Shown: one piece after another, positions 1-64,000 of the stretch
Layout of the letters: each line of letters opens with the position of its first letter
How positions within the stretch are numbered: position 1 is the first letter of the stretch
Assembly: GCA_030656215.1 (NCBI GenBank)
Contig: JAUSOD010000091.1
Span: 104,356-168,355 of the forward strand
DNA length: 64,000 nt
Direction of reading: 5' to 3'
Origin: Azoarcus sp.
GTDB taxonomy: Bacteria; Pseudomonadota; Gammaproteobacteria; Burkholderiales; Rhodocyclaceae
Notes under the pieces: model-generated
Database searches by the model: none
What the model was told of the DNA's origin: nothing
What the model saw: the letters and a program-made list of their open reading frames with translations, nothing else
Translations under genes and position numbers: made by a program

Positions 1-353
1 ACGCCGATCCGGCCACCGGGTGATTGCGCGACGGCAGCCTGCGACCCGGCTTCGATCACGTCGATGACCGGGATGCCAACCGCCCGCTCGGCCACCACCC
101 GGGCTGCGACGGCAGCCATCGTGTTGCAGGCGATGATCAGCATCTTCACGTCCTGCCCAAGCAGGAAATCGGTGATCTGCGCGGTGAAGTGCTCAATGGT
201 CGCGACCGATTTCACCCCGTACGGCACCCGCGCAGTATCGCCGAAATAGACAATGCTCTCGAGCGGCAGGCGCTCCATCAGCGCCCGCACCACGGTCAAG
301 CCGCCCACACCGGAGTCGAACACGCCGATCGGTCGTGCGTTGCGCGCGCTCAT
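1..353 (-). CDS. murI: Glutamate racemase (5' part; runs off the left window edge)
   Basis: Manual translation from ATG at 353: MSARNARPIGVFDSGVGGLTVVRALMERLPLESIVYFGDTARVPYG...IIACNT, i.e. the canonical MurI motifs. Not in the ORF track because the stop is outside the window. Confidence 0.95.
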   Translation of the reverse strand, partial: MSARNARPIGVFDSGVGGLTVVRALMERLPLESIVYFGDTARVPYGVKSVATIEHFTAQITDFLLGQDVKMLIIACNTMAAVAARVVAERAVGIPVIDVIEAGSQAAVAQSPGGRIG

Positions 354-396
354 GCTGCCCCACCAAGGCCTTCAAACGAAGGCGACTTCAACGGCC

Positions 397-1593
397 TCAT
401 TCGAGTACGACCGCGGCAAACTTGCGCTTGCCAACCTGCAGCACCACCGTTTCGCCGGCGGCCAGCAGCAGCCCCTTGTCCTCGACCCGTTCGCCGTTCA
501 ACCTGACCGCGCCCTGCTCGATCATGCGCATGGCCTCGGAGGTCGTTCCGGTCAGTCCAGCCTGTTTCACCACCTGAAAAACGGGCAGACCAGCGCCCAC
601 AGCTACCCTTACCTCAGGCAGGTCTTCCGGGATCGCATTGCGCTGAAAGCGTGCCTCGAAGTCGGCCAGCGCCTCCTCGGCCGCCTGCCGCCCATGGAAG
701 CGGGCAACCAGCTCCTGCGCCAGCATCACCTTCACGTCGCGCGGGTTGCGTCCCGCCTCGACGCCTGCGCGCAGCTCTGCAATCTCGGCCGACGAACGGA
801 AGGACAGCAGGTCGAAGTAGCGCCACATCAGGATGTCGGACACCGACATGGTCTTGCCGAAAATCTCCTTCGGCACCTCGGCGATGCCGATGTAGTTACC
901 CAGCGACTTGGACATCTTGTTCACGCCGTCCAGCCCTTCGAGCAGCGGCATCATCACCACGCACTGTGGAGCCTGGCCGTAGTGCTTCTGCAGCTCACGC
1001 CCCATCAGCAGATTGAAGCGCTGGTCAGTACCGCCGAGTTCGACGTCGGCCTTCATGGCCACCGAGTCGTAGCCCTGGCACAGCGGGTACAGAAACTCGT
1101 GAATCGCAATCGACTGATTGTTGGTATAGCGCTTGGAAAAGTCTTCGCGCTCGAGCATGCGCGCAACCGTCTGCTGTGCCGCGAGCCGGATCATTCCGGC
1201 CGCGCCAAGACCCTCCATCCACGCCGAGTTGAAGCAGATTTCGGTTCTTTCGGGGTCGAGAATCTTGAACACCTGCTCCTGATAGGTTTTCGCGTTGTCC
1301 ATGATCTGCTCGCGCGACAGGGGCGGGCGAGTGCTGTTCTTGCCACTGGGGTCGCCGATCATGCCGGTGAAGTCACCGATCAGAAACATCACCTGATGGC
1401 CCAGTTCCTGAAAATGGCGCAGCTTGTTGATCAGCACCGTATGCCCCAGATGCAGATCGGGCGCGGTCGGATCGAAACCGGCCTTGATCCGCAACGGACG
1501 CCCGCTCTTGAGCTTCTCGATCAGTTCGGCCTCGATCAACAACTCGTCGGTACCACGCTTGATCAACTCGATCGCGGCCTGCACTTCACACAT
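397..1593 (-). CDS. tyrS: Tyrosyl-tRNA synthetase
   Basis: [13 protein letters not shown] (HIGH), [16 protein letters not shown]-terminal S4-like domain. Confidence 0.97.
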
Positions 1594-1673
1594 TACATTT
1601 CTCCAATCACTTGTTCACCGGCCGACGTTAAATATTTGCTAGACTCGCAAAAGTTTTTTGCCCAGGCCAAACC

Positions 1674-3014
1674 ATGCAGGTCAGACAAACCAAGATTCTA
1701 GCCGAACTGCCGTCCCTGCTCGTCAGCCGCAAGCGTCCGTGGCTAATCGCCGGCATTTCGGCGATCTCCTTGTTCGGCGTCGTTGCAGCAACCGCCGTCG
1801 TCCCGCAGGCCTCGCCCGCAGCACCATTCAGCGCACGGCCGGTGATCGAAACGCTGGCGATGACACCGATCAGCGTCGACGCACCGAGCGAGCTTCCCTT
1901 TGTACACGACGACCGCATCCTGCCCGGCGACACCCTGCCTGCCATCTTTCGTCGCCTTGGAATCAACGACCCCGATGCACTCGCTTTCATCCAGAGCGAT
2001 GCCGAAGGATCGCAGGCACTGCGTCAGATGCGCGCAGGTCGTTCGATCACTGCAATGATCAGCAGTGAGGGCAAGCTCGTTTCGCTGAGCCTGCCACTGG
2101 TTCAGGGTGGCAACCGCTTCACGATCGAGCGCGAGGAGGAGTCACAGACTTTCCGCGTACGAACGCAGGAAACGGCGGCGCTCGAGACGGTCGTCGAGAT
2201 GCGTACCGGCACGATACGCCACTCACTTTTCGGCGCCACTGACGCCGTCGGCCTCCCGGACAACATTGCCACCAAACTCGCAGAGTTGTTCGGCACCGAA
2301 ATCGACTTCCACACCGACCTGCGCAAAGGCGACACCTTCAGCGTGGTCTACGAAACCGTTTATGACCAGGGGTCGGTGGTTCGTACCGGTCGTGTGCTGG
2401 CAGCAGAGTTCGTCAACCAGGGCAAACGCGCTGTCGTCGTGCTGCACGAAGGCCCCGGCGGCAAGGAACAATACTACTCCGGCGACGGGCGCAGCCTGCG
2501 CCAGGCCTTCCTGCGTTCGCCGCTCGAGTTCTCGCGCGTCACCTCGGGCTTTGGCCGTCGCCTGCATCCGATTCACAAAAGTTGGCGCAGCCATAACGGG
2601 GTCGATTTCGCCGCACCAACGGGCACGCCGATCAAGGCCACATCGGACGGCGTGGTGACTTTTGTCGGTACTCAGGGCGGTTATGGCAACATCGTCATTC
2701 TTCGGCACCGCGGCAAGCTCACTACTGCCTATGCGCACCTGAACGGCTTTGCCCGCAACATCAAGCAGGGAATGTCTGTCGATCAGGGTGAGGTGATCGG
2801 CTACGTTGGCTCCACCGGGTGGGCAACCGGCCCCCACCTGCACTATGAAGTTCGAGTGGACAACGTTGCACAAGACCCGCTCCGTATCGCATTGCCCATG
2901 GCGAACACGCTCGAAGGCAAGGAGCTCGCTCAGTTCAGGAAAAACGCCGCACCGCTGCTGCAGCGCATCGCCCTGATGAATTACAGCACCACCAACACCT
3001 TGGCCAGCCGCTGA
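1674..3014 (+). CDS. M23 family peptidoglycan DD-endopeptidase (MepM-like) with N-terminal membrane anchor
   Basis: HNGVDFAAPTG, YAHL and TGPHLHYEV zinc motifs; divergent from tyrS as usual in betaproteobacteria. Confidence 0.92.
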   Translation: MQVRQTKILAELPSLLVSRKRPWLIAGISAISLFGVVAATAVVPQASPAAPFSARPVIETLAMTPISVDAPSELPFVHDDRILPGDTLPAIFRRLGINDPDALAFIQSDAEGSQALRQMRAGRSITAMISSEGKLVSLSLPLVQGGNRFTIEREEESQTFRVRTQETAALETVVEMRTGTIRHSLFGATDAVGLPDNIATKLAELFGTEIDFHTDLRKGDTFSVVYETVYDQGSVVRTGRVLAAEFVNQGKRAVVVLHEGPGGKEQYYSGDGRSLRQAFLRSPLEFSRVTSGFGRRLHPIHKSWRSHNGVDFAAPTGTPIKATSDGVVTFVGTQGGYGNIVILRHRGKLTTAYAHLNGFARNIKQGMSVDQGEVIGYVGSTGWATGPHLHYEVRVDNVAQDPLRIALPMANTLEGKELAQFRKNAAPLLQRIALMNYSTTNTLASR

Positions 3015-3052
3015 TCCTTGGCGAGCACTTTCGTCGGTCTCGGCAGGACTTC

Positions 3053-3094
3053 AGGAATTGAAACGGGGCGCCAAGGCGCCCCGTTTCAATTCCT
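3053..3094. terminator. Perfect 20-bp inverted repeat, bidirectional terminator between the M23 gene and erpA
   Basis: AGGAATTGAAACGGGGCGCC-AA-GGCGCCCCGTTTCAATTCCT between convergent stops. Confidence 0.8.
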
Positions 3095-3108
3095 TCACCC
3101 GCCCTATA

Positions 3109-3459
3109 TCAGGCCGAGAATGAAGATCCACAGCCGCAGGTGCTCGTGGCATTCGGGTTGCGAATGACGAACTGCGAGCCCTCCAGTCCTTCGGAGTAAT
3201 CGATCTCTGCGCCCACCAGATACTGGTAGCTCATCGGATCAACCAGCAAGGTCACGCCGTTTTTCTCAAAAGCGGTATCGTCTTCATTCACTTCCTCGTC
3301 GAAAGTGAAACCGTACTGAAAACCGGAACAACCACCACCACTGACAAACACACGCAATTTGAGGGATGGATTACCCTCCTCCTCAATCAGCTCGCGAACC
3401 TTGCCTGCTGCACTGTCGGTGAATACAAGAATCTCTGGGGTTTCAACTTCAGCGTTCAT
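3109..3459 (-). CDS. erpA: Iron-sulfur cluster insertion protein ErpA
   Basis: [11 protein letters not shown] and TCGCGSSF motifs, 116 aa. Confidence 0.95.
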
Positions 3460-3574
3460 ATTATCTCCTCTGTCGGGGGTATAAGCGGATGATGCGCCAT
3501 CTGCCCCAATGCGTCAAAATCAGATCGTGGTCTATCGTACAAGTTCCCTCGGGATGGTACGTCGGGGCGGTACG

Positions 3575-4606
3575 TCAGGGACTGAGCGGAACGATGTCGA
3601 TACCCAGCTGCTCATCCAGTCCGAACATGATGTTCATGTTCTGTACCGCTTGACCAGCGGCACCCTTGACCAGGTTATCAATCACCGACAGCACCACCAC
3701 CGTATCACCGCCCTGCGGCCGATGAACCGCAATCCGGCACAGATTTGACCCGCGCACGGAACGGGTTTCCGGATGGCTGCCCGCAGGCATCACGTCAACG
3801 AATGCCTCTCCGGCAAAGCGTTCCTCGTAAAGGGACTGCAGGTCGAGCTCACGCGTGAGACGTGCGTAGAGCGTGGCATGAATACCACGGATCATCGGCG
3901 TCAGGTGCGGCACGAAGGTCAGCCCCACGGTCTGCCCACTCGCCATCCCCGACAATCCCTGGCGAATCTCCGGCAAGTGACGATGCCCGCCCACACCGTA
4001 GGCTTTAAAGCTGTCGGCCGCCTCGGAGAACAGCGCCCCCACCTCGGCCTTGCGCCCCGCCCCGGACACACCCGATTTCGCATCGGCCACAAGGTGACCA
4101 AGCTCAACGGCCCCGGACTCGATCAGCGGCAGGAAGCCCAACTGTACCGCGGTCGGATAGCACCCTGGATTGGCAAGCACCCGCGCCGTGCGGATCTGCG
4201 CCCGATTCACCTCCGGAAGGCCATAGACAGCCTCGGCAACGAGCTCGGGAGCGGCATGGGTCATCCCGTACCACTTCTCCCACTCGGCGATGTCACGGAT
4301 CCGAAAATCCGCTGCAAGATCGATGACCCTGACACCAGCGGCAACCAGCTCGGCAGCCTGCTTCATCGCGATGCCATTGGGCGTCGCGAAAAACACCACA
4401 TCACACTGCTCGAGTCCTGCATCCTGAGGCGTCACGAACTTGAGCTCGACCCTGCGGCGCAGACTCGGAAACATGTCGGCAACCGGCATCCCAGCTTCAC
4501 CGCGCGACGTGATAGCCCGGAGCTGTACGCCCGGATGGCATGACAGCAGGCGCAACAACTCCACACCGGTATATCCGGTTCCGCCAACAACTCCAACCTT
4601 GATCAT
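3575..4606 (-). CDS. argC: N-acetyl-gamma-glutamyl-phosphate reductase
   Basis: [37 protein letters not shown]. Confidence 0.97.
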
Positions 4607-4691
4607 CTCTTCTCCTTACCCATCCGGTGATCGAGCGCCAGATTATCTCACTGGCGGATTTCACCACGCCACGATGACAAGCACACAAGCG

Positions 4692-4721
4692 CAAAAAGCC
4701 GCCCTAAGGGACGGCTTTTTG
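4692..4721 (-). terminator. Intrinsic terminator of rplM-rpsI
   Basis: CAAAAAGCCG-CCCTAAGGG-A-CGGCTTTTTG hairpin with A and T tails, about 20 bp after the rpsI stop. Confidence 0.8.
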
Positions 4722-4739
4722 TACAGGCCACAAACGCGA

Positions 4740-5132
4740 TTAGCGCTTGGAGAACTGCTTTGCGCGACGCGCCTTGCGCAGACCAACCTTCTTCCGCTCG
4801 ACTTCGCGTGCATCGCGAGTGACGAAACCCGCCGTGCGCAGCTCAGGCTTCAGATCTTCGCTGTAGTCGATCAGGGCACGGGTGATGCCATGACGAACTG
4901 CACCGGCCTGACCGGATTCGCCACCACCGATCACGTTCACCATGATGTCGAAGCGAGCTTCGTTACCGGTGAGCACCAGCGGCTGACGAACGATCATGCG
5001 CCCGGTTTCACGAGAAAAGAACTCGTCGACCGGCTTGCCGTTAACGACGATGTTACCCGTGCCCGGCTTCATGAATACACGAGCCACCGCAGTCTTGCGG
5101 CGGCCAGTACCGTAGTTGTAAGTCACAGCCAT
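4740..5132 (-). CDS. rpsI: 30S ribosomal protein S9
   Basis: [19 protein letters not shown]...RRAKQFSKR; start moved to the ATG at 5132. Confidence 0.98.
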
Positions 5133-5143
5133 ATATGGCTCCT

Positions 5144-5572
5144 TCAGATCTCGAGAACTTTCGGCTGCTGGGCGGCATGCGGGTGCTCGGCACCGGCGTA
5201 GCACTTCAGCTTCTTAATCATGGCGTAGCCCAACGGACCCTTGGGCAGCATGCCCTTCACCGCTTTTTCCAGCACGCGTTCGGGGAAGCGTTGCTGAAGC
5301 TTGGTGAAATTGGTCTCGGAAATACCGCCAGGGTAACCGGAGTGGCTATAGTACTTCTTGTCCAGCGCCTTGTTGCCGGTTACGCGCAGCTTTTCGACGT
5401 TGACCACAACAATGTAGTCGCCGGTATCGACGTGCTGCGTGTAAATGGTCTTGTGCTTGCCACGCAGGCGGCGGGCCACTTCGGAGGCCAGACGGCCAAG
5501 CACCTTGTCCGTGCCGTCGACAACGAACCAGTCGCGCTGTACTTCGTGCGGCTTGGCAGAAAACGTTTTCAT
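5144..5572 (-). CDS. rplM: 50S ribosomal protein L13
   Basis: [19 protein letters not shown]...HVDTGDY...[12 protein letters not shown]; start moved to the ATG at 5572. Confidence 0.98.
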
Positions 5573-5630
5573 TTGAAACCTCGATCTTGTCGGGCCTGGC
5601 GTGCCGGCCACCAAACGGAAAGCTCGAAAT

Positions 5631-5658
5631 CTTATAGCCTTCCACACCCGTGTGTCAA
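5631..5658 (-). promoter_or_regulatory. Sigma70 promoter of rplM-rpsI
   Basis: Minus strand TTGACA-N16-TATAAG, about 60 bp upstream of rplM. Confidence 0.7.
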
Positions 5659-5721
5659 TGCGCACATGCGAAAGAATCTGAAGACCGCAAGCACGGCGAT
5701 GTGCCGGCAAGGAATTCAGGC

Positions 5722-5833
5722 AAAAAAAACGCAGTCCTTGTGGGACTGCGTTAAATCCACACCAAAGGAGGAGGGTGGAGGAGACACTGCTTGGATCACC
5801 GACTGCTTTCGCAGCACGTTTCTGATCCGACTG
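5722..5833 (-). ncRNA. Small RNA with anti-Shine-Dalgarno CUCCUCC tracts (resembles the betaproteobacterial 'toxic sRNA' family)
   Basis: Minus strand contains UGUCUCCUCCACCCUCCUCCUUUGGUGUGGAUUUAA, then the terminator AACGCAGUCC-CACAA-GGACUGCGUU and a U-run. The 5' part folds (GGAUCA/UGAUCC, CUGC-GAAA-GCAG). 5' end estimated from the promoter. Confidence 0.75.
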
Positions 5834-5839
5834 AGGCTG

Positions 5840-5868
5840 ATTATCCACAAAGCACCCAGACGGATCAA
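5840..5868 (-). promoter_or_regulatory. Predicted sigma70 promoter of the sRNA, overlapped by a consensus DnaA box (TTATCCACA, 5841-5849)
   Basis: Minus strand TTGATC-N17-GATAAT; an IHF-like AATCAGCAACTTG lies on the minus strand at 5932-5944 in an AT-rich tract. Confidence 0.55.
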
Positions 5869-6145
5869 GCATTATTTGTGCATCGCACTACAAATGTTCT
5901 GATTAGTCAATAAGTGTGCTTTATATTACTTCAAGTTGCTGATTAATAATAAGTTTTCTTGTAAATTTTACCATGGTTGCACCCGCATCCAAGAGCCGCA
6001 AACTCCACCTGCGAATTATTATGCTGCGCCGCAGCATTTCTTGGCACCCCCACCCCTCCGCACACTTGTCAGCTTGGGTAGAATCGCGCACTGAGAACGC
6101 ACACCGATACTGATGCGCCCGCTCTTGAACAGGAGAAGATCAAGC

Positions 6146-6565
6146 ATGGAATGCACCATCAAATGGGTCGACGGAATGACCTTCATGGCCGAGACCGGTA
6201 GCGGCCACCTGATCACCATGGATGGCGCACCGGAAGCCGGCGGCCGCAACCTTGCGCCGCGACCAATGGAGATGATGCTGGCAGGCGCAGGAGGATGCAC
6301 CGCCTTCGAGGTGGTGCTGATACTCAAGCGCAGACGCCAGGACGTACGCGACTGCTCGGTAAGACTTGAGGCCGATCGCGCCGACACGGACCCCAAAGTG
6401 TTCACCCGCATCCGGTTTCACTACACCATCACCGGCAAGAACCTCAAGCCGGAATCGGTCGAACGGGCCATACACCTATCAGCGGAAAAGTACTGCTCGG
6501 CCTCGATCATGCTCGCCAAGACCGCCGAAATCATCCACGAATGGAGCATCGTCGAGCTTGAGTAG
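6146..6565 (+). CDS. OsmC family protein (YhfA-like)
   Basis: MDGAPEAGGRNLAPRPMEMMLAGAGGC and SAEKYCSAS; start moved to the ATG at 6146 (AGGAGA upstream). Confidence 0.9.
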   Translation: MECTIKWVDGMTFMAETGSGHLITMDGAPEAGGRNLAPRPMEMMLAGAGGCTAFEVVLILKRRRQDVRDCSVRLEADRADTDPKVFTRIRFHYTITGKNLKPESVERAIHLSAEKYCSASIMLAKTAEIIHEWSIVELE

Positions 6566-6612
6566 CGCTCGATGGTCCCCGCCCTGCAGACCCGTCAGCA
6601 GGGACTAGGAAT

Positions 6613-7236
6613 TCAGATGCGATAGACCGTCTTCGTCATGACGCTCGAGAACAGTTTCATCACCGCCTTGACCGGGGCCGGAAGCTCATCCGCCCCCAGT
6701 CGTACGGCCGTTTCGGCGTGACTGATCTCGTCGGCTTTCATCTGCTCGACGATCGCACGCGACTTTCGATCCTCGGGCGGCAAGCTTTCAAGGTGACCGT
6801 GGAGGTGTGCTTCGACCTGACGCTCGGTTTCAGCAAGAAATCCGAGATTTACGCGGTCGCCGAACTTTCCGGCCACCATGCCAACAATCAGGGAACTCCC
6901 ATACCACAGCGGGTTCAGCAGACTCTTGCGCCCGCCGAGTTCGGCAATGCGCTGCTCGGTCCACGCCAGATGCTCGGTCTCCTCCTGCGAAGCACGCTCG
7001 AGCGCCTTGCGGATCGAGTCGTCTTTCGACATCAGCGCCTGGCCCTGATAAAGCGCCTGGGCACAAATTTCCCCGCAATGATTGACTCGCATCAGCGCGG
7101 ATGCATGCCTTTTTTGCGCATCATCGAGCGGAGCATCGGGCAAATCATCGCCCGGCACCGGACGTACCGAGCGCGCCGGCGCAAACACCGTGCGTAGCGC
7201 CCTGTCGAACTGCATGATGGCCTGATCTAGCATCAT
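6613..7236 (-). CDS. coq7: Demethoxyubiquinone hydroxylase Coq7 (di-iron)
   Basis: [41 protein letters not shown]. Confidence 0.93.
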
Positions 7237-7751
7237 CTCCCTCCCCGCGCTGGATCCAAAAAATCACTGACGCCGTCAAGACGGCGAAGCACTTCGTCCC
7301 GATCGCGCGGCGGCGCCGGACCGTCACAGAAAAGATCCTTTGCCAGGGCCGCGCGCGGCCGGTTGTAGGAATTATCCACGATCGGGCTCCAGGCGCTGTT
7401 CTTCATCGCCACCCAGGATCCATCCTTGCGACCACCGGCATAGATCCGCCTCTCGCCAGTCCCGCACCGGATGCCCTCGAAGGTCACGTTCTCCGCACCA
7501 CCCCTGGTACGAATCACGAGCACGTAGCGCACCACGCCATCGCCGCCGATCGTGAACGATGCAGCATCAATCAGGAAGGTGTTGGGCGACGCTGCGCTGA
7601 CAAAGAACGGCCTCAAGGTCTTGTCGCTGGGCGCTGCGGGCAACACGTACTCGCCCTCGCTCCAGTCAGGATCAGCGTCGACCAGCAAGCCGGCAGACGC
7701 CGAGGCACACATGAGGATCGGCAAGGCCAGCACGACCCCGCAACGTCGCAC
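7233..7751 (-). CDS. CNP1-like family exported protein
   Basis: Signal peptide; [10 protein letters not shown]...[10 protein letters not shown]...FC; GTG start at 7751 chosen. Confidence 0.75.
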
Positions 7752-7838
7752 AAACGGCGCAATCAAGAAATTCTCTCCACGCGGGATGCATTCAACCCGC
7801 AACTGATAAAGGTTTCGGACACAAACACACCCGATACA

Positions 7839-8366
7839 TCACACGGGAGGTGGTGTCTCGGGACGATAGGCGTCCGGCAGCTCAAATGGCCGGGCACGGA
7901 ACAACACTCTGGACAACTCTGCAAGCGCCAGTTGATAGACCTGACGCTTGAACTCGATGACAGCATCGAGCGGAACCCAGTAATCGCTCCAACGCCAGGC
8001 GTCGAACTCCGGGTGGTTACTGGCGCGCAGACATACATCCGAGTCGCGCCCGACCAATCGCAGCAGAAACCAGATCTGTTTCTGCCCACGATAGGTGTTG
8101 CGCCATTCCCGCTTTATCCAGTGCTTGGGAACGTCATAGCGCAACCAGCCGCGTGTGCGGCCGAGGATCTTGACGTGTTCGGGACGCAAACCGACTTCCT
8201 CGAACAGTTCCCGGTACATGGCCTGCTCCGGCGTTTCGCCGTGCTTGATGCCACCTTGAGGGAACTGCCAGGAATGCTCACGGATCCGCTTGCCCCAGAA
8301 CACTTCATTTCGCGGGTTAACAAGGATGATGCCGACGTTCGGGCGGTAGCCTTCACGATCGAGCAT
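7839..8366 (-). CDS. rppH: RNA pyrophosphohydrolase RppH
   Basis: [20 protein letters not shown], Nudix box [17 protein letters not shown]. Confidence 0.96.
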
Positions 8367-8536
8367 GATCAAACCTTAATATTCGCTTGGTTGTGACAGA
8401 TTTTTTCACACTTGAGACCACTTTGAAAGCTCGCTTCGCAAGCGGTTCCCATGCAGCGGCAAATGGGTGCTCATCACCGCGGTGACCGCATACGCTAGAA
8501 TCGCACGATTCGACAAACCAATCCGACCACATCTCC

Positions 8537-10282
8537 ATGCGCGCCAGCCAGTTTCACCTGTTTACCCTCAAGGAAGCTCCCTCCGACGCCGAAGTCGTCA
8601 GCCAGCAGTTGATGCTGCGTGCCGGCATGATCCGCAAGGTTGCCGCAGGCATCTACAACTACATGCCGATGGGCCTGCGCTCGATCCGCAAGGTCGAGGC
8701 CATCATCCGTGACGAACTCGATCGCGCCGGCGCCATGGAGCTGGTGATGCCGTTGGTACAGCCGGCCGAGCTGTGGCAGGAGACCGGGCGCTGGGACAAG
8801 ATGGGGCCGGAGATGCTGCGACTCAAGGATCGTCACGATCGCGACTTCGCACTGCAACCGACCTCCGAGGAGGTGGTGACCGATATCGCCCGCCAGGAGC
8901 TCAAGAGCTATCGCCAGTTGCCAAAGAACTTCTACCAGATCCAGACCAAGTTCCGCGACGAGCGCCGGCCGCGCTTCGGTGTGATGCGCGGGCGCGAGTT
9001 CCTGATGAAGGACGGCTACTCCTTCGACCGTGACGTCGAGGCGGCAGGCCGCAGCTACGAGAAAATGTACGCTGCCTATGGCCGCATTTTCGATCGTATC
9101 GGCCTGGAGTATCGCGCGGTGGCAGCAGACACCGGTGCAATCGGTGGCGATCGCTCGCACGAGTTCCAGGTTATCGCCGATACCGGCGAGGACGCGATCG
9201 TCTACTGCCCGGACTCCGACTACGCTGCCAACATCGAGCTGGCCGAGGCAGTTGCACTACTGACCGGGCGTGCCACTGCCGGACGCGCACTCGAAAAGAC
9301 CCCGACCCCGGGTAAGTCCACCTGCGGTGATGTTGCCGAACTCCTCGGGGTGGCGCTGCAGACCACAGTGAAGTCGCTCGTACTGGCCAGCGAAGAGGTC
9401 GATGAGACCGGCAAGGTGCTCAAGACTACGATCTGCTTGCTGCTGGTGCGCGGCGACCACGACCTCAACGAGGTCAAGGCGGGCAAGATCGAGGGCCTCA
9501 AGGCCGGATTCCGCTTCGCGACCGAAACCGAAATCATCGAGCACTTCGGCTGCAAGCCTGGCTACCTGGGCCCGATCGGACTCAAGAAGCCGGTTCGGAT
9601 CATCGCCGACCGTACCGTCGCCAACATGGCCGACTTCATCTGCGGCGCCAACGACGAGGGTTTCCATTACACCGGCGCAAATTGGGGCCGCGACCTGCCC
9701 GAGCCCGAGCTCGTCGCCGACATCCGCAACGTGGTCGAGGGCGACCCTTCGCCCGATGGCAAGGGTGTGCTCGCGATCCAGCGCGGCATCGAGGTGGGCC
9801 ATGTGTTCTACCTCGGCAACAAGTATTCGAAGGCGATGAACGCCACCTTCCTCGATATCGATGGCAAGCCCAAGCACTTCGAGATGGGCTGCTACGGTAT
9901 CGGTGTGACCCGCATTCTGGGTGCGGCAATCGAGCAGAACCACGATGCACGCGGGATCATCTGGCCAGCGGCCATCGCGCCCTTCGAGGTCGTGATCTGC
10001 GGGGTGGGCTGGGGCAAGTCGGAAGCGGTGCGCGACGAGGCTGTCCGGCTCTACGACACGCTCAAGGCCGCTGGCGTGGATGTGATACTGGACGACCGCG
10101 ACGAGCGTCCGGGGGTGATGTTTGCCGACTGGGAATTGATCGGCGTTCCGCATCGGGTCACGATCGGCGATCGCGGCCTGAAGGAAGGCGTGGTCGAATA
10201 TCAGGCACGCCGTGAGGGCGAACAGCTCAAGTTTGCACCCGACGCCATCGCGGCTCACATCATTGCCAGCATCCGGGCCTGA
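8537..10282 (+). CDS. proS: Prolyl-tRNA synthetase with editing insertion
   Basis: [40 protein letters not shown]. Confidence 0.98.
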
Positions 10283-10299
10283 ACGGACCCGAAACGGCG

Positions 10300-10953
10300 A
10301 TGACGCACACGAACCCGATCCAGCGCCGCATCCGGATCATCGTGGCGGTGCTGCTTGCCATTGGCAGTACCGCCGCCACGGCCGGCGCACAGCAATACGA
10401 ACCCCTTGCCGCCAGCGTGCGCGCCGCGTTGCATCACGCCGTCAGTGACGCGGCCGCACCCGCACTGCCCATTCCGGATGCAGGCGAGCGTGCTCAGTGG
10501 CTGGGCGACATGTCACGCCGACTGGAGAAGCGCATTCCGGACCCGGCCTACCGCACCGAGTTGCTGACCTCGATCCACTACGAGGCCACGCGCGCCGGAC
10601 TGGATCCGCAACTGGTGCTCGGCCTGATCCAGGTCGAAAGCAACTTCCGCAAATACGCGATATCGTCGGCCGGCGCCCGTGGCTACATGCAGGTCATGCC
10701 CTTCTGGATCAAGGTGATCGGGCGCGAGGATGACAACCTCTTCCACCTCCGGACCAATCTGCGCTACGGCTGCACCATCCTGCGTCACTACCTGGATATC
10801 GAGAAAGGCGACCTGTTCCGCGCACTTGGCCGCTACAACGGCAGTCTGGGCAAGGCCGAATATCCGAACCTGGTGCGGACAGCCTGGGAACGCAACTGGC
10901 CGTGGGCGCCCGCACGCCTCGCCGCAGGCGAGAACGTGTCGAAACCCAACTGA
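10300..10953 (+). CDS. Lytic transglycosylase (SLT domain)
   Basis: LIQVESNF, GARGYMQVMP, ALGRYNG; N-terminal signal segment. Confidence 0.9.
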   Translation: MTHTNPIQRRIRIIVAVLLAIGSTAATAGAQQYEPLAASVRAALHHAVSDAAAPALPIPDAGERAQWLGDMSRRLEKRIPDPAYRTELLTSIHYEATRAGLDPQLVLGLIQVESNFRKYAISSAGARGYMQVMPFWIKVIGREDDNLFHLRTNLRYGCTILRHYLDIEKGDLFRALGRYNGSLGKAEYPNLVRTAWERNWPWAPARLAAGENVSKPN

Positions 10954-10986
10954 AGCCGATCCGAGGGCGAAACCGCCCCCGGGCAC

Positions 10987-11598
10987 TCAGGCCGAAACCG
11001 CAGTCAGCGGCCGCACTTCCGACACGGGCATCTTCTCCGGGGTCCGCCGAACATCCTTGTCGGCTGAAGCCAGGGGCTGAACATCGCCCGACACCTCACC
11101 GCCTTCCTCGATCAGGATCCTGCCATAGCGGATCTTGCCGCTCACCCGCCCGGTAGCGTGGATGATCAGTTGCTGGCGCGCCGTCAGCTCGCCTTCGAAC
11201 ACCCCATGAATCTCGGCCACATCGATGCCGACCTTGCCACTGAATGCACCGGCCTCCGAGATCCGGATCACCCGGCTGTCCATCGTTGCCTCGACCCGAC
11301 CTTCAACTACCAGGGTATCGCAATCGAGGATCTCCGCCCCCTTGAGTTTGACGTGAGGGCCGACGATGAGGCTGCTGGCGCTGCCTGCAGCCTCGGTGAC
11401 CGGTGTATCGGTCACCTTGGGCTCCAGTGTCGCCGATACGGTGCCTGACGGCATGTCGGGCATTGGCGACAGCGTACCCGAAGCCATATTCGTTCCCGTG
11501 CCGCCAGTTGACCCGGGCGTGGTCAGCCCGGCAGGTCTGGAACTACGAGCAGCCGAGGGATCGGGGACTTTGGGGAACAGGTTGGGCTTGTTGAACAT
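10987..11598 (-). CDS. Bactofilin (polymer-forming cytoskeletal protein) with Pro/Thr/Gly-rich N-terminal extension
   Basis: Beta-helix repeats LVVEGRVEA, FSGKVGIDVAEIHGVFEGELTARQQLIIHATGRVSGKIRYGRILIEEGGEVSG; ATG at 11598 with CAGGAG SD. Confidence 0.9.
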   Translation of the reverse strand: MFNKPNLFPKVPDPSAARSSRPAGLTTPGSTGGTGTNMASGTLSPMPDMPSGTVSATLEPKVTDTPVTEAAGSASSLIVGPHVKLKGAEILDCDTLVVEGRVEATMDSRVIRISEAGAFSGKVGIDVAEIHGVFEGELTARQQLIIHATGRVSGKIRYGRILIEEGGEVSGDVQPLASADKDVRRTPEKMPVSEVRPLTAVSA

Positions 11599-11651
11599 GG
11601 CATCTCCTGAAGAATCCTGGTGCACCGGAATGAGGCACCAACGCCAACAGG

Positions 11652-11667
11652 AGCAAGGCGCGTACCC
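11652..11667 (-). promoter_or_regulatory. Sigma54 (-24/-12) promoter for the bactofilin gene
   Basis: Minus strand GGGTACGCGCCTTGCT has exact GG-N10-GC spacing with TTGC, about 55 bp upstream of the ATG. Confidence 0.7.
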
Positions 11668-11751
11668 GGCGCAATAAATCACATATAAAACAGTTACTTG
11701 AATATCATCATGCCGGATTCGAAGCCGATTTCCACGCGCATCGACGCCAAA

Positions 11752-11771
11752 CTGTCGCTTAACGGCGACAG
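11752..11771. promoter_or_regulatory. Enhancer site TGTC-N10-GACA (GlrR-type UAS)
   Basis: CTGTCGC-TTAACG-GCGACAG palindrome. Confidence 0.7.
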
Positions 11772-11819
11772 CTGCTTGCTCACTAAAGCACAAATCATTG
11801 CTGCAAATGCACTTCCCAT

Positions 11820-11837
11820 TGTCGTTGTATGGCAACA
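11820..11837. promoter_or_regulatory. Second enhancer site TGTC-N10-AACA (1 mismatch)
   Basis: TGTCGTTGTATGGCAACA. Confidence 0.5.
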
Positions 11838-11950
11838 CCTGCCAAACGAAACATCATTTTGCACTTGCTTACCAGGCATTCGAGGCATGCCCGCCTAAAC
11901 TGCTTTGGCACTGCCTACCCACCCTGCAACAGCACACCGACCGCGGCCAA

Positions 11951-13033
11951 ATGCATTTCGAACAAGCGCAGCACTTCGAACAAGCGTGTGACCACCTGAC
12001 TTCCCGGCATGCGCCGCAGCCCAGAACTGCTGCCCCGGCACGGGTTTCCGGCGCAACCGGAATACCCGCGCGAGCAGGTATCGTCAGCCGCAGCGAGGGC
12101 ATGCAGGCCGTGTTGAGAGACGCCAGCCTGCTGGCCAGTAGCGATGCGAGCGTGCTCATCCGGGGTGAGAGCGGTACCGGCAAAGAACTCCTCGCACGCT
12201 TCATCCATCAGGCCAGCCCGCGTGCCGCCGCCCCGTTCATCGCCATCAACTGCAGCGCCATCCCGGAAACCCTGCTCGAATCGGAACTCTTCGGCCACGT
12301 TCGCGGTGCGTTCAGCGGCGCAAGCAGCGCACATACAGGGCTGTTCGAGGCGGCTGACGGCGGTACCCTGTTCCTCGACGAAATTGGCGACATGCCGCCG
12401 CCCCTGCAAGCAAAGCTGCTGCGCGTACTACAGGAGCGAACCATCCGGGCGGTCGGCGCAACCAGCAGCCGCAGCGTCGACGTTCGCATCCTGTCGGCCA
12501 CCCATCACGACCTGATGGCGGCACTGGCGAGCGGCCGTTTTCGCGAGGATCTCTACTACCGGATCAATGTGGTCAGCCTGGTCCTGCCGCCGCTCAACGA
12601 ACGTCGCGAAGACATCCCCTTGCTTGCGCAACACTTCCTGAGCGGAATTACCCGACGCGATGGAAAACGTCTGCGGGGCTTTTCACCACAGGCCCTGCAG
12701 GCGCTGAGCCTGGCCGACTGGCCGGGAAACATCAGGGAGTTGCAGAACGTGGTCGAACAGGTCTGCGCCCTGTGCACCACGCCGCAGATCCCGCTTGCTC
12801 TGATCGAGCGCGCACTTCGGGTGGCACCGACCAGGCGCTTCAGCTATGCGGAAGCCAAGACGCGCTTTGAGCGCGACTACCTCACCCGACTGCTGATCAT
12901 GACCTCAGGGAACGTGTCCGAGGCGGCCCGGGTTGCCGAACGCAACCGCACCGAGTTCTACCGCTTGCTGCAGCGGCACGGTCTCGACCCCATTCTGTTT
13001 CGCAGCGACCGGAGCGATGACTCAGCCACCTGA
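11951..13033 (+). CDS. Sigma54-dependent activator, GlrR-like AAA+/Fis-HTH, lacking a receiver domain
   Basis: GESGTGKE, ESELFGHVRGAFSGA, FLDEIGDMP, FREDLYYR, WPGNIRELQN, and a C-terminal GNVSEAARVAERNRTEFYRLL typical of GlrR. Start uncertain (11951 chosen). Confidence 0.85.
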   Translation: MHFEQAQHFEQACDHLTSRHAPQPRTAAPARVSGATGIPARAGIVSRSEGMQAVLRDASLLASSDASVLIRGESGTGKELLARFIHQASPRAAAPFIAINCSAIPETLLESELFGHVRGAFSGASSAHTGLFEAADGGTLFLDEIGDMPPPLQAKLLRVLQERTIRAVGATSSRSVDVRILSATHHDLMAALASGRFREDLYYRINVVSLVLPPLNERREDIPLLAQHFLSGITRRDGKRLRGFSPQALQALSLADWPGNIRELQNVVEQVCALCTTPQIPLALIERALRVAPTRRFSYAEAKTRFERDYLTRLLIMTSGNVSEAARVAERNRTEFYRLLQRHGLDPILFRSDRSDDSAT

Positions 13034-13107
13034 GGCACAACGGGTGCCACGAGCATCAATCCGTTGCGAGCGACATCAATCCGTTACGCAGGCCGCAATA
13101 AGCTGCG

Positions 13108-13734
13108 TCAGGCAGCGCCCCCGAGTCTGGCGCGAAAGCGATCAACACAGCGATCCAGTTGGAAGCGTGGCGCTTTTTGCACCGCAAGCAGCAATTCAAG
13201 GCTGAGTGCCGGTAGACGAAAACGCTGCTGCAGGGTCTGACCCAGATGCACGAACAGATTCGCGGTGGCCTCCGCATCGGCCAGCGCACGGTGGTAGCGG
13301 CCGGTGGCGGGTAGCCGCAGGGTGCTGACCAGGGTACCGAGCTTGTGATTGGGCGCATCGGGCACGAGCCGGCGCGAGAGCAGCAAAGAGCACACGAAAT
13401 CGGCTGCCTGGCGGCGACCGATACGCTGCAGCTCGGCCTCCCAGAACTTTCGATCGAAAGCGGCATTGTGCGCGACCAGCGGCCAGCTGCCCACGAAGTC
13501 CGCGGCCTCGCGCATCACCTCCTCGGCCCGCGGCGCACTGCGTACCATGGCATTGGTGATGCCAGTGAGCGCCTGGATCTCGTACGGGATGAAGGCGCCT
13601 GCATTCATCAGGCTCTGATAGCGGTCAACCACCCGCCCGCTATCAATCAGAACGATGGCGACCTCGGTTGCCCGGGCGCCCAGATCGGGCGACATGCCGG
13701 TGGTTTCGAAGTCGATGACAGCGTAAGTGCTCAC
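13108..13734 (-). CDS. DEDDh 3'-5' exonuclease (DnaQ/epsilon-like)
   Basis: VIDFETTG, AHNAAFD, HRALADA; GTG start at 13734. Confidence 0.9.
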   Translation of the reverse strand: MSTYAVIDFETTGMSPDLGARATEVAIVLIDSGRVVDRYQSLMNAGAFIPYEIQALTGITNAMVRSAPRAEEVMREAADFVGSWPLVAHNAAFDRKFWEAELQRIGRRQAADFVCSLLLSRRLVPDAPNHKLGTLVSTLRLPATGRYHRALADAEATANLFVHLGQTLQQRFRLPALSLELLLAVQKAPRFQLDRCVDRFRARLGGAA

Positions 13735-13879
13735 ATCCGATTCCTGCGATGAATGACATCCGGGACCAAGCTCAGGGGCAAAAAACCGGAACCACCCCGC
13801 CTGACAAAACGCCCCCTTGAAACGACCCGGCCGTCCATCTCGGCGTGCCGGGTACTCATCTCCAGCGGGCACTCCCCGA

Positions 13880-15325
13880 TCAGGCCGTGCCGCCCACGGT
13901 CAGACCATCGATGCGCAACGTCGGCTGGCCAACCCCCACCGGTACGCTCTGGCCGTCCTTGCCGCAGGTGCCCACGCCGGGGTCGAGCGCCATGTCGTTG
14001 CCGATCATGCTGACCCGGGTGAGCACATCGGGACCATTGCCGATCAGGGTTGCGCCCTTCACCGGGCGGGTCACCTTGCCGTTCTCGATCAGGTAGGCCT
14101 CGGAGGTGGAGAAGACGAACTTGCCCGACGTGATGTCGACCTGACCGCCGCCAAAATTCACCGCATACAAGCCCTTCTTGACCGACTTGATGATCTCGGC
14201 CGGATCCTTGTCGCCATTGAGCATGTAGGTGTTGGTCATGCGCGGCAGTGGCAGGTGGGCATAGGACTCGCGGCGGCCGTTGCCAGTGGGCGCCATGCCC
14301 ATCAGGCGGGCGTTCATGGTGTCCAGCATGTAGCCGGTGAGGATGCCGTCCTCGATCAGCACCGTGCGCTCGGTTGGGTTACCCTCGTCGTCAATGGTCA
14401 AGGAACCGCGTCGATCGGGAATCGTGCCGTCATCCACCACGGTCACGCCTTTGGCCGCCACCTGCTGGCCGATCATGCCGGAAAAAGCCGAACTGCCCTT
14501 GCGGTTGAAATCGCCTTCAAGCCCATGGCCGATCGCCTCATGCAGCAGGATGCCGGGCCAGCCCGGGCCGAGCACCACCGCCATGGTACCGGCCGGCGCG
14601 GGGTCGGCGGCGAGGTTAACGCTGGCCTGATGGACCGCCGCACGCGCGTAGTCGCGCAGGCGGTCATCGCAGAAATAGCCATAGTCGTAACGCCCGCCGC
14701 CGCCGGCGCTGCCTTGCTCGCGCTTGTCCTTGTCTTCCATGATCACACTGATCGACACTCGCACCAGCGGACGCACGTCGGCTGCCATATGGCCATCGCT
14801 GCGCGCCACCAGCACCACCTCCCAGGATCCGGCGATATGTGCCATGACTTGGGTCACGCGCGGGTCCAGGTCGCGGGCAAAGCCCTCGAGCCGCTCGAGC
14901 AGGCTGACCTTGGCGGTGTCGTCGAGCGAATCGAGCGGATCGTCGGCACGATAGAGCCGGTTGCGCGACTTGTGCGGGTTGATCGCCACCGTGCGCCGGC
15001 TGCCGGCGCCAGCGATTGCGCGGGTGGCGCTTGCCGCACCGACCAGCGCATCGAGGGAAATGTCGTCGGAGTAGGCAAACGCGGTCTTCTCGCCGCTGAT
15101 CGCACGCACCCCCACACCCTGCTCGATGTCAAAGCTGCCCGACTTGACGATGCCCTCCTCCAGGCTCCACGCTTCAGAGCGCTGGTACTGGAAGTACAGA
15201 TCGGCATAGTCGATATCGTGTCGCATCAACTTGCGGAACACCTTCTCGAGTTCGGCCTCACCCAGGGCATAGGGCGACAGCAGGTAGCGATCGGCAACTT
15301 TAAGGGCATTCTGGCTTTTGCTCAT
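13880..15325 (-). CDS. tldD: Metalloprotease TldD
   Basis: [45 protein letters not shown]. Confidence 0.97.
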
Positions 15326-15397
15326 CGTGTATCCATGTGTAGGCGCTGCCGGTTCGACCCGGTCAGCGCGAAATCGATCAGTTCTTTTTTGCGCCGC

Positions 15398-16237
15398 TCA
15401 CGCGGGGACGTCAAGGCGCCGGTGCCGTAAGGCCGGCAAGCTCTCGCGTATCGAGGCCATCCGGGCAAAATCGAGCTCGGCCGTCACCACGCCCGGCCCT
15501 CTCTCGAGACACGCGACGATGTCACCCCATGGGTCGATGATCATCGTATGCCCCCAGGTCACGCGCCCGCCCGGATGCTCGCCACCCTGGGCCGGCGCCA
15601 TCACATAGCACTGGTTCTCGATTGCACGGGCGCGCAGCAGCACCTCCCAGTGCGCGCGGCCCGTGGTATGGGTAAAGGCCGCCGGCAGGATGATCAGATT
15701 GACCGCCCCCATCGCGCGGTAGAGTTCTGGAAAGCGCAAGTCGTAACACACCGAGAGCCCTGTACGACCGACCGGCGACTCGAAGGTGACGACCTCACAA
15801 CCGGGCTCTATTGTCACCGACTCGTCATAACGTTCGGTGCCGCGCTGAAAACCGAACAGGTGGATCTTGTCGTAACGTGCCACCTGCTCGCCGCGGTCGT
15901 CGTAGACCAGCGTGCTGTTGCGCACCTTGTCCTCGGCAAGCGCCACCAGCGGCAGTGTTCCGCCAATCAGCCACACGCCATGACGCCGCGCCGCCGCGCG
16001 CAGAAAATCCTGGATAGGCCCTTCGCCCTCGCGTTCGCGCAACCTGACCTTTGCCATTTCGTCCGGCGTGATCAGCGCAAAGTACTCGGGCAGCGCAATC
16101 AGACGAGCCCCCTGCGCGGCCGCCTCGGCGATCAGCGCGCCCGCCATCTTCAGGTTGGCATCGACGTCCGGACCGGACACGGTCTGGATCGCCGCAATAT
16201 TCACGTTCGCGGGCACCGCTGCGGGGCAGTCGGACAT
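15398..16237 (-). CDS. Carbon-nitrogen hydrolase (Nit1/deaminated glutathione amidase-like)
   Basis: LPEYF, YDKIHLF, VCYDLRFPELY, RARAIENQ; usual position between yhdP and tldD. Confidence 0.92.
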   Translation of the reverse strand: MSDCPAAVPANVNIAAIQTVSGPDVDANLKMAGALIAEAAAQGARLIALPEYFALITPDEMAKVRLREREGEGPIQDFLRAAARRHGVWLIGGTLPLVALAEDKVRNSTLVYDDRGEQVARYDKIHLFGFQRGTERYDESVTIEPGCEVVTFESPVGRTGLSVCYDLRFPELYRAMGAVNLIILPAAFTHTTGRAHWEVLLRARAIENQCYVMAPAQGGEHPGGRVTWGHTMIIDPWGDIVACLERGPGVVTAELDFARMASIRESLPALRHRRLDVPA

Positions 16238-16253
16238 CAGCCTGTTTTCCTCA

Positions 16254-19200
16254 TCATTTGGCGCCGTCAGGTAGCGGACTATCAGGCAGGCTGGGGATCA
16301 AACCGCCCACCGGCGACGCAAGCTTCTCCACCACCGGATCGCTCCAGCTGCCGGTGATCGCGTAATCGTAGGCAAACAACTTCTCGATCGGATCGCTCAA
16401 TGCCTTCTGCGCAAGGTAGGTGATGACGCCGGCCACCGGATTGATCAACCCCGCCGCCGCACCGATCGCGATCGACTCCGACAGGGTGGGCTGCACCGTT
16501 ACCCGCAGATTCTGCGTTTCGGCCGCGATGTCTGCCGTGCCACGCATCAGCACCCGTGCCGCGGGGCCACGAATCTCAAGGGTCTTGCTGCTCATCACGC
16601 CAGCAGCGACGTCGATGCTACCGGAAATGCGGTCGAAGGCGAATCCCTGGGAGAACACGTCGCGAAAATCGAGCGTGATCCGCCGCGGCAAGGCCTGCAG
16701 GCTGAGGATGCCAAGCAGGCGCCCCACGCCCGGTTCGAGCTGGTTGAACTGCCCCTTTTCGGCATCGAGGTCGAGCTTGCCGGCCAGGGTCGGGTAGTCG
16801 ATGGCGGTTGGCGCCCCGCGCCAGGCAAGCTGCCCGCCCAGCGTGGCGCGACCGCCGCGGACGACATCCGGATAGCCAAGGGCGTGGGTGAAGCGGCCGA
16901 TGTCGGCCGTTTCGAGTACGAAATCAAGCTGGGTGCGCGGCTCCGTGCCCGGGCGCCACACGCCGTTTCCGCCCAGGCGACCATCCGGATGAACCAGCGC
17001 AAAGCGCTCCAGCCACCATTCACCGTTCCGGTTTCGCGCCAGGACCTCCAGCTTGCCCAGTGCCCGCTCGCCGAGCGAGAACTGCTCGATCCGGACATCG
17101 AGTCCGGGCAGCCTGCGCGGCGGCACGGAATGCCCCATATCCTCCGACGCGCCGGACTGGGACGGCGGATCCGACGCCGAACCGCCCACCGTCAGCCGCT
17201 GGAAACGCGCCGCCAGGATGCCGTCGCCCGCCTCACGCCAGTCGAACTCGCCCTGCGCCTCGGTGCTCTCCAGCCTGGCCTTCCACCCACCTTCATCGGA
17301 CACCGCACGGAGTTTGAGCGCATTGAACTGCTGCCCGAAAGCCTGTAAACGCTGCACCTCGAGCACCACGCCGGCAAGCGGCAGCCCGTCCGCAGACGCC
17401 GCTGGCCCCGGTTGCGCCGGCTGCTCATCCTCACGCGCCGCCTCCAGCGCACGTCGCCACGCATCCACGTCGAATTGATCAAGCTTGGCTGCAATCAGAA
17501 TCCCCTTGTCCGCCATCCGTACGGGCTGGAACACACCCACCCCGCCGCGGGTGATCGTGCCGTCGGCTCCGCGCTCCAGCGCCGCCTCCACCCGGCCGGC
17601 CAGCTTGCCGCTGATCGTTGCCACACCGCCACCCGCGGGATAGACCAGCTCCACCGCCAGCGGCCAGCGCTCGCTCGCGCCCTTATTGAGCGGATACGGC
17701 AGACTGGACCCCACACCGTCGAGCTCGGAGCCTATCTCGACCCGGGTACCCTCACGCCCAACCGAGATGTCGGTGCTCCATCCGCTGGTACCCGACAGGT
17801 GATCGAGCGCTGGCCAGTCCAGCGCGGCACGCACCGCGGTGACACTGATCCCGCCTTTGACCTTGAACCCCACCTTGCCGTCGGCAGTGGTTGCTGCGCT
17901 CAGTTGCACAGGCTCGCCGAACAGGCGCGCACGCGCCTCGGGGATGCTCAGCTCGTCGGCAGTAAAGCGCAAGCGCCCCGCTGCCTCTTCCATCGGCGGC
18001 AGCCCGTCGACCACCCACAAGCGATTGGCGGAGAACCGATACTCGCCGGTCACGGCCGTGTCGAGCACACTACGCAACGGCATCACCAGTTTGAGATTGA
18101 GCGTGCCATTGCCCTCTGCACGCATGTGATCGGTGAAACCGTCAATCCGGCGGGCCACCGGGCTCTCGTTCACGAAACGCAGAAAGTCGGCCGTTGTCCC
18201 ACTGGCGATGCCGGTGAGCGTCATGACCTCGCTCGGCTTCACGTCCAGATCAGGCACGATGGCCACCACCTTGCTCAGATTGACGCCAAAGATTCGTCCG
18301 CGACTTGCCTCGATGCTCATTCCGGGCCCTTCGAATCGGACCTCGCCATCAATCGCCTCGATCGGTGGCCAGTCCGGCGCATAGGCAAGCCGCCCGTTGG
18401 CCACCTTGATGGCCACCAGAAACTGTCCATTGCCATCCCTGAACGGGAAGTCGGCAAGCTGCCCCTTAAGCTTGAACCGCACATCCGGCACAGTCGCGCT
18501 GCGAATCGCGCTGCGCACCCAGTCCTGAGTGTCACGGTTGATCACCCGCGGCAGGTAACGCCACACGGCAGCGCCGTCAGCCCGGGTCAGGCGGGCCGAC
18601 AGGTCGATCTCACCCGGCCCGCCCGGCTCCAGCCAGTACCGTCCGGCAGCAGTTCCCGCCGCATCCTGATTATCGAACGCGGCCGAATCGAGCGCGATTT
18701 CGAGTCGGCCATCGCGACGCGTCCAGCCGCCATCGGCCTTGAAGGTGGCAAACAGCAGGCGCGAGTTCTCGAATACGTCCGGCAGATCGACATGCGTATC
18801 ACGACCGGCAAGGAGGAAGCGCCCGCCCTGGTCGTTGCCGTCAATTTCGCCCGACAGCCCGCCAACGCCGGGCAATGCCTCACGCGCAGCCAGCCCGATC
18901 CGATCAAAACGTGCAGCCAGCTTCCATGAACTGGGCGCTTCGATCTCGCCCTTCCAGTCAAGCGCCAGATCGCGAACCTGGCCTTGCGGATCGAAGGCTG
19001 CAAGGCGCGCCCTCACACTATCGTCGAGCGGCAAATGCGCGGCGAGCCGGGCCAGCGCGGCGAAATCGAGTATGTTCGCCGTCAGCGTTCCTTCTGCGGA
19101 TCTGCCACGCAGTGCATGCTGCACCCGCAAGCCGAAATCGGTTGGGTCCAGCACCACGCCGTCAGCGGTGGTGAGCGACAGCCCGCGCGCCTGCAGCTCC

Positions 19201-20171
19201 GAACCAGAAGCTGAGCGCCGTCCGACGAAATGACCATCAAGCTGTTTCAACTGCAGTTCGGGCAGGCCCGGCGCCAGGCGCGACACGACCGAATCCAGCG
19301 CGACATCGGCGGTCAGCTCCAAGGACTCCGCACCCTTCGCATCGAGCCACAGGCTCAGCCGACCCTGTCCGGACAGTTCGAGCGGGTAGTCGACCCATGG
19401 CGCCCATCCGCCAAGGTCGGCACGTTCGAGCTCCACATAAAGACGACCGATCGTCTCGCCCGGACTCTTCGCGTCAAACCGGCGCAGCTCGCCCCTCACA
19501 TCGAGCGCCGAGGCCAGCTCGGCCGGTGGCTCGGCACGTAGCGCGAAGCGCTGGTGGCGCAAGCCCTGCTCAAAGGAAAACTCGACCCCCTTAAGCTGCA
19601 GCAGTGGCGCCCCCCGCAGCATGTCGGTCCACGACAGCGAAGCCTTGCGCACCACCACCTTGCGCTGCGCCAGCAGCCAGTCGGCAAACCCGCCGTCCTC
19701 GCCATCGCCATCGACTCGCAAGCCGCCAATGAGCAAAGAACCATCGGCTTCACGGCGGGCCTCGATCGCGGGGCCGACAATCTCCAGAAGGTGGAAATAG
19801 GGGCCAAGCCGCAACAACGAGGTCCATGCCAGGGTGGCGTCGACCTGCTCGAGCCGCAAGGCCGGACGTCCGGCCGCATCGCTCACCTCAAGCCCGGCAA
19901 GGTGCAGGCGCGGCCGCAATCCGGACCAGTCCGCATTCAGCATCCCGATCGTCACCGGCAGGCCGCTGACGCGCGACAGCTCGGCGGCGATCTCGTCCCG
20001 GTACTCACCGATCTGCGGTACCACGACCCAGCGCAACACAAGGAAGAGCCCGCCGAACAGGAACCAGACCAGCAGCAGCGCCATCCAGAGCCGGCGCAGC
20101 AGGCGGGAACTCACCCGCCCGGCCAGCGCCTTCGGGGGCCTTGCAGCCGGCGGTGCGGTGTCGGCGCTCAT
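16254..20171 (-). CDS. yhdP: AsmA-like phospholipid transport protein YhdP
   Basis: About 1300 aa, N-terminal TM helix, C-terminal GVGRLLGILSLQALPRRITLDFRDVFSQGFAFD; start MSADT at 20171. Confidence 0.92.
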   Translation of the reverse strand: MSADTAPPAARPPKALAGRVSSRLLRRLWMALLLVWFLFGGLFLVLRWVVVPQIGEYRDEIAAELSRVSGLPVTIGMLNADWSGLRPRLHLAGLEVSDAAGRPALRLEQVDATLAWTSLLRLGPYFHLLEIVGPAIEARREADGSLLIGGLRVDGDGEDGGFADWLLAQRKVVVRKASLSWTDMLRGAPLLQLKGVEFSFEQGLRHQRFALRAEPPAELASALDVRGELRRFDAKSPGETIGRLYVELERADLGGWAPWVDYPLELSGQGRLSLWLDAKGAESLELTADVALDSVVSRLAPGLPELQLKQLDGHFVGRRSASGSELQARGLSLTTADGVVLDPTDFGLRVQHALRGRSAEGTLTANILDFAALARLAAHLPLDDSVRARLAAFDPQGQVRDLALDWKGEIEAPSSWKLAARFDRIGLAAREALPGVGGLSGEIDGNDQGGRFLLAGRDTHVDLPDVFENSRLLFATFKADGGWTRRDGRLEIALDSAAFDNQDAAGTAAGRYWLEPGGPGEIDLSARLTRADGAAVWRYLPRVINRDTQDWVRSAIRSATVPDVRFKLKGQLADFPFRDGNGQFLVAIKVANGRLAYAPDWPPIEAIDGEVRFEGPGMSIEASRGRIFGVNLSKVVAIVPDLDVKPSEVMTLTGIASGTTADFLRFVNESPVARRIDGFTDHMRAEGNGTLNLKLVMPLRSVLDTAVTGEYRFSANRLWVVDGLPPMEEAAGRLRFTADELSIPEARARLFGEPVQLSAATTADGKVGFKVKGGISVTAVRAALDWPALDHLSGTSGWSTDISVGREGTRVEIGSELDGVGSSLPYPLNKGASERWPLAVELVYPAGGGVATISGKLAGRVEAALERGADGTITRGGVGVFQPVRMADKGILIAAKLDQFDVDAWRRALEAAREDEQPAQPGPAASADGLPLAGVVLEVQRLQAFGQQFNALKLRAVSDEGGWKARLESTEAQGEFDWREAGDGILAARFQRLTVGGSASDPPSQSGASEDMGHSVPPRRLPGLDVRIEQFSLGERALGKLEVLARNRNGEWWLERFALVHPDGRLGGNGVWRPGTEPRTQLDFVLETADIGRFTHALGYPDVVRGGRATLGGQLAWRGAPTAIDYPTLAGKLDLDAEKGQFNQLEPGVGRLLGILSLQALPRRITLDFRDVFSQGFAFDRISGSIDVAAGVMSSKTLEIRGPAARVLMRGTADIAAETQNLRVTVQPTLSESIAIGAAAGLINPVAGVITYLAQKALSDPIEKLFAYDYAITGSWSDPVVEKLASPVGGLIPSLPDSPLPDGAK

Positions 20172-20486
20172 AGCCAGCTGTCCAACAGGGTGGCCGAATA
20201 GACGCCGGCAAACCGCCTGACCTCGACGCGCAGCGCGCAGCAGGAACTTGAGGACAGACAAATGTGGCCGGATCGAAAGCGCATGGCGGGCCTGATTGAC
20301 ATAAAAAAGGGGCGAGACGGGCTTTACCCCACCTGCAAGGCACCGGCAGCAAGCCCGATGGAGTGTCAGAACTCCGCCGAGGCCCGGTGGCTTGGCTACA
20401 ATCCTGGACTTGACCTCCTTGCCCCTTCTCGTACCCCACCAGGCCGGAAGGCGCGAATTCTACCAATGTTCGGGAGCGCCTCGCCC

Positions 20487-23171
20487 ATGTCCCTCGATTC
20501 TGCCATGTTGCCAGATGTAATTCGCCATGCCGCCACGCTGTCGCGCTTTCTGCAGCGCATGCTCGACAGCCGGCCCTGGCTGGCGGCAAGCCTTGGCGCC
20601 AGTATCGACCGGGCAATCGATGCCGATGCGATGCGCAGCTTCATCGCCGAACACGGTGGAGATGAATCGCACCTGCGCCCGAGCCTGCGCAAACTGCGCA
20701 CCTGGGTGCTGTGCCACCTGATCGTGCGTGATCTCGCCGGCCGGGCCGATCTCACCGAAGTGACCGAAACCATGACGGTACTGGCCGAGGTCACTATCCG
20801 CCATGCTCACGACGTGCTGCGCGAAGGCCTGGTCCAGCGCCACGGATTGCCGCTGTCGGCCTCCGGCTGGGAACAGGAGCTACTGGTGATCGGCATGGGC
20901 AAACTCGGCGGCCGGGAGCTCAACGTCTCGTCCGACATCGACCTGATCTTTGTCTATCCGGAAGACGGTGACAGCGGCGGCAAGAAGGTAATCAGCAACT
21001 TCGAGTTCTTCGAACGGCTGGGCAAGCAGTTGATCCAGGCCCTGGCCGAGGTCACCGAGCACGGCCAGGTGTTCCGCGTCGACATGCGCCTGCGACCCAA
21101 TGGCGATTCGGGGCCGCTGGTGGCCAGCTTCGACATGCTGGAAAACTACTTCATCACCCAGGGTCGGGAGTGGGAGCGCTACGCCTGGATCAAGTCGCGC
21201 GTGCTGGCCGGCGAGCGCTGGCGCGAACTGGAGCAGATCGCCCGCCCCTTCGTGTTCCGCAAGTATCTGGACTTCGGCGCAATCAACGCGATGCGCGACC
21301 TGCACGCGCAGATCCGGCGCGAGGTGGCGCGTCGCGATCGCGCCCACAACATCAAGCTCGGCCCGGGTGGCATTCGCGAGATCGAGTTCATCGCCCAGGT
21401 GTTTCAACTGATCCGCGGCGGGCGCGACACCGATCTGCAGGTCCGCCCGACCCTGGCGGTGCTGGCCCGCCTTGCACACCGCGCCATCCTCTCGGCCGAA
21501 GCCGTCCGCGAGCTGAGCGATGCCTACACTTTCCTGCGCCGGCTCGAGCACCGCCTGCAATACCTGGACGACGCCCAGACCCACGACCTGCCCGAAACCG
21601 ATCGGGATCGTGAGTTGGTGGCGCGGGCGATGGGCTTCGACGACTACGCCAGCCTCATCGCCCGCCTCGACCACCATCGCGGCATCGTCAGCCAGCATTT
21701 CGACGCGGTCTTCGCCGATCCGAACGAAGAGGACCATACGCTCGACACCGTGTGGGAAATGGCCGAAGACGTCGAGCACGCCACGCCTGTGCTGGCCGAG
21801 TTGGGTTACCGCGATCCGTCTGCTGCCGCGGCGCGGCTGGCCACGATACGCACCGGCTCGCGTTACCAGCAAATGCCCAACCACATCCGCAGCCGCCTGG
21901 ACGCCCTGATGCCACGCGTCATAGCCGCAGCGGCAGCCACTACCGGCGCGGATGAAACCCTGTCGCGCTGCCTCGACCTGCTCGACAGCATCAGCCGCCG
22001 CGGCTCTTATCTCGCCCTGTTGCAACAGTACCCGCAAGCCCTGAACCGGGTGATCGACCTGATTCGTGCATCGGGCTGGGCCGCCGAGTATCTTGGCCGC
22101 CATCCGATCCTGCTCGATGAGCTGCTCGACGGCCGCGACCTGGAGGCGGCACCAAACTGGGGGCACTTCCGCACCGAACTCGCCACCCAGCTCGACGCCA
22201 TCGAGCCGGATATGGAGCGACAGATGGACCTGATGCGCGAGCAGCATCACACCCAGTCCTTCCGCCTGCTGACCCAGGACATTGCCGGCCTGCTCTCGGT
22301 GGAAAAACTCGCGGACAATCTGTCGGAACTTGCCGACATCATGGTCGCGCTCACCATTCCGCTGTGCTGGCGCAAGATCAAGATCCGCCATCGCGAAACA
22401 CCGCAGTTTGCAGTGATCAGCTACGGCAAACTCGGAGGCAAGGAGCTTGGCTACGCATCGGACCTCGACATCATCTTTCTGTACGACGACGATGCGCCCG
22501 AGGCCGCCGAGGTCTATACCCGCCTCGGCCAGCGCACCAATACCTGGCTGTCGAGCCAGACCGCAGCCGGCATCCTGTTCGAGACCGACCTGCGCCTGCG
22601 TCCCAACGGTGATTCCGGGTTGATTGCCTGCTCGCTGGAAGCCTTCCGCAAGTATCAGCTCGAGTCCGCCTGGGTATGGGAACACCAGGCCCTGACCCGT
22701 GCCCGCTTCAGCGCCGGCGACCCGGCACTGGGCGCGGCATTCGAGCGCATCCGCTGCGAAGTGCTGCGCCTGCCGCGCGAGATCGACACCTTGCGCACCG
22801 AGGTGCTGACGATGCGCGACAAGATGCGCAGCGCTCACGCCGGCAAGAGCAGCCTGTTCGACCTCAAGCACGACAGTGGCGGTCTGGTCGATGTCGAATT
22901 CCTGATCCAGTACCTGGTGCTCGGTCATTCCCACGCACACCCGGAGCTGACCGGCAACCTGGGCAACATCGCATTGCTCAGGATCGCTGGCGAACTCGGG
23001 CTGATTCCAGCCGATCTCGCACTCGCCTGTGGCGACAGCTACCGCCAGCTACGCCACCTGCAGCATCGCCAACGCCTCAATGGCCAGCCCTCGCGGGTGG
23101 CACCCGAGGAGGTGGAACGCGCACGTGCACCGGTGCAGACGCTGTGGCAGCGGGTCTTTGGCACCGACTGA
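20487..23171 (+). CDS. glnE: Bifunctional glutamine synthetase adenylyltransferase/adenylyl-removase
   Basis: Two NTase halves: MGKLGGRELNVSSDIDL...RLRPNG and YGKLGGKELGYASDLD. Start approximate. Confidence 0.96.
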   Translation: MSLDSAMLPDVIRHAATLSRFLQRMLDSRPWLAASLGASIDRAIDADAMRSFIAEHGGDESHLRPSLRKLRTWVLCHLIVRDLAGRADLTEVTETMTVLAEVTIRHAHDVLREGLVQRHGLPLSASGWEQELLVIGMGKLGGRELNVSSDIDLIFVYPEDGDSGGKKVISNFEFFERLGKQLIQALAEVTEHGQVFRVDMRLRPNGDSGPLVASFDMLENYFITQGREWERYAWIKSRVLAGERWRELEQIARPFVFRKYLDFGAINAMRDLHAQIRREVARRDRAHNIKLGPGGIREIEFIAQVFQLIRGGRDTDLQVRPTLAVLARLAHRAILSAEAVRELSDAYTFLRRLEHRLQYLDDAQTHDLPETDRDRELVARAMGFDDYASLIARLDHHRGIVSQHFDAVFADPNEEDHTLDTVWEMAEDVEHATPVLAELGYRDPSAAAARLATIRTGSRYQQMPNHIRSRLDALMPRVIAAAAATTGADETLSRCLDLLDSISRRGSYLALLQQYPQALNRVIDLIRASGWAAEYLGRHPILLDELLDGRDLEAAPNWGHFRTELATQLDAIEPDMERQMDLMREQHHTQSFRLLTQDIAGLLSVEKLADNLSELADIMVALTIPLCWRKIKIRHRETPQFAVISYGKLGGKELGYASDLDIIFLYDDDAPEAAEVYTRLGQRTNTWLSSQTAAGILFETDLRLRPNGDSGLIACSLEAFRKYQLESAWVWEHQALTRARFSAGDPALGAAFERIRCEVLRLPREIDTLRTEVLTMRDKMRSAHAGKSSLFDLKHDSGGLVDVEFLIQYLVLGHSHAHPELTGNLGNIALLRIAGELGLIPADLALACGDSYRQLRHLQHRQRLNGQPSRVAPEEVERARAPVQTLWQRVFGTD

Positions 23172-23278
23172 AATATTTCATGTCATGCAAACGCGCATGA
23201 CGCCCTTTTTTGGGGCGGCTAGAATGAGCGTCAGTCCACTCTTCGAACGCTCGCCCGTCAGGGCGGGTGCACCACCCC

Positions 23279-24787
23279 ATGAGCCAGGAAATCGAACTCA
23301 AGCTGAGCCTCCCCGCACGCGCCCTGCCGGCGCTGAAACGCCACCCGTTGGTCGCGGGCGCAAGCAGGGAGGGCAATGCGCTCATCCTGGACAACACCTA
23401 TTATGACACCGCCGACCTCGCGCTTAAGGCACGCAAGGTCGCCGTCCGCACCCGGCGCCAGGGCCGGCAGTACCTGCAGACGGTGAAGTGTGCCGCAGTC
23501 TCCACCGGCGGGCTTACACAGCGCCCCGAATGGGAGCAACCCTACGCCGAGCACTTCGACTTCTCCGCGATCGACGCCCCGGATGTGGCAAAACTGCTCG
23601 CTCGCCACCAGGATCACCTGGTGCCCGTGTTCACGACCCGGTTCCGCCGCGAGACTCGCCGCTACAGCCCCCGCGACGGGGTGTGCATCCTGATGATGAT
23701 CGATCGCGGCACGATCGAGGTCGGCGAACGCAGCGCGCCCATCTGCGAACTCGAACTCGAGCTGGTCGACGGCAAAGCGCTCAACCTGCTCGAACTGGCC
23801 TGCGAACTGGCGAAGAGTGTGCCGCTGATGCCGGGCGACATCTCCAAGGCGCAGCGTGGCTATCAGCTCTTCCTCGACCAGCCGGTGCGCCCGGCCAAGT
23901 CGGAAGCCGTCCCGCTGTCACCCGACGAAACGGTGATCGACGCCTTTCGCGATCTCGCCCAGGCGTGCCTGCGCCAATGGCAAGCCAATGCCGCGGCTGC
24001 GGCAGAAGGCCACGACGGACCGGAGTTCATTCACCAGCTGCGCGTTGCCCTGCGTCGGCTGCGCTCGCTGATCAAGCTGTTTGCGCCCGCCCTGCCCACC
24101 GATTTCGTCACTGACTGGAACGAGCGTCTGCGCGACAACGCCAACCGCTTTGGCGATGCACGGGACCTGGACGTGCTCTATGAGGAGCTACTGGCCCCAG
24201 TGGAGCCGGTGGGCCTCGCCGACGGCACCGAGAGCGGCCTGCCCCGGCTGCTGGAGATCGCCACCCAGGCACGCCAGGCGGCACGCAAGAGCGCACTGCA
24301 TAACCTCGCGCACTCCGATCAGGGCCGCTTGCTGCTCGAGTTCAGCACCGCGCTGCAGCGCCTGCCTACCAGCAATCTGATTGCCGCTGCCGACCTCAAG
24401 ACTTTTGCCCGGCTTCAGCTCAATCGTCTGCGCAAGCGTGCACGCCGCCGCCACGAAGCCTCGGCAACGCTGATTCCGACCCGCCTGCACGCGCTCAGGA
24501 TCTCGATGAAGCAGCTTCGCTACGGCCTTGAGTTTTTTGGCGGACTCTTTCCCGCACGCGCGGTGGAACGCTATCTGACGCACGTCACCGATGCCCAGAC
24601 GACGCTGGGTTTTCTGAACGACCTCGACATCGCCCGCGGCCGCCTCGAAGCCTGGGCGGGCAAGCAGGGGGAGCTACAGGCCGCCGCGGCATTCATCATT
24701 GGCTGGCACGGGCTGCGATACGCAAAGCTGCGGCGCCGGGTACTGCAGCAAACCGAGCCCTTGCTTTGGGGCAAGACACCTTGGTGA
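23279..24787 (+). CDS. CYTH + CHAD domain protein (YgiF-like inorganic triphosphatase)
   Basis: EIELKL, NTYYDT, ELELEL; CHAD HQLRVALRRLRS and HALRISMKQLRY. Confidence 0.92.
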   Translation: MSQEIELKLSLPARALPALKRHPLVAGASREGNALILDNTYYDTADLALKARKVAVRTRRQGRQYLQTVKCAAVSTGGLTQRPEWEQPYAEHFDFSAIDAPDVAKLLARHQDHLVPVFTTRFRRETRRYSPRDGVCILMMIDRGTIEVGERSAPICELELELVDGKALNLLELACELAKSVPLMPGDISKAQRGYQLFLDQPVRPAKSEAVPLSPDETVIDAFRDLAQACLRQWQANAAAAAEGHDGPEFIHQLRVALRRLRSLIKLFAPALPTDFVTDWNERLRDNANRFGDARDLDVLYEELLAPVEPVGLADGTESGLPRLLEIATQARQAARKSALHNLAHSDQGRLLLEFSTALQRLPTSNLIAAADLKTFARLQLNRLRKRARRRHEASATLIPTRLHALRISMKQLRYGLEFFGGLFPARAVERYLTHVTDAQTTLGFLNDLDIARGRLEAWAGKQGELQAAAAFIIGWHGLRYAKLRRRVLQQTEPLLWGKTPW

Positions 24788-24868
24788 GCGTCCGCACTGG
24801 CTGCCGCTGTCATGCCACTGCAAGATCGCGACCTTATGCTGACCGCCCCTGAGCACATGGAGCACCCG

Positions 24869-25321
24869 ATGGATTTGTTGCTGTGGCGTCATGCCGAAGC
24901 GGTGGACGGCACCCCCGACCACACCCGCGAACTGACCGAGCGCGGCATGAAGCAGGCGCGCCGAATGGCAGCATGGCTAGAAACCAATCGGCCGCGCCGC
25001 CTCAGAGTCCTGGTCAGTCCGACCGTAAGAACCCGTCAGACCGCCGCTGCATTCGCCGACAACTTTGAAATCATCCCCGCCCTTGGGCCCGAGGGCGGCG
25101 TCTCCGATCTGCTTGCCGCATCCGGCTGGCCCGATGCCAGCGGTGCAACGCTGATTGTCGGCCACCAACCCGGCCTCGGTCGCCTTGCTGCATTGCTCTT
25201 GTCGGGAGTGGAAGCCGACTGGACGATCAAGAAAGGCGCACTGTGGTGGTTTACCAACAGGGTGCGAGACAACGAAAGCCAGACCGTCCTTCGCGCCGTG
25301 ATCCCGGCCGACTTCGCCTGA
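24869..25321 (+). CDS. sixA: SixA-like histidine phosphatase
   Basis: LLLWRHAEA, SPTVRTRQTA, LIVGHQPGL. Confidence 0.85.
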   Translation: MDLLLWRHAEAVDGTPDHTRELTERGMKQARRMAAWLETNRPRRLRVLVSPTVRTRQTAAAFADNFEIIPALGPEGGVSDLLAASGWPDASGATLIVGHQPGLGRLAALLLSGVEADWTIKKGALWWFTNRVRDNESQTVLRAVIPADFA

Positions 25322-25497
25322 CCCGGCCCTTCTCAATCATTAGCGGCAAGGGAATTTCGGCAGTCCGCGAGGGTCCGAGGATAAAGTCTCACGCGCTGCA
25401 TTAACCCGCATGCAACACTCCGTCCACTGTTTTGCGCGGACGTGTTTGTGCGGGCCAAGACTTTGCGTAAGATGCCTCCTCCACCGCGGACCGGACC

Positions 25498-26055
25498 ATG
25501 TTCAAACGACTCCTGCCAACGCACGACAGTATCAAGCAAAGCCGTCTGCTGAGTTGGCTGGGGCCACGGATACACGACCCATCGCTGTGGCACCTGAACC
25601 GGCGGGCCGTTGCGCGCGGCGTCGCGATCGGGGCTTTCTTCGGCCTGATGGTTCCAGTGGCGCAGATTCCCGCTGCTGCCGTGATGTCCATTTTTCTGCG
25701 TGCCAATCTCTGGATCGCAGCCGTATCGACCCTGATCAGCAACCCCTTCACCTACGCACCGATCTACTACTTTGCCTACCGACTTGGTGCCAGCCTGATC
25801 GGCGCACCATTGCCTCGGGGCGAGGCGAACCTGAGCCATGACGTGGTGGCGTCCGGACTGGTGCAGCAAGTTGGCGAATTGTGGACCTGGATTACCGGCA
25901 TCGGTCAGCCGCTGGTGCTGGGCATGTTGCTGATGGCGCTGACCGGCGCAACGATCGGTTACTGGGGCGTGCGTTTCTTCTGGCGGGTCAGGGTGCTGTC
26001 GAAGCGCCGTCGCATGCGCAATGCGCGGGCACGTGCGCTGCAAAGTGCACATTAA
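25498..26055 (+). CDS. DUF2062 family membrane protein
   Basis: LWHLNRRAVARGVAIG, ISNPFTYAPIYYFAY. Confidence 0.85.
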   Translation: MFKRLLPTHDSIKQSRLLSWLGPRIHDPSLWHLNRRAVARGVAIGAFFGLMVPVAQIPAAAVMSIFLRANLWIAAVSTLISNPFTYAPIYYFAYRLGASLIGAPLPRGEANLSHDVVASGLVQQVGELWTWITGIGQPLVLGMLLMALTGATIGYWGVRFFWRVRVLSKRRRMRNARARALQSAH

Positions 26056-26108
26056 ACGCTGATTCGTCGCTTTTTAGCGGTGCACGATAAGCGTATCCTG
26101 ATGGCTTC

Positions 26109-26144
26109 GGCCCTGCCCCTCGCCCTGTCCCCCGCCCTGTCCCT
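26109..26144. repeat. Three imperfect 12-bp tandem units (consensus CGCCCTGTCCCC); six G-tracts on the minus strand
   Basis: GGCCCTGCCCCT CGCCCTGTCCCC CGCCCTGTCCCT. Confidence 0.7.
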
Positions 26145-26163
26145 TTAACGAACTGAATCCGCT

Positions 26164-27087
26164 ATGAACCAGGTCACGCCCAACGGAACGATCGACGTCA
26201 TCGACGGCGTAAAGCGCGTGTTCGTCGATGGCTACTGGATCAAGGCTTACGACCCGCCCGCCGACTCCCTGCAGGCCAAGAAGACTCTGATCCAGGGCCT
26301 TACCCGGCGCCTGTTCAACCACGTTGAGCACGGCATCAACATCCCCGGGAAACGCCTGGCCGAGGCACGTCGCGCCTATGATCAGGAGCAGGACCCCGCG
26401 CGCAAGCGGGTGAAGGGGGCCATGCTGGCGGGCGCGATGTTCAACCGCGCCACCGACATCTTCACCAAGCTGGTGGAGTTACAGGAACTCGGCATCGAAA
26501 TCGAGGTGGACAACGCACTGATGTGCGAATGCGGCATGTGCCTGGAAGAGGCACTCACCCTCGGGCGCCTGGTGCTGCACCGCAGTGGAGAGGAAGGGAT
26601 CGACGAGCTCTGGGGCGAACCATTCCGCGCATTCTCGATTCCGGTCGAGGCGTTCTACGAAAGCCGTTACGTCAAGATTGCCCAGACCCTGCGCGACATC
26701 GATCACATCGCCACGGTGATGATCGAGACCTTCGCCTCCGACCCGCTTTTCGTCGGCATCGACGACCTGGTGACCCACTTCACCGACTTGGCCAAGGACA
26801 AGTGCGAGACGCTGCGCACCGACGGTGACATCTTCGACGTATGGGCCGAATTCGTCGTATCGTCCGAAAAACTCTCGGCCTTCGCGCCTCATTTGCCGGA
26901 GCAGGCCGATGCCCGCACCCTGCAGCGTTCGGCCGACGGCATGCGCCTCATCCTCCAGGGGCGGGACCTGCTGACCTATATCAGCCGGGCCCGGGTGACC
27001 ATGCCCAAGAGCACCCGCGACTACATCGAACGATGCGCGCAGTACGAACACGCCTTCGCCAACGCGTCACCGCCCTGCTCCTGTTGA
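26164..27087 (+). CDS. Hypothetical protein, 307 aa, predicted helical and cytoplasmic
   Basis: Long ORF with host-like codon usage; no motif recognised. Confidence 0.8.
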   Translation: MNQVTPNGTIDVIDGVKRVFVDGYWIKAYDPPADSLQAKKTLIQGLTRRLFNHVEHGINIPGKRLAEARRAYDQEQDPARKRVKGAMLAGAMFNRATDIFTKLVELQELGIEIEVDNALMCECGMCLEEALTLGRLVLHRSGEEGIDELWGEPFRAFSIPVEAFYESRYVKIAQTLRDIDHIATVMIETFASDPLFVGIDDLVTHFTDLAKDKCETLRTDGDIFDVWAEFVVSSEKLSAFAPHLPEQADARTLQRSADGMRLILQGRDLLTYISRARVTMPKSTRDYIERCAQYEHAFANASPPCSC

Positions 27088-27175
27088 CGCTCGGGGACAT
27101 CATCCCGCAGGACTACCGCGGCGCGGGTAGCCTCAGCCGGGCCGCGGGGCGCAGTTTCGATCTGTGCACAGTTGC

Positions 27176-28300
27176 TCAGGCAATGATGCCCCCACCCAGA
27201 CAGACCTTCGACTCGTAGATCACCACGCTTTGCCCCGGCGTCAAAGCCCATTGCGGCTCGGCAAAGACGATCTCGGCCCGCCCATCCACGATCGAGTCGA
27301 TCTCGCACGGCATGTCCGGCGTGCGGTAGCGCGGCTTGGCGGTGTACACCCAGTGGGTGTGCGGATCGCGCCCGGCAATCCAGTTGAGGTCGATCGCGCT
27401 AAGCCGCTCCTTGAGCAGGGCCGGATGCGCGTGCCCCTGCACCGCGTAGAGCACATTGGTCTTGACGTCTTTCTTTGCCACATACCAGGCGTCATGCTCG
27501 CCCGCATCATCCTCGTTGCCCTTGATGCCGCCGATGTGCAGGCCCTTGCGCTGGCCGATGGTGTGATACATCAGGCCCTGGTGCTCGCCCAGGAGCCGGT
27601 TGTCGTCAAGCGCACGGATTTCGCCCGGCTGCGTCGGCAGGTAGCGCATCAGGAACTCGCGAAACGGCCGTTCGCCGATGAAACAGATCCCGGTCGAATC
27701 CTTTTTTGTCGCCACATGCAGGCCCGCGGCCTCGGCGATCTTGCGCACATCGCGCTTGTACATGGCACCCAGCGGAAACAAGGTCTTTGACAGCTGCGCC
27801 TGGTTCAGCCGATAGAGGAAGTAGCTCTGGTCCTTGGTGCCGTCCTCGGCCTTGAGCAGTTGAAACTCACGCCGTCCGTCGCTCTCCCACTCGCGCACCT
27901 GGGCGTAGTGACCGGTGGCGATGCGGTCGGCACCGAGGGCCATCGCATGATCGAGAAAACAGCGGAACTTGATCTCGGAATTGCACAGGATGTCGGGGTT
28001 GGGCGTGCGCCCGGCCTCGTATTCGCGCAGGAAATCGCCGAACACACGGTCCTTGTACTCCGCGCTGAAGTTCACCACCTCGAGATCGATCCCGATCACG
28101 TCGCACACCGAAGCCACGTCAACCAGATCCTGGCGCGACGAGCAGTACTCGGCGTCGTCGTCATCCTCCCAGTTCTTCATGAACAGTCCGGTGACCTCGT
28201 AGCCCTGACGCTTGAGCAAGAGCGCAGTCACCGCCGAGTCGACCCCGCCGGACATCCCGACCACCACCTTCATTCCACCCTGATCCTGCTTACTGGACAT
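27176..28300 (-). CDS. mnmA: tRNA-specific 2-thiouridylase MnmA
   Basis: [39 protein letters not shown]; start 28300 or 28273. Confidence 0.97.
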
Positions 28301-28970
28301 TCGGTCCCTCTCCATCCAACCAGTTGGCCAGAGGCAGCACGATCGCCGCCTCGCCATTGTCGACAAACCAGCTGTCGATCGCATAACGCTCGCCCGGCCG
28401 GTTATTCGCCGCCGGAACCGGCACGGGTATATCGCCCAACACCTCTGCGCAATCGCACAGCGCCAGCAACACCGGCACATGATCGGGCACCTCGGGCCCA
28501 AGCTGCAAGCCCGCAGGCGGCTCGACCTCCTCGATCACCGCGCTGAAGTGCTGCAGGATGATGCGCGAGCGCCGCGCCGGCGCCAAAACGCGATGAAAAC
28601 GTAACATTCCGCGCGCCTCGATCATCGCCAGCAAACGGGTGGTGTTGGTCGAATGATCGATACAGTCCATCCGCCCATCGGTTTCCTGATCAAGAAAATT
28701 GCCCGCGCGATCGGCGCCGATTGGCGTCTGGCGGCCCGCGATACCATAAAGATCACCAATCACGGCGGCCAGCACCGCACGCTCGGCGGGCGGATCAAGC
28801 GCCTCGCGCAGGCGCGCATGCACTTGATCCAGTTCCAGCGCGCCGAAGGAGGCTTTACCGTGCGTATTGCAGCCATAGTTGTAGCAAAGCGGCACCTGCA
28901 CGTCCTGCGCCCACGCCGGCATGCACAACAGCAGGCCGACAAGCAAGGCTGCCCGTGACATCAGTGGCAT
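28290..28970 (-). CDS. Exported hypothetical protein with a possible Cys-His-Asp (transglutaminase-like) triad
   Basis: Signal peptide (PAWA/QD), [31 protein letters not shown]. Confidence 0.7.
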
Positions 28971-29022
28971 TGCATCAGTCGCATTGCATCAGTCGCATCG
29001 GGTCAATCGCATCGGGTCAATC
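28967..29022. repeat. Four 14-bp tandem units in AABB arrangement
   Basis: GCATTGCATCAGTC x2 followed by GCATCGGGTCAATC x2. Confidence 0.9.
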
Positions 29023-29469
29023 GTAATGCCGCAGCAGGTCGAGGTCGTAGCGTCGGCCGCTGAGCCAGTCTTCGACGCACTGCACGATCAACGGACTGCG
29101 ATGACGATCCTGGCTGGCACGAAGCTCGTCCAGCGTCATCCACAACGAACGCACGATCCCGTCGTCCAGCTCCTGACCGACCAGTTCCTCGCCGACCTTG
29201 CCGCCAAACGCAAAGCGCAGGTAAGTGATGTCACCTTGCGGCCGGGGCCACTGATACACACCGACCAGGTATTCGGGAACGAAAGGGTAGGCCGTCTCCT
29301 CCAGCGTTTCACGAATGGCGGCCTGCGCCAGGGACTCGCCCTCTTCCAGATGCCCGGCAGGCTGGTTGAAGCGCAAGCCGTCGGCGGTCTCTTCCTCCAC
29401 CATCAGAAAACGGCCATCGCGCTCAATCACCGCAGCAACGGTGACGTTGGGTTTCCAGCTTCGATCCAT
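29017..29469 (-). CDS. nudJ: Nudix hydrolase NudJ/YmfB-like
   Basis: WKPNVTVAAV, NQPAGHLEEGESL...RETLEET; upstream of mnmA as in enterobacteria. Confidence 0.85.
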   Translation of the reverse strand: MDRSWKPNVTVAAVIERDGRFLMVEEETADGLRFNQPAGHLEEGESLAQAAIRETLEETAYPFVPEYLVGVYQWPRPQGDITYLRFAFGGKVGEELVGQELDDGIVRSLWMTLDELRASQDRHRSPLIVQCVEDWLSGRRYDLDLLRHYD

Positions 29470-29622
29470 GAGACGTCCGTGCGCAAAGACCGCCATTTTA
29501 CCCCGCCAAGCCGGAATGCTCGCCACCGAGATCAGAATGCCCCGTTTGCGCTAGAATTCGTCGGCTAAGCTCGGCTGCACCGAGCGCATCCGAACACACT
29601 TCTCATTGGTGGAGAACCTGAT

Positions 29623-30543
29623 ATGTCCATGGCTGATCGCGACGGTTTCATCTGGCAGGACGGCAAGCTCGTTCCGTGGCGCGAGGCGACCACGCACGTG
29701 CTGACCCACTCCCTGCACTACGGCCTGGCCGTTTTCGAGGGCGTGCGCGCGTACAACACCGTCAATGGCACCGCGATCTTCCGCCTGGCCGAACACACCC
29801 AGCGCCTGATCAACTCGGGCAAGATTTACATGATGGACATCCCGTACAGCAAGGACGAGCTGATGGAAGCGCAGAAGGAAGTCGTGCGCGCCAACAAGCT
29901 CGAATCCTGCTATCTGCGTCCGCTGGCCTTCTACGGCTCGGAAAAGATGGGCATCTCCACCCGCGGCGCCACCGTGCATGTGGCCATCGCGGCCTGGCCG
30001 TGGGGCGCCTACCTCGGAGAGGAAGGGCTGGAGAAAGGGATCCGGGTCAAGACCTCGTCCTACACCCGCCATCACGTCAACTCCACGATGCCGCGCGCCA
30101 AGCTTGCAGGCACCTACCCGAATTCGATCCTGGCCAACCTCGAAGTCACCCAGCACGGCTACGATGAAGCCCTGCTGCTCGACAATCAGGGCTTCGTGGC
30201 CGAAGGTGCCGGCGAGAACCTGTTCGTAATCAAGGACGGCAAAATCTTCGAACCCGAAATCGCCTCCGCACTGACCGGCATCACCCGCGACTCGATCATC
30301 ACCATCGCCCGTGAGTTCGGTCTCGAAGTCCAGTCCAAGCGCCTGACCCGGGACGATGTCTATCTGGCCGACGAGGCCTTCTTCACCGGCACCGCCGCCG
30401 AAGTCACCCCGATTCGCGAGCTCGACGACCGCATCATCGGCGAGGGCAAGCGCGGCCCGATTACCGCCAAGCTCCAGGCTCGCTTCTTCGACGTGGTCAA
30501 TGGCCGCGCCCCCGAATACGACAACTGGCTGGCCTACGTCTGA
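29623..30543 (+). CDS. ilvE: Branched-chain amino acid aminotransferase
   Basis: LHYGLAVFEGVRAY, EGAGENLF, TGITRDS, FFTGTAAEVTP. Confidence 0.96.
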   Translation: MSMADRDGFIWQDGKLVPWREATTHVLTHSLHYGLAVFEGVRAYNTVNGTAIFRLAEHTQRLINSGKIYMMDIPYSKDELMEAQKEVVRANKLESCYLRPLAFYGSEKMGISTRGATVHVAIAAWPWGAYLGEEGLEKGIRVKTSSYTRHHVNSTMPRAKLAGTYPNSILANLEVTQHGYDEALLLDNQGFVAEGAGENLFVIKDGKIFEPEIASALTGITRDSIITIAREFGLEVQSKRLTRDDVYLADEAFFTGTAAEVTPIRELDDRIIGEGKRGPITAKLQARFFDVVNGRAPEYDNWLAYV

Positions 30544-30557
30544 AAGGAGACCCGCAC

Positions 30558-30752
30558 ATGGCCGAACTCAAGGATCAACCGATCGCGGTGACCGCCCACG
30601 ATCTGCCGCTGCATTGCCCCCGTCCCGGTGCGCCGCTGTGGGCGCAGCACCCGCGTGTCTTCCTCGATGTACTCAGGGAAGGCAGCGCGACCTGCCCCTA
30701 TTGCAGCGCGAAGTACGTATTCACCGGCGAACACCCGAAGGGACACCACTGA
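30558..30752 (+). CDS. Small zinc-finger (CHCC-type) protein
   Basis: LHCP...HPRVFL...CPYC, AGGAG SD. Confidence 0.85.
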   Translation: MAELKDQPIAVTAHDLPLHCPRPGAPLWAQHPRVFLDVLREGSATCPYCSAKYVFTGEHPKGHH

Positions 30753-30837
30753 GCCCGATCCGTAGCTTCCGCCCGCCCCTGCGCGACTGCACCGCATGGC
30801 GGGCGTTTCGCCCTTCCCGCTGCAACGAGTGTCGATC

Positions 30838-31272
30838 GTGAGCAAACCCGTGTTCGCTTCCGCTGCCGATGCCGAGACGGCTTTCTACGATGCGCTTGCC
30901 CGTTCCGACCTGGCCGCGATGATGGCGGTGTGGTCGGAAGATGACGAGGTCGTCTGCATTCATCCTGGCGGTCCGCGCGTCGTCGGGCTCGATGCAGTGC
31001 GCGAACTCTGGCGCCAGATACTCGCCAGCGGTGTGCGGCTCAATGTGCGGACCACGGGCAAGGTGGTGGTCAGCAGCACCCTGGTGCAGACCGTGCACAG
31101 CGTGCTCGAAGAAATCGCGGAAGCCGGCAGCGAGCCCACCGGACCGCCAATCGTCGCCACCAACGTCTATACCCTGGGCACCCACGGGTGGCGTATGGTG
31201 ATGCATCACGCTTCGCCCACTCCGGACCTGATGGACCTTCATCTCCACGGCAATCCCCGCGTGGTGCACTGA
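30838..31272 (+). CDS. SnoaL/NTF2-like protein
   Basis: AETAFYDAL, VVCIHPGG, ATNVY...WRMVMHHASP. Confidence 0.85.
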   Translation: MSKPVFASAADAETAFYDALARSDLAAMMAVWSEDDEVVCIHPGGPRVVGLDAVRELWRQILASGVRLNVRTTGKVVVSSTLVQTVHSVLEEIAEAGSEPTGPPIVATNVYTLGTHGWRMVMHHASPTPDLMDLHLHGNPRVVH

Positions 31273-31275
31273 CCC

Positions 31276-32274
31276 ATGCCAGGAGCCGGCTACCAAGCGC
31301 CGTGGTGGTTGCCCGGTGGCCATTTTCAGACCATTCAGCCCCTCGCCCGCAAGGGCACCACGCCCGACTACCGGCGTGAGCGCTGGGACACGCCCGATGG
31401 CGATTTCATCGATCTCGACTGGCTTCGCGACGGCACCTGCGACGCACCGCTTGTGGTGCTGTTTCACGGACTCGAGGGCTCGAGCCGCTCGCACTACGCC
31501 CGCGCCCTGATGCGTGCCATTGCGCTGCGCGGCTGGCGTGGCGTGGTTCCGCACTTTCGCGGCTGCAGCGGCGAACCCAACCGCCTCGCCCGTGCCTACC
31601 ATTCGGGTGACAGCGAGGAAATCGACTGGATCCTGCGCCGGCTGAAACAGCAGGCCGGACAAGCGCCCCTGTTGGTGGCAGGCGTTTCACTGGGCGGAAA
31701 CGCACTGCTCAAGTGGCTGGGCGAGCGTGGTTCGGCGGCGAGCAGCGTCGTGGATGCCGCCGCAGCCGTTTGCCCGCCCCTGGATCTGAGCATCTCCGGC
31801 CATGCACTCGGGCGCGGCTTCAACCGGGTCTATACCCAACACTTTCTCAACACGCTCAAGACCAAGGCACTGCACAAGCTGGTCCGCCACCCCGACCTGT
31901 TCGATGCAAAACGCATTCGACAGGCGCGCAATCTGTTCGAATTCGACGATGTCTATACCGGGCCGGTGCACGGCTTTGCCGGTGCCGCCGACTACTGGAG
32001 GCGGGCCTCCTCCCGACCATGGCTGCCCCAGATCCATACCCCCACCCTGCTGCTGTGCGCAGCCAACGACCCCTTTGTTCCGCCCGAGGCCCTGCCTGCG
32101 CCAACCGAACTGAGTGCGGCCCTCCGCTTCGAATGCCCCACGCAGGGCGGCCACGTGGGCTTTACCGCTGCCCCCTGGCCCGGCAATCTCGACTGGCTGC
32201 CGCAACGCCTGCTGCAACATTTCGATTCAGTACTCGGCCCCAACACGCGCGCCGCGGCACATTCCGACGACTGA
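31276..32274 (+). CDS. YheT-like alpha/beta hydrolase
   Basis: FHGLEGSS, FRGCSG, GVSLGGN nucleophile elbow, DDPF-like NDPF, GGHVGF. Confidence 0.9.
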   Translation: MPGAGYQAPWWLPGGHFQTIQPLARKGTTPDYRRERWDTPDGDFIDLDWLRDGTCDAPLVVLFHGLEGSSRSHYARALMRAIALRGWRGVVPHFRGCSGEPNRLARAYHSGDSEEIDWILRRLKQQAGQAPLLVAGVSLGGNALLKWLGERGSAASSVVDAAAAVCPPLDLSISGHALGRGFNRVYTQHFLNTLKTKALHKLVRHPDLFDAKRIRQARNLFEFDDVYTGPVHGFAGAADYWRRASSRPWLPQIHTPTLLLCAANDPFVPPEALPAPTELSAALRFECPTQGGHVGFTAAPWPGNLDWLPQRLLQHFDSVLGPNTRAAAHSDD

Positions 32275-32336
32275 AACCACCAAGGCCTCTGGCATACTAT
32301 GCTGCACTGCACACATCACTCGATCAGGAAACCCAC

Positions 32337-33728
32337 ATGACCCAGACCGCGCACGCCCTGCCCGCCCCCGAGATCTTCAAGGCCTACGATATCCGTGGCA
32401 TCGTCGACAAAACACTGACCGCGGATGCCGTGCGCGCAATCGGGCATGCCCTCGGCTCCGAAGCCGTGGCCCGCGGCCAGAAGACGATCGCCATCGGTCG
32501 CGACGGCCGCCTGTCCGGCCCCGAACTTGCCGGCGCACTGGCCGACGGAGTCCGCGCTGCCGGCGTCGATGTGGTCGATATCGGCTGCGTGCCCACCCCG
32601 CTGACCTACTTCGCCGCTTACCAGCTGGGCACGAACTCCTGCGTGTCGGTCACTGGCAGTCACAACCCGCCGGATTACAACGGTCTGAAAATGGTGCTGG
32701 GCGGCGAGACGCTTTACGGCGACCAGATCCTTGCGCTGCGTCAGCGCATTGCCGATAACAACCTGGCCCACGGCGCCGGCAAACTGAGCCATGCCGATGT
32801 GATCGAGGCCTACCTCGACCGCATCGTCGACGACGTGAAGCTCGCCCGCCCGATGAAGATCGTCATTGACTGCGGCAACGGCGTGGCCGGCGTGGTCGCC
32901 CCCGAACTGTTCAAGCGCCTGGGCTGCGAGCTGGTCGAGCTGTTCTGCGACGTCGACGGCAACTTCCCCAACCATCACCCCGACCCGTCCAAGCCGGAGA
33001 ACCTGGCCGACGTGATCCGTGCGCTGAAGGAAACCGATGCGGAACTCGGCCTTGCCTTCGACGGCGACGGCGACCGCCTCGGTGTGGTCACCAAGGACGG
33101 CGAGATCATCTATCCCGACCGCCAGCTGATGCTGTTTGCCGAGGACGTGCTGTCGCGCGTGCCGGGCGGCGAGATCATCTACGACGTCAAGTGCACCCGC
33201 AATCTCGCCGGCTGGATCGCGGAGCGCGGCGGCAAAGCAACGATGTGGAACACCGGCCATGCACTGGTCAAGGCCAAGCTCAGGGAGACTGGCGCGCCGC
33301 TCGCGGGCGAGATGAGCGGTCACATGTTCTTTAAGGAGCGCTGGTTTGGATTCGACGACGGCCTGTATGCCGGTGTCCGCCTGCTCGAGATCCTGTCACG
33401 CCACCCGGACGGCAACGCGGTGCTCAAGGGCCTGCCCGACGCGGTGAGTACTCCCGAGCTGAACATCAAGATGAACGAAGGCGAGCCCTTCGAACTGGTG
33501 AAGCGCCTGAAGGAAGGCGCGGCCTTCGCCGGTGCGCAGGAGATCATCACCCTGGACGGCGTACGGGTGGAATACGCCGACGGCTTCGGCCTGGCCCGTC
33601 CGTCCAATACCACGCCGGTCGTGGTGCTGCGCTTCGAAGCCGACAGCGAAGCTGCGATTGCGCGCATCCAGGCCGATTTCCGCAAGGCGATCGAGGCGGT
33701 GTGGCCGGGGATCACGCTGCCGTTCTGA
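32337..33728 (+). CDS. Phosphomannomutase/phosphoglucomutase (AlgC-like)
   Basis: FKAYDIRG, TGSHNP, DGDGDR, GEMSGH, RPSNTTP; start moved to the ATG at 32337. Confidence 0.95.
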   Translation: MTQTAHALPAPEIFKAYDIRGIVDKTLTADAVRAIGHALGSEAVARGQKTIAIGRDGRLSGPELAGALADGVRAAGVDVVDIGCVPTPLTYFAAYQLGTNSCVSVTGSHNPPDYNGLKMVLGGETLYGDQILALRQRIADNNLAHGAGKLSHADVIEAYLDRIVDDVKLARPMKIVIDCGNGVAGVVAPELFKRLGCELVELFCDVDGNFPNHHPDPSKPENLADVIRALKETDAELGLAFDGDGDRLGVVTKDGEIIYPDRQLMLFAEDVLSRVPGGEIIYDVKCTRNLAGWIAERGGKATMWNTGHALVKAKLRETGAPLAGEMSGHMFFKERWFGFDDGLYAGVRLLEILSRHPDGNAVLKGLPDAVSTPELNIKMNEGEPFELVKRLKEGAAFAGAQEIITLDGVRVEYADGFGLARPSNTTPVVVLRFEADSEAAIARIQADFRKAIEAVWPGITLPF

Positions 33729-33783
33729 GACTTGTTGTTTCGTCGTTTCAGGACGGATTCAACGGCTGCCAAACAACCAAGGA

Positions 33784-33959
33784 TTCGGGGGGTTCCTGCG
33801 CGGGGCTGTCGAGAGCGCCGGCGCGGGAGGTGCTGCGGCGGAAACAAGGCGGCGCATGTTTGAGCCCGCAGGGCGAGTTTGCGCCGACGCCGCCGCAGTG
33901 CCTCCCGCGACGGGAAGCCGCAGGCCGCGAACGTCTGCCCCGCGCAGGAAGCCCCCGAA
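33784..33959. repeat. Long nested-palindrome intergenic element, copy 1
   Basis: 23-bp outer stem (33784-33806/33937-33959), 18-bp inner stem with G-T pairs, core GCATGTTTGAGCCCGCAGGGCGAGTTTGC; loops shared with the 60022-60211 element. Confidence 0.85.
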
Positions 33960-34071
33960 GCCGACCACGGAGTGCCGCCTTTCCCGACCGGCGCTCAACC
34001 GCCCCAATAACGCAAAAACCGGCTCCGCAAGGCAACCCCCGCAAAGCCGGCATGCAACTCCAACCCAGCCC

Positions 34072-36693
34072 TTATAGCTTGCCGTCCACCCAGCCCGCCA
34101 CCGCGGCCAGCGCTGCCGGCAGCCTGTCCGGCTCGGTGCCGCCGGCCTGGGCCATGTCTGGGCGCCCGCCGCCCTTGCCGCCCACCTGCTGGGCGACGAA
34201 GTTCACGAGTTCGCCGGCCTTCACCTTCGACGTCTGGTCCGCCGTCACTCCGGCGATCAGCGACACCTTGCCATCGACCACCGACGCCAGCACGATCGCC
34301 GCCGACTTTAACTTGTCCTTGAGCTTGTCCATGGTCTCGCGCAGGGTCGGCACATCGGCGCCCTCGAGCATCGCCGCCAGCACCTTGATACCTTTGACCT
34401 CGACCGCCTGCGCCATCAGATCGTCGCCCTGGCTCGCCGCCAGCTTCGATTTCAGCCGTGCCAGCTCCTTCTCCAGCGCACGCACGTTGTCGAGGATACC
34501 GGCCACACGCTCAGCCACTTCCTCTGGCTGCACCTTGAGCAGCGCCGACATGCCCTGCACCCGGCGCTCCTGCTCCTGCGTGTAACGCAGCGCGTTTTCG
34601 CCGGTCACCGCCTCGACCCGGCGCACGCCGGCGGCCACACCACCTTCAACCAGAATCTTGAACAAGCCGATGTCGCCGGTGCGCGCGACGTGGGTGCCGC
34701 CGCACAACTCCTTCGACGAGCCGATCGACAGCACCCGCACCTCGTCGCCATACTTCTCGCCAAACAGCATCAGCGCACCCGACTTCTGCGCATCGTCGAG
34801 CGCCATCACCTCTGCTGCGGTCGCGGCATTGGCGAGGATCTCCCGGTTCACGATCTCCTCCACCTCGCGCACCTCCTCGGCGCTCATCGGTGCGCCGTGG
34901 GCGAAGTCGAAACGGGTCTTGTCCGGATCGACCAGCGAACCCTTCTGCTGCACATGCGCGCCGAGCACCTCGCGCAAGGCCTTGTGCATCAGGTGGGTCA
35001 CCGAGTGGTTGCGAGCCGTCGCCGCACGCGCCGCGGTATCCACCTTCGCCGTCACCCCCTGACCGACTGCCAGCTTGCCGGTCTTGACCACGCCGTGATG
35101 ACCGAACACCACGGCCTGGATCTTGAGCGTGTCCTCCACTGCAAAGATGCCGGCTGCACCCTTCAATTCGCCGCGATCGCCCACCTGACCACCGGACTCG
35201 GCATAGAACGGGGTGTGGTCGAGCACCACCACACCAAGCTCGCCTTCAACCAACTCGTTGACCGCGACGCCATCCTTGTATAACGCCAGGACGTTGCCCC
35301 TGGCCTCGAGCTGCTCATAGCCGTGGAAGGTGGTCGCCGGCCCCTCGTAATCGAGGTTGGTGGCCATCTTGAACTTGCCCGCAGCACGCGCCTGCTCCTT
35401 CTGCCGCGCCATTGCCGCGTCGAAGGCGGCTGCATCCACGGTCACCTCGCGTTCGCGACAGATGTCCGCGGTGAGGTCGAGCGGGAAGCCGTAGGTGTCG
35501 TGCAGCTTGAACGCGGTATCGCCGTTGAACACCTTGCTGCCGGCCTTGCCCATCGCATCTAGTTCACCCTCGACGATCGCCATGCCGTTTTCCAGCGTGG
35601 TGAAGAAGCGCTCCTCTTCCTGACGCAGCACGTCCATCACCCGGCGCTCGCCCGCCTTCAGCTCCGGATAGGCGGCGCCCATCTCGGCGACCAGATCGGG
35701 CACCATGCGGTGGAAGAAGGCCGCGCGTGCTCCCAGCTTGTAACCGTGGCGAATGGCGCGGCGGATGATGCGGCGGAGCACGTAGCCACGGCCTTCATTG
35801 CCCGGAATCACACCATCGGCGACCAGGAAGGAACAAGCGCGGATGTGGTCGGCCAGCACCTTGAGCGAGGGTGAATCCATGTCGGCCGCGCTGGTCTCGC
35901 GCGCCGCCGCAGCGATCAGGGCCTGGAACAGATCGATCTCGTAGTTCGCATGCACGCCCTGCAGCACGGCGGACACGCGCTCCAGCCCCATACCAGTGTC
36001 CACCGATGGCTTGGGCAGCGGATGCATCACGCCAGCCTCGTCGCGGTTGAACTGCATGAACACGTTGTTCCAGATCTCGATGTAGCGGTCGCCGTCTTCC
36101 TCGGGCGAGCCCGGAGGGCCACCCCAGATGTGCTCGCCGTGGTCGTAGAAGATCTCGGTGCACGGACCGCAGGGGCCGGTGTCGCCCATCATCCAGAAGT
36201 TGTCCGAAGCATAGCGCGCGCCCTTGTTGTCACCGATACGGATCACCCGCTCGGCCGGCACGCCCATTTCCCGGGTCCAGATGTCGTAGGCCTCGTCGTC
36301 CTCGGCATACACCGTGACCCACAGCTTGTCCTTGGGCAGCTTGAACACCTCGGTGAGCAGCTCCCAGGCGTAGCCGATCGCATCGCGCTTGAAGTAGTCG
36401 CCAAAGCTGAAGTTGCCCAGCATCTCGAAAAAGGTGTGGTGACGCGCGGTGTAGCCGACATTCTCGAGGTCGTTGTGTTTGCCGCCGGCACGCACGCACT
36501 TCTGCGAAGTCGTTGCGCGGCTGTAGGGACGCTTGTCGAAGCCGAGGAAAACGTCCTTGAACTGGTTCATGCCTGCATTGGTAAACAGCAGAGTCGGATC
36601 CTCGTGCGGCACCAGCGAGGACGAGGGGACGATCTGGTGAGCTTTCGACTCAAAGAACTTGAGAAATTTTTCGCGGATTTCAGCGGATTTCAT
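34072..36693 (-). CDS. alaS: Alanyl-tRNA synthetase
   Basis: [59 protein letters not shown]. Confidence 0.98.
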
Positions 36694-36729
36694 GGGTGTT
36701 CCAGACAATGGATATTCAGGTTCGAGAAT

Positions 36730-37143
36730 TCAGTGCGAGTTGTCGCGCAACATGTTGTTCAGCCACCCGCCATCGGGCAGACGATAGATGTCAAAGTCGC
36801 TGTCGATCGACGCCACCTCCCGACAGCCGCTCTGCACCGCGAGCAGCACGACCGAGGCATCGGCCAGGTCCATCGGCCGGTCGCGGTATTTGTCGATCAG
36901 CACCATGGCCGCACCAAGCGAAGTGCCGTCAAGCTCGGCAACGGACAGTCCCCCCCGATCGATCCAGCTAAGCAGCCGCAGCTGCGCATCCACGCTGAAC
37001 CTGAGCAAGTGCATTGCTTCAGTGAGCACCGGCCACGTTGTGGTCAGACTGGCTTCGCAGTCACGCAGGAAATCGACGCACCGTGCATGGTAGCGGTCAA
37101 GCGGGTTGAACAGTGCGATCAGCGGACCCGCATCAACGATCAT
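36730..37143 (-). CDS. PIN-domain toxin (VapC-like)
   Basis: MIVDAGPLIA, VLTEA, MDLADA, SIDSDF acidic PIN residues. Confidence 0.9.
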   Translation of the reverse strand: MIVDAGPLIALFNPLDRYHARCVDFLRDCEASLTTTWPVLTEAMHLLRFSVDAQLRLLSWIDRGGLSVAELDGTSLGAAMVLIDKYRDRPMDLADASVVLLAVQSGCREVASIDSDFDIYRLPDGGWLNNMLRDNSH

Positions 37144-37384
37144 GCTTTGCGCTCAGCGACTCGGTCAGGTAGTCCTTGCGCCGCTCGGCGAGGTCGACCG
37201 GCCCGCCGGCAACCCCGCCAAAAAGGTCCTTGCCCAGCTCGTAGGGGGTCTTGCGCGGCGCCACGCGGGCAAGATACTCACGCAGGCTTGCCTTCACCAG
37301 TTCGGTCTTGCTGCGCCCGGTCCGCGCAGCGGCACGAGCCAGTTCGGCCTCAAGATCGGCATCGAGTCGGATCGAAAGGGTCAT
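37133..37384 (-). CDS. Ribbon-helix-helix antitoxin (CopG/VapB-like)
   Basis: MTLSIRLDADLEAEL...GRSKTELVKASLREYL; 83 aa; overlaps the toxin start. Confidence 0.88.
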   Translation of the reverse strand: MTLSIRLDADLEAELARAAARTGRSKTELVKASLREYLARVAPRKTPYELGKDLFGGVAGGPVDLAERRKDYLTESLSAKHDR

Positions 37385-37397
37385 GGGACCAACTCCG

Positions 37398-37415
37398 TGT
37401 AATACAAAACGTATC
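37398..37415. promoter_or_regulatory. Probable TA operator palindromes
   Basis: TGTA-A-TACA and overlapping ATAC-AAAAC-GTAT, 14 bp upstream of the antitoxin ATG. Confidence 0.5.
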
Positions 37416-37503
37416 GCATCGTATGCCGGTGCATGAAACAAGTCAATTTGAGCACACTGCCCCCTATAATTGACGTTCACGTAAACCAACAATAGAGACC
37501 AGC

Positions 37504-38055
37504 ATGGGACACCGCCTCTCCAAGATCTACACGCGCACCGGCGACGCCGGCACCACCGGCCTGGGCGACGGCAAGCGCGTCTCCAAGAACAGCCTGCGTA
37601 TCCATGCGCTGGGCGAGGTGGACGAAGCGAACGCCATTCTTGGCCTGCTGCTGTGCGAGGAACTGCCGGAAGACGTGCGCGGACTGCTGACCAATGTGCA
37701 GCACGACCTGTTCGACCTCGGTGGTGAGGTCTGCATCCCCGGTATGAGCATGATCACCGACAAGCAGGTGACCTATCTCGAGACCGAACTCGACCGCATG
37801 AACGAACCGCTCGAACCGCTGAAGGATTTTATCCTGCCCGGCGGCACCCGTGCTGCCGCGCTCGCTCACCACGCCCGCACCGTGTGCCGCCGCGCGGAAC
37901 GCGCCCTGGTGGCGCTGGCACTGGAAGAGTCGGTGAACGACGCCCCGCGCCAGTATCTCAACCGTCTGTCGGACCTGCTGTTCGTGCTCGGCCGCGTACT
38001 CAACCGTGCCGGCGGCCGCGACGACGTGTTGTGGCAGAAGCGCAAGAACGCCTGA
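37504..38055 (+). CDS. ATP:cob(I)alamin adenosyltransferase, PduO type
   Basis: KIYTRTGDAGTTGL, GEVDEAN, FILPGG, RTVCRRAER, YLNRLSDLLF. Confidence 0.95.
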   Translation: MGHRLSKIYTRTGDAGTTGLGDGKRVSKNSLRIHALGEVDEANAILGLLLCEELPEDVRGLLTNVQHDLFDLGGEVCIPGMSMITDKQVTYLETELDRMNEPLEPLKDFILPGGTRAAALAHHARTVCRRAERALVALALEESVNDAPRQYLNRLSDLLFVLGRVLNRAGGRDDVLWQKRKNA

Positions 38056-38187
38056 CTGTCGGTAAGTCCGGTCGATGCTCGGGTGGCACATCGACCGGTC
38101 CGCGCTGACGCCTGGAACCTGAACGGCGCCGGAACCATCGCGCCACCGCCCGGTCGGTAAGGCACACCCGCTTCGTTCGAAGTCCCC

Positions 38188-40308
38188 ATGCGCCACCTGT
38201 TGCTCACGCTGATCCTGGCGGTTCCGATCCTGTTCAACGCTGCTGCGTACGCCACCACCGTGGTCACCACGCCGCAGGTGCGTGCCGAACTTCTCGCCCA
38301 TGCGCCGGATGGCGTGGCAGTCGGCAAACCGCTGTGGGTCGGTCTGCAGTTGCAGCACCAGCCACATTGGCACACCTACTGGAAAAACCCGGGCGACTCC
38401 GGCCTGCCGACCACGTTCGAATGGAGCCTGCCGCCCGGCGTCGTCGCCGGCGATATCGACTGGCCCGCAGCACGCGCCCTGCCCTTCGGCCCGCTGGTCA
38501 ATTACGGCTATGAGGGCACTGTGCTGCTGCCGGTGGCACTCACGCTACCAGCGGATTTCGACGCATCCACCGTGGACCTGCGCCTGCGCGCCGACTGGCT
38601 GGTGTGCAAGGAAAGCTGCATCCCCGAAAGCGGCGAATTCACGCTTTCCCTGCCGCTTGGCCCTGCAATCGGCACCCACCGCGCGGCCTTCGATTCGAGC
38701 CTTGACGCACGACCGCGCAGCCTCGCCGGCGTCGAGTCCGAGGCCCGGGTCGTCGGCGGCACCCTGCTGACCACGGTACGTGGCCTCCCCGAAGGACTGG
38801 TCGGCCGCGATGCACAGTTCCTTCCCGAGACCGAGGGCCTGATCAACCACGCGGCACCGATCGTCCAGCGCTGGCATGAGGACGCCTGGGAAGCGCGCAT
38901 TGCACTGTCGGCGCAGCGCAGCTCGAGTCCGGCGCTGTTGTCCGCGGTGATGCTGTTCGACGATCGCGCGCTGCGGGTGCAGGCGCGGGTCGAGGGCTGG
39001 GACACCCCGGGCACGGTGGCAGCGCCATCGGCAGGCGCGGCGGTGGCTGCGCTGCCAGACACCGCAGCCACCGGTTCGGCAGCACACGCCGTTACTGGTA
39101 TTGGCGCTGCCCTGCTGCTTGCCCTGTTCGGCGGCGCACTGCTCAACCTCATGCCCTGTGTCTTTCCTATCCTGTCGCTGAAGGTGCTCGGCTTCGCTCG
39201 CCACGCGGGCGAACGCCGTCAGCTGGCGATCGGTGGCCTGGCCTACGGCGCCGGGGTGGTACTTTCCTTTCTCGCGCTCGCCGGCGCACTGCTCGGCCTG
39301 CGTGCGGCGGGCGCGCAACTTGGCTGGGGCTTCCAGCTGCAGGAGCCGGGCTTCATTGCCGCACTCGCACTGCTGTTCACACTGATCGGACTCAACCTTG
39401 CCGGCGTGTTCGAGCTACGCACCGTGTTCCCCGGTTCCGCTGCCGGCTGGCAGCTGCGCCATCCGGCAGCGGACGCCTTCCTCACCGGCATCCTCGCGGT
39501 CGCGATCGCCTCGCCGTGCACCGCCCCGTTCATGGGCGCCGCGCTCGGCTTCGCCCTCACCCTGCCGACCACCCAGACCCTGCTCGTGTTCGCGACCCTC
39601 GGCACCGGGCTCGCGCTCCCCTATCTGATCGCCAGCCTGGTCCCGTCCGTAGCACGCAGCCTGCCCCGGCCCGGCCCGTGGATGGCCCGCCTGCGCACGC
39701 TGATGGCATTCCCGATGTTTGCCACCGTGGTCTGGCTGCTGTGGGTGTTCGGCATCCAGCGTGGACTCGACGGGGTGATCGGTCTGCTCGCAGTGCTCGT
39801 CGCGGTCGCTTTCGCCACCTGGGCATGGGCCCAGCCCGGACGCAGCCGCCGCTGGCTCGGGCTACCGGCACTGGCTGTGGTGGTGGCAGCCGCGGCGTGG
39901 TCGCTGCCCGCCCTGCGAACGGGCGCGGACCCCGTCAGCGCCACCGGCGGGGTGTGGGCACCGTGGACCGCGCAGGCGGTAAGCGCATCGACGGAAGCGG
40001 GCCGCCCGGTGTTCGTTGACTTCACTGCGGCGTGGTGTGTCACCTGCCAGCTCAACAAGCTCACCACCCTCGCCGACCCCGCAGTGCTAGCCGATTTCGA
40101 CCGCGCCGACGTGACCCTGCTGCGCGCCGACTGGACCTCGCGCGACCCCGCGATCAGCGCCGAGCTCAACCGACTCGGCCGTGGCGGGGTGCCGGTCTAT
40201 GCCCTCTACCCTGCGGCCGATGCACCGCCGCAGCTCCTCTCCGAGCTGCTGACCGCCGGAGAAATCCGCTCCGCCCTCGCCACCCTCAAGCACAAGGAGT
40301 CGCCATGA
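38188..40308 (+). CDS. DsbD-family thiol:disulfide interchange protein (N-terminal Ig-like, TM and thioredoxin domains)
   Basis: HTYWKNPGDSG, LNLMPCVFP, ASPCTAPFMG, WCVTC. Confidence 0.93.
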   Translation: MRHLLLTLILAVPILFNAAAYATTVVTTPQVRAELLAHAPDGVAVGKPLWVGLQLQHQPHWHTYWKNPGDSGLPTTFEWSLPPGVVAGDIDWPAARALPFGPLVNYGYEGTVLLPVALTLPADFDASTVDLRLRADWLVCKESCIPESGEFTLSLPLGPAIGTHRAAFDSSLDARPRSLAGVESEARVVGGTLLTTVRGLPEGLVGRDAQFLPETEGLINHAAPIVQRWHEDAWEARIALSAQRSSSPALLSAVMLFDDRALRVQARVEGWDTPGTVAAPSAGAAVAALPDTAATGSAAHAVTGIGAALLLALFGGALLNLMPCVFPILSLKVLGFARHAGERRQLAIGGLAYGAGVVLSFLALAGALLGLRAAGAQLGWGFQLQEPGFIAALALLFTLIGLNLAGVFELRTVFPGSAAGWQLRHPAADAFLTGILAVAIASPCTAPFMGAALGFALTLPTTQTLLVFATLGTGLALPYLIASLVPSVARSLPRPGPWMARLRTLMAFPMFATVVWLLWVFGIQRGLDGVIGLLAVLVAVAFATWAWAQPGRSRRWLGLPALAVVVAAAAWSLPALRTGADPVSATGGVWAPWTAQAVSASTEAGRPVFVDFTAAWCVTCQLNKLTTLADPAVLADFDRADVTLLRADWTSRDPAISAELNRLGRGGVPVYALYPAADAPPQLLSELLTAGEIRSALATLKHKESP

Positions 40309-40916
40309 CCATCCATCCAATTGCCACCCTGGCACTGTGCACCAGCTTGATCCTCCCCATGCCGGCGCTGGCCGTAGCGCGCGTCGGCGAGCCGGCACCG
40401 GCGTTCAGCGCCACCGACACTACCGGAAAAACCCACGCCCTCGCCGACTACAAGGGCAAGTATGTCGTGCTGGAATGGGTCAACCCGAGCTGCCCGTTCG
40501 TGGTCAAGCACTACTCCTCGGGCAACATGCAATCGACGCAGCAGCAGGCCACCGGCGCCGGCGCCGTGTGGCTGGCAGTCAACTCGACGGCACAAAGCCA
40601 CCATGAGTACCTCGAACCGGCTGCGCTCGGAAACTGGATGAACAAGCAGAAAGCGTCCCCCAGCGCCACCCTGATGGACGCTGCCGGCAGCATCGGCAAG
40701 GCCTATGGTGCGCGGACCACGCCCCACATGTACATCATCGACCCCCAGGGTACGCTGATCTACGCCGGTGCCATCGACAGCAAACCCTCCGCACGCATCG
40801 ATGACCTCGCCCAGGCAAGCAATTACGTCAAGCTCGGGCTTAGCGAAGCCATGGCCGGCAAGCCGCTCACCACCGCGAGCACACGGGCCTATGGCTGCTC
40901 AGTGAAATACGAATGA
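40305..40916 (+). CDS. Periplasmic redoxin (AhpC/TSA-like) protein
   Basis: Signal peptide, LEWVNPSCPFV, YGARTTPHMY, YAGAIDS, GCSVKY; start overlaps the dsbD stop. Confidence 0.88.
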   Translation: MTIHPIATLALCTSLILPMPALAVARVGEPAPAFSATDTTGKTHALADYKGKYVVLEWVNPSCPFVVKHYSSGNMQSTQQQATGAGAVWLAVNSTAQSHHEYLEPAALGNWMNKQKASPSATLMDAAGSIGKAYGARTTPHMYIIDPQGTLIYAGAIDSKPSARIDDLAQASNYVKLGLSEAMAGKPLTTASTRAYGCSVKYE

Positions 40917-41155
40917 TGGCGCACGCAGCGGAGCGTCATGGCGCAGATCCCGGGCTCGCCTTCCGTCACCACGATGCGGATGGGATCGCGCACGCCCCTT
41001 CCGTAGACGACTGAAGCAAACCCCACAGCCAGCGACTGATTGCCGGCAACACGACACCCGGCCGCCCATTTGTACACCAGGCACGGCTGGCGTACACCCG
41101 GCGTACCCGCCAGCACGACCCGCTTGCGGCTGCCAGGCAGGTGGGAACGACGGGC

Positions 41156-41171
41156 TGGAATGAAGCTTGCT
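41156..41171 (+). promoter_or_regulatory. Sigma54 (-24/-12) promoter upstream of the amine-oxidase gene
   Basis: TGGAATGAAGCTTGCT = GG-N10-GC with TTGCT; ATG about 40 bp downstream. Confidence 0.6.
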
Positions 41172-41209
41172 GATCAGGTTCTGTCCTGTGCGATCCCGAG
41201 GAGGGTGTC

Positions 41210-42301
41210 ATGCTTGAAACGGTAATCATCGGCGGCGGGCTGAACGGGCTCGCCCTGGCCAACCTGCTCCACGGCGCAAGACGCGAATTTGCCCTGTTCG
41301 AGGCCCGCGACCGCCTCGGCGGCCGCGTCCTGGGCACGGCGGAGGGCCACGACCTTGGACCGACCTGGTTCTGGCCAGACCACCAGCCGCGCATCACCCG
41401 TCTGGTCGCCGACCTCGGGCTGACCAGCTTCCCGCAGTGGGAAACCGGCAGCCATCTTCACCAACAGGAAGCCGGCGGCAAGCCGAGCGTGTTCGAACAG
41501 ACCGACGTCCACGGTGGCGCGCGTCGCCTCGCAGGTGGAATGCGCACCCTGATCGACGCCCTCGCAGCCCGCCTGCCATCGCGGCAGATACATCTCGGGC
41601 AGGCGCTGACCGGCTTGCGCGACCGCGGCAGTCACATCGAGATCTATCTGAGCCAGGCGCGGGGCGAGAGCATCCTCTCCGCCCGTAACGTGGTGCTGGC
41701 GATGCCGCCGCGCCTGGTCGAGGAGCACGTCGCCTTCGACCCGCAACTGGCCGCGCGCACGCGCCTGGCCTTGCGTAACAGCCCGACCTGGATGGCCGCC
41801 CAGGCCAAGCTCATCACCACCTACCCGACTGCGTTCTGGCGTCGGCAGGGGTATTCGGGCACCGCAACGGCGCGCCATACGCAAACCGTACTAGCGGAAA
41901 CCTGGGACGCGGGAGAGGAGGTCGGGAGCGAAAGCGGGCGCGCAGCGCTCGGTGCCTTCCTCGCCCTCTCACCCACACACCGCGACGACTTCCGCGCGGG
42001 ACTCGAGATGCTCGCCGTCAGCCAGCTCGGTCAGTTGTTCGGAACCGCCGCGCACGACGGCGAACGCCACTACCACGACTGGGCCGAAGAACCGCACACC
42101 TGTAGCGTGCTCGACCGCAGCCCGCCGCTTGCCCACCCGGAATATGGCGACCGCGAACTGCAGCACCCGTCGTGGCAGGGCAAGCTCCATTTCGGCAGCA
42201 CCGAAACCGCAGCCTACGGCGGCGGCTACCTCGAAGGGGCACTGGAAGCTGCCGGCCGCATCCGGCGCGAACTCAGCCTCGGGTGGACCCAGGCGGCCTG
42301 A
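41210..42301 (+). CDS. Flavin amine oxidase family FAD oxidoreductase
   Basis: IIGGGLNG, EARDRLGGR, DLGPTWFW, GGYLEGALEA. Confidence 0.9.
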   Translation: MLETVIIGGGLNGLALANLLHGARREFALFEARDRLGGRVLGTAEGHDLGPTWFWPDHQPRITRLVADLGLTSFPQWETGSHLHQQEAGGKPSVFEQTDVHGGARRLAGGMRTLIDALAARLPSRQIHLGQALTGLRDRGSHIEIYLSQARGESILSARNVVLAMPPRLVEEHVAFDPQLAARTRLALRNSPTWMAAQAKLITTYPTAFWRRQGYSGTATARHTQTVLAETWDAGEEVGSESGRAALGAFLALSPTHRDDFRAGLEMLAVSQLGQLFGTAAHDGERHYHDWAEEPHTCSVLDRSPPLAHPEYGDRELQHPSWQGKLHFGSTETAAYGGGYLEGALEAAGRIRRELSLGWTQAA

Positions 42302-42312
42302 ACCGCGCCTCG

Positions 42313-42344
42313 CATTCTCCGGCGCAGCGCTGCGCCGGAGAATG
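42313..42344. terminator. 32-bp perfect palindrome between convergent genes
   Basis: CATTCTCCGGCGCAGCGCTGCGCCGGAGAATG equals its own reverse complement. Confidence 0.7.
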
Positions 42345-42749
42345 TCAGCTCACGAAATCGTCCCCGTCTGCGGTGTCGAGCATGGCGCCAACAATGTCAT
42401 CCATGGTGATGATGCCGACCAGTTCGTTGCTGGCAGTAACCAGCAGGCGACGGATGCCCAGCTTTACCATCAACCGCGCCGCGTGCTTGATCTCCAGCTC
42501 GCGTGACAGCGCGATCGCCGGCTTGGCACAGATGTCATAGACGTTGATCAAATCGATGTCGCCTTCTTCGGCGACGATGGTCTTGAGGATGTTGCTGTAG
42601 GTGATGACGCCATAGGCATCGTGCTCGTGGCGTTTTTCCACGACCAAGGCCTTCACCCCACGCAGCTTCATTTGACGCATTGCGTCGCGAATCGTGGCAA
42701 ACGGCGAGATGCAAGCCACATCGCCAACCATGATGTCCTTAACCAGCAT
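42345..42749 (-). CDS. Stand-alone CBS-pair protein
   Basis: VKDIM, YGVITYSNI, LVGIITMDDIV. Confidence 0.9.
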   Translation of the reverse strand: MLVKDIMVGDVACISPFATIRDAMRQMKLRGVKALVVEKRHEHDAYGVITYSNILKTIVAEEGDIDLINVYDICAKPAIALSRELEIKHAARLMVKLGIRRLLVTASNELVGIITMDDIVGAMLDTADGDDFVS

Positions 42750-42761
42750 GATCCAACTCTC

Positions 42762-43109
42762 CTAGATTGCGTCCTTGATCCGTTGTTCGAACAGGTGGAT
42801 CTGGCCAACGTCGATTCCGGCGATATGCTCCAGCGGGATGGTGAATAACACCCCCCTGGAATCATTTTTCAGATCCAGCGCGGCATTGAGCCGCTTCAGT
42901 ACGGTGAGCGACAACTTCCTTTCGAGCACGAAGATCAGCACCGACTGACTACCCTCGTAGGTCAGCCCGAAAAAAGTCTTCTTCTGCTCGGCCCCAATTC
43001 CGCGGGCATCGAGTATGGTCACCCCGCCGGCACCGGCCTGGCGGGCGACATCCAGTGCCTTCTCCTCCAGATCCTCGGCCAGGATGGCCACAAGCACTGA
43101 AAATTTCAT
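42762..43109 (-). CDS. PII-like protein
   Basis: AGAGGVTILDARGIG, FFGLTYE, GVLFTIPLEHIAGI; 115 aa, no GlnB uridylylation loop signature. Confidence 0.85.
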   Translation of the reverse strand: MKFSVLVAILAEDLEEKALDVARQAGAGGVTILDARGIGAEQKKTFFGLTYEGSQSVLIFVLERKLSLTVLKRLNAALDLKNDSRGVLFTIPLEHIAGIDVGQIHLFEQRIKDAI

Positions 43110-44665
43110 GATATTTCTCCTTTAAGCCGGCCGCTCCGCTCCATGGCAATGGCGTAGAGCATCACGGTGACGATGGGAAAGATGGAAGCGAATGCAATCA
43201 GGCCGAAGCCGTCGATCAGCACATTACGCCCCTCGATCTGGGTGGCCAGCCCGATGCCGAGCGCGGTGACCAGCGGTACGGTCACTTCCGAGGTGGTCAC
43301 GCCGCCCAGATCGAAGGCGAGTGGCACGATGTATTTCGGTGCAAACCAGGTCAGCAGGATCACCAGCGTGTAGCCACCCATGATGTAGTAGTGGATGGAA
43401 TCGCCAGTGATGATGCGATGTACGCCGACGGTGATACCCACCGCCACCCCGAGCGCCACCAGCAGACGGATGCGGTTGCCATCGAGTCGCCCCTTGCCGG
43501 CCTCCTCTGCCTTCTGGCCTATCGCAATCAGCGCCGGCTCGGCCATGGTGGTGGCGAAACCGATCGAGAATGCAAACAAGTAGACGTAGAGTAGCGTATC
43601 GAGGCCGATGAGTTGTTCGGCCATGCTGCGCCCGATCGGGAACAGGCCGAGCTTGAGCCCGACCACAAAGGCATACAAACCCACGATCACCAGCACAAAG
43701 CCGCCCATCACTTTATGAACGTGAGCAATGTGCTTGCGGATCACCAGGTACTGAAAGATCAGGATCACCGCAATGATGGGCAGGACGTCGCGGAACATCG
43801 TGAGCAGATCGATGAACATGCCGAGCAGTGCCGCACCGAACCCGGATTCGACCACAGCGGACGCAGCCAGCGCGGGCTCGACCTGTACGCCAGACTCGGT
43901 CACGGCCGCCATCCCCGAGGCCAGCTCCGCACCCATCACCACGGCATCGGCCGTTTCGCCAAAGCTGTACACCACGATGCCGTAGAGTTGCACCGAGATC
44001 ATCGGCACCATGACCGCCAGCGCCACCAGCCCGAAGCCATGCGCAAGCGCATTGCGCCCGCGGATCGAGCTTGCCAGGCCGATACCCAACGAAGCAATCA
44101 AGGGCACGGTGACGATATTGGTGGTCACTCCGCCCGAGTCGTAGGCGAGGCCGACGATCTCTTCCGGCGCAAAAAAAGTCACCCCGACCACCAGCAGATA
44201 GCCAATGATCATGTACCAGTGCAGCGCATGGCCAAGAATGGTGCGCACAACGCCCAGCGCCACCACCATCCCGACCGAGAGTGCCACCAGCATGCGCAAG
44301 GTGAAGCCGTCGATACGCCCGAGGCTGATCATCTCGGCCTGATTTGCCACCGCAATCAAGGCGGGCTCGGCAATCACGGCGGAAAAGCCAAGGCAGAAAC
44401 CAAACAACATCAGCAAGGGTAGCGAGCCCTTCCTGGCAAATTCATTGGACAGGTTCTTGCCGATCGGAAAGATACCCAACTCCAGCCCTTGCAGGAACAG
44501 GGCCACACCAAACACCACCACGAGCAGTCCGAACGTCATCGACATCAGATCGTCCGGCATCTGGCGCACGATCACCAGCTGAAAAAAGCTGACGACGAGG
44601 ATGATCGGCAACAGGTTGCGAAAGGAGTGCTGCAGGATACGGAGAAATTCGCTGAGCTGGCTCAA
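43106..44665 (-). CDS. Tandem DUF1538 multi-pass membrane protein
   Basis: Two homologous halves: (IAEPAL, YDSGGVTT, FGLVALA) and (MAEPAL, FDLGGVTT, FGLIAFA); TTG start. Confidence 0.85.
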   Translation of the reverse strand: MSQLSEFLRILQHSFRNLLPIILVVSFFQLVIVRQMPDDLMSMTFGLLVVVFGVALFLQGLELGIFPIGKNLSNEFARKGSLPLLMLFGFCLGFSAVIAEPALIAVANQAEMISLGRIDGFTLRMLVALSVGMVVALGVVRTILGHALHWYMIIGYLLVVGVTFFAPEEIVGLAYDSGGVTTNIVTVPLIASLGIGLASSIRGRNALAHGFGLVALAVMVPMISVQLYGIVVYSFGETADAVVMGAELASGMAAVTESGVQVEPALAASAVVESGFGAALLGMFIDLLTMFRDVLPIIAVILIFQYLVIRKHIAHVHKVMGGFVLVIVGLYAFVVGLKLGLFPIGRSMAEQLIGLDTLLYVYLFAFSIGFATTMAEPALIAIGQKAEEAGKGRLDGNRIRLLVALGVAVGITVGVHRIITGDSIHYYIMGGYTLVILLTWFAPKYIVPLAFDLGGVTTSEVTVPLVTALGIGLATQIEGRNVLIDGFGLIAFASIFPIVTVMLYAIAMERSGRLKGEIS

Positions 44666-44792
44666 ATCACGCTTTCCTTAGAACAAGACAAGGCCAGCGT
44701 TGCAGCCGACTGCGTAGCTGAAGTATCCAGTCTCACGCTGATTTGGTCAAACCGCCCGCATATCGAGGGACTCCGACTCGCCAAGTCCTCAG

Positions 44793-45947
44793 TCAGTCCT
44801 CAGGCAGATCATCCTGCCCGAACAGCACCAGTTGCCCATTGTCGGCCCCCTCCCCGACCTCGGCAAAACGGACACCGACCCCGAGCAGGCGCACCGGACG
44901 AGCACCGCGCGCGAACCCTTCTTCCAGCAACGACATCCACGCCGCGACAGACGGACGGTCGGCACCGCGTTCGACGGTGGTCTGGGTGAAATCGGCGAAC
45001 TTCACTTTCACGAAAACCGTACTCACGCGCCCGGCATCACGTGCGCGACCGAAGCGCCGGCCAAACTCCTCTGCCAGCGCCGGCAATGCCTCGAGGCAGG
45101 CGGCCAGATCAGGCAGGTCACGGGTGTAGGTGGTTTCCACCGACAGCGACTTGCGTACCCGGTCGGGGCGTACCGGACGCTCATCCACCCCTCGGCACAG
45201 GCGGTACAGGCTGGCGCCAAAACTGCCGAACTCAGCCACCAGTTCGGACTGGCTCCAGACGCGCAGATCACCGCAGGTCTGTACGCCAAGACGATGCATC
45301 TTTTCGGCGGTGACTTTGCCGACACCGAAGATCTTCTTCACCGGCAGTGCAGCAACGAAGGCATCCACCTGCCGCGGGCGCACCACGAACTGCCCGTCGG
45401 GCTTGTTCCAGTCGCTCGCGACCTTGGCGATGAACTTGTTCGGCGCGATCCCGGCGGACGCGGTGATGCCGACCTCGGCGCGGATGCGTGCGCGGATCTC
45501 CTGCGCCATCAGCGTGGCCGAACCCTCGCAACGGTCGACGCCGGTGACGTCAAGATAAGCCTCGTCGAGCGACAGCGGCTCGACCAGTGGCGTGTAGTCG
45601 CGGTAAATATCGAGGATCTGCCTGGATGCGGCGCGGTAGCGTTCGAAATCCGGCGGCAGCAGCACCAGTTGCGGGCACAGCTTGAGCGCCCTCATGGTCG
45701 ACATCGCCGAATGCACGCCGACCGCCCGTGCCTCGTAGTTGCAGGTCGCGATCACCCCGCGCGTCTCGGCCCTGCCGCCGACCGCCAGCGGCCGGCCGGC
45801 GAGCGACGGGTCGTCCCGCGTCTCGACCGCCGCATAAAAGCAATCGCAGTCGCAATGGATGATCTTGCGCTGCACCGCGGCCCCGCTCGCCTCGCACGAA
45901 CTCTCCTCCACCACCGTCAGCACTTGTATGTTCCCACCGCTATCCAT
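44793..45947 (-). CDS. dinB: DNA polymerase IV
   Basis: IIHCDCDCFYAAVE, CNYEAR, SLDEAYLD, KVASDWNKPDG; start 45947 (ATG) or 45875 (GTG). Confidence 0.95.
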   Translation of the reverse strand: MDSGGNIQVLTVVEESSCEASGAAVQRKIIHCDCDCFYAAVETRDDPSLAGRPLAVGGRAETRGVIATCNYEARAVGVHSAMSTMRALKLCPQLVLLPPDFERYRAASRQILDIYRDYTPLVEPLSLDEAYLDVTGVDRCEGSATLMAQEIRARIRAEVGITASAGIAPNKFIAKVASDWNKPDGQFVVRPRQVDAFVAALPVKKIFGVGKVTAEKMHRLGVQTCGDLRVWSQSELVAEFGSFGASLYRLCRGVDERPVRPDRVRKSLSVETTYTRDLPDLAACLEALPALAEEFGRRFGRARDAGRVSTVFVKVKFADFTQTTVERGADRPSVAAWMSLLEEGFARGARPVRLLGVGVRFAEVGEGADNGQLVLFGQDDLPED

Positions 45948-46056
45948 TGTCACCCTCACCTTCGCGCCACGATCATCGGGCACCCCGGCGCAAAGCGCAA
46001 CGAAGCGGTCGCGAACACGCTCGCCAACAGGGGCTGGCGTTTCCGCCGGGAGAGGC

Positions 46057-46072
46057 GGGCTCAAATCTTGCT
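46057..46072 (+). promoter_or_regulatory. Sigma54 (-24/-12) promoter candidate upstream of the CCA-like gene
   Basis: GGGCTCAAATCTTGCT = GG-N10-GC with TTGCT; ATG about 45 bp downstream. Confidence 0.5.
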
Positions 46073-46115
46073 GACATCAGGCATACCTTCGCCCCTCCCC
46101 TTGCCAACCAAACCC

Positions 46116-47018
46116 ATGGCATCCGACTTTTTCCGCGGACTCCCGGACCCACCATCGACCGATCCCGCGTTGAATCTGCTCCGCCTCGCCGCACTGGCAG
46201 CTGGCGACGACGACGGGCTGGACGACGAAACCCTCGGGCTGATGCACCAAGCGGTCGCCGCCGGCGCGCTTGCCAGCCTGGCGCCGGCCGCCGCGTGGGT
46301 CGAACTCGAACGCGGGCTGATGTCTAAAGCGCCGTCGCGCATGTTCCGCGCCTTGCAGGCATGCGGCGCCCTGTCGTTACTGCTGCCCGAACTGGAGGCC
46401 CTGTTCGGTGTACCACAAAGCGCCGACGAACCGGCCGAGGTCGACATCGGCGAACACCAACTGCGCGTGGTCGACGAGACTGCCCGCGCCTGTGCCCCGC
46501 CGGCGGTACGGTTTGCCGCGCTGGTGTTCAACCTTGGCAAGTTCGACTCGCCGCGCGAGCACCTGCCGTCGCACTACCGCCATCTCGAACGCGGACGGCC
46601 GCGCGTAGAAGCGGTGTGCGAGCGCTTCGGACTGCCGCTGGCATACCGCGACCTGGCGCTGCTCGTGCTAGCCGAATGCGAACGCGTCCATCGCGCGGCA
46701 GAAATGCGGGCCGGCTCGATCGCAGCACTGCTGGAACGGGTCGATGCGTTCGAGCGGGGCGAACGCTTCGAACAATTGCTGACGGTCTGCCTGTGCGACT
46801 TCCGCGCCTACCCCGGGCGCGCGACCCGACACTACCCCAAGGCGGCAATGCTGCGCGTGGCGCGGCAAGCCTGCCTGAGCCTCGACCCCACGGGCATGAC
46901 CGACGACGAGCAGCCCGAGGACGCGGCGGAAGCGCTGCAGCTCGCCCGCGCAGCCGCCGTCGCGAGCGCATTGCGCTCCGAGCGTTGGGCCAGCGCATCC
47001 GACCCGACCAAGGGTTGA
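46116..47018 (+). CDS. Truncated paralogue of tRNA nucleotidyltransferase (neck/body/HD region only, catalytic motifs lost)
   Basis: Aligns by eye with the C-terminal two-thirds of proteobacterial CCA (DETLGLM, AWVELERGL, LPELEALFGVPQ, VDIGEH, VRFAALVFNLGK, CDFRAYPG). No N-terminal DxD head. Confidence 0.8.
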   Translation: MASDFFRGLPDPPSTDPALNLLRLAALAAGDDDGLDDETLGLMHQAVAAGALASLAPAAAWVELERGLMSKAPSRMFRALQACGALSLLLPELEALFGVPQSADEPAEVDIGEHQLRVVDETARACAPPAVRFAALVFNLGKFDSPREHLPSHYRHLERGRPRVEAVCERFGLPLAYRDLALLVLAECERVHRAAEMRAGSIAALLERVDAFERGERFEQLLTVCLCDFRAYPGRATRHYPKAAMLRVARQACLSLDPTGMTDDEQPEDAAEALQLARAAAVASALRSERWASASDPTKG

Positions 47019-47139
47019 GCGGCACCGTCCGCGACCTGCGCTCCTTCCCCGGGGTTTGCCTCCGCTACGCGTCGACGCTGGCAAGGGGCGAGCGAAACAT
47101 GCATGCTTCAGATCCTTATCGGTCGGAAGGGACATCGCC

Positions 47140-48165
47140 ATGCTGTTTCGCCGCGACACTTCGCACACGATCAACCTCGCCCTGCAGGGCGGCGGCGCAC
47201 ATGGCGCCTTCACCTGGGGCGTACTCGACGCCTTGCTGGAGGATGGCCGCCTATCCTTCGACGGCATCAGCGGCACCAGCGCCGGAGCGATGAACGCGGT
47301 AGTGCTCGCCCATGGGCTGCTGCAGGATGGCCACGACGGTGCGCGCGCAGCGCTCGAACGATTCTGGAACGCGGTGGCCGCCCTCGGGCCGGCCGAGCTG
47401 CCCTTCCCTGCCGGCGACGGCGGCGGCATCGGTCTGTCCTCCGGTATCCGGGTGATGGCGCAGTGGATGCAGCATTTCTCGCCCGAACAACTGAACCCCT
47501 TCGATGTCGATCCGCTGCGCGATCTCCTCGCCGCCCATATCGACTTCGAGCGCCTGCGCGCGGATAGTCCGGTGAAGCTCTTCGTCGCCGCCACCCACGC
47601 CAACACCGGCAGGCTGCGCTTGTTCCAGGCCCACGAAATGAGCGTATCGACGGTCCTCGCCTCGGCCTGCCTGCCGACCGTGCAACGCGCGATCGAGATC
47701 GACGGCGAGCCCTACTGGGACGGCGCCTATTCGGCCAACCCGGCTGTGTTCCCGCTGTTCTACGAATGCACCGCGAACGACATCCTGCTGGTGTTGCTCA
47801 GTCCCCTGCTGCACGGTGACACGCCGCGTAGCGCCGAGGAGATCCGCGCCCGTTCGCTGGATCTCGCCTTCAACGCGACCTTTCTGCGCGAGATGCGCAT
47901 GTTCGCGCACGCCCGCGAATACGCCGAACACTCGCTGCCGCCGCGCGGCCGCCTCGAGCGTCACCTGCAGCGGACCCACTTCCACCTGATCGAGGCCGAG
48001 GAACTGCTGAGCCAGCTGGCCGCAGAAACCCGGATGACACCCGGACCGGCGTTCATCCACATGCTGTACGAGCAGGGCCGCAGCCGCGCCCAGAACTGGC
48101 TGACGGTGCATTTTCCGGCGCTCGGGCGACGCTCGTCGGTAGACCTGGGACAAATGTTCTACTGA
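47140..48165 (+). CDS. Patatin-like phospholipase/esterase
   Basis: QGGGAHGAF, SGTSAGA, YWDGAY, ANPA. Confidence 0.92.
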   Translation: MLFRRDTSHTINLALQGGGAHGAFTWGVLDALLEDGRLSFDGISGTSAGAMNAVVLAHGLLQDGHDGARAALERFWNAVAALGPAELPFPAGDGGGIGLSSGIRVMAQWMQHFSPEQLNPFDVDPLRDLLAAHIDFERLRADSPVKLFVAATHANTGRLRLFQAHEMSVSTVLASACLPTVQRAIEIDGEPYWDGAYSANPAVFPLFYECTANDILLVLLSPLLHGDTPRSAEEIRARSLDLAFNATFLREMRMFAHAREYAEHSLPPRGRLERHLQRTHFHLIEAEELLSQLAAETRMTPGPAFIHMLYEQGRSRAQNWLTVHFPALGRRSSVDLGQMFY

Positions 48166-48182
48166 ATCGGGCCCGAAAAATC

Positions 48183-48338
48183 CCTACAGTTCTGCAGCTC
48201 ATCCTCCATGGCAACTACAAGTCAACGACACAACAGCAACGCCGACGGCTCAAGCGGCCCCAGACCGTGGAGCCCGCGATTGGGCAGCTGAAGTCCGATC
48301 ATCGGTTGGGCAGATATGGGTTGCAGGAGCGACTATAA
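48183..48338 (+). pseudogene. IS5-family transposase remnant 1 (C-terminal fragment)
   Basis: Translates LILHGNYKSTTQQQRRRLKRPQTVEPAIGQLKSDHRLGR, resembling the IS5 segment HRGKYKSLT.QQRRWLKRRQAVEPAIGHLKSDHR. Confidence 0.75.
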
Positions 48339-48394
48339 AGACATCTGCGACGGCCTGTCGGACCGGACGCCCAGCTCACGGACCGGAGGTGTCG

Positions 48395-48946
48395 ATGATG
48401 GCAAGGGGAATGGGATTGCGCAGTGTCTGTGGGTGCATCGTGGGATTGCTGATCACCTGCGCCTCGATCCTGCCGGCGTGGGCCGAACCGCCCACCCTGG
48501 TCGTGCTCGACTTCGACCTCCTCGAAGACCATCCGGACCCGGCGCAGGCGGCCGACCTGCAACGCCGGCTTGCGCGGGTCCGCGACATGTTCGCCGACGG
48601 CGTCGCCGCGGCGGGCGTATACCGGGTGATCGGCCTCGGCGCCGCGCAACCGGTGCACGACGGCTATCGCCGCCAGATCCAGAACGTCCACCGCTGCGGC
48701 TACTGCCAGGTCGAGATCGGCAAGGCCGCCGGGGCGCGTCTGACTGCCGCGGGCTGGGTGCAGAAGGTGAGCAACCTGATCCTGAACATCAACGTCGAGA
48801 TCCGCGACGTCGAGGCCGACCGGGTCGTGCTTACCAAGTCGGTCGATATCCGCTCGAACACCGACCAGTCATGGGAGCGCGGCATGCGCTTCCTGGTACG
48901 CGATATCGTCGAGCGGAGGGCTGCGAACCCGGACTACGGGCAGTGA
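48395..48946 (+). CDS. DUF3280/DUF2380-like exported protein
   Basis: Signal peptide, LVVLDFDL, CGYC, GWVQKVSNLILNINV, SVDIRSNTDQSW; GGAGG SD. Confidence 0.8.
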   Translation: MMARGMGLRSVCGCIVGLLITCASILPAWAEPPTLVVLDFDLLEDHPDPAQAADLQRRLARVRDMFADGVAAAGVYRVIGLGAAQPVHDGYRRQIQNVHRCGYCQVEIGKAAGARLTAAGWVQKVSNLILNINVEIRDVEADRVVLTKSVDIRSNTDQSWERGMRFLVRDIVERRAANPDYGQ

Positions 48947-48952
48947 GCGTGG

Positions 48953-49006
48953 GTCCACCGTGGCAAGTACACACTGACACAACAGCAACGCCGATGGCTG
49001 AGGTGA
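48953..49006 (+). pseudogene. IS5-family transposase remnant 2
   Basis: Translates VHRGKYTLTQQQRRWLR*; shares 19 identical bp (GACACAACAGCAACGCCGA) with remnant 1. Confidence 0.7.
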
Positions 49007-49030
49007 GTCCAGGTAGTGAAGCCCGCGGCT

Positions 49031-50116
49031 TCAGTCCAGTTCGGCAGCCCGTTTCACCCGCCGCTGGCGCACGCCTTCGGCCAGCACATCGAGCACCTCG
49101 ATGCTGTCTTCCCAGCCGATGCAGGCATCGGTGACGCTCTTGCCGTATTCGAGCTCGACCCCCGGCTTGAGGTCCTGGCGTCCTTCCTTGAGGTGGGACT
49201 CCACCATCACCCCGATGATGCGCTCCTCGCCGTTGGCGAGCTGACCAGCCACATCGCGCCCGACGGCGATCTGCAGCCGGTGCTGCTTGCTGCTGTTGGC
49301 GTGGGAGAAATCCACCATCACCTTGCCTTGCACACCGCCCACTGCCAGATCCTTGCACGCGGCATCAACGCTTTCGGCATCATAATTGGGCGCCTTGCCG
49401 CCACGCAGGATGGCGTGGCAATCCTCGTTGCCGCGCGTGGTCACAATGGCCGAGTGGCCGGCCTTGGTCACGCTGAGGAAATGGTGCGGCGCCTGCGCAG
49501 CCTTGATCGCATCCACCGCAATCCGTACATTGCCATCGGTGCCGTTCTTGAACCCGACCGGACACGACAGGCCGGAGGCCAGCTCACGGTGCACCTGACT
49601 CTCGGTGGTGCGTGCGCCAATGGCCCCCCAACTGATGAGATCGGCGATGTACTGCGGCGTGATCATGTCGAGGAACTCGGTGCCAGCCGGCAACCCCAGC
49701 TCGTTGATTTCCCACAGCAGCTTGCGCGCCAGGCGCACGCCTTCATTGATCGCGTAGCTGCCATCGAGATGGGGATCGTTGATCAGCCCCTTCCAGCCCA
49801 CAGTGGTGCGGGGCTTCTCGAAGTAGACCCGCATCACGATCAGCAGGTCATTCTTGAGCCGGTCGGCCTCGGCCTTGAGCTTGTGCGCATACTCGAGCGC
49901 GGCCGCGGGGTCGTGGATCGAACATGGCCCGATCACGACCAGCAGGCGATCGTCCGCACCATAGAGAATGCGATGAATGTCCTGACGCGCCTCATACGCC
50001 ACCTCGGCCGCCTTCGGTGTGGCCGGAAACTCGCGCAGCACGTGGGCCGGCGGCACCAGTTCCTTGATTTCCGAGATACGGACGTCGTCGATATGAAGCT
50101 TCATTGAGGCGGGCAT
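49031..50116 (-). CDS. 3-deoxy-7-phosphoheptulonate (DAHP) synthase, class I alpha (AroF/AroG type)
   Basis: GPCSIHD, FEKPRTTVGWKG, IGARTTESQVHRE, DFSHANS, SVTDACIGW. Confidence 0.96.
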   Translation of the reverse strand: MPASMKLHIDDVRISEIKELVPPAHVLREFPATPKAAEVAYEARQDIHRILYGADDRLLVVIGPCSIHDPAAALEYAHKLKAEADRLKNDLLIVMRVYFEKPRTTVGWKGLINDPHLDGSYAINEGVRLARKLLWEINELGLPAGTEFLDMITPQYIADLISWGAIGARTTESQVHRELASGLSCPVGFKNGTDGNVRIAVDAIKAAQAPHHFLSVTKAGHSAIVTTRGNEDCHAILRGGKAPNYDAESVDAACKDLAVGGVQGKVMVDFSHANSSKQHRLQIAVGRDVAGQLANGEERIIGVMVESHLKEGRQDLKPGVELEYGKSVTDACIGWEDSIEVLDVLAEGVRQRRVKRAAELD

Positions 50117-50476
50117 GGCAATACTCTGCATTCAGACTTGGGTAAGCGATCGATTTTAGCCCAAGTCCCCGCCTCGCTGCGGGATCACGGCAAAGAAGGA
50201 AAAAAGTGTCCCGAGGTGAAATGAAGCCGGTCGAGAACCGTTTGCAGTCGGGCGCGTCTCACCCACCAACGCCCTTCCACACTCCTCATGCCCCGTCACT
50301 GACGCTTCATTGTGACGTCGCACGTCGGCCTTGAGCGCCTGTGCTACGAGCCTGGTAAGCGCAGAAGGCGCAGGAAATTCATGCAAACATCCCGAACGCG
50401 CTGTAAGAACCGGCGCCAGCTCAACGACCAAGCCTCATTCCCACCAAACTTCATTTCCCGACCACGGACCTCCACC

Positions 50477-51421
50477 ATGTTGATCAAACGCCCTGCGGAC
50501 ATCGAGCCGTCCGAAATCACCCCGCGCGCGCTGTTCGAGGACCGTCGCCGCTTCGTGCTCAAGGCGGGCCTCGGTGCGATCGCAGGCGCTGCACTGTGGC
50601 ATGGCCTGCCACGGGCGGCGCAGGCCGCGCCCGTGAAACTGTCGCCACTTACGCCTTCGCCGCTGAGCACCACCGAGGCGCAAACACCCTACAAGGCGTT
50701 GACCACCTACAACAACTTCTATGAGTTCGGCACCGGCAAGGAAGACCCGGCGCTGAATGCGGGCAAGATGCAAACCCGGCCGTGGACCGTGAAGGTCGAA
50801 GGCCTCGCCGGCAAACCGCGCACCTTCGATATCGACGACCTGCTCAGGCTCGCGCCACTGGAAGAGCGCATCTACCGTCTGCGCTGCGTGGAAGCATGGT
50901 CGATGGTGGTGCCCTGGGTGGGTTTCCCGCTCGCCAGCCTGCTCAAGCAGGTCGACCCGCTGGGCAGTGCGAAGTACGTCGAGTTTGTCACCCATTACGA
51001 CCCGCAGATCATGACTCGGCGCCGCATTCTCGACTGGCCCTATACCGAGGGCCTGCGCCTGGATGAAGCAATGCATCCGCTGACCCTGCTCGCGGTCGGC
51101 CTCTACGGCGAAGTGCTGCCGAACCAGAATGGTGCCCCGCTGCGGCTGGTGGTACCGTGGAAGTACGGCTTCAAGAGCGCCAAGGCTATCGTCGCCATCC
51201 GCTTGCGGGAGACGCCGCCGGCAACCGCCTGGAACACCTCGGCACCGCAGGAGTACGGCTTTTATTCGAACGTCAACCCGGAAGTCGATCACCCGCGCTG
51301 GAGCCAGGCCACCGAACGCCGCATCGGCGATCTGCGCAAACGCCCGACAATGATGTTCAATGGCTACGCCGATCAGGTCGCCAGCCTCTATCAGGGCATG
51401 GACCTGCGCAAGGATTACTGA
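50477..51421 (+). CDS. msrP: Protein-methionine-sulfoxide reductase catalytic subunit MsrP
   Basis: Tat motif [41 protein letters not shown]. Confidence 0.96.
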
Positions 51422-51444
51422 ACCTGGACCCCCCAGAACTACAC

Positions 51445-52128
51445 ATGAGCACTCCGATGCAGAATCCCACCGCCGATCAGCTCGGCGCCATCAAGGCCAT
51501 GCTCTTCTTGCTGTGCCTTATCCCTGCTGCCCAACTCGTGCTGGGCTGGCGCGCCGACGCGCTCGGCGCCAATCCGATCGAAACCATCACCCACACGACC
51601 GGCGCGTGGACCTTGCGCTTTTTGCTGATCACGCTGGCGATCACGCCCTTGCGCCGCTATAGCGGCCTGCACTGGCTGGTGCGCCTGCGCCGCATGCTCG
51701 GGCTGTTCGCCTTTGCCTACGGCATGGCCCACTTCGCCACTTACCTGTGGCTGGACCAGTATTTCGACTGGTCGGCGATTGCGCGCGACATCCTCAAGCG
51801 CCCCTACATTACCGTCGGCTTCACCGCGCTGGTGTTGATGGTGCCGCTGGCGGCAACGTCGAGCAACTTCGCCATCCGCCGTCTGGGCGGGCGCCGCTGG
51901 CAGGCGCTGCACCGCTCGGTGTACGCGATTGCCATTCTCGGCGTCGTCCATTATTGGTGGCAGGTCAAGGCCGATATCCTGCAGCCGCTGATCTACGCCC
52001 TGGTTCTGGCTGCGCTGCTTGGGGTGCGTGCATGGTGGCGTGAACTGGAGCGCCGCCGCCAACTCGCCGCACCACCACCGATGCAGGTTCCGCTGAAGGG
52101 GCGTGTGATCCGGATCGTGCCGAAGTAG
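51445..52128 (+). CDS. msrQ: Heme-binding membrane subunit MsrQ
   Basis: LRRMLGLFAFAY...H, WQALHRSVY, HYWW. Confidence 0.95.
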   Translation: MSTPMQNPTADQLGAIKAMLFLLCLIPAAQLVLGWRADALGANPIETITHTTGAWTLRFLLITLAITPLRRYSGLHWLVRLRRMLGLFAFAYGMAHFATYLWLDQYFDWSAIARDILKRPYITVGFTALVLMVPLAATSSNFAIRRLGGRRWQALHRSVYAIAILGVVHYWWQVKADILQPLIYALVLAALLGVRAWWRELERRRQLAAPPPMQVPLKGRVIRIVPK

Positions 52129-52219
52129 GCAGGCTTCATTTGGGCGGCTGGCGAAGCTGTATTTGCCGAGCCGCTCGATCAGCCGCGGGCTCCAACCCGA
52201 ATCGCCACCTGCACCGCCA

Positions 52220-52843
52220 TCAGCCCCTGTGGCGGATTGCGTGTTTGGGGCGCCAGGCCTTGATCACGGCCTCGTCGGTTTCGACGTACGGGCCGCCGAT
52301 GAGATCAATGCAATACGGGATCGCGGCAAAGATGCCGACATGGCTCACGCTGCCGTCGGCCGCGCGCACCCCTTCGAGGGTTTCCTTGATCGACTTCGGC
52401 TGTCCGGGCAGGTTCACGATCAGGCTCTGGCCGCGGATCACCGCCACCTGCCGCGACAGGATCGCGGTGGGTACGAAGTTCAGGCTGATGCGGCGCATCT
52501 CCTCGCCAAAGCCGGGCATTTCCTTGTCGCCGACCGCCAGCGTGGCTTCTGGGGTGACATCGCGCACCGCCGGACCGGTACCGCCGGTGGTCAGGATCAG
52601 CGCGCAGCCGGCGATGTCGGCCAGTTCGATCAGGGTTTGTTCGATGATCGACTGCTCGTCCGGAATCAATCGTGCCTCGACCGACCACGGTGAAGTCAGC
52701 GCCTTGCCCAGCCAGTCCTTCAGCGACGGGATCCCCTGGTCTTCGTAACGACCGTCGGACGCCCGATCGCTGATCGAGACCAGGCCGATCCGGATGTGTT
52801 CGCTGACGCATTGGCTGACGTCTTGGCTGCTGTCTTCGCTCAT
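52220..52843 (-). CDS. mog: Molybdopterin adenylyltransferase Mog
   Basis: LVSISDRAS, TTGGTGP, TAILSRQ, NLPGQPKSI. Confidence 0.95.
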   Translation of the reverse strand: MSEDSSQDVSQCVSEHIRIGLVSISDRASDGRYEDQGIPSLKDWLGKALTSPWSVEARLIPDEQSIIEQTLIELADIAGCALILTTGGTGPAVRDVTPEATLAVGDKEMPGFGEEMRRISLNFVPTAILSRQVAVIRGQSLIVNLPGQPKSIKETLEGVRAADGSVSHVGIFAAIPYCIDLIGGPYVETDEAVIKAWRPKHAIRHRG

Positions 52844-53439
52844 GACTGCTCCCCATCGGCATCGTCCTGTTCATCACCCCCCGCGGCAGCGGCGGCCTGC
52901 GCGCCGGCATCGAGATCGCGCAAGACCTTGAAGATCTCGCGAAAAGCCTTCGGTGGCTTGCTGTGTTCGCGTTCCTTCAGCGCATTGCGCCGCAGCGTGC
53001 GCAAGTACTGCACGTCGACGGTGGGCCAGGTATCGACGATGTACTCGACGACTTTTTCGTCGTCGAGCAGGTCGTTGCGCAGTTTCTCCAGCCGATGCTG
53101 ACGTGCGACCTCGACCGACGACAGGCCGCGGAACACGTCGAGCTGAGCCTGGATCGGCTCCGGATCGACCGTACGCATCAGCTTGCCGACGTATTGCATC
53201 TGCCGGCGCAGGGCCTCATCGCGGCGGTTGGTGAAGCGCTGGGCCTCACGGATCGCCAGGTACAGGGGCTCGGACAGCGGCAGTTTGCGCAGGCGCTCGG
53301 GCGACAGCGACACGAGCTCGACACCGAGATCCTGCAGGGCGTGGCTCGCCCGCTTGCGGCTGCTTTTGCTTGGCGGCTCGAGGTCGTCCTCGTCGGGAGG
53401 CGGGCTGTTGAAACGGGATGAGTCAGCGTGAGAAGCCAT
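52840..53439 (-). CDS. yjgA: Ribosome-associated protein YjgA/DarP
   Basis: SKSSRKR...LQDLG, RRQMQYVGKLMR, FREIFKVL; divergent from pmbA as usual. Confidence 0.92.
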   Translation of the reverse strand: MASHADSSRFNSPPPDEDDLEPPSKSSRKRASHALQDLGVELVSLSPERLRKLPLSEPLYLAIREAQRFTNRRDEALRRQMQYVGKLMRTVDPEPIQAQLDVFRGLSSVEVARQHRLEKLRNDLLDDEKVVEYIVDTWPTVDVQYLRTLRRNALKEREHSKPPKAFREIFKVLRDLDAGAQAAAAAGGDEQDDADGEQS

Positions 53440-53503
53440 CGTAGGGCAAGCGTCGGGCGGGATCGGGTTAAGATTATAACCTTTGCTCACCGGTCTCCTG
53501 CCC

Positions 53504-54844
53504 ATGTCCGCTCCCGGCTTCTCCTTCTCCCAGCCGCAGCTGCGCGAAATCGCTGCCGATATCCTCAAATACGCCCGCAAAGGCGGTGCCTCTGCCTGCG
53601 AAACCGACGTCTCCGAAGGCTTCGGCCAATCGGTTGCGGTACGCAAGGGCGAGGTGGACACGATCGAGTACAACCGTGACAAGGGGGTCGGCGTCTCGGT
53701 CTATCTGGGCCAGCAACGCGGCCATGCCAGCACCTCGGATTTTTCCAAAGCCGCACTGAAGGCGACGGTCGATGCCGCACTGTCCATCGCCCGCTTCACC
53801 GCTCCCGACCCCTGCGCCGGCCTCGCCGACAAGGCGCTGATGGCCACCGATTGCCCGGATCTCGACCTGTTCCACCCGTGGGACATCAGCGTGGAAGGCG
53901 GTCTCGACCTCGCCCGCGAGTGCGAGGCCGCCGCGTTTGCCGTCAGCCCGCTGATCAGCAACTCCGAAGGGGCAAACGTCTCGATTCAGCAGTCGCACTT
54001 CGTTTCCGCGAACAGCCTCGGCTTCATGGGTGGCTACGCCAGCAGCCGGCACGGCCTGTCGTGCTCGGTGATCGCCGGCGAGGGCGAGCGCATGCAGCGC
54101 GAATACTGGTACGACTCGCGGCGCGATGCGGCCGAACTGACCAGCGCCGCGGACGTGGGCCGGATTGCCGGCGAACGCGCACTGGCGCGACTCGGGGCGA
54201 AAAAGATCCGTACCTGCCAGGTTCCGGTCATTTTCGAGGCGCAACTGGCGCTGTCCCTCATCGGCAACTTCGTGCAGGCGGTCAGCGGCGGCTCGCTCTA
54301 CCGCAAGTCGAGCTTCCTGCTCGACAGTCTGGGCCAGCCGGTGTTCTCGCCCGTGGTCAGCATCTCAGAGCGTCCGCACCTCAAAAAGGCCTTCGGCACC
54401 TGTTACTTCGACGGTGACGGCGTGGCCACGCAGGATCGCGAAGTCGTCATCGACGGCGTGCTGCAGGGCTATTTCCTGTCCACCTATTCGGCGCGCAAGC
54501 TCGGCATGCAGACCACCGCCAACGCCGGCGGCTCACACAATTTGCGGGTGAGCGCAGGCACGGACGACCTCGCCGGCCTGATCCGCAAGATGGACAAGGG
54601 TCTGCTGGTCACCGAGCTGCTCGGCCAGGGGGTCAACTACGTCAATGGCGACTACTCGCGCGGCGCGGCAGGTTTCTGGGTGGAAAAAGGCAAGATCAAG
54701 CACGCAGTCGAGGAGATCACCATTGCCGGCAACCTGCGCGACATGTTCCGCAACATCGTCGCCATCGGCAACGACGCGCTTCCGCGCGGCGCCAAGCACT
54801 GCGGCTCGATCCTGATCGAACAGATGAAGATCGCCGGACGCTGA
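53504..54844 (+). CDS. pmbA: Metalloprotease subunit PmbA/TldE
   Basis: IEYNRDKG, LYRKSSFL, GDYSRGAAGFWVE, EEITIAGNL. Confidence 0.96.
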   Translation: MSAPGFSFSQPQLREIAADILKYARKGGASACETDVSEGFGQSVAVRKGEVDTIEYNRDKGVGVSVYLGQQRGHASTSDFSKAALKATVDAALSIARFTAPDPCAGLADKALMATDCPDLDLFHPWDISVEGGLDLARECEAAAFAVSPLISNSEGANVSIQQSHFVSANSLGFMGGYASSRHGLSCSVIAGEGERMQREYWYDSRRDAAELTSAADVGRIAGERALARLGAKKIRTCQVPVIFEAQLALSLIGNFVQAVSGGSLYRKSSFLLDSLGQPVFSPVVSISERPHLKKAFGTCYFDGDGVATQDREVVIDGVLQGYFLSTYSARKLGMQTTANAGGSHNLRVSAGTDDLAGLIRKMDKGLLVTELLGQGVNYVNGDYSRGAAGFWVEKGKIKHAVEEITIAGNLRDMFRNIVAIGNDALPRGAKHCGSILIEQMKIAGR

Positions 54845-54988
54845 ACACCGCACCCCGTGAGCCGGGCGCTTCCGACATGTTATGCATGACGACGTCGGCT
54901 TCGCGTCATGTTCCCGACATTTCCCCGCCAAACCGTCATACTCGCAGGATAATGCGGGAACAAATAACAATGACATGGCGGGTGGGAC

Positions 54989-57667
54989 ATGAGCCTGGAC
55001 CAGAGCATCCTGCTTCAACGGCGAATCCAGTTTCTGGCGGTGACGGGTATTCTCGTCACCGGGCTATTGGTCGCGATCGCAACCGCGGTACCGATCTACC
55101 GCCACGCCCATGAACTGGTAGCATCTTCGCTTCAGGCCAGCGCGCTCAGTCAGGCCCAGTCGGCGGGCCAGTTCCTCAGCAGGACAAGCGAGATCGCCCT
55201 CCAGATCGCCAGTCGCAGCGGCGTGCGCGACAAACTCGAGGAATACAACAACTGGCAGATCAGTCTGCCCGATCTGGTGCTGTATTCCGCACCGCGGATC
55301 CGCGACGCACTGGACCAGACCGGCAACATCGCCGGTCTGGTCCGCTTTGACCGCGACAACTACCCGGTGCTGGAACTCGGCCTCCCGCTTCCGGTTGAGC
55401 GTTTACAGGCGCCCGGCCTCGCATCGACGCAGCCCTTGATTGCGGGTCCGGTCATGGTCGGTGCTGCGTTGCGGCTCCTCGTCGTCGTCCCGATCCTGTC
55501 GCGTGACGGGCAGCGGGTCGGCACCGATTTGCTCGCATTCGACATCACCCCCCTGGAGCAACTCCTCTCCACTGCCGCACAGCAAGACGATCAGACACGG
55601 CAACTGCTGTTCAACCGGGACGGTGGCACGCTGACCCGCATTGGCCATTCGGGAGAGCCCAGCCATGTGCTGGATATGCTCGGTTCGGAGCACGACTTGC
55701 TGATGGAGGCCGCCGGCGGCGCGGTCGGGATGAAACGCCTCACCCGTGACGACGGGCGCGTGGAAGTCGCGGTTTTCTCCCCGATGGACGATCTGCCAGG
55801 TTGGGGATTTGCACTGCTCAAGCCGGCGCGCGAGTTCGACACCCCGGTACTGACCCGGCTGATCAGCCCCCTGCTGACCATCATCGCACTCGTGCTCGCC
55901 GGCGCCTGGCTGACGGCGCGCGCCATCCGCCCAATGGCAAGCCGGGTTCTCGCGCAGTCCAGACAACTTGCCGAACTCAGCGAGAGCATGGCACTGGCGG
56001 CGTCGGTGTTCGAGGGCAGCCCGCAAGCCGTGCTGATCCTTGATGCGCATCACCGGATCGTGGAGACGAACCATGCCTGCCAGACCATTACCGGGTTTAC
56101 GGTCGACCAGCTGCGCGGCAGGACACTGTGCGATGCCCTGTGTGTCAATGGCGGAAGCAGCGAGCTCTGCGCACAGTTGTGGGACACCGTCGGACAAGTC
56201 GGCGAATGGCAGGGCGAAACCCGGCTCATGCGCGACAACGGAGAAACTTTCCCCGCTTGGCACAGCGTAAACGCCGTTCGAGATGGATCAGGTCACGTCC
56301 GCCACCACATCTCCATGTTCTCCGACATCGGTGACAAGAAACGCGCGGAGGAGCGCATCCGCCACCTTGCACATCATGACTCGCTGACAAACCTGCCCAA
56401 CCGCAGCCTGCTCGCCGACCGACTTGCGCACGCACTCGATCGGGCGCGCCGTGGCGACGAGCGCCTGGCCCTGCTCTTCATCGATCTGGATCGTTTCAAG
56501 CATGTGAATGACAGCCTCGGCCATCCGGTTGGCGACCGCCTGCTGCAGACCGTGGCACGACGGCTGGACTCCGTCGTACGCGAACAGGACACACTGGCGC
56601 GCCAGGGCGGTGACGAGTTCGTGGTGATCCTGGAGGAGATCGATGACCCCGAGGACGCCGCACGGGTGGCGCTGAAGCTGCTCTCCGCACTGGAAGCGCC
56701 GGTCGTGCTCGACCAGCATGAGATCTTCGTCGGCGCCAGTATCGGCATCAGCCTGTTCCCCGACGACGGAGACAGTAGCGAGGAGCTGTTGCGCAGTGCC
56801 GATTCGGCAATGTACGAGGCCAAGGAGGCCGGCCGCAGCACCTACCGTTTCTATACCGCCGAGCAGACCCGCATCAGCCGCGAGCGCTTCGAACTAGAGA
56901 GCGGCCTGCGCCGTGCGCTCGAGCGCGACGAACTGCGGCTGTTCTTCCAGCCCCAGGCCGACTGCGCCGACGGCCGCTTGATCGGGGTCGAAGCGCTGGT
57001 GCGCTGGCAACATCCCGAACGCGGACTGGTGCCGCCCGACCGCTTCATCCCGCTGGCAGAGGACATCGGCCTGATCGGGCAGATCGGCGATTGGGTGTTG
57101 AACACCGCCTGTGCGCAAGCCCGGCAATGGGAGCTCCAGGGCCGGCCACTCAGGGTCGCGGTGAACCTGTCCGGGCAGCAGATATCACACGGCGATCTGT
57201 TCGACACGGTGCAGTCGGCGTTGCAGCGCTCCGGCCTGTCACCCCATTTGCTGGAACTCGAGATCACCGAAGGGCACATCCTGAAAGGCGTCGAGGCGTG
57301 CATTCTCACGCTGCGCCGGGTCAAGACGCTCGGGGTGACGATGGCCATCGACGACTTCGGCACCGGTTACTCCTCGCTCAACTACCTCAAACGGCTGCCC
57401 GTCGACCGGCTCAAGATCGACCGCAGTTTTGTCGAAGGCATCCCGCTCGACCGTGACGATGTGGCCATCGTGGCCACCATCCTGTCGATGGCCCGCAATC
57501 TTGGCATGGAGATCATTGCCGAAGGCGTCGAGACCACCGCACAACTTGGTCACCTGATCGAGGCGCAGTGCACCGAATACCAGGGTTATCTGCTCGGACG
57601 GCCGGTCCCGGTCGACGAACTCGAAGGCTGGATGGCACAACGTGTAGACAATACCGTCTCAAATTGA
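54989..57667 (+). CDS. Membrane-bound PAS-GGDEF-EAL diguanylate cyclase/phosphodiesterase
   Basis: Two TM helices around a periplasmic sensor, a PAS domain, HDSLTNLPNR, REQD I-site + GGDEF, EALVRW, DDFGTGYSS. Confidence 0.95.
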   Translation: MSLDQSILLQRRIQFLAVTGILVTGLLVAIATAVPIYRHAHELVASSLQASALSQAQSAGQFLSRTSEIALQIASRSGVRDKLEEYNNWQISLPDLVLYSAPRIRDALDQTGNIAGLVRFDRDNYPVLELGLPLPVERLQAPGLASTQPLIAGPVMVGAALRLLVVVPILSRDGQRVGTDLLAFDITPLEQLLSTAAQQDDQTRQLLFNRDGGTLTRIGHSGEPSHVLDMLGSEHDLLMEAAGGAVGMKRLTRDDGRVEVAVFSPMDDLPGWGFALLKPAREFDTPVLTRLISPLLTIIALVLAGAWLTARAIRPMASRVLAQSRQLAELSESMALAASVFEGSPQAVLILDAHHRIVETNHACQTITGFTVDQLRGRTLCDALCVNGGSSELCAQLWDTVGQVGEWQGETRLMRDNGETFPAWHSVNAVRDGSGHVRHHISMFSDIGDKKRAEERIRHLAHHDSLTNLPNRSLLADRLAHALDRARRGDERLALLFIDLDRFKHVNDSLGHPVGDRLLQTVARRLDSVVREQDTLARQGGDEFVVILEEIDDPEDAARVALKLLSALEAPVVLDQHEIFVGASIGISLFPDDGDSSEELLRSADSAMYEAKEAGRSTYRFYTAEQTRISRERFELESGLRRALERDELRLFFQPQADCADGRLIGVEALVRWQHPERGLVPPDRFIPLAEDIGLIGQIGDWVLNTACAQARQWELQGRPLRVAVNLSGQQISHGDLFDTVQSALQRSGLSPHLLELEITEGHILKGVEACILTLRRVKTLGVTMAIDDFGTGYSSLNYLKRLPVDRLKIDRSFVEGIPLDRDDVAIVATILSMARNLGMEIIAEGVETTAQLGHLIEAQCTEYQGYLLGRPVPVDELEGWMAQRVDNTVSN

Positions 57668-57675
57668 ACCGAAGC

Positions 57676-58896
57676 TCAACGGGGCGGCGCCACAGACGCT
57701 TTCAAGGCCTGCAAAACTCGCTGCCCGGCACGACCATCAGCCGTCAGACCGAGTTCGGCCTGCACCACTTTGAGCGCCTCACGAGTGCGTGCACCGATCA
57801 TGCCATCAGGTTCGCCGATGTCATGACCACGTGCAATCAGCAGTTGTTGCACGGTGCGGCGTTCGGCGCGCGACAGCCCCGGATCGTCGGTCGGCCAGGC
57901 GATCACGAATGGCGCACCGCCACGCAGACGGTCGGACAGATGCGCAATCGCCAGCGCGTAGCTTTCTGCTGCGTTGTAGCCGTACAGCGCGTCGAAGTTG
58001 CGACTCACCAGAAAGGCTGGTCCAGCGCCGCCGGCGAGCAACAGCAGGCCACTCGCCGGACCTTGCACCGGCAAGGGCTGCCCATCGACCCGCCTCACCC
58101 CACGCGCGGCCCAGTCTGCCAGTGGCCGTTTGTTGCGCCGCCCGGCAAGCGTGGAGTCGAAGCCCGCAGGCAGCGCCACTTCGAACCCCCAGGACTCATC
58201 ACTGCGCCAACCGCCGCGGCGGAGAAAATTTGCGGTGGAGGCGAGTGCATCGGGCACGCTGTCGACCAGATCACGACGGCCATCCCCATCAAAGTCGACC
58301 GCGAGCCGCATGAAGGTCGAGGGCATGAACTGGGTGTGGCCGAACGCCCCCGCCCACGATCCGGTCAGACGCTCGGGCGCGACGTGCCCCTCTTCGATGA
58401 TCTTCAGCGTGGTAAAGAACTCGCCCCGGAAATAGGTCTGCCGGCGGCCGAAGCACGACAGCGTGGACAGGGAGGTCAGCAAGGGCCGACTGCCGAAATT
58501 GCGCCCGTAATTGCTCTCCACCCCCCAAACCGCCACCACCGTCGCGGGATCGACGCCGTAACTGGCCTCCACCCGCTCGAGCACTTCGCGCCACTGCACC
58601 AGCATCGCGCGCCCATCAGCAACCCGTTCGTCATCGACCAGCGCGGCCATGTAGTCCCAGATCGGGGTCACGAATTCGGGCTGGGCATCGAGAAAACCCA
58701 GCACCGCCCGGTCCGCCTGCAGCGGAGCGGCGTGGGCGTCGAAGGTGGCCAGCGACACCCCACGTTGCACCGATTCGGCCCGCAGACGGTTCAGACAGTC
58801 GGCGAACTCCGGATCGGCGTGAGCGGGAATGGACAGGGAGATGCCTGCAAACAGGGCGAGCAGGCGGGCGGCGGATGCGGGGAGTTTCGATTTCAT
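57676..58896 (-). CDS. Lytic murein transglycosylase (MltB/SltB family) with C-terminal peptidoglycan-binding domain
   Basis: WGVESNYG, GSWAGAFGHTQFMPS, DFDGDGRRD, DGMIGARTR. Confidence 0.93.
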   Translation of the reverse strand: MKSKLPASAARLLALFAGISLSIPAHADPEFADCLNRLRAESVQRGVSLATFDAHAAPLQADRAVLGFLDAQPEFVTPIWDYMAALVDDERVADGRAMLVQWREVLERVEASYGVDPATVVAVWGVESNYGRNFGSRPLLTSLSTLSCFGRRQTYFRGEFFTTLKIIEEGHVAPERLTGSWAGAFGHTQFMPSTFMRLAVDFDGDGRRDLVDSVPDALASTANFLRRGGWRSDESWGFEVALPAGFDSTLAGRRNKRPLADWAARGVRRVDGQPLPVQGPASGLLLLAGGAGPAFLVSRNFDALYGYNAAESYALAIAHLSDRLRGGAPFVIAWPTDDPGLSRAERRTVQQLLIARGHDIGEPDGMIGARTREALKVVQAELGLTADGRAGQRVLQALKASVAPPR

Positions 58897-59065
58897 CGCG
58901 GCATTTTACGCCGTTCGCGGCAGCGGGCGCCTTCGATACATGCTCCGCCGCTCTCAAGCGCTGCTTTGCAGATCGCCGTATTGCGGCCGGTCGCACTCGT
59001 TACGCCGCTCCCGGCACGTCGTTTTCACGCTACGATCCCCGCACCGCAACAATTCACCCCCCCAC

Positions 59066-60001
59066 ATGGACCTCCTCACCGACATCATCCTGCGCGCAGG
59101 TCGCTCTGCGGTGGAGCTTTCACTCTTCGTTCTGCTGCCGATCATGGTGGTGATGCTGTCGCTGATGCGCCTGCTCGAAGCACGCGGCGTGCTCGACTGG
59201 CTGGTGATCCGCCTCGCCCCGGTGCTGCGTCCGGCGGGTCTGACCGGGCTGGGGATTTTCGCCGCGCTGCAGATCAACTTCGTCAGTTTTGCCGCGCCGG
59301 TGGCGACCCTGACCATGATGGAGAGCCGCGGCGCCTCCGACCGTCACCTCGCCGCCACCCTGGCCATGGTAATGGCGATGGCACAGGCCAATGTCACTTT
59401 CCCGATGGCCGCGATGGGCCTGGCCTTCGGCCCCACCTTGGTGCTGTCCCTGATCGGCGGGCTAACGGCCGCCGCCGCCACCTATCATCTTTTCGGCCGC
59501 AGTCTGTCGGCGCTGGAGTCGACGGTGGACGAGACCCTGCACCATCGCGTGGCCGAGGACGCCAAGGGAGTGCTGGACGTGATCAACCGCGCGGGTGCCG
59601 AGGCGTTCAAGATCGCGGTAGGTGCCATTCCGATGCTGGTGCTAGCCCTGGTAGCGGTGATGGTATTGCGCCTGACCGGCGCCATCGACCTGCTCACCGC
59701 CGCACTCGCCCCCGCGCTGCTCGCCGTCGGCCTCGACCCCAACCTGATCCTGCCGACCCTGACCAAGTACATCGCCGGCGGCACCGCCTACATGGGGGTG
59801 ATGGACGAGATGCTGAAAAACGGCACCGCCACAGTCGAGACACTTAACAGCAGTGCCGGATTCCTGATCCATCCGCTCGACGTGGCCGGCGTCGCGGTAC
59901 TGATCTCGGCCGGACGGCGCGTGGCCAGGGTATGGAAACCGGCCGCACTTGGCGCGGTCGTCGGCATCACGATCCGAACCCTCGGCCACGGTTTTCTTTG
60001 A
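59066..60001 (+). CDS. Nucleoside-recognition (gate) domain membrane protein, SpmA/SpmB-like
   Basis: Hydrophobic; two gate-like repeats (LMRLLEARGVLDWL...LAP; LRLTGAIDLL...LAP). Confidence 0.75.
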   Translation: MDLLTDIILRAGRSAVELSLFVLLPIMVVMLSLMRLLEARGVLDWLVIRLAPVLRPAGLTGLGIFAALQINFVSFAAPVATLTMMESRGASDRHLAATLAMVMAMAQANVTFPMAAMGLAFGPTLVLSLIGGLTAAAATYHLFGRSLSALESTVDETLHHRVAEDAKGVLDVINRAGAEAFKIAVGAIPMLVLALVAVMVLRLTGAIDLLTAALAPALLAVGLDPNLILPTLTKYIAGGTAYMGVMDEMLKNGTATVETLNSSAGFLIHPLDVAGVAVLISAGRRVARVWKPAALGAVVGITIRTLGHGFL

Positions 60002-60021
60002 ATCACCCCCGGACCGTTCCC

Positions 60022-60211
60022 GGGTGGGGCGTGGAGGGGTTGGGTGGGCTGTCAGGAGCGCCGTTGCGAAATGTACCGATGGGGAAACAAGGCGATGCAT
60101 GTCTGAGGGAGCGCAGCGACCGAGTTTGCATCGCCGCCCCAGCGGTACATTTCGCAACGGGAAGCCGAAGGCCGCGAGTGTCTGCCCGCCCAGCACCTCC
60201 ACGCCCCACCC
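60022..60211. repeat. Long nested-palindrome intergenic element, copy 2
   Basis: 28-bp outer stem (60022-60049/60184-60211), 24-bp inner stem (60061-60084/60137-60160); loops shared with copy 1. Confidence 0.85.
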
Positions 60212-60302
60212 AGCCCCCAGCCCGGACACCCCCACTCTCCTGCTGAAGCGGTTAATCTCGCGACCTTGAGAACCACGCCCCTGCCCTGAAGGGAGACCTG
60301 CC

Positions 60303-60662
60303 ATGCTCCAAGCCCTGACCATCCTGCTCGTCTATCAACTCGTCGGCGAAGTGGCTGCCCGTGCGCTCGGCCTGCCCGTACCCGGCCCAGTCATCGGCAT
60401 GGCATTGCTCTTCCTCACCCTGATGCTGCGCGGCGGGCCGACCGAATCCCTGCGCCACACCGCCGGCACCCTGCTCCAGCATCTGTCGCTGCTGTTCGTG
60501 CCCGCCGGCACCGGCATCGTGCTGTACGGCACCCGGTTGGCCGACGAGTGGCTACCGCTAACGGCCGCACTGATCGGCAGCACCTTCCTGACCATTGCCG
60601 TCACCGCCCTTCTGCTCAAGGCCCTGGGCCGACGCAGCCGGCATCCGGAGACGCCACAATGA
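60303..60662 (+). CDS. CidA/LrgA family membrane protein
   Basis: LPVPGPVIGM, LSLLFVPAGTG. Confidence 0.92.
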   Translation: MLQALTILLVYQLVGEVAARALGLPVPGPVIGMALLFLTLMLRGGPTESLRHTAGTLLQHLSLLFVPAGTGIVLYGTRLADEWLPLTAALIGSTFLTIAVTALLLKALGRRSRHPETPQ

Positions 60663-61393
60663 GCGGCGATCTCAGCGAGATCTGGGTCTATCTCTCAACC
60701 ACCCCGCTGCTCGGCCTCACCCTCACCCTGATCGCCTACCAGGCCGCGTTCTGGATTTACAAACGCCTCGACTTCCACCCGCTGGCAAACCCGGTACTGC
60801 TTGCGGTGGCCATGCTCGCCGGTGTCTTGCTGCTCACCGGCACGCCATACGCGACCTATTTCGACGGCGCCCAGTTCGTCCACTTCCTGCTCGGCCCCGC
60901 CACCGTGGCGCTCGCCATCCCGCTCCATGCCCAATGGCCCAAACTCAAGGCCATGGCCGGGCCGCTGACGCTCAGTCTCTTTGCCGGATCGCTCACCGCC
61001 GCACTGTCGGCTTATGCCATTGGCGCCGCACTCGGGGCAAGCCGTGAGTCATTGATGTCGCTCGCCCCCAAGAGCGTGACCACCCCGATCGCGATGGGCG
61101 TGGCCGAACGCCTCGGCGGGTTGCCCTCGCTCACCGCGGTGCTGGTGATCATCACCGGCATACTGGGCGCGGTCGGCGCGCGCTACATCTACCAGTGGCT
61201 CCGCATCGAGGATCACGCCGTGCGCGGCTTCGCCATCGGCATCGCCTCGCACGGCATCGGCACCGCGCGCGCGTTTCAGGTCAGCGAGCAGGCCGGCGCC
61301 TTTGCCGCCCTTGCGATGGGACTGAACGGACTCGTCACCGCCCTGTCTCTGCCGTGGATCATGCCTTGGGTCGAGGCCCTGCTGAAACGCTGA
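60659..61393 (+). CDS. LrgB/CidB family membrane protein
   Basis: LLGPATVALAIPL, LAPKSVTTPIAM, SHGIGTARA, MGLNG. Confidence 0.93.
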   Translation: MSGDLSEIWVYLSTTPLLGLTLTLIAYQAAFWIYKRLDFHPLANPVLLAVAMLAGVLLLTGTPYATYFDGAQFVHFLLGPATVALAIPLHAQWPKLKAMAGPLTLSLFAGSLTAALSAYAIGAALGASRESLMSLAPKSVTTPIAMGVAERLGGLPSLTAVLVIITGILGAVGARYIYQWLRIEDHAVRGFAIGIASHGIGTARAFQVSEQAGAFAALAMGLNGLVTALSLPWIMPWVEALLKR

Positions 61394-61438
61394 ACACAGC
61401 GTCGGTGGCCCCGACGACACACACCCCCGAAGGACACC

Positions 61439-63067
61439 TTGATGCTGAGTGCCGCAAGCCGCTGGATAGATCGCACCATCTTCGAACTGGGCCGCGAAAT
61501 GCGGCTGTCCTACCTGCCGCCGCTGATGGTGTATTGCGCCGCAGGCGTTTCCGGGCTCACCGGCATCGTCGGCACCTTTTTCATCAAGGATTACCTCGAC
61601 CTGTCCGCCGCCTTTCTGGCCGCGCTCGGCTTCTGGGCCGGCATCCCGTGGGCACTGAAGATGCCGATCGGACACCTGGTCGATTTGCTGTGGCGCTACA
61701 AGAGCGGCCTGGTCTATCTCGGTGCCAGCCTGATCGCCGCCAGCCTGCTGATCATGATCGGCCTGATCGGCAGCCCCGACGCAATGCGCGCGGTGATGCC
61801 GGTGGAGGCGTGGTTCGTGCTGTCGGTGCTGTTGTCGCCGGTCGGCTACGTGATGCAGGATGCGGTGGCCGACGCGATGACGGTCGAGGCCGTGCCGCGC
61901 ATAGACGAAGCCGGCCAGCCGATCGGCGCCGACACCATCCGCCTGATGCACACCACGATGCAGATGCTCGGCCGGGTTGCGATCATCGGCGGCAGCGTGC
62001 TGGTGTCGCTGGCCAACGTGGCGATGTTTCAGGGCGCGGAGCTGCTGCCGGAAGCGGAGAAGGTGGCGATCTACGTGCGTATCTACGAATACGCGCTGAT
62101 CATTCCATTGCTCTCGGTCAGCGGTGTGCTGCTCGGCGGCGTGCTCAAACGACGCGAGGCCCGACGGCTTGCCGGACTCGGCCATAGTCGCACCGAGATC
62201 AACCGCCTCGTGCACGACGCGGAGGAAAAAACCGCTCCCAACTGGTGGATCCTTGGCGGCAGCGCCGCCTTCATCGCGCTCACGCTCAGCGTGGGCCTGT
62301 CCGGCATTGCCTACGGACAGGAGATCATCTTCGTTGGCTCGTTCAGCGTGATTGCGCTGATGATGAAGAAGCTGCTGCGCGAGCTCTCACCCGAGGCATC
62401 GCGCACCCTGCTCGGCACCGCCATCGTGATCTTCATCTTCCGCGCCATGCCCAGCAGCGGCGCCGGATCGGGCTGGTGGATGATCGATCAGCTCGGCTTC
62501 GATCAGTCCTTCCTGTCCAAGCTCGACCTCATCACCAGCCTGCTCACGCTGGCGGGTCTGTTCCTGTTCCGCCGCTTCATGGCCGAGAAGTCGATCGCCA
62601 ACATCATCATCTTTCTGACCGTGGCCTCGACCCTGTTGTCCTCGCCCATCATCGGCATGTTCTACGGCCTGCATGAATGGACCGCAGCGATGACCGGCGG
62701 AATCGTCGACGCCCGCTTCATCGCCATCGCCAACACCGCGCTCGAGTCCCCGCTCGGACAGGTTGCGATGGTGCCGATGCTGGCGTGGATTGCAAATTCG
62801 GCGCCGTCCCACCTCAAGGCTACCTTCTTCGCGGTGATGGCCTCCTTCACCAACCTTGCGCTGTCGGCCTCGCAGCTCGGCACCAAGTACCTCAACCAGA
62901 TCTTCACCATCACCCGGGAGGTGAAGGACGCCACCAGCGGGCTGGTAAAAACGCAAGCTGACTACAGCGAACTCGGCCTGCTGCTGCTGACGGTGACCGC
63001 GCTGGGATTAAGCCTGCCACTGATGGCGATCTGGATGACGCGAAGAATGGGCTTGCGCAGTGCATGA
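61439..63067 (+). CDS. BT1-like (folate/biopterin transporter family) MFS permease
   Basis: PWALKMPIG, QDAVADAMTVE, ATFFAVMASFTNL; about 12 hydrophobic segments. Confidence 0.75.
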   Translation: MMLSAASRWIDRTIFELGREMRLSYLPPLMVYCAAGVSGLTGIVGTFFIKDYLDLSAAFLAALGFWAGIPWALKMPIGHLVDLLWRYKSGLVYLGASLIAASLLIMIGLIGSPDAMRAVMPVEAWFVLSVLLSPVGYVMQDAVADAMTVEAVPRIDEAGQPIGADTIRLMHTTMQMLGRVAIIGGSVLVSLANVAMFQGAELLPEAEKVAIYVRIYEYALIIPLLSVSGVLLGGVLKRREARRLAGLGHSRTEINRLVHDAEEKTAPNWWILGGSAAFIALTLSVGLSGIAYGQEIIFVGSFSVIALMMKKLLRELSPEASRTLLGTAIVIFIFRAMPSSGAGSGWWMIDQLGFDQSFLSKLDLITSLLTLAGLFLFRRFMAEKSIANIIIFLTVASTLLSSPIIGMFYGLHEWTAAMTGGIVDARFIAIANTALESPLGQVAMVPMLAWIANSAPSHLKATFFAVMASFTNLALSASQLGTKYLNQIFTITREVKDATSGLVKTQADYSELGLLLLTVTALGLSLPLMAIWMTRRMGLRSA

Positions 63068-63112
63068 GCGCATGAAGCCCCGGCTTCTTCTCAATTACAC
63101 CACCTCAGCCAA

Positions 63113-63208
63113 GCCCGATGTGTGGGGTGTTTGCGCAGTGGGCGAGGACTGTCCGAGCCCGCAGGGCGAGTTCCGCAGCCCACGGAGCAAATGCCCCACA
63201 CATCGGGC
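63113..63208. repeat. Shorter hairpin element related to copies 1 and 2 (copy 3)
   Basis: 22-bp stem GCCCGATGTGTGGGGTGTTTGC/GCAAATGCCCCACACATCGGGC; core GAGCCCGCAGGGCGAGTT identical (18 nt) to copy 1. Confidence 0.8.
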
Positions 63209-63247
63209 GGCGCGCAGCACCGCCCGTCGTGCGATACCCGGGAATTA

Positions 63248-63739
63248 TCAGGCCGAGGTACGAACTGCCGACGCGCTCGACTGACCGCTCGGGATCGATG
63301 CGTTCTCGAGGTAGAGCTGCACCGACTGGCTGGTTGCAGCCGTGGCGGAATCCGGCCGCTGATCGGATTGGGTCTGGGCGGTGGAAACACCGCGTGCCTC
63401 GGCAGACGCATTCTGTGCCTGCTGCGCACGTGCCGGATCGGCAGCGGGGCCCGGCGTAGCGACGGACGATACGATTTGTGCCGTTGCAGCCACCTCGGCC
63501 GGCGCAGTCACCGGCGCCGCCTGTGCGGTTTCGGGCGGGATCGCGGAGCTGGCGGAGGTTTCGAGTCGTGCCGCCTGTTCTGCTGCCCGACCCTGCGCAC
63601 TGATGCTGACCTGCACCCCGGGCGCGGCTTCGGGCGCACCAGATACACGCGGCGTTTCCAGGCCATTCTGGCGCGGGGGCGAGCGGGGGGACTGCAGGGC
63701 AGTGGTATCAGCGGCGGGAAGCCGCATCGAGGTGTCCAT
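63248..63739 (-). CDS. Low-complexity Ala/Ser/Pro/Thr-rich hypothetical protein
   Basis: ATG with GGAGAG SD, 14 bp after the RND stop; probably disordered. Confidence 0.65.
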   Translation of the reverse strand: MDTSMRLPAADTTALQSPRSPPRQNGLETPRVSGAPEAAPGVQVSISAQGRAAEQAARLETSASSAIPPETAQAAPVTAPAEVAATAQIVSSVATPGPAADPARAQQAQNASAEARGVSTAQTQSDQRPDSATAATSQSVQLYLENASIPSGQSSASAVRTSA

Positions 63740-63753
63740 GATGCTCTCCGATT

Positions 63754-64000
63754 TCAGACATCCGCCGTGGCGGGCAAGTCGCCAGTTACTTCGGGGACGA
63801 CTTGTTGGCGCTCACGACGTGCCAGCAAAGTATAGACCGTCGGCACCACAAATAGCGTGAAGAAAGTACCGATCAGCAAGCCACCGACGATCACCCAGCC
63901 GATCTGCTGCCGGCTTTCAGCCCCAGCGCCGGTCGCCAGTGCCAGCGGGATTGCACCCAGCACCATCGCCCCGGTGGTCATCAGGATTGGCCGCAGGCGC
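63754..64000 (-). CDS. RND efflux permease (AcrB family), C-terminal end only
   Basis: RLRPILMTTGAMVLGAIPLA...IVGGLLIGTFFTLFVVP; continues past the right edge. Confidence 0.93.
   Translation of the reverse strand, partial: RLRPILMTTGAMVLGAIPLALATGAGAESRQQIGWVIVGGLLIGTFFTLFVVPTVYTLLARRERQQVVPEVTGDLPATADV

Follow-up and report, generated by a model that had tools for sequence, protein, structure and literature searches.

We identified, in a 64-kb window (the whole stretch of DNA that was analysed), a 2-kb stretch that very likely constitutes a complete control unit, in which a receiver-independent descendant of GlrR, resembling PspF in its architecture, would activate sigma-54 transcription of a bactofilin gene. 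In the mechanism that we propose from the sequence, a GlrR/QseF-type protein would bind a pair of TGTCG-N8-CGACA palindromes whose centres lie about 96 and 163 bp ahead of the -24 element on its upstream side, the DNA between these sites and the promoter would be bent at an AT-rich, IHF-like tract, and the AAA+ ring of the activator would open the sigma-54 promoter at 11652-11667, the bactofilin transcript being predicted to begin near 11641, 43 nt before the ATG. Comparison of related loci shows the predicted wiring, with a kinase, a lipoprotein and a full-length regulator, to be ancestral in the Azoarcus/Thauera/Aromatoleum group. The same comparison shows that the window's genus lost, by deletion in place, the genes of the kinase and the lipoprotein and, from the regulator gene, the part that encodes the receiver.

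The bactofilin locus and its predicted control elements

The locus comprises the following features:

10987-11598, minus strand: bactofilin coding sequence, 203 aa, with its ATG at 11598, read from the sequence
11454-11471, no strand assigned: perfect palindrome TGTCGGGCATTGGCGACA in the linker-coding region of the bactofilin gene, near +181 relative to the predicted start; a candidate for a third activator site, placed downstream
11599-11641, minus strand: predicted 43-nt 5' UTR of the bactofilin gene, with a GC-rich hairpin at its start, bounded by the inferred +1
11603-11608, minus strand: Shine-Dalgarno sequence AGGAGA of the bactofilin gene, read from the sequence
11652-11667, minus strand: sigma-54 promoter GGGTACGCGCCTTGCT, GG-N10-GC, with GG at 11665-11666 and GC at 11653-11654
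11683-11708, no strand assigned: AT-rich tract, IHF-like by resemblance, located between UAS1 and the promoter
11753-11770, no strand assigned: proximal enhancer site UAS1, TGTCGCTTAACGGCGACA, a perfect TGTCN10GACA at -172 from the bactofilin ATG
11798-11817, no strand assigned: genus-conserved block TTGCTGCAAATGCACTTCCC between UAS1 and UAS2
11820-11837, no strand assigned: distal enhancer site UAS2, TGTCGTTGTATGGCAACA, with one half-site mismatch, at -239 from the ATG and 67 bp from UAS1
11859-11873, plus strand: 15-mer TTGCACTTGCTTACC, conserved throughout the family and, within the genus, over the longer stretch 11848-11873
11894-11901, plus strand: conserved CCTAAACT, a -10-like element (TAAACT) with an inferred promoter function for the regulator gene
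11951-13033, plus strand: receiverless GlrR-derived sigma-54 activator, 360 aa, with its ATG at 11951 and a 352-bp spacer to the bactofilin gene

The bactofilin protein has the N-terminus MFNKPNLFPK, followed by a variable linker and then by the bactofilin core, which is highly conserved (Pfam PF04519, residues 78-173, 61.8 bits against a gathering cut-off of 27.9). Its orthologues share a near-invariant core and an invariant MFNK. M1, F2 and K4 of the window's protein agree with the membrane-targeting motif of bactofilins, MFSKQAKS/MFSKKKK (PMC12448750), and the protein is predicted to bind the membrane. AAGGAGA precedes the bactofilin gene in every locus compared. Since the -12 GC sits at 11653-11654, the +1 is predicted near 11641. 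The hairpin of the 5' UTR is seen in most bactofilin loci; these hairpins were no better than shuffles (z from -2.0 to +0.2), RNAalifold gave no consensus structure across the bactofilin 5' UTRs, and we therefore do not claim a conserved hairpin. A scan of the bactofilin locus and of the paralogue's locus against Rfam returned nothing real; the target is a 203-aa bactofilin ORF and not the small RNA GlmY or GlmZ.

The promoter, the AT-rich tract and the Shine-Dalgarno sequence lie where an earlier, sequence-only reading of this DNA had placed them. The promoter is the single match to GGYAY-N5-TTGCW in the window, and about one such match is expected by chance; it is thus not significant alone, and the window by itself proves little; comparison of loci is what decides. 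As in promoters of the TGGCAC-N5-TTGC type, GG and GC are 10 nt apart, and in relatives the element keeps its offset. Furthermore, wherever a GlrR-type gene is present, a -24/-12 element is found at -52 to -83 from the bactofilin ATG, with a weaker match at one locus; that of Parazoarcus communis reads TGGCAT-N5-TTGC. The -24 element of the window is GGGTAC and not TGGCAC, and UAS2 has a half-site mismatch, so that the promoter may be weak. The AT-rich tract matches seven of the nine specified positions of WATCAANNNNTTR and is a candidate IHF site; comparison of genera shows its CA-N(6)-TG core and its AT-richness to be conserved. The window's genome carries rpoN.

The sequence-only reading had also named TGTC-N10-GACA as the site of GlrR and pointed to two palindromes upstream of the promoter. 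Both are found at 11753-11770 and 11820-11837, and TGTCN10GACA is the experimentally defined GlrR consensus (PMC3045617). A third, weaker upstream candidate (11729-11746, TTTC...GACG) had to be abandoned, having two mismatches and lying in unconserved sequence. TGTCG-N8-CRACA has seven strand matches in the window, at four distinct sites, where 0.45 are expected, and none of 100 shuffles reached seven; three of the four distinct sites fall within 11454-11837. A site at 22321-22338, inside a 969-aa ORF, was taken as a chance match. The two putative activator sites fall within the 80-250 bp upstream of the promoter in which a glmY-type module is expected to have them. UAS1 keeps an offset of about -173 from the bactofilin ATG in nearly all loci, with conserved half-sites and a variable spacer. 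As for the palindrome within the coding sequence, which is not among the sites that the sequence-only reading gave for this promoter, every receiverless genome of the sample has a perfect site at +125 to +137 from the bactofilin ATG, and so has the Methyloversatilis clade; its spacers differ, the surrounding linker is unalignable, and control coding stretches likewise give shared matches.

The block between UAS1 and UAS2 holds a second IHF-like core, CA-N4-TT, which we consider a candidate; in E. coli glmY, IHF-like sites flank a GlrR site (PMC3045617). Of 25 aligned loci, drawn from many genera, 24 share the 15-mer in the form GTAAGCAAnTGCAA; it probably belongs to the region that controls the regulator operon. 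It was rejected both as a sigma-70 -35 box, lying 25-31 nt from TAAACT, and as a sigma-54 element, the opposite strand reading GG-N9-GC; neither spacing fits. CCTAnACT precedes the start codon of the kinase gene in full operons and the truncated activator gene in the window, the -10-like TAAACT of the activator gene being inherited from the putative kinase-gene promoter. The kinase-gene promoter region and the position of the start codon have been kept, with the ATG 49 nt after TAAACT in the window versus 45 nt in full operons.

Conservation and joint loss of the regulator, sites and promoter

We compared 80 bactofilin loci from Azoarcus, Thauera, Aromatoleum, Denitromonas and Methyloversatilis. 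The layout is shared by 74 of them, with at least one site in 74 and a clear -24/-12 element in 73, and consists of YGTCG-N8-CGACR near -240 and -173 and TGGCAY-N5-TTGC near -70. Conservation of motif spacing, which had been proposed as a check, was borne out: the two sites are 65-69 bp apart in 54 loci, with a mode of 67. A kinase and a regulator are encoded at 61 of the 80 loci, at least one site being present in all 61 and the sigma-54 element in 60; four other loci have the regulator only, four have a receiverless regulator or a degenerate receiver, six have no regulator, and five lie on contigs too short to classify, all five with both elements. Neither promoter nor enhancer sites were found at any of the six loci without a GlrR-type gene, which look like one clade, and locus counts from kin genomes overstate independent events.

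Half-sites and the -24/-12 element are kept while spacers vary, both among the six species of the genus and across genera. In five other genomes, bactofilin orthologues that are not linked to glrR retain the sigma-54 promoter and a site. Furthermore, G019, from another genus, has a tandem arrangement with two perfect TGTCGC-N6-GCGACA sites, an AT-rich tract and TGGCAC-N5-CTGCA.

Next to the bactofilin gene there usually lies a divergent operon that encodes a kinase resembling QseE, a lipoprotein and a GlrR-like regulator of full length. The kinase and lipoprotein genes are present in 61 related loci and absent from the window and from the bactofilin loci of its genus; full and reduced loci alike are flanked by pmbA...SLT-proS. 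The relatives' kinase is homologous to QseE (PDB 9M08 chain C, E 8e-67). Their lipoprotein was not accepted as QseG, having no match in Pfam, NCBIfam or PDB sequences. The sequence-only reading had supposed that a GlrR circuit was rewired in this DNA to drive a bactofilin. Comparison strongly supports the part in which GlrR-type enhancer sites and a sigma-54 promoter drive the gene; the arrangement is not special to the window, since it is the ancestral state in the order.

A GlrR descendant without a receiver

The activator is made of a short unconserved N-terminal tail, an AAA+ domain and the HTH AARVAERNRTEFYRLLQRH, with the motifs GESGTGKE, GAFSGA, DE, FREDLYYR and GNIRELQN in the AAA+ domain. 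Pfam finds Sigma54_activat (PF00158, 237 bits) and AAA_lid_14, and no Response_reg even on the longest open frame; domain and motifs agree with the sigma-54 enhancer-binding proteins of AAA+ clade 6. Its best NCBIfam match is GlrR (NF011695, model positions 133-443 of 445, 421 bits, against 247 bits with the PspF model); neither this protein nor the full-length relative in G019 (626 bits) reaches the GlrR equivalog cut-off of 763 bits. The HTH, described as GlrR-like from the sequence, is conserved in all orthologues, and the closeness to GlrR extends through the HTH. The protein is a reduced descendant of GlrR-type regulators; with GAFSGA and no receiver domain to carry the phospho-accepting Asp, it is not a two-component response regulator.

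In all six species of the genus, an ATG lies 56-71 aa before Walker A, and the reduced regulators are 343-360 aa long. Upstream stops exclude a receiver; in L002 and L003 they allow no more than 92 aa ahead of Walker A. A longer ORF starting from TTG 11798 or ATG 11807 was rejected, as it meets stops in L002 and L003 and the conserved blocks lack codon periodicity. The reading frame and the Walker A/B, arginine-finger and sensor II motifs are intact in the six species. Furthermore, dN/dS values of 0.07-0.19 are as low as those of full-length orthologues and indicate purifying selection, these values being rough because dS is saturated (>1) in many pairs. A tree nests the receiverless clade inside the bactofilin-linked GlrR clade with 99% support, on a long stem branch (0.43). 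All receiverless copies have GAFSGA and none of the full-length ones does, and the long stem together with the change from GAFTGA could reflect an altered rather than a preserved function.

The receiver is required by enteric NtrC and is dispensable for DctD and NtrC1. E. coli GlrR D56A retains half of its activity (PMC3045617). The shortened activator would work without phosphorylation, as PspF and HrpR/S do, if its architecture is a guide, and bactofilin expression would then be set by how much activator is present or by a partner in trans, and no longer by a periplasmic signal. No second GlrR-type gene was found in G001-G005, so that the reduced regulator is the sole GlrR-type gene in five of the six species. 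On another contig, the window's genome encodes a further GlrK-lipoprotein-GlrR system, which is full-length, has an HTH nearly identical to that of the activator and is predicted to drive an EF-hand gene through the same two-site layout; in this genome only, that system could also act on the bactofilin sites.

Alternative explanations

With one sigma-54-like match expected per 64 kb, and 92 YGTCG-N8-CGACR sites and 1138 loose -24/-12 matches genome-wide, the motifs might be chance matches and the bactofilin gene might be transcribed from an ordinary sigma-70 promoter. However, a 67-bp site pair combined with a strong -24/-12 element occurs at only two places of the genome, both adjoining GlrR-type genes, and the position-specific conservation of three elements in about 74 loci and their joint loss in six make coincidence extremely improbable. 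The truncated activator could instead be an inactive leftover, its promoter being silent or served only by the full-length paralogue, which has a near-identical HTH and the same two-site layout at its own target; the loss of receiver and kinase, the long stem branch and the altered GAFTGA would all fit. We consider this unlikely, as frame and ATPase motifs have been maintained under purifying selection in six species, five of which have no other GlrR-type gene to serve the promoter, while the genus has kept the enhancer sites and the promoter, and true loss of the regulator goes with loss of both.

A brake is harder still to reconcile with these observations. The replacement of the sigma-54 contact motif by GAFSGA in all receiverless copies, and the one extra site downstream of the promoter within the bactofilin coding sequence, would suit a protein that mainly occupies the sites without productive contact with sigma-54, or that poisons mixed rings with the paralogue. 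Yet a repressor needs no conserved Walker A/B, arginine finger or sensor II, GAFSGA is regarded as compatible with activation and is found in enhancer-binding proteins with predicted regulons (PMC4641369), and a sigma-54 promoter without an activator leaves nothing to repress in the five species that lack another GlrR-type protein; repression as the main function thus seems very unlikely. Activation by the receiverless protein is the reading that we retain. A refinement, in which, after the loss of kinase and receiver, free or membrane-bound bactofilin would bind the AAA+-HTH protein and switch it off in trans, so that the assembly state of the scaffold would signal to its own promoter, we regard as unlikely. 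This feedback is modelled on PspA switching off PspF and on B. subtilis bactofilins switching off BacR.

Significance

To our knowledge, little is known of the regulation of bactofilin genes, and we know of essentially no described outputs of the QseE/QseG/QseF (GlrK/GlrR) envelope sensor outside enterobacteria. The wiring had been thought undescribed, and we too found no paper, in the literature searched, that connects sigma-54, RpoN, GlrR or QseF, in a regulatory role, with a bactofilin; the only dedicated bactofilin regulator found there was BacR of B. subtilis (2026). Comparison links the envelope sensor, across a whole order, to a predicted local target that is a putatively membrane-binding bactofilin, which suggests that the scaffold is deployed on an envelope signal. 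This link points to a putative role in envelope stress at least as much as in cell shape or polar scaffolding. Furthermore, the loci form a natural series, from the full three-component system through an orphan regulator with a decaying receiver and a receiverless regulator to nothing, in which one can study how independence from phosphorylation arises in a sigma-54 activator, including the change from GAFTGA to GAFSGA. The wiring is testable in culturable Azoarcus, Aromatoleum and Thauera.

Comparison with known systems

In Enterobacteriaceae, glmY (in Yersinia and Salmonella also glmZ) is under the control of GlrK(QseE)-QseG-GlrR(QseF), sigma-54 and IHF (PMC3045617; PMC6075780). The window shares with glmY the TGTCN10GACA consensus, several sites 100-250 bp upstream of -24/-12 and IHF-like tracts in between. 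GlrR/QseF is the closest regulator family by sequence, and the window's relatives share the gene order kinase, lipoprotein, regulator. In contrast, the target of the enteric system is a small RNA with three upstream sites and that of the window a protein-coding bactofilin gene with two, the kinase, the lipoprotein and the receiver are missing in the window, and the lipoprotein of its relatives has no detectable sequence similarity to QseG.

PspF and HrpR/HrpS are group 4 enhancer-binding proteins, which have no regulatory domain (PMC7175178), and the window's activator likewise consists of AAA+ and HTH only. The pspF-pspA pair also resembles the locus in that the genes of activator and sigma-54 target diverge, with the enhancer sites in the spacer between them, and PspA, like the predicted product here, is a membrane-binding polymer. 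However, there is no shared descent with PspF, as the tree puts the window's activator inside the GlrR-type response regulators.

Two further systems connect bactofilin genes with regulators. The NtrC-family regulator NtrX of Rhodobacter sphaeroides NtrYX, a cell-envelope regulator, has a ChIP peak at a MepM/CcmA (bactofilin) locus, where bactofilin expression was unchanged (log2 0.06; PMC7240162); it recalls the window's activator by its family and its proximity to a bactofilin gene, and differs in that no sigma-54 promoter or GlrR-type sites are described at that locus. In B. subtilis, the dedicated bactofilin regulator BacR (YhbD) was shown experimentally to be bound by bactofilins (PMC13649987). 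BacR, a DUF4004 protein that acts inside its own operon, is not related to sigma-54 activators; as is predicted for the window, a regulator encoded beside bactofilin genes controls their expression, with a link to cell-wall stress.

A bactofilin gene divergent from a sigma-54 activator gene

The bactofilin locus comprises the following features:

10987-11598, minus strand: bactofilin gene, 203 aa (Pfam PF04519, 61.8 bits; cut-off 27.9)
11603-11608, minus strand: ribosome-binding site of the bactofilin gene, AGGAGA
11652-11667, minus strand: predicted sigma-54 promoter element GGGTACGCGCCTTGCT, GG and GC 10 nt apart
11683-11708: AT-rich tract upstream of the bactofilin promoter, IHF-like by resemblance
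11753-11770: predicted proximal enhancer palindrome TGTCGCTTAACGGCGACA
11820-11837: predicted distal enhancer palindrome TGTCGTTGTATGGCAACA
11951-13033, plus strand: sigma-54 activator gene (Pfam sigma-54 interaction domain and lid)
11454-11471: perfect TGTCG-N8-CGACA palindrome in the hypervariable stretch of the bactofilin gene that encodes the linker
11859-11873 (extended, 11848-11873): 15-mer TTGCACTTGCTTACC, conserved across many genera
11894-11901: CCTAAACT, downstream of the 15-mer

The ribosome-binding site, GG-N10-GC promoter, AT-rich tract and two palindromes were all found where the sequence-only reading had placed them, in a spacer of 352 bp, with the activator starting at the ATG at 11951. 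The bactofilin N-terminus, MFNKPNLFPK, shares M1, F2 and K4 with the bactofilin membrane-targeting peptide, which is MFSKQAKS in Caulobacter BacA and has the global consensus MFSKKKK (PMC12448750). TGTCG-N8-CRACA gave 7 strand matches in the window, where 0.45 were expected; of the four distinct sites, three fall at the bactofilin locus. The fourth (22321-22338), a TGTCG-N8-CGACA palindrome within a 969-aa ORF with no promoter nearby, is probably a chance match. The bactofilin promoter is the sole match to the sigma-54 pattern in the window; since chance alone gives one per window, the window by itself does not establish this promoter.

An SLT-domain lytic transglycosylase gene (10300-10953) is convergent with the bactofilin gene and, together with proS, remains its neighbor in most related loci; a functional tie of bactofilin to cell-wall remodelling through this enzyme is possible. 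The palindrome at 11454-11471 recurs at this position, with a spacer that varies, both in the receiverless genus and in Methyloversatilis. It could be a downstream activator site, or simply result from an LSxxxD peptide. TTGCACTTGCTTACC and CCTAAACT are both located between the distal enhancer site and the start of the regulator or kinase, at a spacing that suits neither a sigma-70 nor a sigma-54 promoter. Most predicted 5' UTRs (11599-11641 in the window and the same region of the extracted loci L032-L111) open with a GC-rich hairpin whose sequence differs; these hairpins were no better than shuffled controls, and a search of the same 5' UTRs for a consensus fold found none.

Enhancer sites and promoter are conserved with the regulator

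Alignment of the spacer from six species of the genus revealed islands of identity amid a variable background. The -12 and -24 elements, which read TGGCAT-N5-TTGC in Parazoarcus communis, stand out in this way, as do both palindromes, whose half-sites are preserved around differing spacers. The remaining islands are a block located between the two palindromes, another of 26 nt, and CCTAAACT.

A wider scan, using one genome per species, recovered 321 bactofilin relatives; the 80 best loci, retained for analysis, come from Azoarcus, Thauera, Aromatoleum, Denitromonas, Methyloversatilis, Pseudothauera and others. In 61 of these 80, bactofilin diverges from an operon encoding a histidine kinase, a lipoprotein and a full-length receiver-AAA+-HTH regulator, and these loci share the pmbA and SLT-proS flanks with the window's locus. 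The remaining 19 include four with a regulator and no kinase, four with a receiverless regulator or a degenerate receiver, five on contigs too short to classify, and six without regulator, in which pmbA abuts bactofilin. All 74 loci that are not regulator-free carry at least one YGTCG-N8-CGACR site, and 73 of them have a GG-N10-GC element of the TGGCAY-N5-TTGC type 51-83 nt ahead of the ATG. Conversely, both the sites and the -24/-12 element are absent from all six regulator-free loci (L068, L072, L073, L081, L084 and L091), which probably form one clade derived from a single loss event and have probably moved the bactofilin gene to other control. Where they occur, the two sites lie near -240 and -173 (-239 and -172 in the window) and are 65-69 bp apart, with a mode of 67 that is also the window's value.

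Other gene arrangements also occur. In a genome of another genus (G019), bactofilin lies in tandem, on the same strand and downstream of the full operon, and is preceded by two perfect TGTCGC-N6-GCGACA sites, an AT-rich tract and TGGCAC-N5-CTGCA. In five genomes (two of the same family, three of other families of the order), the bactofilin and GlrR-type genes are unlinked or on different contigs. All five unlinked bactofilin genes retain a sigma-54 promoter and at least one site, indicating that the regulatory link is independent of adjacency.

The activator lacks a receiver and appears functional

The assignment of the activator to the GlrR type stood in part: GlrR is its best NCBIfam model, ahead by about 90 bits, but the score (421 bits) falls below the cut-off of 763, only positions 133-443 of 445 are aligned, and Pfam found no receiver domain, even in the longest open frame. 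The sole start consistently placed in the six species is an ATG 56-71 residues ahead of Walker A, yielding proteins of 343-360 aa, and upstream stop codons exclude room for a receiver in two of the six; we therefore place the window's start at ATG 11951.

In all six species the proteins preserve intact Walker A and B motifs, arginine-finger region and sensor II. GAFSGA, present in every receiverless copy, is one of the listed variants that retain activation (PMC4641369); every full-length relative has GAFTGA. Pairwise dN/dS was 0.07-0.19 for receiverless proteins versus 0.09-0.26 for full-length orthologues, rough values because dS was saturated in many pairs. No second GlrR-type gene was found in the five other species of the genus (next-best matches at most 53% identical), yet these species still retain the sites and promoter. 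From these sequence features taken together, we conclude that the receiverless protein is the putative working activator. It may be constitutive, have its dose set through its own promoter, or be restrained by a partner.

Origin of the receiverless form

In a tree built on the AAA+-HTH part of the regulators, the six receiverless proteins group as a single clade (99% SH-aLRT), nested within the bactofilin-linked regulators on a long stem (0.43 changes per site). Flanking genes and spacer elements are identical in kind between the reduced locus and the full operons. Furthermore, the activator ATG lies 49 nt past TAAACT in the window, and the kinase ATG 45 nt past TAAACT in Thauera. Most simply, the reduced locus would reflect a deletion in place, through which the kinase and lipoprotein genes and the receiver-coding portion of the regulator gene were lost and the promoter and start position of the kinase gene ended up fused to the regulator's linker.

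Orphan regulators without kinase were observed in Pseudothauera lacus (L103) and at loci L045, L057, L062 and L082. In the Pseudothauera group the receiver of the orphan regulator has diverged, with relaxed constraint in P. lacus (dN/dS 0.41-0.57), whose receiver no longer shows the usual acidic pocket pattern. This looks like an intermediate stage of input loss.

A second GlrR-type system in the same genome

Contig C106 of the window's genome encodes a second system, made up of a QseE-like kinase, a lipoprotein and a full-length regulator. This regulator shares 70% identity with the window's activator and groups with Aromatoleum bactofilin-linked regulators. Beside it (L031:4063-4624, in the extracted C106 locus), the gene for a 105-aa exported EF-hand protein carries TGGCACGCCGCTTGC and a pair of GlrR-type sites separated by exactly 67 bp, in the same layout as at bactofilin. 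In the whole genome, only these two promoters combine such a site pair with a strong -24/-12 element. Because the HTHs of the two regulators are almost identical, the two systems may cross-talk in this strain. At L031:3921-3980, upstream of the enhancer of the EF-hand gene, GGCTGAAACAGCTGTCGC...GCGACAGCTGTTTCAGCC forms a long perfect inverted repeat that looks like a terminator and embeds GlrR-like half-sites at non-canonical spacing.

Comparison with known systems

The full-length G019 regulator aligns with the whole of the GlrR model (626 bits; NtrC second, 405), and the C106 kinase matches E. coli QseE over its whole length (9M08, a cryo-EM entry of QseG-QseE; E 8e-67), followed by CpxA (1.6e-20). 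For the lipoprotein, no similarity to QseG or to any family could be detected; it corresponds to QseG by gene position only. TGTCN10GACA is the GlrR site defined experimentally at glmY, a promoter that also needs IHF and whose expression is cut just two-fold by D56A (PMC3045617).

The sequence-only reading knew of no description of GlrR/sigma-54 control of a bactofilin; likewise, the literature searched yielded no paper linking bactofilin to the regulators sigma-54/RpoN, GlrR, QseF, GlrK or QseE. The closest parallels are BacR of B. subtilis (PMC13649987) and a ChIP peak of NtrX near a bactofilin gene whose expression was unchanged (PMC7240162). In architecture the activator resembles PspF and HrpR/S, proteins under regulation in trans (PMC7175178), but it differs from them in descent, being derived from GlrR.

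Follow-up and report, generated by a model that had tools for sequence, protein, structure and literature searches.

Two copies of a long, nested hairpin lie in the window, by which we mean the whole 64,000-nucleotide stretch of Azoarcus sp. DNA that was analysed. Copy 1 sits between a PGM/PMM gene, whose stop is at 33728 (+), and the alaS terminator at 34018-34051 (-). Copy 2 sits between the end of a Gate-domain membrane-protein gene at 60001 (+) and the start of lrgA at 60303 (+). A first-pass annotation, made from the sequence alone, had placed two copies at 33784-33959 and 60022-60211, with shared linkers in the same order. Both were located there, copy 1 extending slightly further than described, and the linkers are present in both. 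Of the three copies that it counted, these two are of the long form, and the third (63113-63208) is a shorter relative with the apical module only. The features are as follows:

33781-33962 (+): long-form element copy 1, whole hairpin, from the fold (R1, 152.6 bits; R2, 141.5 bits at 33799-33944)
33781-33811 / 33932-33962 (+): inverted arms of copy 1, from the inverted-arm comparison
33784-33802 (+): copy 1, 5' arm of the variable outer stem P1 (partner 33941-33959); P1 is 39% identical between loci, with pairing kept
33803-33819 (+): copy 1, conserved basal 5' segment GGGCTGTCGAGAGCGCC, 96% identity between loci
33820-33841 (+): copy 1, 5' arm of the variable stem P2 (partner 33890-33909), 45% identity between loci
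33840-33851 (+): copy 1, conserved GGAAACAAGGCG, comprising the top of P2, the 6-nt AAACAA bulge and the start of P3
33852-33885 (+): copy 1, P3 and apical module, GCGCA-TGTTTGAG-[CCC GCA GGG]-CGAGTT-TGCGCC
33911-33940 (+): copy 1, conserved 3' segment CGGGAAGCCGCAGGCCGCGAACGTCTGCCC, comprising the three-way junction and the basal 3' strand, 94% identity
33917-33925 (+): copy 1, mini-hairpin GCC-GCA-GGC within the conserved 3' segment
60022-60211 (+): long-form element copy 2, whole hairpin, from the fold and the inverted arms (R1, 179.7 bits; R2, 166.7 bits)
60046-60062 (+): copy 2, conserved basal 5' segment GGGCTGTCAGGAGCGCC
60063-60084 (+): copy 2, 5' arm of the variable stem P2 (partner 60137-60158; 24 nt, 96% complementary)
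60083-60132 (+): copy 2, GGAAACAAGGCG, P3 (GATGCA/TGCATC) and apical module TGTCTGAG-[GGAGCGCAGCGACC]-CGAGTT
60158-60187 (+): copy 2, conserved 3' segment, with mini-hairpin GCC-GAA-GGC at 60164-60172
63113-63208 (+): short-form relative (R2, 20.3 bits; fold z = -7.8)

Each long-form copy folds as one long nested hairpin, at -130.3 kcal/mol for copy 1 (z = -8.0) and -134.3 kcal/mol for copy 2 (z = -11.2), and in both cases 0 of 200 shuffles were as stable. A motif search found the exact strings GGAAACAAGGCG and CGGGAAGCCGNAGGCCGCGA nowhere in the window outside these two copies. Neither copy has a T-run on its 3' side, the criterion for an intrinsic terminator being a GC-rich hairpin followed directly by a T/U run. 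Inspection by eye and a scan found no sigma-54 or sigma-70 promoter inside or beside the element.

The layout of the long form is fixed. From base to apex, an outer stem is followed by a conserved irregular basal helix, a three-way junction with a GNA-triloop mini-hairpin, a stem of ~21 bp, the AAACAA bulge, a 9-bp stem and an apical loop, UGUCUGAG/CGAGUU, around a small hairpin. Five motifs are common to the copies in fixed order and spacing, and the core is a constant 166 nt to which an outer stem of 16-50 bp is added; units span 100-260 nt. In copy 1, the basal 5' segment (33803-33819) faces 33926-33940, and their irregular helix contains U·U mismatches as well as a 3x3 purine loop. Across the superfamily, no part is more widely conserved than P3 with the apical module. 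C-GNA-G triloops, rather than GNRA or UNCG tetraloops, cap nearly all of the hairpins, and one copy (G155b) has a GAAA tetraloop.

The short form at 63113-63208 consists of an outer stem, GTGGGC, GAGGA-CTGTCCGAG-[CCC GCA GGG]-CGAGTTCC-GCA, GCCCAC and the outer stem again. It has the apical module in common with the long form and is without the three-way junction and the AAACAA bulge. This genome holds ~20 short-form copies, many of them inverted doublets, and one doublet has been duplicated as a unit at a second locus. Other families of the order have clusters of copies in alternating orientation.

Comparison of 16 non-orthologous loci gave 94-97% identity for the conserved segments versus 39-45% for P1 and P2. 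Despite this divergence of the stems, among seven copies of this genome pairing was kept at 97.3% of cells with 34 of 63 pairs changed on both sides; none of 500 shuffles reached the observed pairing, and slid controls paired at 36-48%. In P2, both sides had changed in 17 of 23 pairs. RNAalifold, run on 37 diverse copies, predicted 49 pairs, 38 of them with compensatory changes. Between orthologues, differences fell at 1-2 of 89 conserved sites versus 18-26 of 60 stem sites, and most altered pairs still pair; the genes flanking the compared loci are only 78-82% identical.

The first-pass annotation had reported a compensatory change in the innermost stem (GGCGGCGCA/TGCGCCG versus GGCGATGCA/TGCATCGCC), which we recovered at pairs 62-98 (GC in four copies, AU in three) and 63-97 (CG in four, UA in three). 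It had also described the long stems as different in sequence yet paired with G-T wobbles; the wobbles are there and are strand-specific. G·U pairs outnumber A·C combinations by 144 to 29 overall and by 78 to 6 in P2 alone, and folding is stronger on the sense strand in all 49 copies under RNA parameters and in 48 of 49 under DNA parameters. These data support its proposal that the family is under constraint on the fold of one strand, although strand-biased C-to-T mutation on a transcribed non-template strand, rather than selection, could account for part of the G·U excess.

The check that it had suggested, a covariance model and a scan for further copies, yielded eight long-form copies in this genome, all singletons, and relatives across the order. 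All six genomes searched in the Parazoarcus/Azoarcus genus have 4-9 copies each, and Aromatoleum and Thauera are also carriers. Carriers make up 13 of 151 genomes of the family, diverged copies occur in 20 of 151 sampled genomes of the GTDB order, and distant homologues, with homology at the motif level, occur in at least 14 GTDB families. Copy number is low, at 1-11 long-form copies per carrier genome (~28 in this genome when short forms are added). A 19-mer scan of genome contigs returned mostly chance matches in unrelated high-GC phyla, and the loci that passed the covariance model all came from Rhodocyclaceae. In this genome, three of the eight copies touch a contig end or fall within 50 nt of one; the element disrupts short-read assemblies.

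At the gathering threshold of Rfam 15, the copies matched no family. In E-value mode, the window copies and distant homologues matched only generic or spurious miRNA-precursor hairpins, far under threshold. The only above-threshold match in the window was a toxic sRNA at 5721-5786, elsewhere in the stretch; the S17/bdhR1 paper concerns that toxic-sRNA family, not the hairpin element. Plasmid and phage collections held no match to the element, and a literature search found no publication on it. The first-pass annotation, which could name no described family, was right to leave the element unnamed. We confirm a real, unusual and undescribed family that is spread across Betaproteobacteria (the GTDB order containing Rhodocyclaceae), and a covariance model of it would permit annotation of an order-wide element absent from Rfam.

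The unit of the family is the entire hairpin, including the outer stem. Two copies at different loci (G000_C13 and G005_C77) are ~83% identical over 227-260 nt, including a 45-bp outer stem, and their similarity stops at the hairpin foot. The hairpin is occasionally copied into new intergenic sites. The site of copy 2 is empty in five sister species, the sites of the C13 and C56 copies are likewise empty in sister species, and some copies are lineage-specific gains at sites empty elsewhere. In two genomes (G002 and G003), a new copy has next to it 29 nt left over from an old one, and one copy overlaps a gene end. Once inserted, copies last through whole species radiations: the copy 1 locus is orthologous in five species of the genus, six orthologous loci are common to species of the genus, and some copies are shared by up to five of them.

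The comparison of filled with empty sites that the first-pass annotation had recommended did turn up empty sites. At three filled/empty pairs we saw no target-site duplication, with junctions and spacers too diverged for exact ends or a short duplication to be read. There is no terminal inverted-repeat signature, the outermost arms differing between copies, and we saw no excision or insertion intermediates. Its idea of a non-autonomous mobile element survives in part, in that copy 2 and two other copies stand at sites empty elsewhere and the whole hairpin recurs at other loci. Its likeness to a MITE does not, since most copies are old and orthologous and keep their motifs in place, where simple MITE decay predicts otherwise. 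Conservation of the motifs at these old orthologous copies argues for a host-level function rather than selfish spread. A classical MITE dependent on a DDE transposase was also rejected, as there are no conserved terminal inverted repeats matching an IS and no duplication was seen at the three pairs. A 1415-bp IS256-family IS, the only IS touching any copy, interrupts one of them (C76/C80) at GGAAACAAGG; because ~10 copies of that IS lie at unrelated sites, we take this as coincidence and not as IS targeting of the hairpin.

Copies also flip in place by recombination between their own arms. At three orthologous loci, opposite orientation is explained by inversion of the central 140-220 nt with break points within P1, and modelling the inversion raises the alignment scores from 266 to 370, from 104 to 193 and from 72 to 126. 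Four copies have flipped in place.

We also examined orientation relative to replication, using skew, which tracks replication and not gene strand (r = -0.04) and whose sign was checked against dnaA. The folding strand is on the leading-strand template (the C-rich strand) in ~85% of copies in the genus (24 of 28); this genome contributes all eight of its copies, and the sister genomes 16 out of 20. The remaining four correspond exactly to flipped or minority copies, and the flipped ones are confined to single species. The bias holds in convergent, divergent and tandem gene contexts. Polarity is only a trend in Aromatoleum and Thauera, and elsewhere in the order the families show none or a mixed picture; we therefore claim it for the Parazoarcus/Azoarcus genus only. 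In three genomes, an orthologous copy is found ~34 kb from dnaA; apart from this, the copies are scattered.

The reading that we favor, at roughly even confidence, is a long-lived and occasionally mobile palindromic repeat in which one folded strand is read by a trans-acting factor, with a lifestyle like that of REP/BIME elements and a different sequence. Such a factor would recognize the nearly invariant motifs on one folded strand, and its recognition surface may be made up of the irregular helix at the base, the three-way junction that bears the GNA triloop, the AAACAA bulge and, at the apex, the UGUCUGAG/CGAGUU loop. The long stems would then be mere spacers that need to pair. They would drift near-neutrally and stay complementary through selection on the fold and, probably, arm-to-arm correction of the same kind as the process that produces flips. 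Against this reading, no mobilizing enzyme was identified and no intermediate of excision or insertion was seen, the 1-11 copies per genome are few relative to typical REP/REPIN families, and the conservation of motifs in place is more in keeping with a host function than with selfish spread.

As to the form in which this palindromic repeat is folded, we lean slightly toward single-stranded DNA at the replication fork, because orientation in the genus follows replication, C-GNA-G triloops predominate, promoters are lacking and the duplex is nearly perfect. This lean is weakened by a polarity that is clear in one genus only and contrary in sign to that of IS200/IS605. A co-transcribed RNA, in a 3'-UTR or between cistrons, is almost as likely. 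Co-orientation with tandem genes and the U-tracts of some lineages both fit an RNA role. A more specific proposal, which we advance tentatively and hold to be doubtful as a whole, is that the core (the GNA-triloop three-way junction, the A-rich bulge and the UGUCUGAG/CGAGUU loop) is a candidate site of binding and processing by a protein that acts on single-stranded nucleic acid in its folded state. On this view, the elements would constitute a new class of replication-polar hairpins that are retained by their hosts in Betaproteobacteria, separate from REP/RAYT, IS200/IS605 and attC/IntI, with stems kept complementary by arm-to-arm conversion and with selection for the orientation that places the active strand on the leading-strand template.

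One alternative is that the family is a structured noncoding RNA, transcribed in the sense direction mostly by read-through from upstream (as a 3'-UTR or intercistronic element), with either a cis role as mRNA stabilizer, processing site or insulator or a conserved RNA-binding-protein partner, and with mobility rare and secondary. Strong covariation, the three-way junction, the A-rich bulge, a possible tandem G·A apical loop and the restriction of G·U wobbles to one strand are all consistent with such an RNA, as is the retention of motifs in place at orthologous loci over full species divergence. In tandem contexts, the sense orientation of the element is that of the flanking genes at 9-10 loci versus 2, and no terminator was found between the upstream gene and the copy at either window site. 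In three lineages (G033, G186 and G240), the hairpin is followed by a terminator-like U-tract, CGCCUUCUUUUGG, and the GAAA tetraloop of the G155b copy also speaks for this alternative. However, a conserved promoter is absent, some copies are placed between divergent promoters or convergent genes, and flipping at orthologous loci does not entail loss of the copy. The spread is patchy (13% of genomes, with 0-11 copies each), empty sites have gained copies, and one copy runs into the end of a gene. Duplexes of such length and near-perfect pairing would be substrates of RNase III, the loops are nearly all C-GNA-G triloops and not GNRA or UNCG tetraloops, and replication polarity has no obvious RNA rationale. 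On balance, we consider this RNA reading possible though rather unlikely.

Alternatively, the element could be a polar site of the host acting at the DNA level, a hairpin or cruciform with asymmetric motifs that would be read, on either the leading-strand template or the newly made lagging strand, as a fork pause, a restart or priming signal or a topological barrier, with selection on orientation giving rise to the polarity. An orientation linked to replication in all three gene contexts, independently of gene-strand bias, speaks for such a site, and the flipped copies are single-species exceptions. The orthologous copy near dnaA, the predominance of DNA-type GNA triloops and the conservation of motifs in place also point in this direction. 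The bias is nevertheless absent from other families of the order, and most genomes of the family are without the element, so it is not essential. Copy positions are otherwise scattered, and there is no candidate protein. We regard a host DNA site as improbable.

The first-pass annotation had suggested a REPIN/MITE whose movement would depend on an HUH Y1 enzyme of RAYT or IS200 type, acting in trans from another place in the genome. Single-strand HUH transposition would suit the one-strand constraint, the lack of a terminal-repeat transposase signature and the lack of a visible duplication; this genome has three Y1_Tnp genes, short-form inverted doublets move as a unit in the manner of REPINs, and orientation is tied to replication. 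Yet a search for a neighboring RAYT/TnpA, which it had recommended, found none beside any copy in this genome, and no copy flanks any of the three Y1_Tnp genes. The RAYT-like gene on C51 is instead flanked by its own, different REP, GAATAGGGGACAGACCACGGTTTC, and a GTAG-type REP family is also present. Y1_Tnp, found in 84 of 151 genomes of the family, shows no association with the element: 75 of 138 genomes without the element have a match, and four carriers (G051, G077, G084 and G133), three of them complete genomes, have none. The hairpin feet have no GTAG, GTGG (GT[AG]G) or CGTC, the only CGTC sitting inside the conserved basal helix (GCGAACGTCTGCCC). Conserved loops with free stems reverse the REP pattern, and a folding strand on the leading-strand template is contrary to IS200/IS605 (PMC6006769). 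A Y1 enzyme as the mover is quite improbable, and the mobilizing or binding protein is probably not a RAYT.

Finally, although hairpins are abundant in GC-rich genomes and the nearest Rfam matches are generic miRNA-precursor models, the idea of chance GC-rich palindromes or ordinary look-alike terminators, neither functional nor mobile, is refuted by the pairing statistics (0 of 500 shuffles), covariance-model scores of 140-186 bits, RNAalifold compensation, motif-level homology in at least 14 GTDB families, the fixed order and spacing of five motifs in a constant 166-nt core and the lack of a T-run at the window copies.

Among known systems, REP, BIME and REPIN elements of Enterobacteria, Pseudomonas and Stenotrophomonas are similar in being intergenic palindromes that occur as singletons, inverted doublets and alternating mosaic clusters, a likeness that for doublets and clusters rests on the short form and on other lineages. 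They also have in common with the element a long, mostly vertical persistence at orthologous sites, the absence of a terminal inverted-repeat transposase signature and a constraint on one folded strand. The hallmark of REP/REPIN is a GT[AG]G (or CGTC) tetranucleotide at the 5' hairpin foot (PMC6006769, PMC3733652), and known REP/RAYT systems include the GTAG-1 REPs of Thauera (PMC3733652). The element differs from REPs in the size of its units (100-260 nt versus 20-40 nt), in copy number (1-11, or ~28 with short forms, versus hundreds) and in having neither a REPtron nor co-occurrence with Y1. The REP stem is conserved, whereas the stems of the element are 39-45% and its unpaired motifs 94-97% identical between loci.

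The ends of IS200/IS605 elements and PATEs resemble the element in one-strand hairpin recognition, the lack of a visible target duplication and an orientation tied to replication. The active strand of IS200/IS605, however, is the lagging-strand template (PMC6006769), opposite in sign to the leading-strand template of the element. IS200/IS605 elements have two distinct subterminal hairpins (LE and RE) and insert 3' of a fixed tetra- or pentanucleotide, whereas the element is a single long hairpin with no linked cognate TnpA and a target that is unreadable at the diverged junctions.

Structure is kept over sequence in integron attC sites, too, in which one folded strand is functional and asymmetric unpaired bases mark the strand; for the sedentary integrons of chromosomes, the strand that recombines is reported to be on the leading-strand template. 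The element resembles attC in these respects. It differs in that the RYYYAAC/GTTRRRY boxes are absent from its consensus, its motifs are much longer, and its copies are single and dispersed between housekeeping genes rather than arrayed as cassettes in one orientation. The ssoA-type single-strand origins of rolling-circle plasmids are folded ssDNAs of ~150-250 nt with conserved unpaired motifs and variable stems. They are like the element in folded length, in the pattern of motifs and stems and in strand and orientation specificity, but they are plasmid-borne and lie on the strand to be primed, whereas the element is chromosomal, multi-copy, on the leading-strand template and without a match in plasmid collections. 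6S RNA and 4.5S/SRP RNA have a similar rod-like fold, conserved internal loops and covarying stems; these are universal single-copy genes with promoters and terminators, unlike the patchy, multi-copy, flipping element, which has no Rfam match. Hammerhead, K-turn, attC-box and dif-like readings were also considered, by comparing the motifs by eye with consensus sequences, and none fits.

A conserved palindrome is the usual defining feature of intergenic repeats in bacteria, and this family reverses the rule: ~90 unpaired or irregular nucleotides are nearly invariant across genera, and two stems of 20-50 bp may have nearly any sequence if they pair. This anatomy points to a specific partner for a single strand in its folded state. 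The family is also a clean natural example of compensatory evolution or arm-to-arm conversion in which orthologous, paralogous and flipped copies can be compared, and its polarity in this genus, opposite to that of IS200/IS605, makes testable the old question as to whether hairpins of this kind work as RNA or, at the fork, as DNA.

The first-pass annotation had noted two copies of a nested-hairpin element in the window, at 33784-33959 and 60022-60211, with linkers shared in the same order. Five conserved linkers do recur in identical order, and inverted-repeat extension gave the full hairpins listed here together with a shorter relative.

33781-33962, +: long-form copy 1, full hairpin (inverted-repeat extension)
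60022-60211, +: long-form copy 2, full hairpin (inverted-repeat extension)
63113-63208, +: short-form hairpin repeat, about 96 nt, apical module CTGTCCGAG-CCCGCAGGG-CGAGTT

Within the window, exact matches to the diagnostic motifs occur at copies 1 and 2 only. Copy 1 (-130.3 kcal/mol, z = -8.0) and copy 2 (-134.3 kcal/mol, z = -11.2) each form one long hairpin with nested stems, and 0/200 dinucleotide shuffles were as good in either case. Copy 1 is flanked by the stop of a phosphoglucomutase/phosphomannomutase gene (+) on one side and the alaS terminator (-) on the other, and copy 2 by a Gate-domain membrane-protein gene and lrgA/lrgB, all on the + strand. Neither a sigma-70-like promoter nor a T-run terminator was found beside either copy.

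The genome scan that the annotation had proposed recovered eight long-form copies (full elements of about 180 nt) from the source genome (G000; 5.08 Mb in 113 contigs): six intact, one divided between two contig ends (C69/C85), and one interrupted (C76/C80) by a 1415-bp IS256-family element. Within the genus, 4-9 copies per genome were present in 6/6 genomes searched, and copies were also found in Parazoarcus communis, Azoarcus spp., Aromatoleum (four species), Thauera spp., and a Rhodocyclaceae isolate. At the family level the element occurs in 13/151 sampled genomes and 10/89 genera, mostly in 1-2 copies. A broader covariance model, R2, identified diverged yet clearly homologous copies in 20/151 genomes of the order, from at least 14 GTDB families, with the recurring motifs GGGGAA-AAGGC, AUGUCUGAGC-hairpin-GCGAGUUUGC, GCCGCCC, and GGGAAcCCGAAGGg; some of these genomes hold up to 11 copies and some carry alternately oriented clusters. 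The element has no match in Rfam 15 or in plasmid and phage collections, and a literature search found no paper on it, so the family that the annotation could not name corresponds to none described in Rfam 15 or the literature searched. The family is real, ancient, and order-wide.

Two loci in other genomes carry multiple copies. In another family of the order (L228, G240:C171:17721-20865), a 1.7-kb stretch contains five diverged copies that alternate in orientation and are interspersed with a small ORF (MSSLAKAVSFESDMMWVDLADGRKLGVPLAYFPKLL...) that we take to be DUF2442-like; accessory hairpins are present, one with a GCGAAGC loop, and the whole is either a mosaic of the BIME type or an array resembling cassettes. 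At L016 (G033:C9), a (GTTGCA)n microsatellite (1440-1500 and 1790-1845) stands directly 5' of each of two tandem copies, which lie within a 344-nt tandem duplication in about 1.8 kb of noncoding DNA.

The architecture of the long form is fixed: its unpaired motifs are invariant and its stems are free to vary. Core length between fixed points is constant in all complete copies at 166 nt, or 162 nt in copy 1. From the outside inward, the parts are as follows.

P1, outermost stem: 16-50 bp, variable in sequence and length
Basal helix, inside P1: GGGCUGUCGAGAGCGCC against GCCGCGAACGUCUGCCC, conserved and irregular, with two U·U oppositions and a 3x3 purine loop
Three-way junction, inside the basal helix: third arm is the mini-hairpin GCC-GNA-GGC, joined via a GAA linker
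P2, inside the junction: stem of about 21 bp, variable
AAACAA bulge, inside P2: 6 nt, part of GGAAACAAGGCG
P3, inside the bulge: 9-bp stem in two main versions, GGCGCA or GATGCA
Apical internal loop, innermost: UGUCUGAG / CGAGUU around a small variable hairpin, usually capped by a C-GNA-G triloop

Among 16 non-orthologous loci, mean identity is 39% in P1 and 45% in P2 versus 94-97% in the conserved segments. As had been noticed from the window alone, these differing stems still pair: across the seven source-genome copies, standard pairs fill 97.3% of cells and 34/63 pairs changed on both sides. None of 500 column shuffles of these copies equaled the observed pairing values, and pairing fell to only 36-48% when the 3' partner was offset by 1-3 columns. 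RNAalifold, unaided, predicted 49 pairs for a diverse set of 37 copies drawn from about ten genera, 38 of them with compensatory changes. The pairing exceeds chance expectation.

The family also prefers one strand. In the stems of 50 distinct copies, the sense strand, which bears the motifs, holds 144 G·U versus 29 A·C oppositions (78 to 6 in P2), an A·C opposition being counted as a would-be G·U on the complementary strand; the G-T wobbles reported earlier are present and strand specific. The sense strand was more stable than its complement in 49/49 copies with RNA parameters and in 48/49 with DNA parameters.

We examined the orientation of this folding strand relative to GC skew. In the source genome it is the C-rich strand at every copy (8 loci, 10 fragments), the skew ranging from -0.025 to -0.08 when measured over 10-300 kb. 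The skews of the contigs fall into two modes and do not track gene-strand bias (r = -0.04). The same strand rule holds for 16/20 copies in sister genomes; the remaining four coincide exactly with the flipped or minority copies. That the leading strand is, as usual, the G-rich one was confirmed by the location of dnaA in three genomes. It follows that the folding strand serves as the leading-strand template and is identical in sequence to the nascent lagging strand. This polarity holds for the genus only, with a trend in the close relatives Aromatoleum and Thauera (about 20 loci with negative versus 7 with positive or weak skew, over shorter flanks), and becomes mixed once further genera of the family or further families of the order are considered. 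Where the neighboring genes are in tandem, the element points the same way as they do at 9-10 loci and the opposite way at 2, and replication polarity is present at convergent and divergent loci too. Judging from the direction of GC skew, replication-associated mutation bias on the C-rich strand would favor A·C, not G·U. The G·U excess thus points either to selection on the sense-strand fold or to a local C-to-T excess on that strand, such as a non-template strand acquires in transcription.

Six loci are orthologous among species of the genus, as defined by tblastx of their flanks, and that of copy 1 is common to five species in unchanged orientation. Orthologue pairs differ at 1-2/89 conserved-segment sites versus 18-26/60 variable-stem sites; most stem pairs that changed were altered on both sides and still pair. 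The flanking genes are 78-82% identical. The motifs are therefore under purifying selection in place, and stem sequence changes at a near-neutral rate with complementarity kept.

Copies are occasionally gained. The copy 2 site is empty in 5/5 sister species (a 44-90-nt spacer versus about 300 nt in the source genome), the C56 site in three species, and the C13 site in the sister species G005, where a P-type ATPase gene and a MerR-like gene lie 16 nt apart. The suggested comparison of filled and empty sites therefore yielded empty sites, but no target duplication is visible at the diverged junctions. The C13 copy is about 83% identical across 227-260 nt to a G005 copy at another locus; since this similarity takes in the 45-bp outer stem with its GGTAA bulge and stops at the hairpin foot, the whole hairpin is the moving unit.

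At four orthologous loci, the element has the opposite orientation in one species between the same flanking genes. For three of them, inverting the central 140-220 nt in the model raised alignment scores from 266 to 370, 104 to 193, and 72 to 126; the score stayed flat while break points lay within the palindromic P1 arms and dropped once flanking DNA was included. The element inverts in place, in a pattern such as recombination between the hairpin arms would be expected to leave. The fourth case is a locus in the sister species G002 and G003 at which 29 nt survive from an older copy, of opposite orientation, beside a newer one. Separately, immediately downstream of the group A copy (G000 C106:67729-67880 and orthologues) there is a strongly conserved sequence resembling a promoter, TTGACA...TAATTT, with a leader (...AGCGCCGATTTGATCCATAGCTTGCGGGCGCTTAATAAATACGGCTAAAGCGAGGGCAACCC); this locus is about 34 kb from dnaA.

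Short forms number about 20 in the source genome, are roughly 100 nt long, and have only the apical module in common with the long form. They often occur as inverted doublets with members 140-250 nt apart, and one doublet (C100:79743/79882) has a duplicate at a second locus (C61:44915/45056).

We propose that the motifs could serve as the recognition surface of a putative factor acting on the folded strand, and that arm-to-arm correction, through the same recombination as the flips, may help the stems to diverge in sequence and yet remain complementary. When folded, the element would be either single-stranded DNA (ssDNA), which we slightly prefer, or co-transcribed RNA. Replication polarity, the lack of promoters, the near-perfect duplex, and the C-GNA-G triloops near-universal among the element's small hairpins all argue for ssDNA; the C-GNA-G triloop is a motif of very stable DNA mini-hairpins. 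RNA, which we favor slightly less, is supported by co-orientation with genes, by the U-tract that some lineages carry, by a single GNRA loop, and by an architecture that combines a junction with an A-rich bulge.

Mobilization by a HUH (RAYT/IS200-like) enzyme, which the first-pass annotation had suggested, is not supported: no copy lies near any of the three Y1_Tnp genes of the source genome, and Y1_Tnp, present in 84/151 family genomes, occurs in 9/13 element-bearing genomes and 75/138 others, with no match in three complete element-bearing genomes. Two of the Y1_Tnp genes are RAYT-like (G000 C51:31709-32035, L164; C40:11761-12087, L163). Several copies of a different REP, GAATAGGGGACAGACCACGGTTTC, surround the C51 gene as its own repeat, and with them it probably forms a REPtron.

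The IS256-family element was also considered as hairpin specific and rejected, because its copies, about 10, occupy unrelated sites.

G000 C74:15729-17143: full copy of the IS256-family IS, 1415 bp, 398-aa Transposase_mut protein, 8-9-bp target duplication

Its ends break many contigs, among them C76:1-139 and C80:51946-52085, where the long-form element is split at GAAACAAGG. The flanks of the IS256-family element in C32 and C70 contain REPs of a family with a GTAG foot (TTTTGTAGGGCCGACTTCAGTCGGCC...) and, alongside them, another hairpin, GCCCGCATCACCCC..GGCGGGTTGAAACCCGCC. Elsewhere in the window are a perfect 20-bp palindrome with a 2-nt center (3053-3094, AGGAATTGAAACGGGGCGCC / GGCGCCCCGTTTCAATTCCT) and, at 5721-5786 (-), a match to Rfam Betaproteobacteria_toxic_sRNA (RF02278; 63.8 bits versus a gathering score of 50). 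S17 of B. pertussis and bdhR1 of B. cenocepacia are relatives of this C/U-rich sRNA family (PMC11722255).

REP sequences are defined by three features: a short palindrome in which the stems are conserved, GT[AG]G at the foot, and the presence of a REPtron (PMC6006769, PMC3733652). The element described here departs from REP/RAYT systems in every one of these features.

Follow-up and report, generated by a model that had tools for sequence, protein, structure and literature searches.

A head-less paralogue of the CCA-adding enzyme in nitrogen-fixing Proteobacteria, with a candidate remodelled HD pocket and a putative sigma-54 promoter

The open reading frame (ORF) at positions 46116 to 47018 of the forward strand of a 64,000-nucleotide stretch of Azoarcus sp. 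DNA (the window) encodes a 300-aa paralogue of the CCA-adding enzyme, Cca, that has neither the polymerase domain nor the catalytic His-Asp (HD) dyad. The frame is intact from ATG to TGA and specifies a neck, an RNA-binding region, an HD-like domain and a tail. Orthologues of the same build occur in three classes of Proteobacteria, and every carrier genome sampled also contains nifD. The favored reading, to which a probability of about 0.45 is attached, is that the protein has acquired a new function connected with nitrogen fixation, which it would exert through a rebuilt HD pocket.

The relationship to Cca is evident in the match to NCBIfam NF008137, a 409-position equivalog model of the multifunctional CCA addition/repair protein (E. 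coli-type Cca). Residues 15-287 of the ORF product align with model positions 130-405 (E 1.6e-64), spanning the neck, the RNA-binding region, the HD domain and the tail. The score of 218 bits lies under the model's cut-off of 451 bits; the true cca of the host genome scores 618 bits. The sole Pfam match is PolyA_pol_RNAbd (PF12627), at residues 38-95 (46227..46400, forward strand; 24 bits, cut-off 22), and neither PF01743 (Pol-beta head) nor PF01966 (HD) matches the product at E<=1. The protein differs from E. coli-type Cca in lacking the Pol-beta head (~130 residues), the EDxxR motif and the HD dyad, in being acidic, and in belonging to a clade of its own.

Motif D (EDxxR) of CCA enzymes selects, or templates, CTP and ATP. 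A degenerate remnant of it resides at residues 15-23 (TDPALNLLR; 46158..46184, forward strand), aligned with EDPVRILR in the host genome's own Cca, to which the ORF product is 35% identical. Full-length Cca proteins carry (E/Q)DPxRxLR at this position, whereas the head-less family has x-x-P-x-L-x-x-L-R, in which the E, the D and the first R are unconserved. The catalytic dyad is replaced by F138 and N139 (codons TTC AAC; 46527..46532, forward strand), such that LLHDLGK of Cca aligns with LVFNLGK. Because both the Pol-beta head and the EDxxR template are missing, CCA addition is not possible for this protein.

The predicted fold is nonetheless that of the remaining CCA-enzyme body. An AlphaFold2 model of the ORF product is all-helical (pLDDT 89.7), and Foldseek ranks class II tRNA nucleotidyltransferases, including tRNA complexes, as its best matches, with query-normalised TM-scores of 0.50-0.57; the model thus reproduces the neck, body and tail helical fold of a class II CCA enzyme. 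In sequence searches of the PDB, the single sequence gave no match and a profile gave one marginal match alone (3h37, E 0.31).

A head domain was sought elsewhere, including upstream at 46020-46115, the place named in the first-pass annotation for a possible frameshifted head. When the head of the host's own Cca (residues 1-135) was compared by tblastn with positions 44500-46300, only noise was returned (best E 1.2 over 11 aa), and nothing above noise appeared in the rest of the window. The upstream space is filled by a divergent dinB gene for DNA polymerase IV (44796..45947, reverse strand; Pfam IMS, IMS_HHH and IMS_C) that contains no head-like reading frame, and a hidden or frameshifted head is therefore ruled out. 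A split enzyme whose head is encoded separately elsewhere is likewise ruled out, as PF01743 heads in the host genome are confined to pcnB and to the full-length cca on contig C33, the latter scoring above the NF008137 cut-off. A full-length cca is also present in every carrier checked.

Orthologues are found in Azoarcus, Zoogloea, Methylococcus, Methylocystis, Xanthobacter and other genera, spanning Alpha-, Beta- and Gammaproteobacteria; they agree in length and architecture and show 52-71% identity. In each of the 49 orthologues that come from named genomes, the start lies 12-16 residues ahead of the P-x-L-x-x-L-R neck motif, and their lengths fall between 281 and 304 aa, apart from one with a TTG start (275 aa); in most, in-frame stops lie close upstream of the start. 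The ORF is under purifying selection and is not decaying: dN/dS is 0.11-0.38 (16 pairs), and 45 columns are invariant among 57 family members. GC3 of the ORF (0.79) is in keeping with that of the neighbouring genes (0.79-0.84). A phylogenetic tree places 27 head-less proteins in a single clade (SH-aLRT 100, stem 0.56) apart from 46 full-length Cca proteins, which establishes a single origin for the family, and its alpha and gamma members branch from within the beta members, which shows horizontal transfer. The first-pass annotation, made from the window alone, had proposed an intact, head-less and HD-dyad-less Cca paralogue with host codon usage, had asked whether truncation and dyad loss are conserved under selection, and had called for a full-length cca to be confirmed elsewhere in the genome; all of this is borne out, the truncation and dyad loss being family-wide. 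The name ‘tRNA nucleotidyltransferase’ carried by orthologues in databases is automatic only, and a literature search found no description or functional study of the head-less family. One orthologue, azo2549 of Azoarcus olearius BH72, is annotated cca2.

The HD-like domain (residues ~106-235; 46431..46820, forward strand) displays its own pattern of conservation, as judged from column counts in the 57 family members and 46 full-length Cca proteins. The dyad position is occupied across the family by M, F, Y, I or A followed by N or H, or else by CQ, KD, VP or HK, and never by HD, which is present in 44 of the 46 full-length proteins. Around it, ~30 polar residues of the domain are invariant across the family. 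D110, H114, K142, D144, S145, H149, H153, Y154, R159, R163, E187, E189, H192, R198, R208, C225 and D228 do not vary, and E148, H156, R190, R193 and C227 are nearly invariant. Some of these positions are common to the family and Cca (D110, H114, G141-K142, H153, H156, H192 and D228), among them H114 and D228, which correspond to the initial His and the final Asp in the HD-phosphohydrolase motif and are invariant. Others are specific to the family (D144, E148, H149, Y154, R163, E187, E189, R190, R193, R198, R208, K242, C225 and C227). Since five other His/Asp residues persist from the HD domain of Cca and are joined by a new invariant set of Asp, Glu, His, Cys and Arg, the site looks rebuilt and not dead. 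The earlier description of the domain as HD-dead therefore holds for the dyad but not for the site as a whole.

Surface charge has also diverged. The median family member has a pI of 5.27 and a net charge of -10, as compared with 7.7 and +1 (neutral to basic) in the corresponding part of true Cca, and basic residues have dwindled from seven to two in the neck and from nine to six in the tail. The acidity of the family and the loss of these residues weaken the idea, put forward in the first-pass annotation, that the protein keeps the tRNA-binding surface of its ancestor.

Several known systems offer partial parallels. In the beta subunit of the bacterial heterotetrameric glycyl-tRNA synthetase (GlyRS; PDB 7EIV), Ser-Lys stands in the place of the HD dyad within a highly conserved cavity, and CCA-enzyme-like body and tail domains occur without the nucleotidyltransferase head (PMC8464048). 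The head-less family shares with it an HD fold with a replaced dyad, CCA-like domains and the missing head. The two are not closely related in sequence, however, and GlyRS beta belongs to an aminoacyl-tRNA synthetase, is universal in many bacteria and has a demonstrated role in tRNA handling, a role that would be putative in the head-less family. A CCA-enzyme fold has also been kept as a non-polymerising, RNA-associated protein in eukaryotes, although the protein is of class I (archaeal-type) descent and retains a dead head domain (PMC3794860). At the level of the single domain, the HD di-iron oxygenases PhnZ and TmpB and the HD phosphohydrolases match in fold (probability 0.87-0.98, query-normalised TM-score ~0.3), and their H...HD...H...H...D ligand pattern is partly kept as H114, H153/H156, H192 and D228. 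The head-less protein differs from these enzymes in that the dyad is missing and PF01966 does not match its sequence.

In the genomes sampled, the distribution of the family falls within that of nitrogenase. In samples that were not a census, and with related genomes not being independent, nifD is present in 24 of 24 distinct carrier genomes, representing at least 10 genera of three classes. By sample, nifD accompanies the gene in 9 of 9 carriers at the family level, where 84 of 201 genomes overall (42%) have nifD; in 4 of 4 at the order level, with nifD in 23 of 201 overall (11%); and in both carriers at the class level. The same holds for all 10 carriers among named genomes, which are alpha, beta or unclassified. 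The association runs one way, given that only 9 of the 84 nifD-positive Rhodocyclaceae (~11%) carry the gene, and it weakens if the genera of that family are counted instead of its genomes, as carriers make up 6 genera and 55 of 89 genera are nifD-positive. In the host genome and other Rhodocyclaceae the gene is unlinked to nif, yet it is absent from nif-less relatives there; the lack of linkage argues against simple hitch-hiking. In two genomes (G757 and G803) it resides within the nif island itself, ~20 kb from nifD, in the order nifENX-fdx-nifQ-globin-SagB-like-rhodanese/ankyrin-BolA-Grx-Rieske-X-GST-ABM, where X is the family gene, followed in G757 by fixXCBA.

Expression data exist for one orthologue. 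In a BH72 microarray, azo2549 expression in the wild type exceeded that in a nifLA mutant 2.0-fold (PMC3916325 Table S1), a small signal in a comparison in which a quarter of the genome changed, and the gene gave no response to N2 versus ammonium (PMC3916325). The restriction to nifD genomes and the nif-island location, both missed by the first-pass annotation, constitute the strongest lead to emerge for this gene.

Gene neighbourhoods are otherwise variable. All-against-all clustering of neighbours at ~50 loci revealed no conserved operon partner beyond within-genus synteny, with the exception of a small Rieske protein that is adjacent to or near the family gene in 9 loci. The host genome contains no close orthologue of this Rieske neighbour, and so the partnership cannot be general. 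The downstream neighbour in the window, a gene for a patatin-like phospholipase (47140..48165, forward strand; Pfam Patatin), is not conserved in this position at orthologue loci. In Nitrogeniibacter, a pseudouridine synthase gene adjoins the family gene.

Upstream of the ORF is a candidate sigma-54 (-24/-12) element, GGGCTCAAATCTTGCT (46057..46072, forward strand), with GG at 46058-59 and GC at 46070-71, located 44 nt before the ATG; position 46057, given as the start in the first-pass annotation, is the first base of this element and not of the ORF. The element has GG-N10-GC spacing and agrees with TGGCAC-N5-TTGCW at 9 of 11 specified positions. Sites of at least 9/11 number 1494 in the host genome (~0.037 per 250 nt per strand), and so, taken alone, the match proposed earlier would count as modest. 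It gains from recurrence. The closest orthologue, in Azoarcus indigens, has TGGCGCGCATCTTGCT (10/11) at -49, and 21 of 48 orthologue loci, in several lineages, have a GG-N10-GC element of at least 9/11 at a distance of 27-71 nt upstream of the start codon, where ~0.6 would be expected. This recurrence at a similar distance lends real support to the suggestion that the gene may be sigma-54-dependent, although the element is absent upstream of the same-genus orthologue (G350) and of the A. olearius orthologue. The host genome encodes RpoN (PF04552, 228 bits, contig C33).

A NifA-dependent promoter of the canonical kind was considered and rejected. The same scan that detected an 11/11 site and a NifA upstream activator sequence (UAS) before the host genome's nifH, serving as a positive control, found no TGT-N10-ACA motif within 700 nt upstream at any of the 21 loci with a sigma-54-type element, the host's included (0 in 14.7 kb, with 3.6 expected by chance). 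NtrC-like sites and shared upstream 8-mers were not recurrent at orthologue loci either; a single 10/12 NtrC-like site, in Parazoarcus, is probably due to chance.

In the favored scheme, the ancestor would have been an E. coli-type CCA-adding and repair enzyme, from which one event removed the polymerase head, the head-less copy then spreading horizontally among nitrogen-fixing Alpha-, Beta- and Gammaproteobacteria. The protein could not use the metal site of a canonical HD domain, and selection would preserve the helical body and, above all, the rebuilt pocket of the HD-like domain. Judging from residue conservation, the ligand of this pocket may be a metal, a phosphate-bearing molecule (a nucleotide, for instance, or the 3′ end of an RNA) or both, and the protein would act as an altered hydrolase, a sensor or an adaptor instead of passively soaking up tRNA. 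The gene would be solitary in many lineages, probably the host's among them, and would be transcribed from its own putative sigma-54 promoter, with an activator other than NifA acting through its canonical site. In a methanotroph-type lineage, it is instead one gene of a nif-island operon that also encodes rhodanese, BolA, a monothiol glutaredoxin, a Rieske protein and a GST. Most likely, the function of the protein would belong to the physiology of nitrogen fixation under aerobic or microaerobic conditions. Redox chemistry by the protein itself is suggested by nothing but the Rieske neighbour and is wholly speculative.

Other explanations share part of this evidence. The body, HD-like domain and tail could dock the acceptor arm and elbow of tRNA, in which case the protein would be a tRNA-binding pseudo-enzyme that, under sigma-54 conditions, sequesters tRNA, chaperones it or presents it. 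Homology to the neck, body and tail of Cca, a PF12627 score above the Pfam threshold, fold matches that include tRNA complexes, the adjoining pseudouridine synthase gene in Nitrogeniibacter and the precedent of GlyRS beta, which handles tRNA with a Ser-Lys HD domain and CCA-like body and tail (PMC8464048), all favor such a role. It is nevertheless rather unlikely, given the acidity of the family (5.27 and -10 versus 7.7 and +1) and its depleted neck and tail, and given that no tRNA or translation gene recurs as a neighbour in the ~50 loci apart from that single case; it also leaves the restriction to nifD genomes unexplained. A protein that instead binds full-length Cca through the common body and tail and alters its activity would fit with the presence of cca in every carrier checked, and truncated paralogues often act as dominant partners. 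Such a regulator is improbable, as the gene is not co-located with cca, identity to the host's own Cca is only 35% and surface charge has strongly diverged.

The connection to nitrogen fixation could also be incidental, with the gene travelling in nif-island-rich gene pools or sharing a habitat with them while serving an unrelated function, for example as a variant nucleotide or second-messenger phosphohydrolase within a general sigma-54 stress regulon. The absence of NifA sites from the upstream regions of the 21 loci, the horizontal transfer evident in the tree, the indifference of the BH72 gene to N2 versus ammonium (PMC3916325) and the gene's presence in only ~11% of nifD-positive Rhodocyclaceae are all in line with this possibility. 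It is nonetheless judged unlikely: nifD accompanies all 24 carriers across at least 10 genera and three classes against a background of 11-42%, the gene is missing from nif-less Rhodocyclaceae even though unlinked to nif in that family, and two genomes have it as part of a nif-island operon. Finally, the losses of head, motif D and HD dyad are what a decaying, functionless remnant of a duplicated cca might display, but this is scarcely credible, being refuted by the low dN/dS and the 45 invariant columns and opposed by the single architecture of members 52-71% identical across three classes and by their conserved promoter element.

A more specific form of the favored reading, that of a linked, neo-functionalised protein, holds that the CCA enzyme gave rise to a diazotroph-specific, sigma-54-controlled component whose rebuilt HD pocket would perform a new reaction or sensing function for aerobic nitrogen fixers. 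This is offered tentatively, as a proposal that could well be wrong. Conceivably, such a component may have a redox- or metal-linked role beside the Rieske protein, glutaredoxin and BolA, or may participate in RNA or nucleotide-pool control during nitrogenase synthesis. If true, it would amount to an unrecognised nif-accessory function. Aerobic nitrogen fixation has unexplained accessory requirements, which makes a newly recognised gene that co-occurs with nitrogenase a testable candidate, for which an occurrence found, in the samples, only in nitrogenase-carrying bacteria and a portable putative sigma-54 promoter provide experimentalists with starting points. The database label ‘tRNA nucleotidyltransferase’ denotes an activity that these proteins cannot have. 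For the tRNA field, the family would show what the HD/body module of an E. coli-type enzyme does alone. More broadly, it represents a clean natural case in which an essential RNA enzyme loses its catalytic domain and is then kept for something else.

The head-less gene reads on the forward strand from an ATG at 46116 to a TGA at 47018 and encodes 300 aa; position 46057, where the first-pass annotation placed its start, is the first base of a promoter candidate. Residues 15-287 of the product align with positions 130-405 of the 409-position NCBIfam model NF008137 for the multifunctional CCA addition/repair protein (E 1.6e-64; 218 bits, where the cut-off is 451). The sole Pfam match in the protein is PF12627 (PolyA_pol RNA-binding region, residues 38-95), and neither PF01743 (nucleotidyltransferase head) nor PF01966 (HD domain) is reported for it. 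In alignment with the Cca encoded elsewhere in the genome, TDPALNLLR stands where Cca has its neck motif EDPVRILR, and LVFNLGK where it has the HD signature LLHDLGK. The DNA upstream is occupied by a divergent dinB, and a tblastn search with the Cca head detected no remnant, frameshifted or otherwise, there or elsewhere in the window. Pol-beta heads of this type occur just twice in the genome, in a bona fide cca on contig C33 (618 bits with NF008137) and in pcnB. GC3 is 0.79, similar to the adjoining genes. Because the ORF, profile, alignment, upstream and genome checks agree, the original observation of a head-less Cca paralogue without the HD dyad was correct in every particular.

The gene is flanked by dinB and a patatin-like gene. 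Just past dinB is a DUF1538 membrane protein (43109-44665, reverse strand; two Pfam repeats), and on the other side are a DUF3280 (PF11684) protein (48389-48946, forward) and a DAHP synthase (49034-50131, reverse), both ordinary neighbours unrelated to the finding. No recognisable Shine-Dalgarno sequence precedes the gene (46085-46115) or most orthologues; a C-rich stretch of 15-20 nt, such as CCAACCAAACCCATG, leads up to the ATG.

Over 2000 hits came from a search of 5.8 billion proteins. The best 120 of these, 53-71% identical and nearly all of 276-323 aa (two are ~255 aa), come from Azoarcus, Zoogloea, Methyloversatilis, Nitrogeniibacter, Methylococcus and others, and are called 'tRNA nucleotidyltransferase' where named. 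A one-genome-per-species scan added Methylocystis, Methylocella, Xanthobacter, Hyphomicrobium, Rhodoblastus, Sideroxydans, Thiobacillus and Parazoarcus. At 49 loci the protein is 281-304 aa long (275 aa in one with a TTG start) and its start lies 12-16 residues ahead of a conserved P-x-L-x-x-L-R neck motif; in-frame stops often lie 20-100 nt upstream. No family member has His-Asp at the dyad, where the pairs are MN, FN, YN, IN, AN, MH, CQ, KD, VP or HK, as against HD in 44 of 46 full-length Cca. Truncation and dyad loss thus hold family-wide, with dN/dS of 0.11-0.38 (16 pairs, 64-96% amino-acid identity); with purifying values and homologues in many genera rather than in this strain only, neutral decay is excluded. 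No published account of the family turned up in our literature search.

Maximum-likelihood analysis groups 27 head-less proteins in a single clade (SH-aLRT 100), whose long stem (0.56) sets it apart from 46 full-length Cca; the clade's terminal branches are mostly shorter than the Cca ones. The nesting of gamma and alpha members among those from beta lineages points to one origin followed by horizontal transfer. Carriers are few and scattered, numbering 9/201 in the sample of the window's family (6/89 genera; 2/3 genomes of its own genus), 4/201 in the order sample and 3/400 in the class sample. Gene neighbours are not conserved, and in most genomes the gene is solitary in unrelated surroundings. 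The head-less family is, then, a single-origin, horizontally spread and selected derivative of Cca that has neither head nor HD dyad. A still shorter relative, of ~250 aa, starts after the neck and has H-K at the dyad (L014, G071:C3:842521-846261); its genome is nifD-positive and carries a normal cca as well. This relative may form a second subfamily with representatives P0125 and P0129.

The proposed sigma54-type promoter, GGGCTCAAATCTTGCT (46057-72), has GG-N10-GC spacing and matches 9/11 specified positions of TGGCAC-N5-TTGCW. Taken alone this match is weak, as the genome holds 1494 sites at least as good (0.037 per 250 nt); its recurrence is what lends the claim substance. A site of at least 9/11 lies at -27 to -71 from the ATG, mostly at -47 to -54, in 21 of 48 orthologue upstream regions; because just 3 such sites in total occur in the rest of the regions (~250 nt each), ~0.6 would be expected near the ATG. 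Examples are A. indigens TGGCGCGCATCTTGCT, Nitrogeniibacter CGGCACACAAGTTGCA, Sideroxydans TGGCATTCAATTTGCA, Parazoarcus TGGCATGCTTCCTGCT and Rhodoblastus TGGCAAGGCGCTTGCA. In Methylocystis, CGGCAAGxxCTTTGCA stands in three differing flanking contexts, so element and gene move together. It thus appears that a portable sigma-54 promoter often drives family members. The element is absent upstream of A. olearius, same-genus G350, Xanthobacter and operonic copies, among other orthologues. The 21 sigma-54-type loci have no NifA site (TGT-N10-ACA) in their combined 14.7 kb of upstream DNA (3.6 expected by chance), and no NtrC-like site or common word was found upstream of orthologues. As a positive control, the scan recovers the 11/11 sigma-54 site TGGCACGCTCATTGCA (26054) and the NifA UAS TGTTGTCGGCCCTACA (25940) before nifH of the window's genome (contig C99:25940-27043, outside the window). 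A sigma-70-like match, TTGTCA-18-GATCAT (9/12; 45947-45976, forward), ~140 nt ahead of the ORF, where opposite-strand dinB has its 5' end, may act as a promoter in place of the sigma-54 element or beside it; in A. olearius-type orthologues the sigma-70-like arrangement differs (TTGCTG-N17-TACCAT). rpoN is present, and sigma-54 dependence of the gene in this genome seems somewhat probable.

Every carrier genome tested contains nifD (TIGR01282, above cut-off or cut by a contig end). The proportions are 9/9 carriers against 84/201 overall in the family sample (hypergeometric P 3e-4), 4/4 against 23/201 in the order sample (3/3 without the window's genome, P 1e-3), 2/2 in the class sample and 10/10 among named alpha, beta or unclassified carriers, in all 24/24 distinct genomes. 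These span ten or more genera; related genomes among them are not independent. Counted by genus inside Rhodocyclaceae the signal is weak (six carrier genera; 62% of genera nifD-positive), and independent cases come from three other families of the order, a gamma lineage and alpha lineages. The head-less gene lies megabases from nifD in Rhodocyclaceae, so physical hitch-hiking fails to account for the co-occurrence. In G757 and G803 the distance is ~20 kb, and the gene belongs to a tightly packed run on one strand of a nif island: nifE, nifN, nifX and NifX-associated protein, ferredoxin, NifQ, globin, SagB-like protein, rhodanese-ankyrin, BolA, monothiol (CGFS-type) glutaredoxin, Rieske protein, head-less protein (starting 7-20 nt past the Rieske stop), GST and ABM. 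In G757, fixXCBA follows. The SagB-to-ABM part spans 4714-10016 of L038 (G757:C1:54000-71000) and recurs in L081/L125 (G803:C11). The SagB-like ORF is a SagB-like nitroreductase, with a 9/11 sigma-54-like site CGGCACCGATTTTGCG 27 nt upstream, and ABM is an ABM monooxygenase. A small Rieske protein adjoins or lies near the head-less gene in 9 loci; the window's genome has no close orthologue of it. In L082, from an uncultured alphaproteobacterium, a PII-family protein (MKKIVAIIKPFKFEEV...; ~3964-4302) is directly downstream and a Rieske protein divergently upstream. Published microarray data (PMC3916325) show the A. olearius BH72 orthologue, azo2549 ('cca2'), 2.0-fold up (P 0.011) in wild type against a nifLA mutant; N2 versus ammonium made no difference. 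This is weak support for a nif link, since about a quarter of the BH72 genome was altered in the same comparison.

With neither head nor EDxxR, the protein cannot polymerise. Its canonical HD site is also lost, a site that the phosphatase and 2',3'-cyclic phosphodiesterase activities of E. coli Cca require (as reported by Yakunin et al. 2004). 'HD-dead' nevertheless describes the dyad and not the domain, which is the best-conserved part of the family. D110, H114, K142, H153, H156, H192 and D228 are common to the family and Cca, and D144, E148, H149, Y154, R163, E187, E189, R190, R193, R198, R208, K242, C225 and C227 are family-specific and (nearly) invariant; together these suggest that a binding or catalytic site was rebuilt and is not dead. 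The confident AF2 model (pLDDT 89.7, all-helical) matches class II tRNA nucleotidyltransferases and, at the domain level, HD-fold proteins such as PhnZ. A tRNA sponge, for which the best precedent is the GlyRS beta subunit (PMC8464048), is a minor possibility: the family is acidic (median pI 5.27 and net charge -10; the corresponding stretch of 46 Cca has 7.7 and +1), including the regions that contact tRNA in CCA enzymes, and the neck has 2 basic residues where Cca has 7, the tail 6 where Cca has 9. This acidity counts against a retained general tRNA-binding surface, and the suggestion that one was kept is not borne out. An incidental association with nif is unlikely, and regulation of Cca by the head-less protein is very improbable. 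We favour, at a probability of roughly 0.45, the view that the protein is neo-functionalised and serves as an accessory to the diazotrophic lifestyle; the rebuilt HD pocket would be its working site. The finding is real and more specific than the first-pass annotation could see: the head-less family has so far been found only in nitrogenase-carrying Proteobacteria, and its link to nitrogen fixation is new in this analysis.
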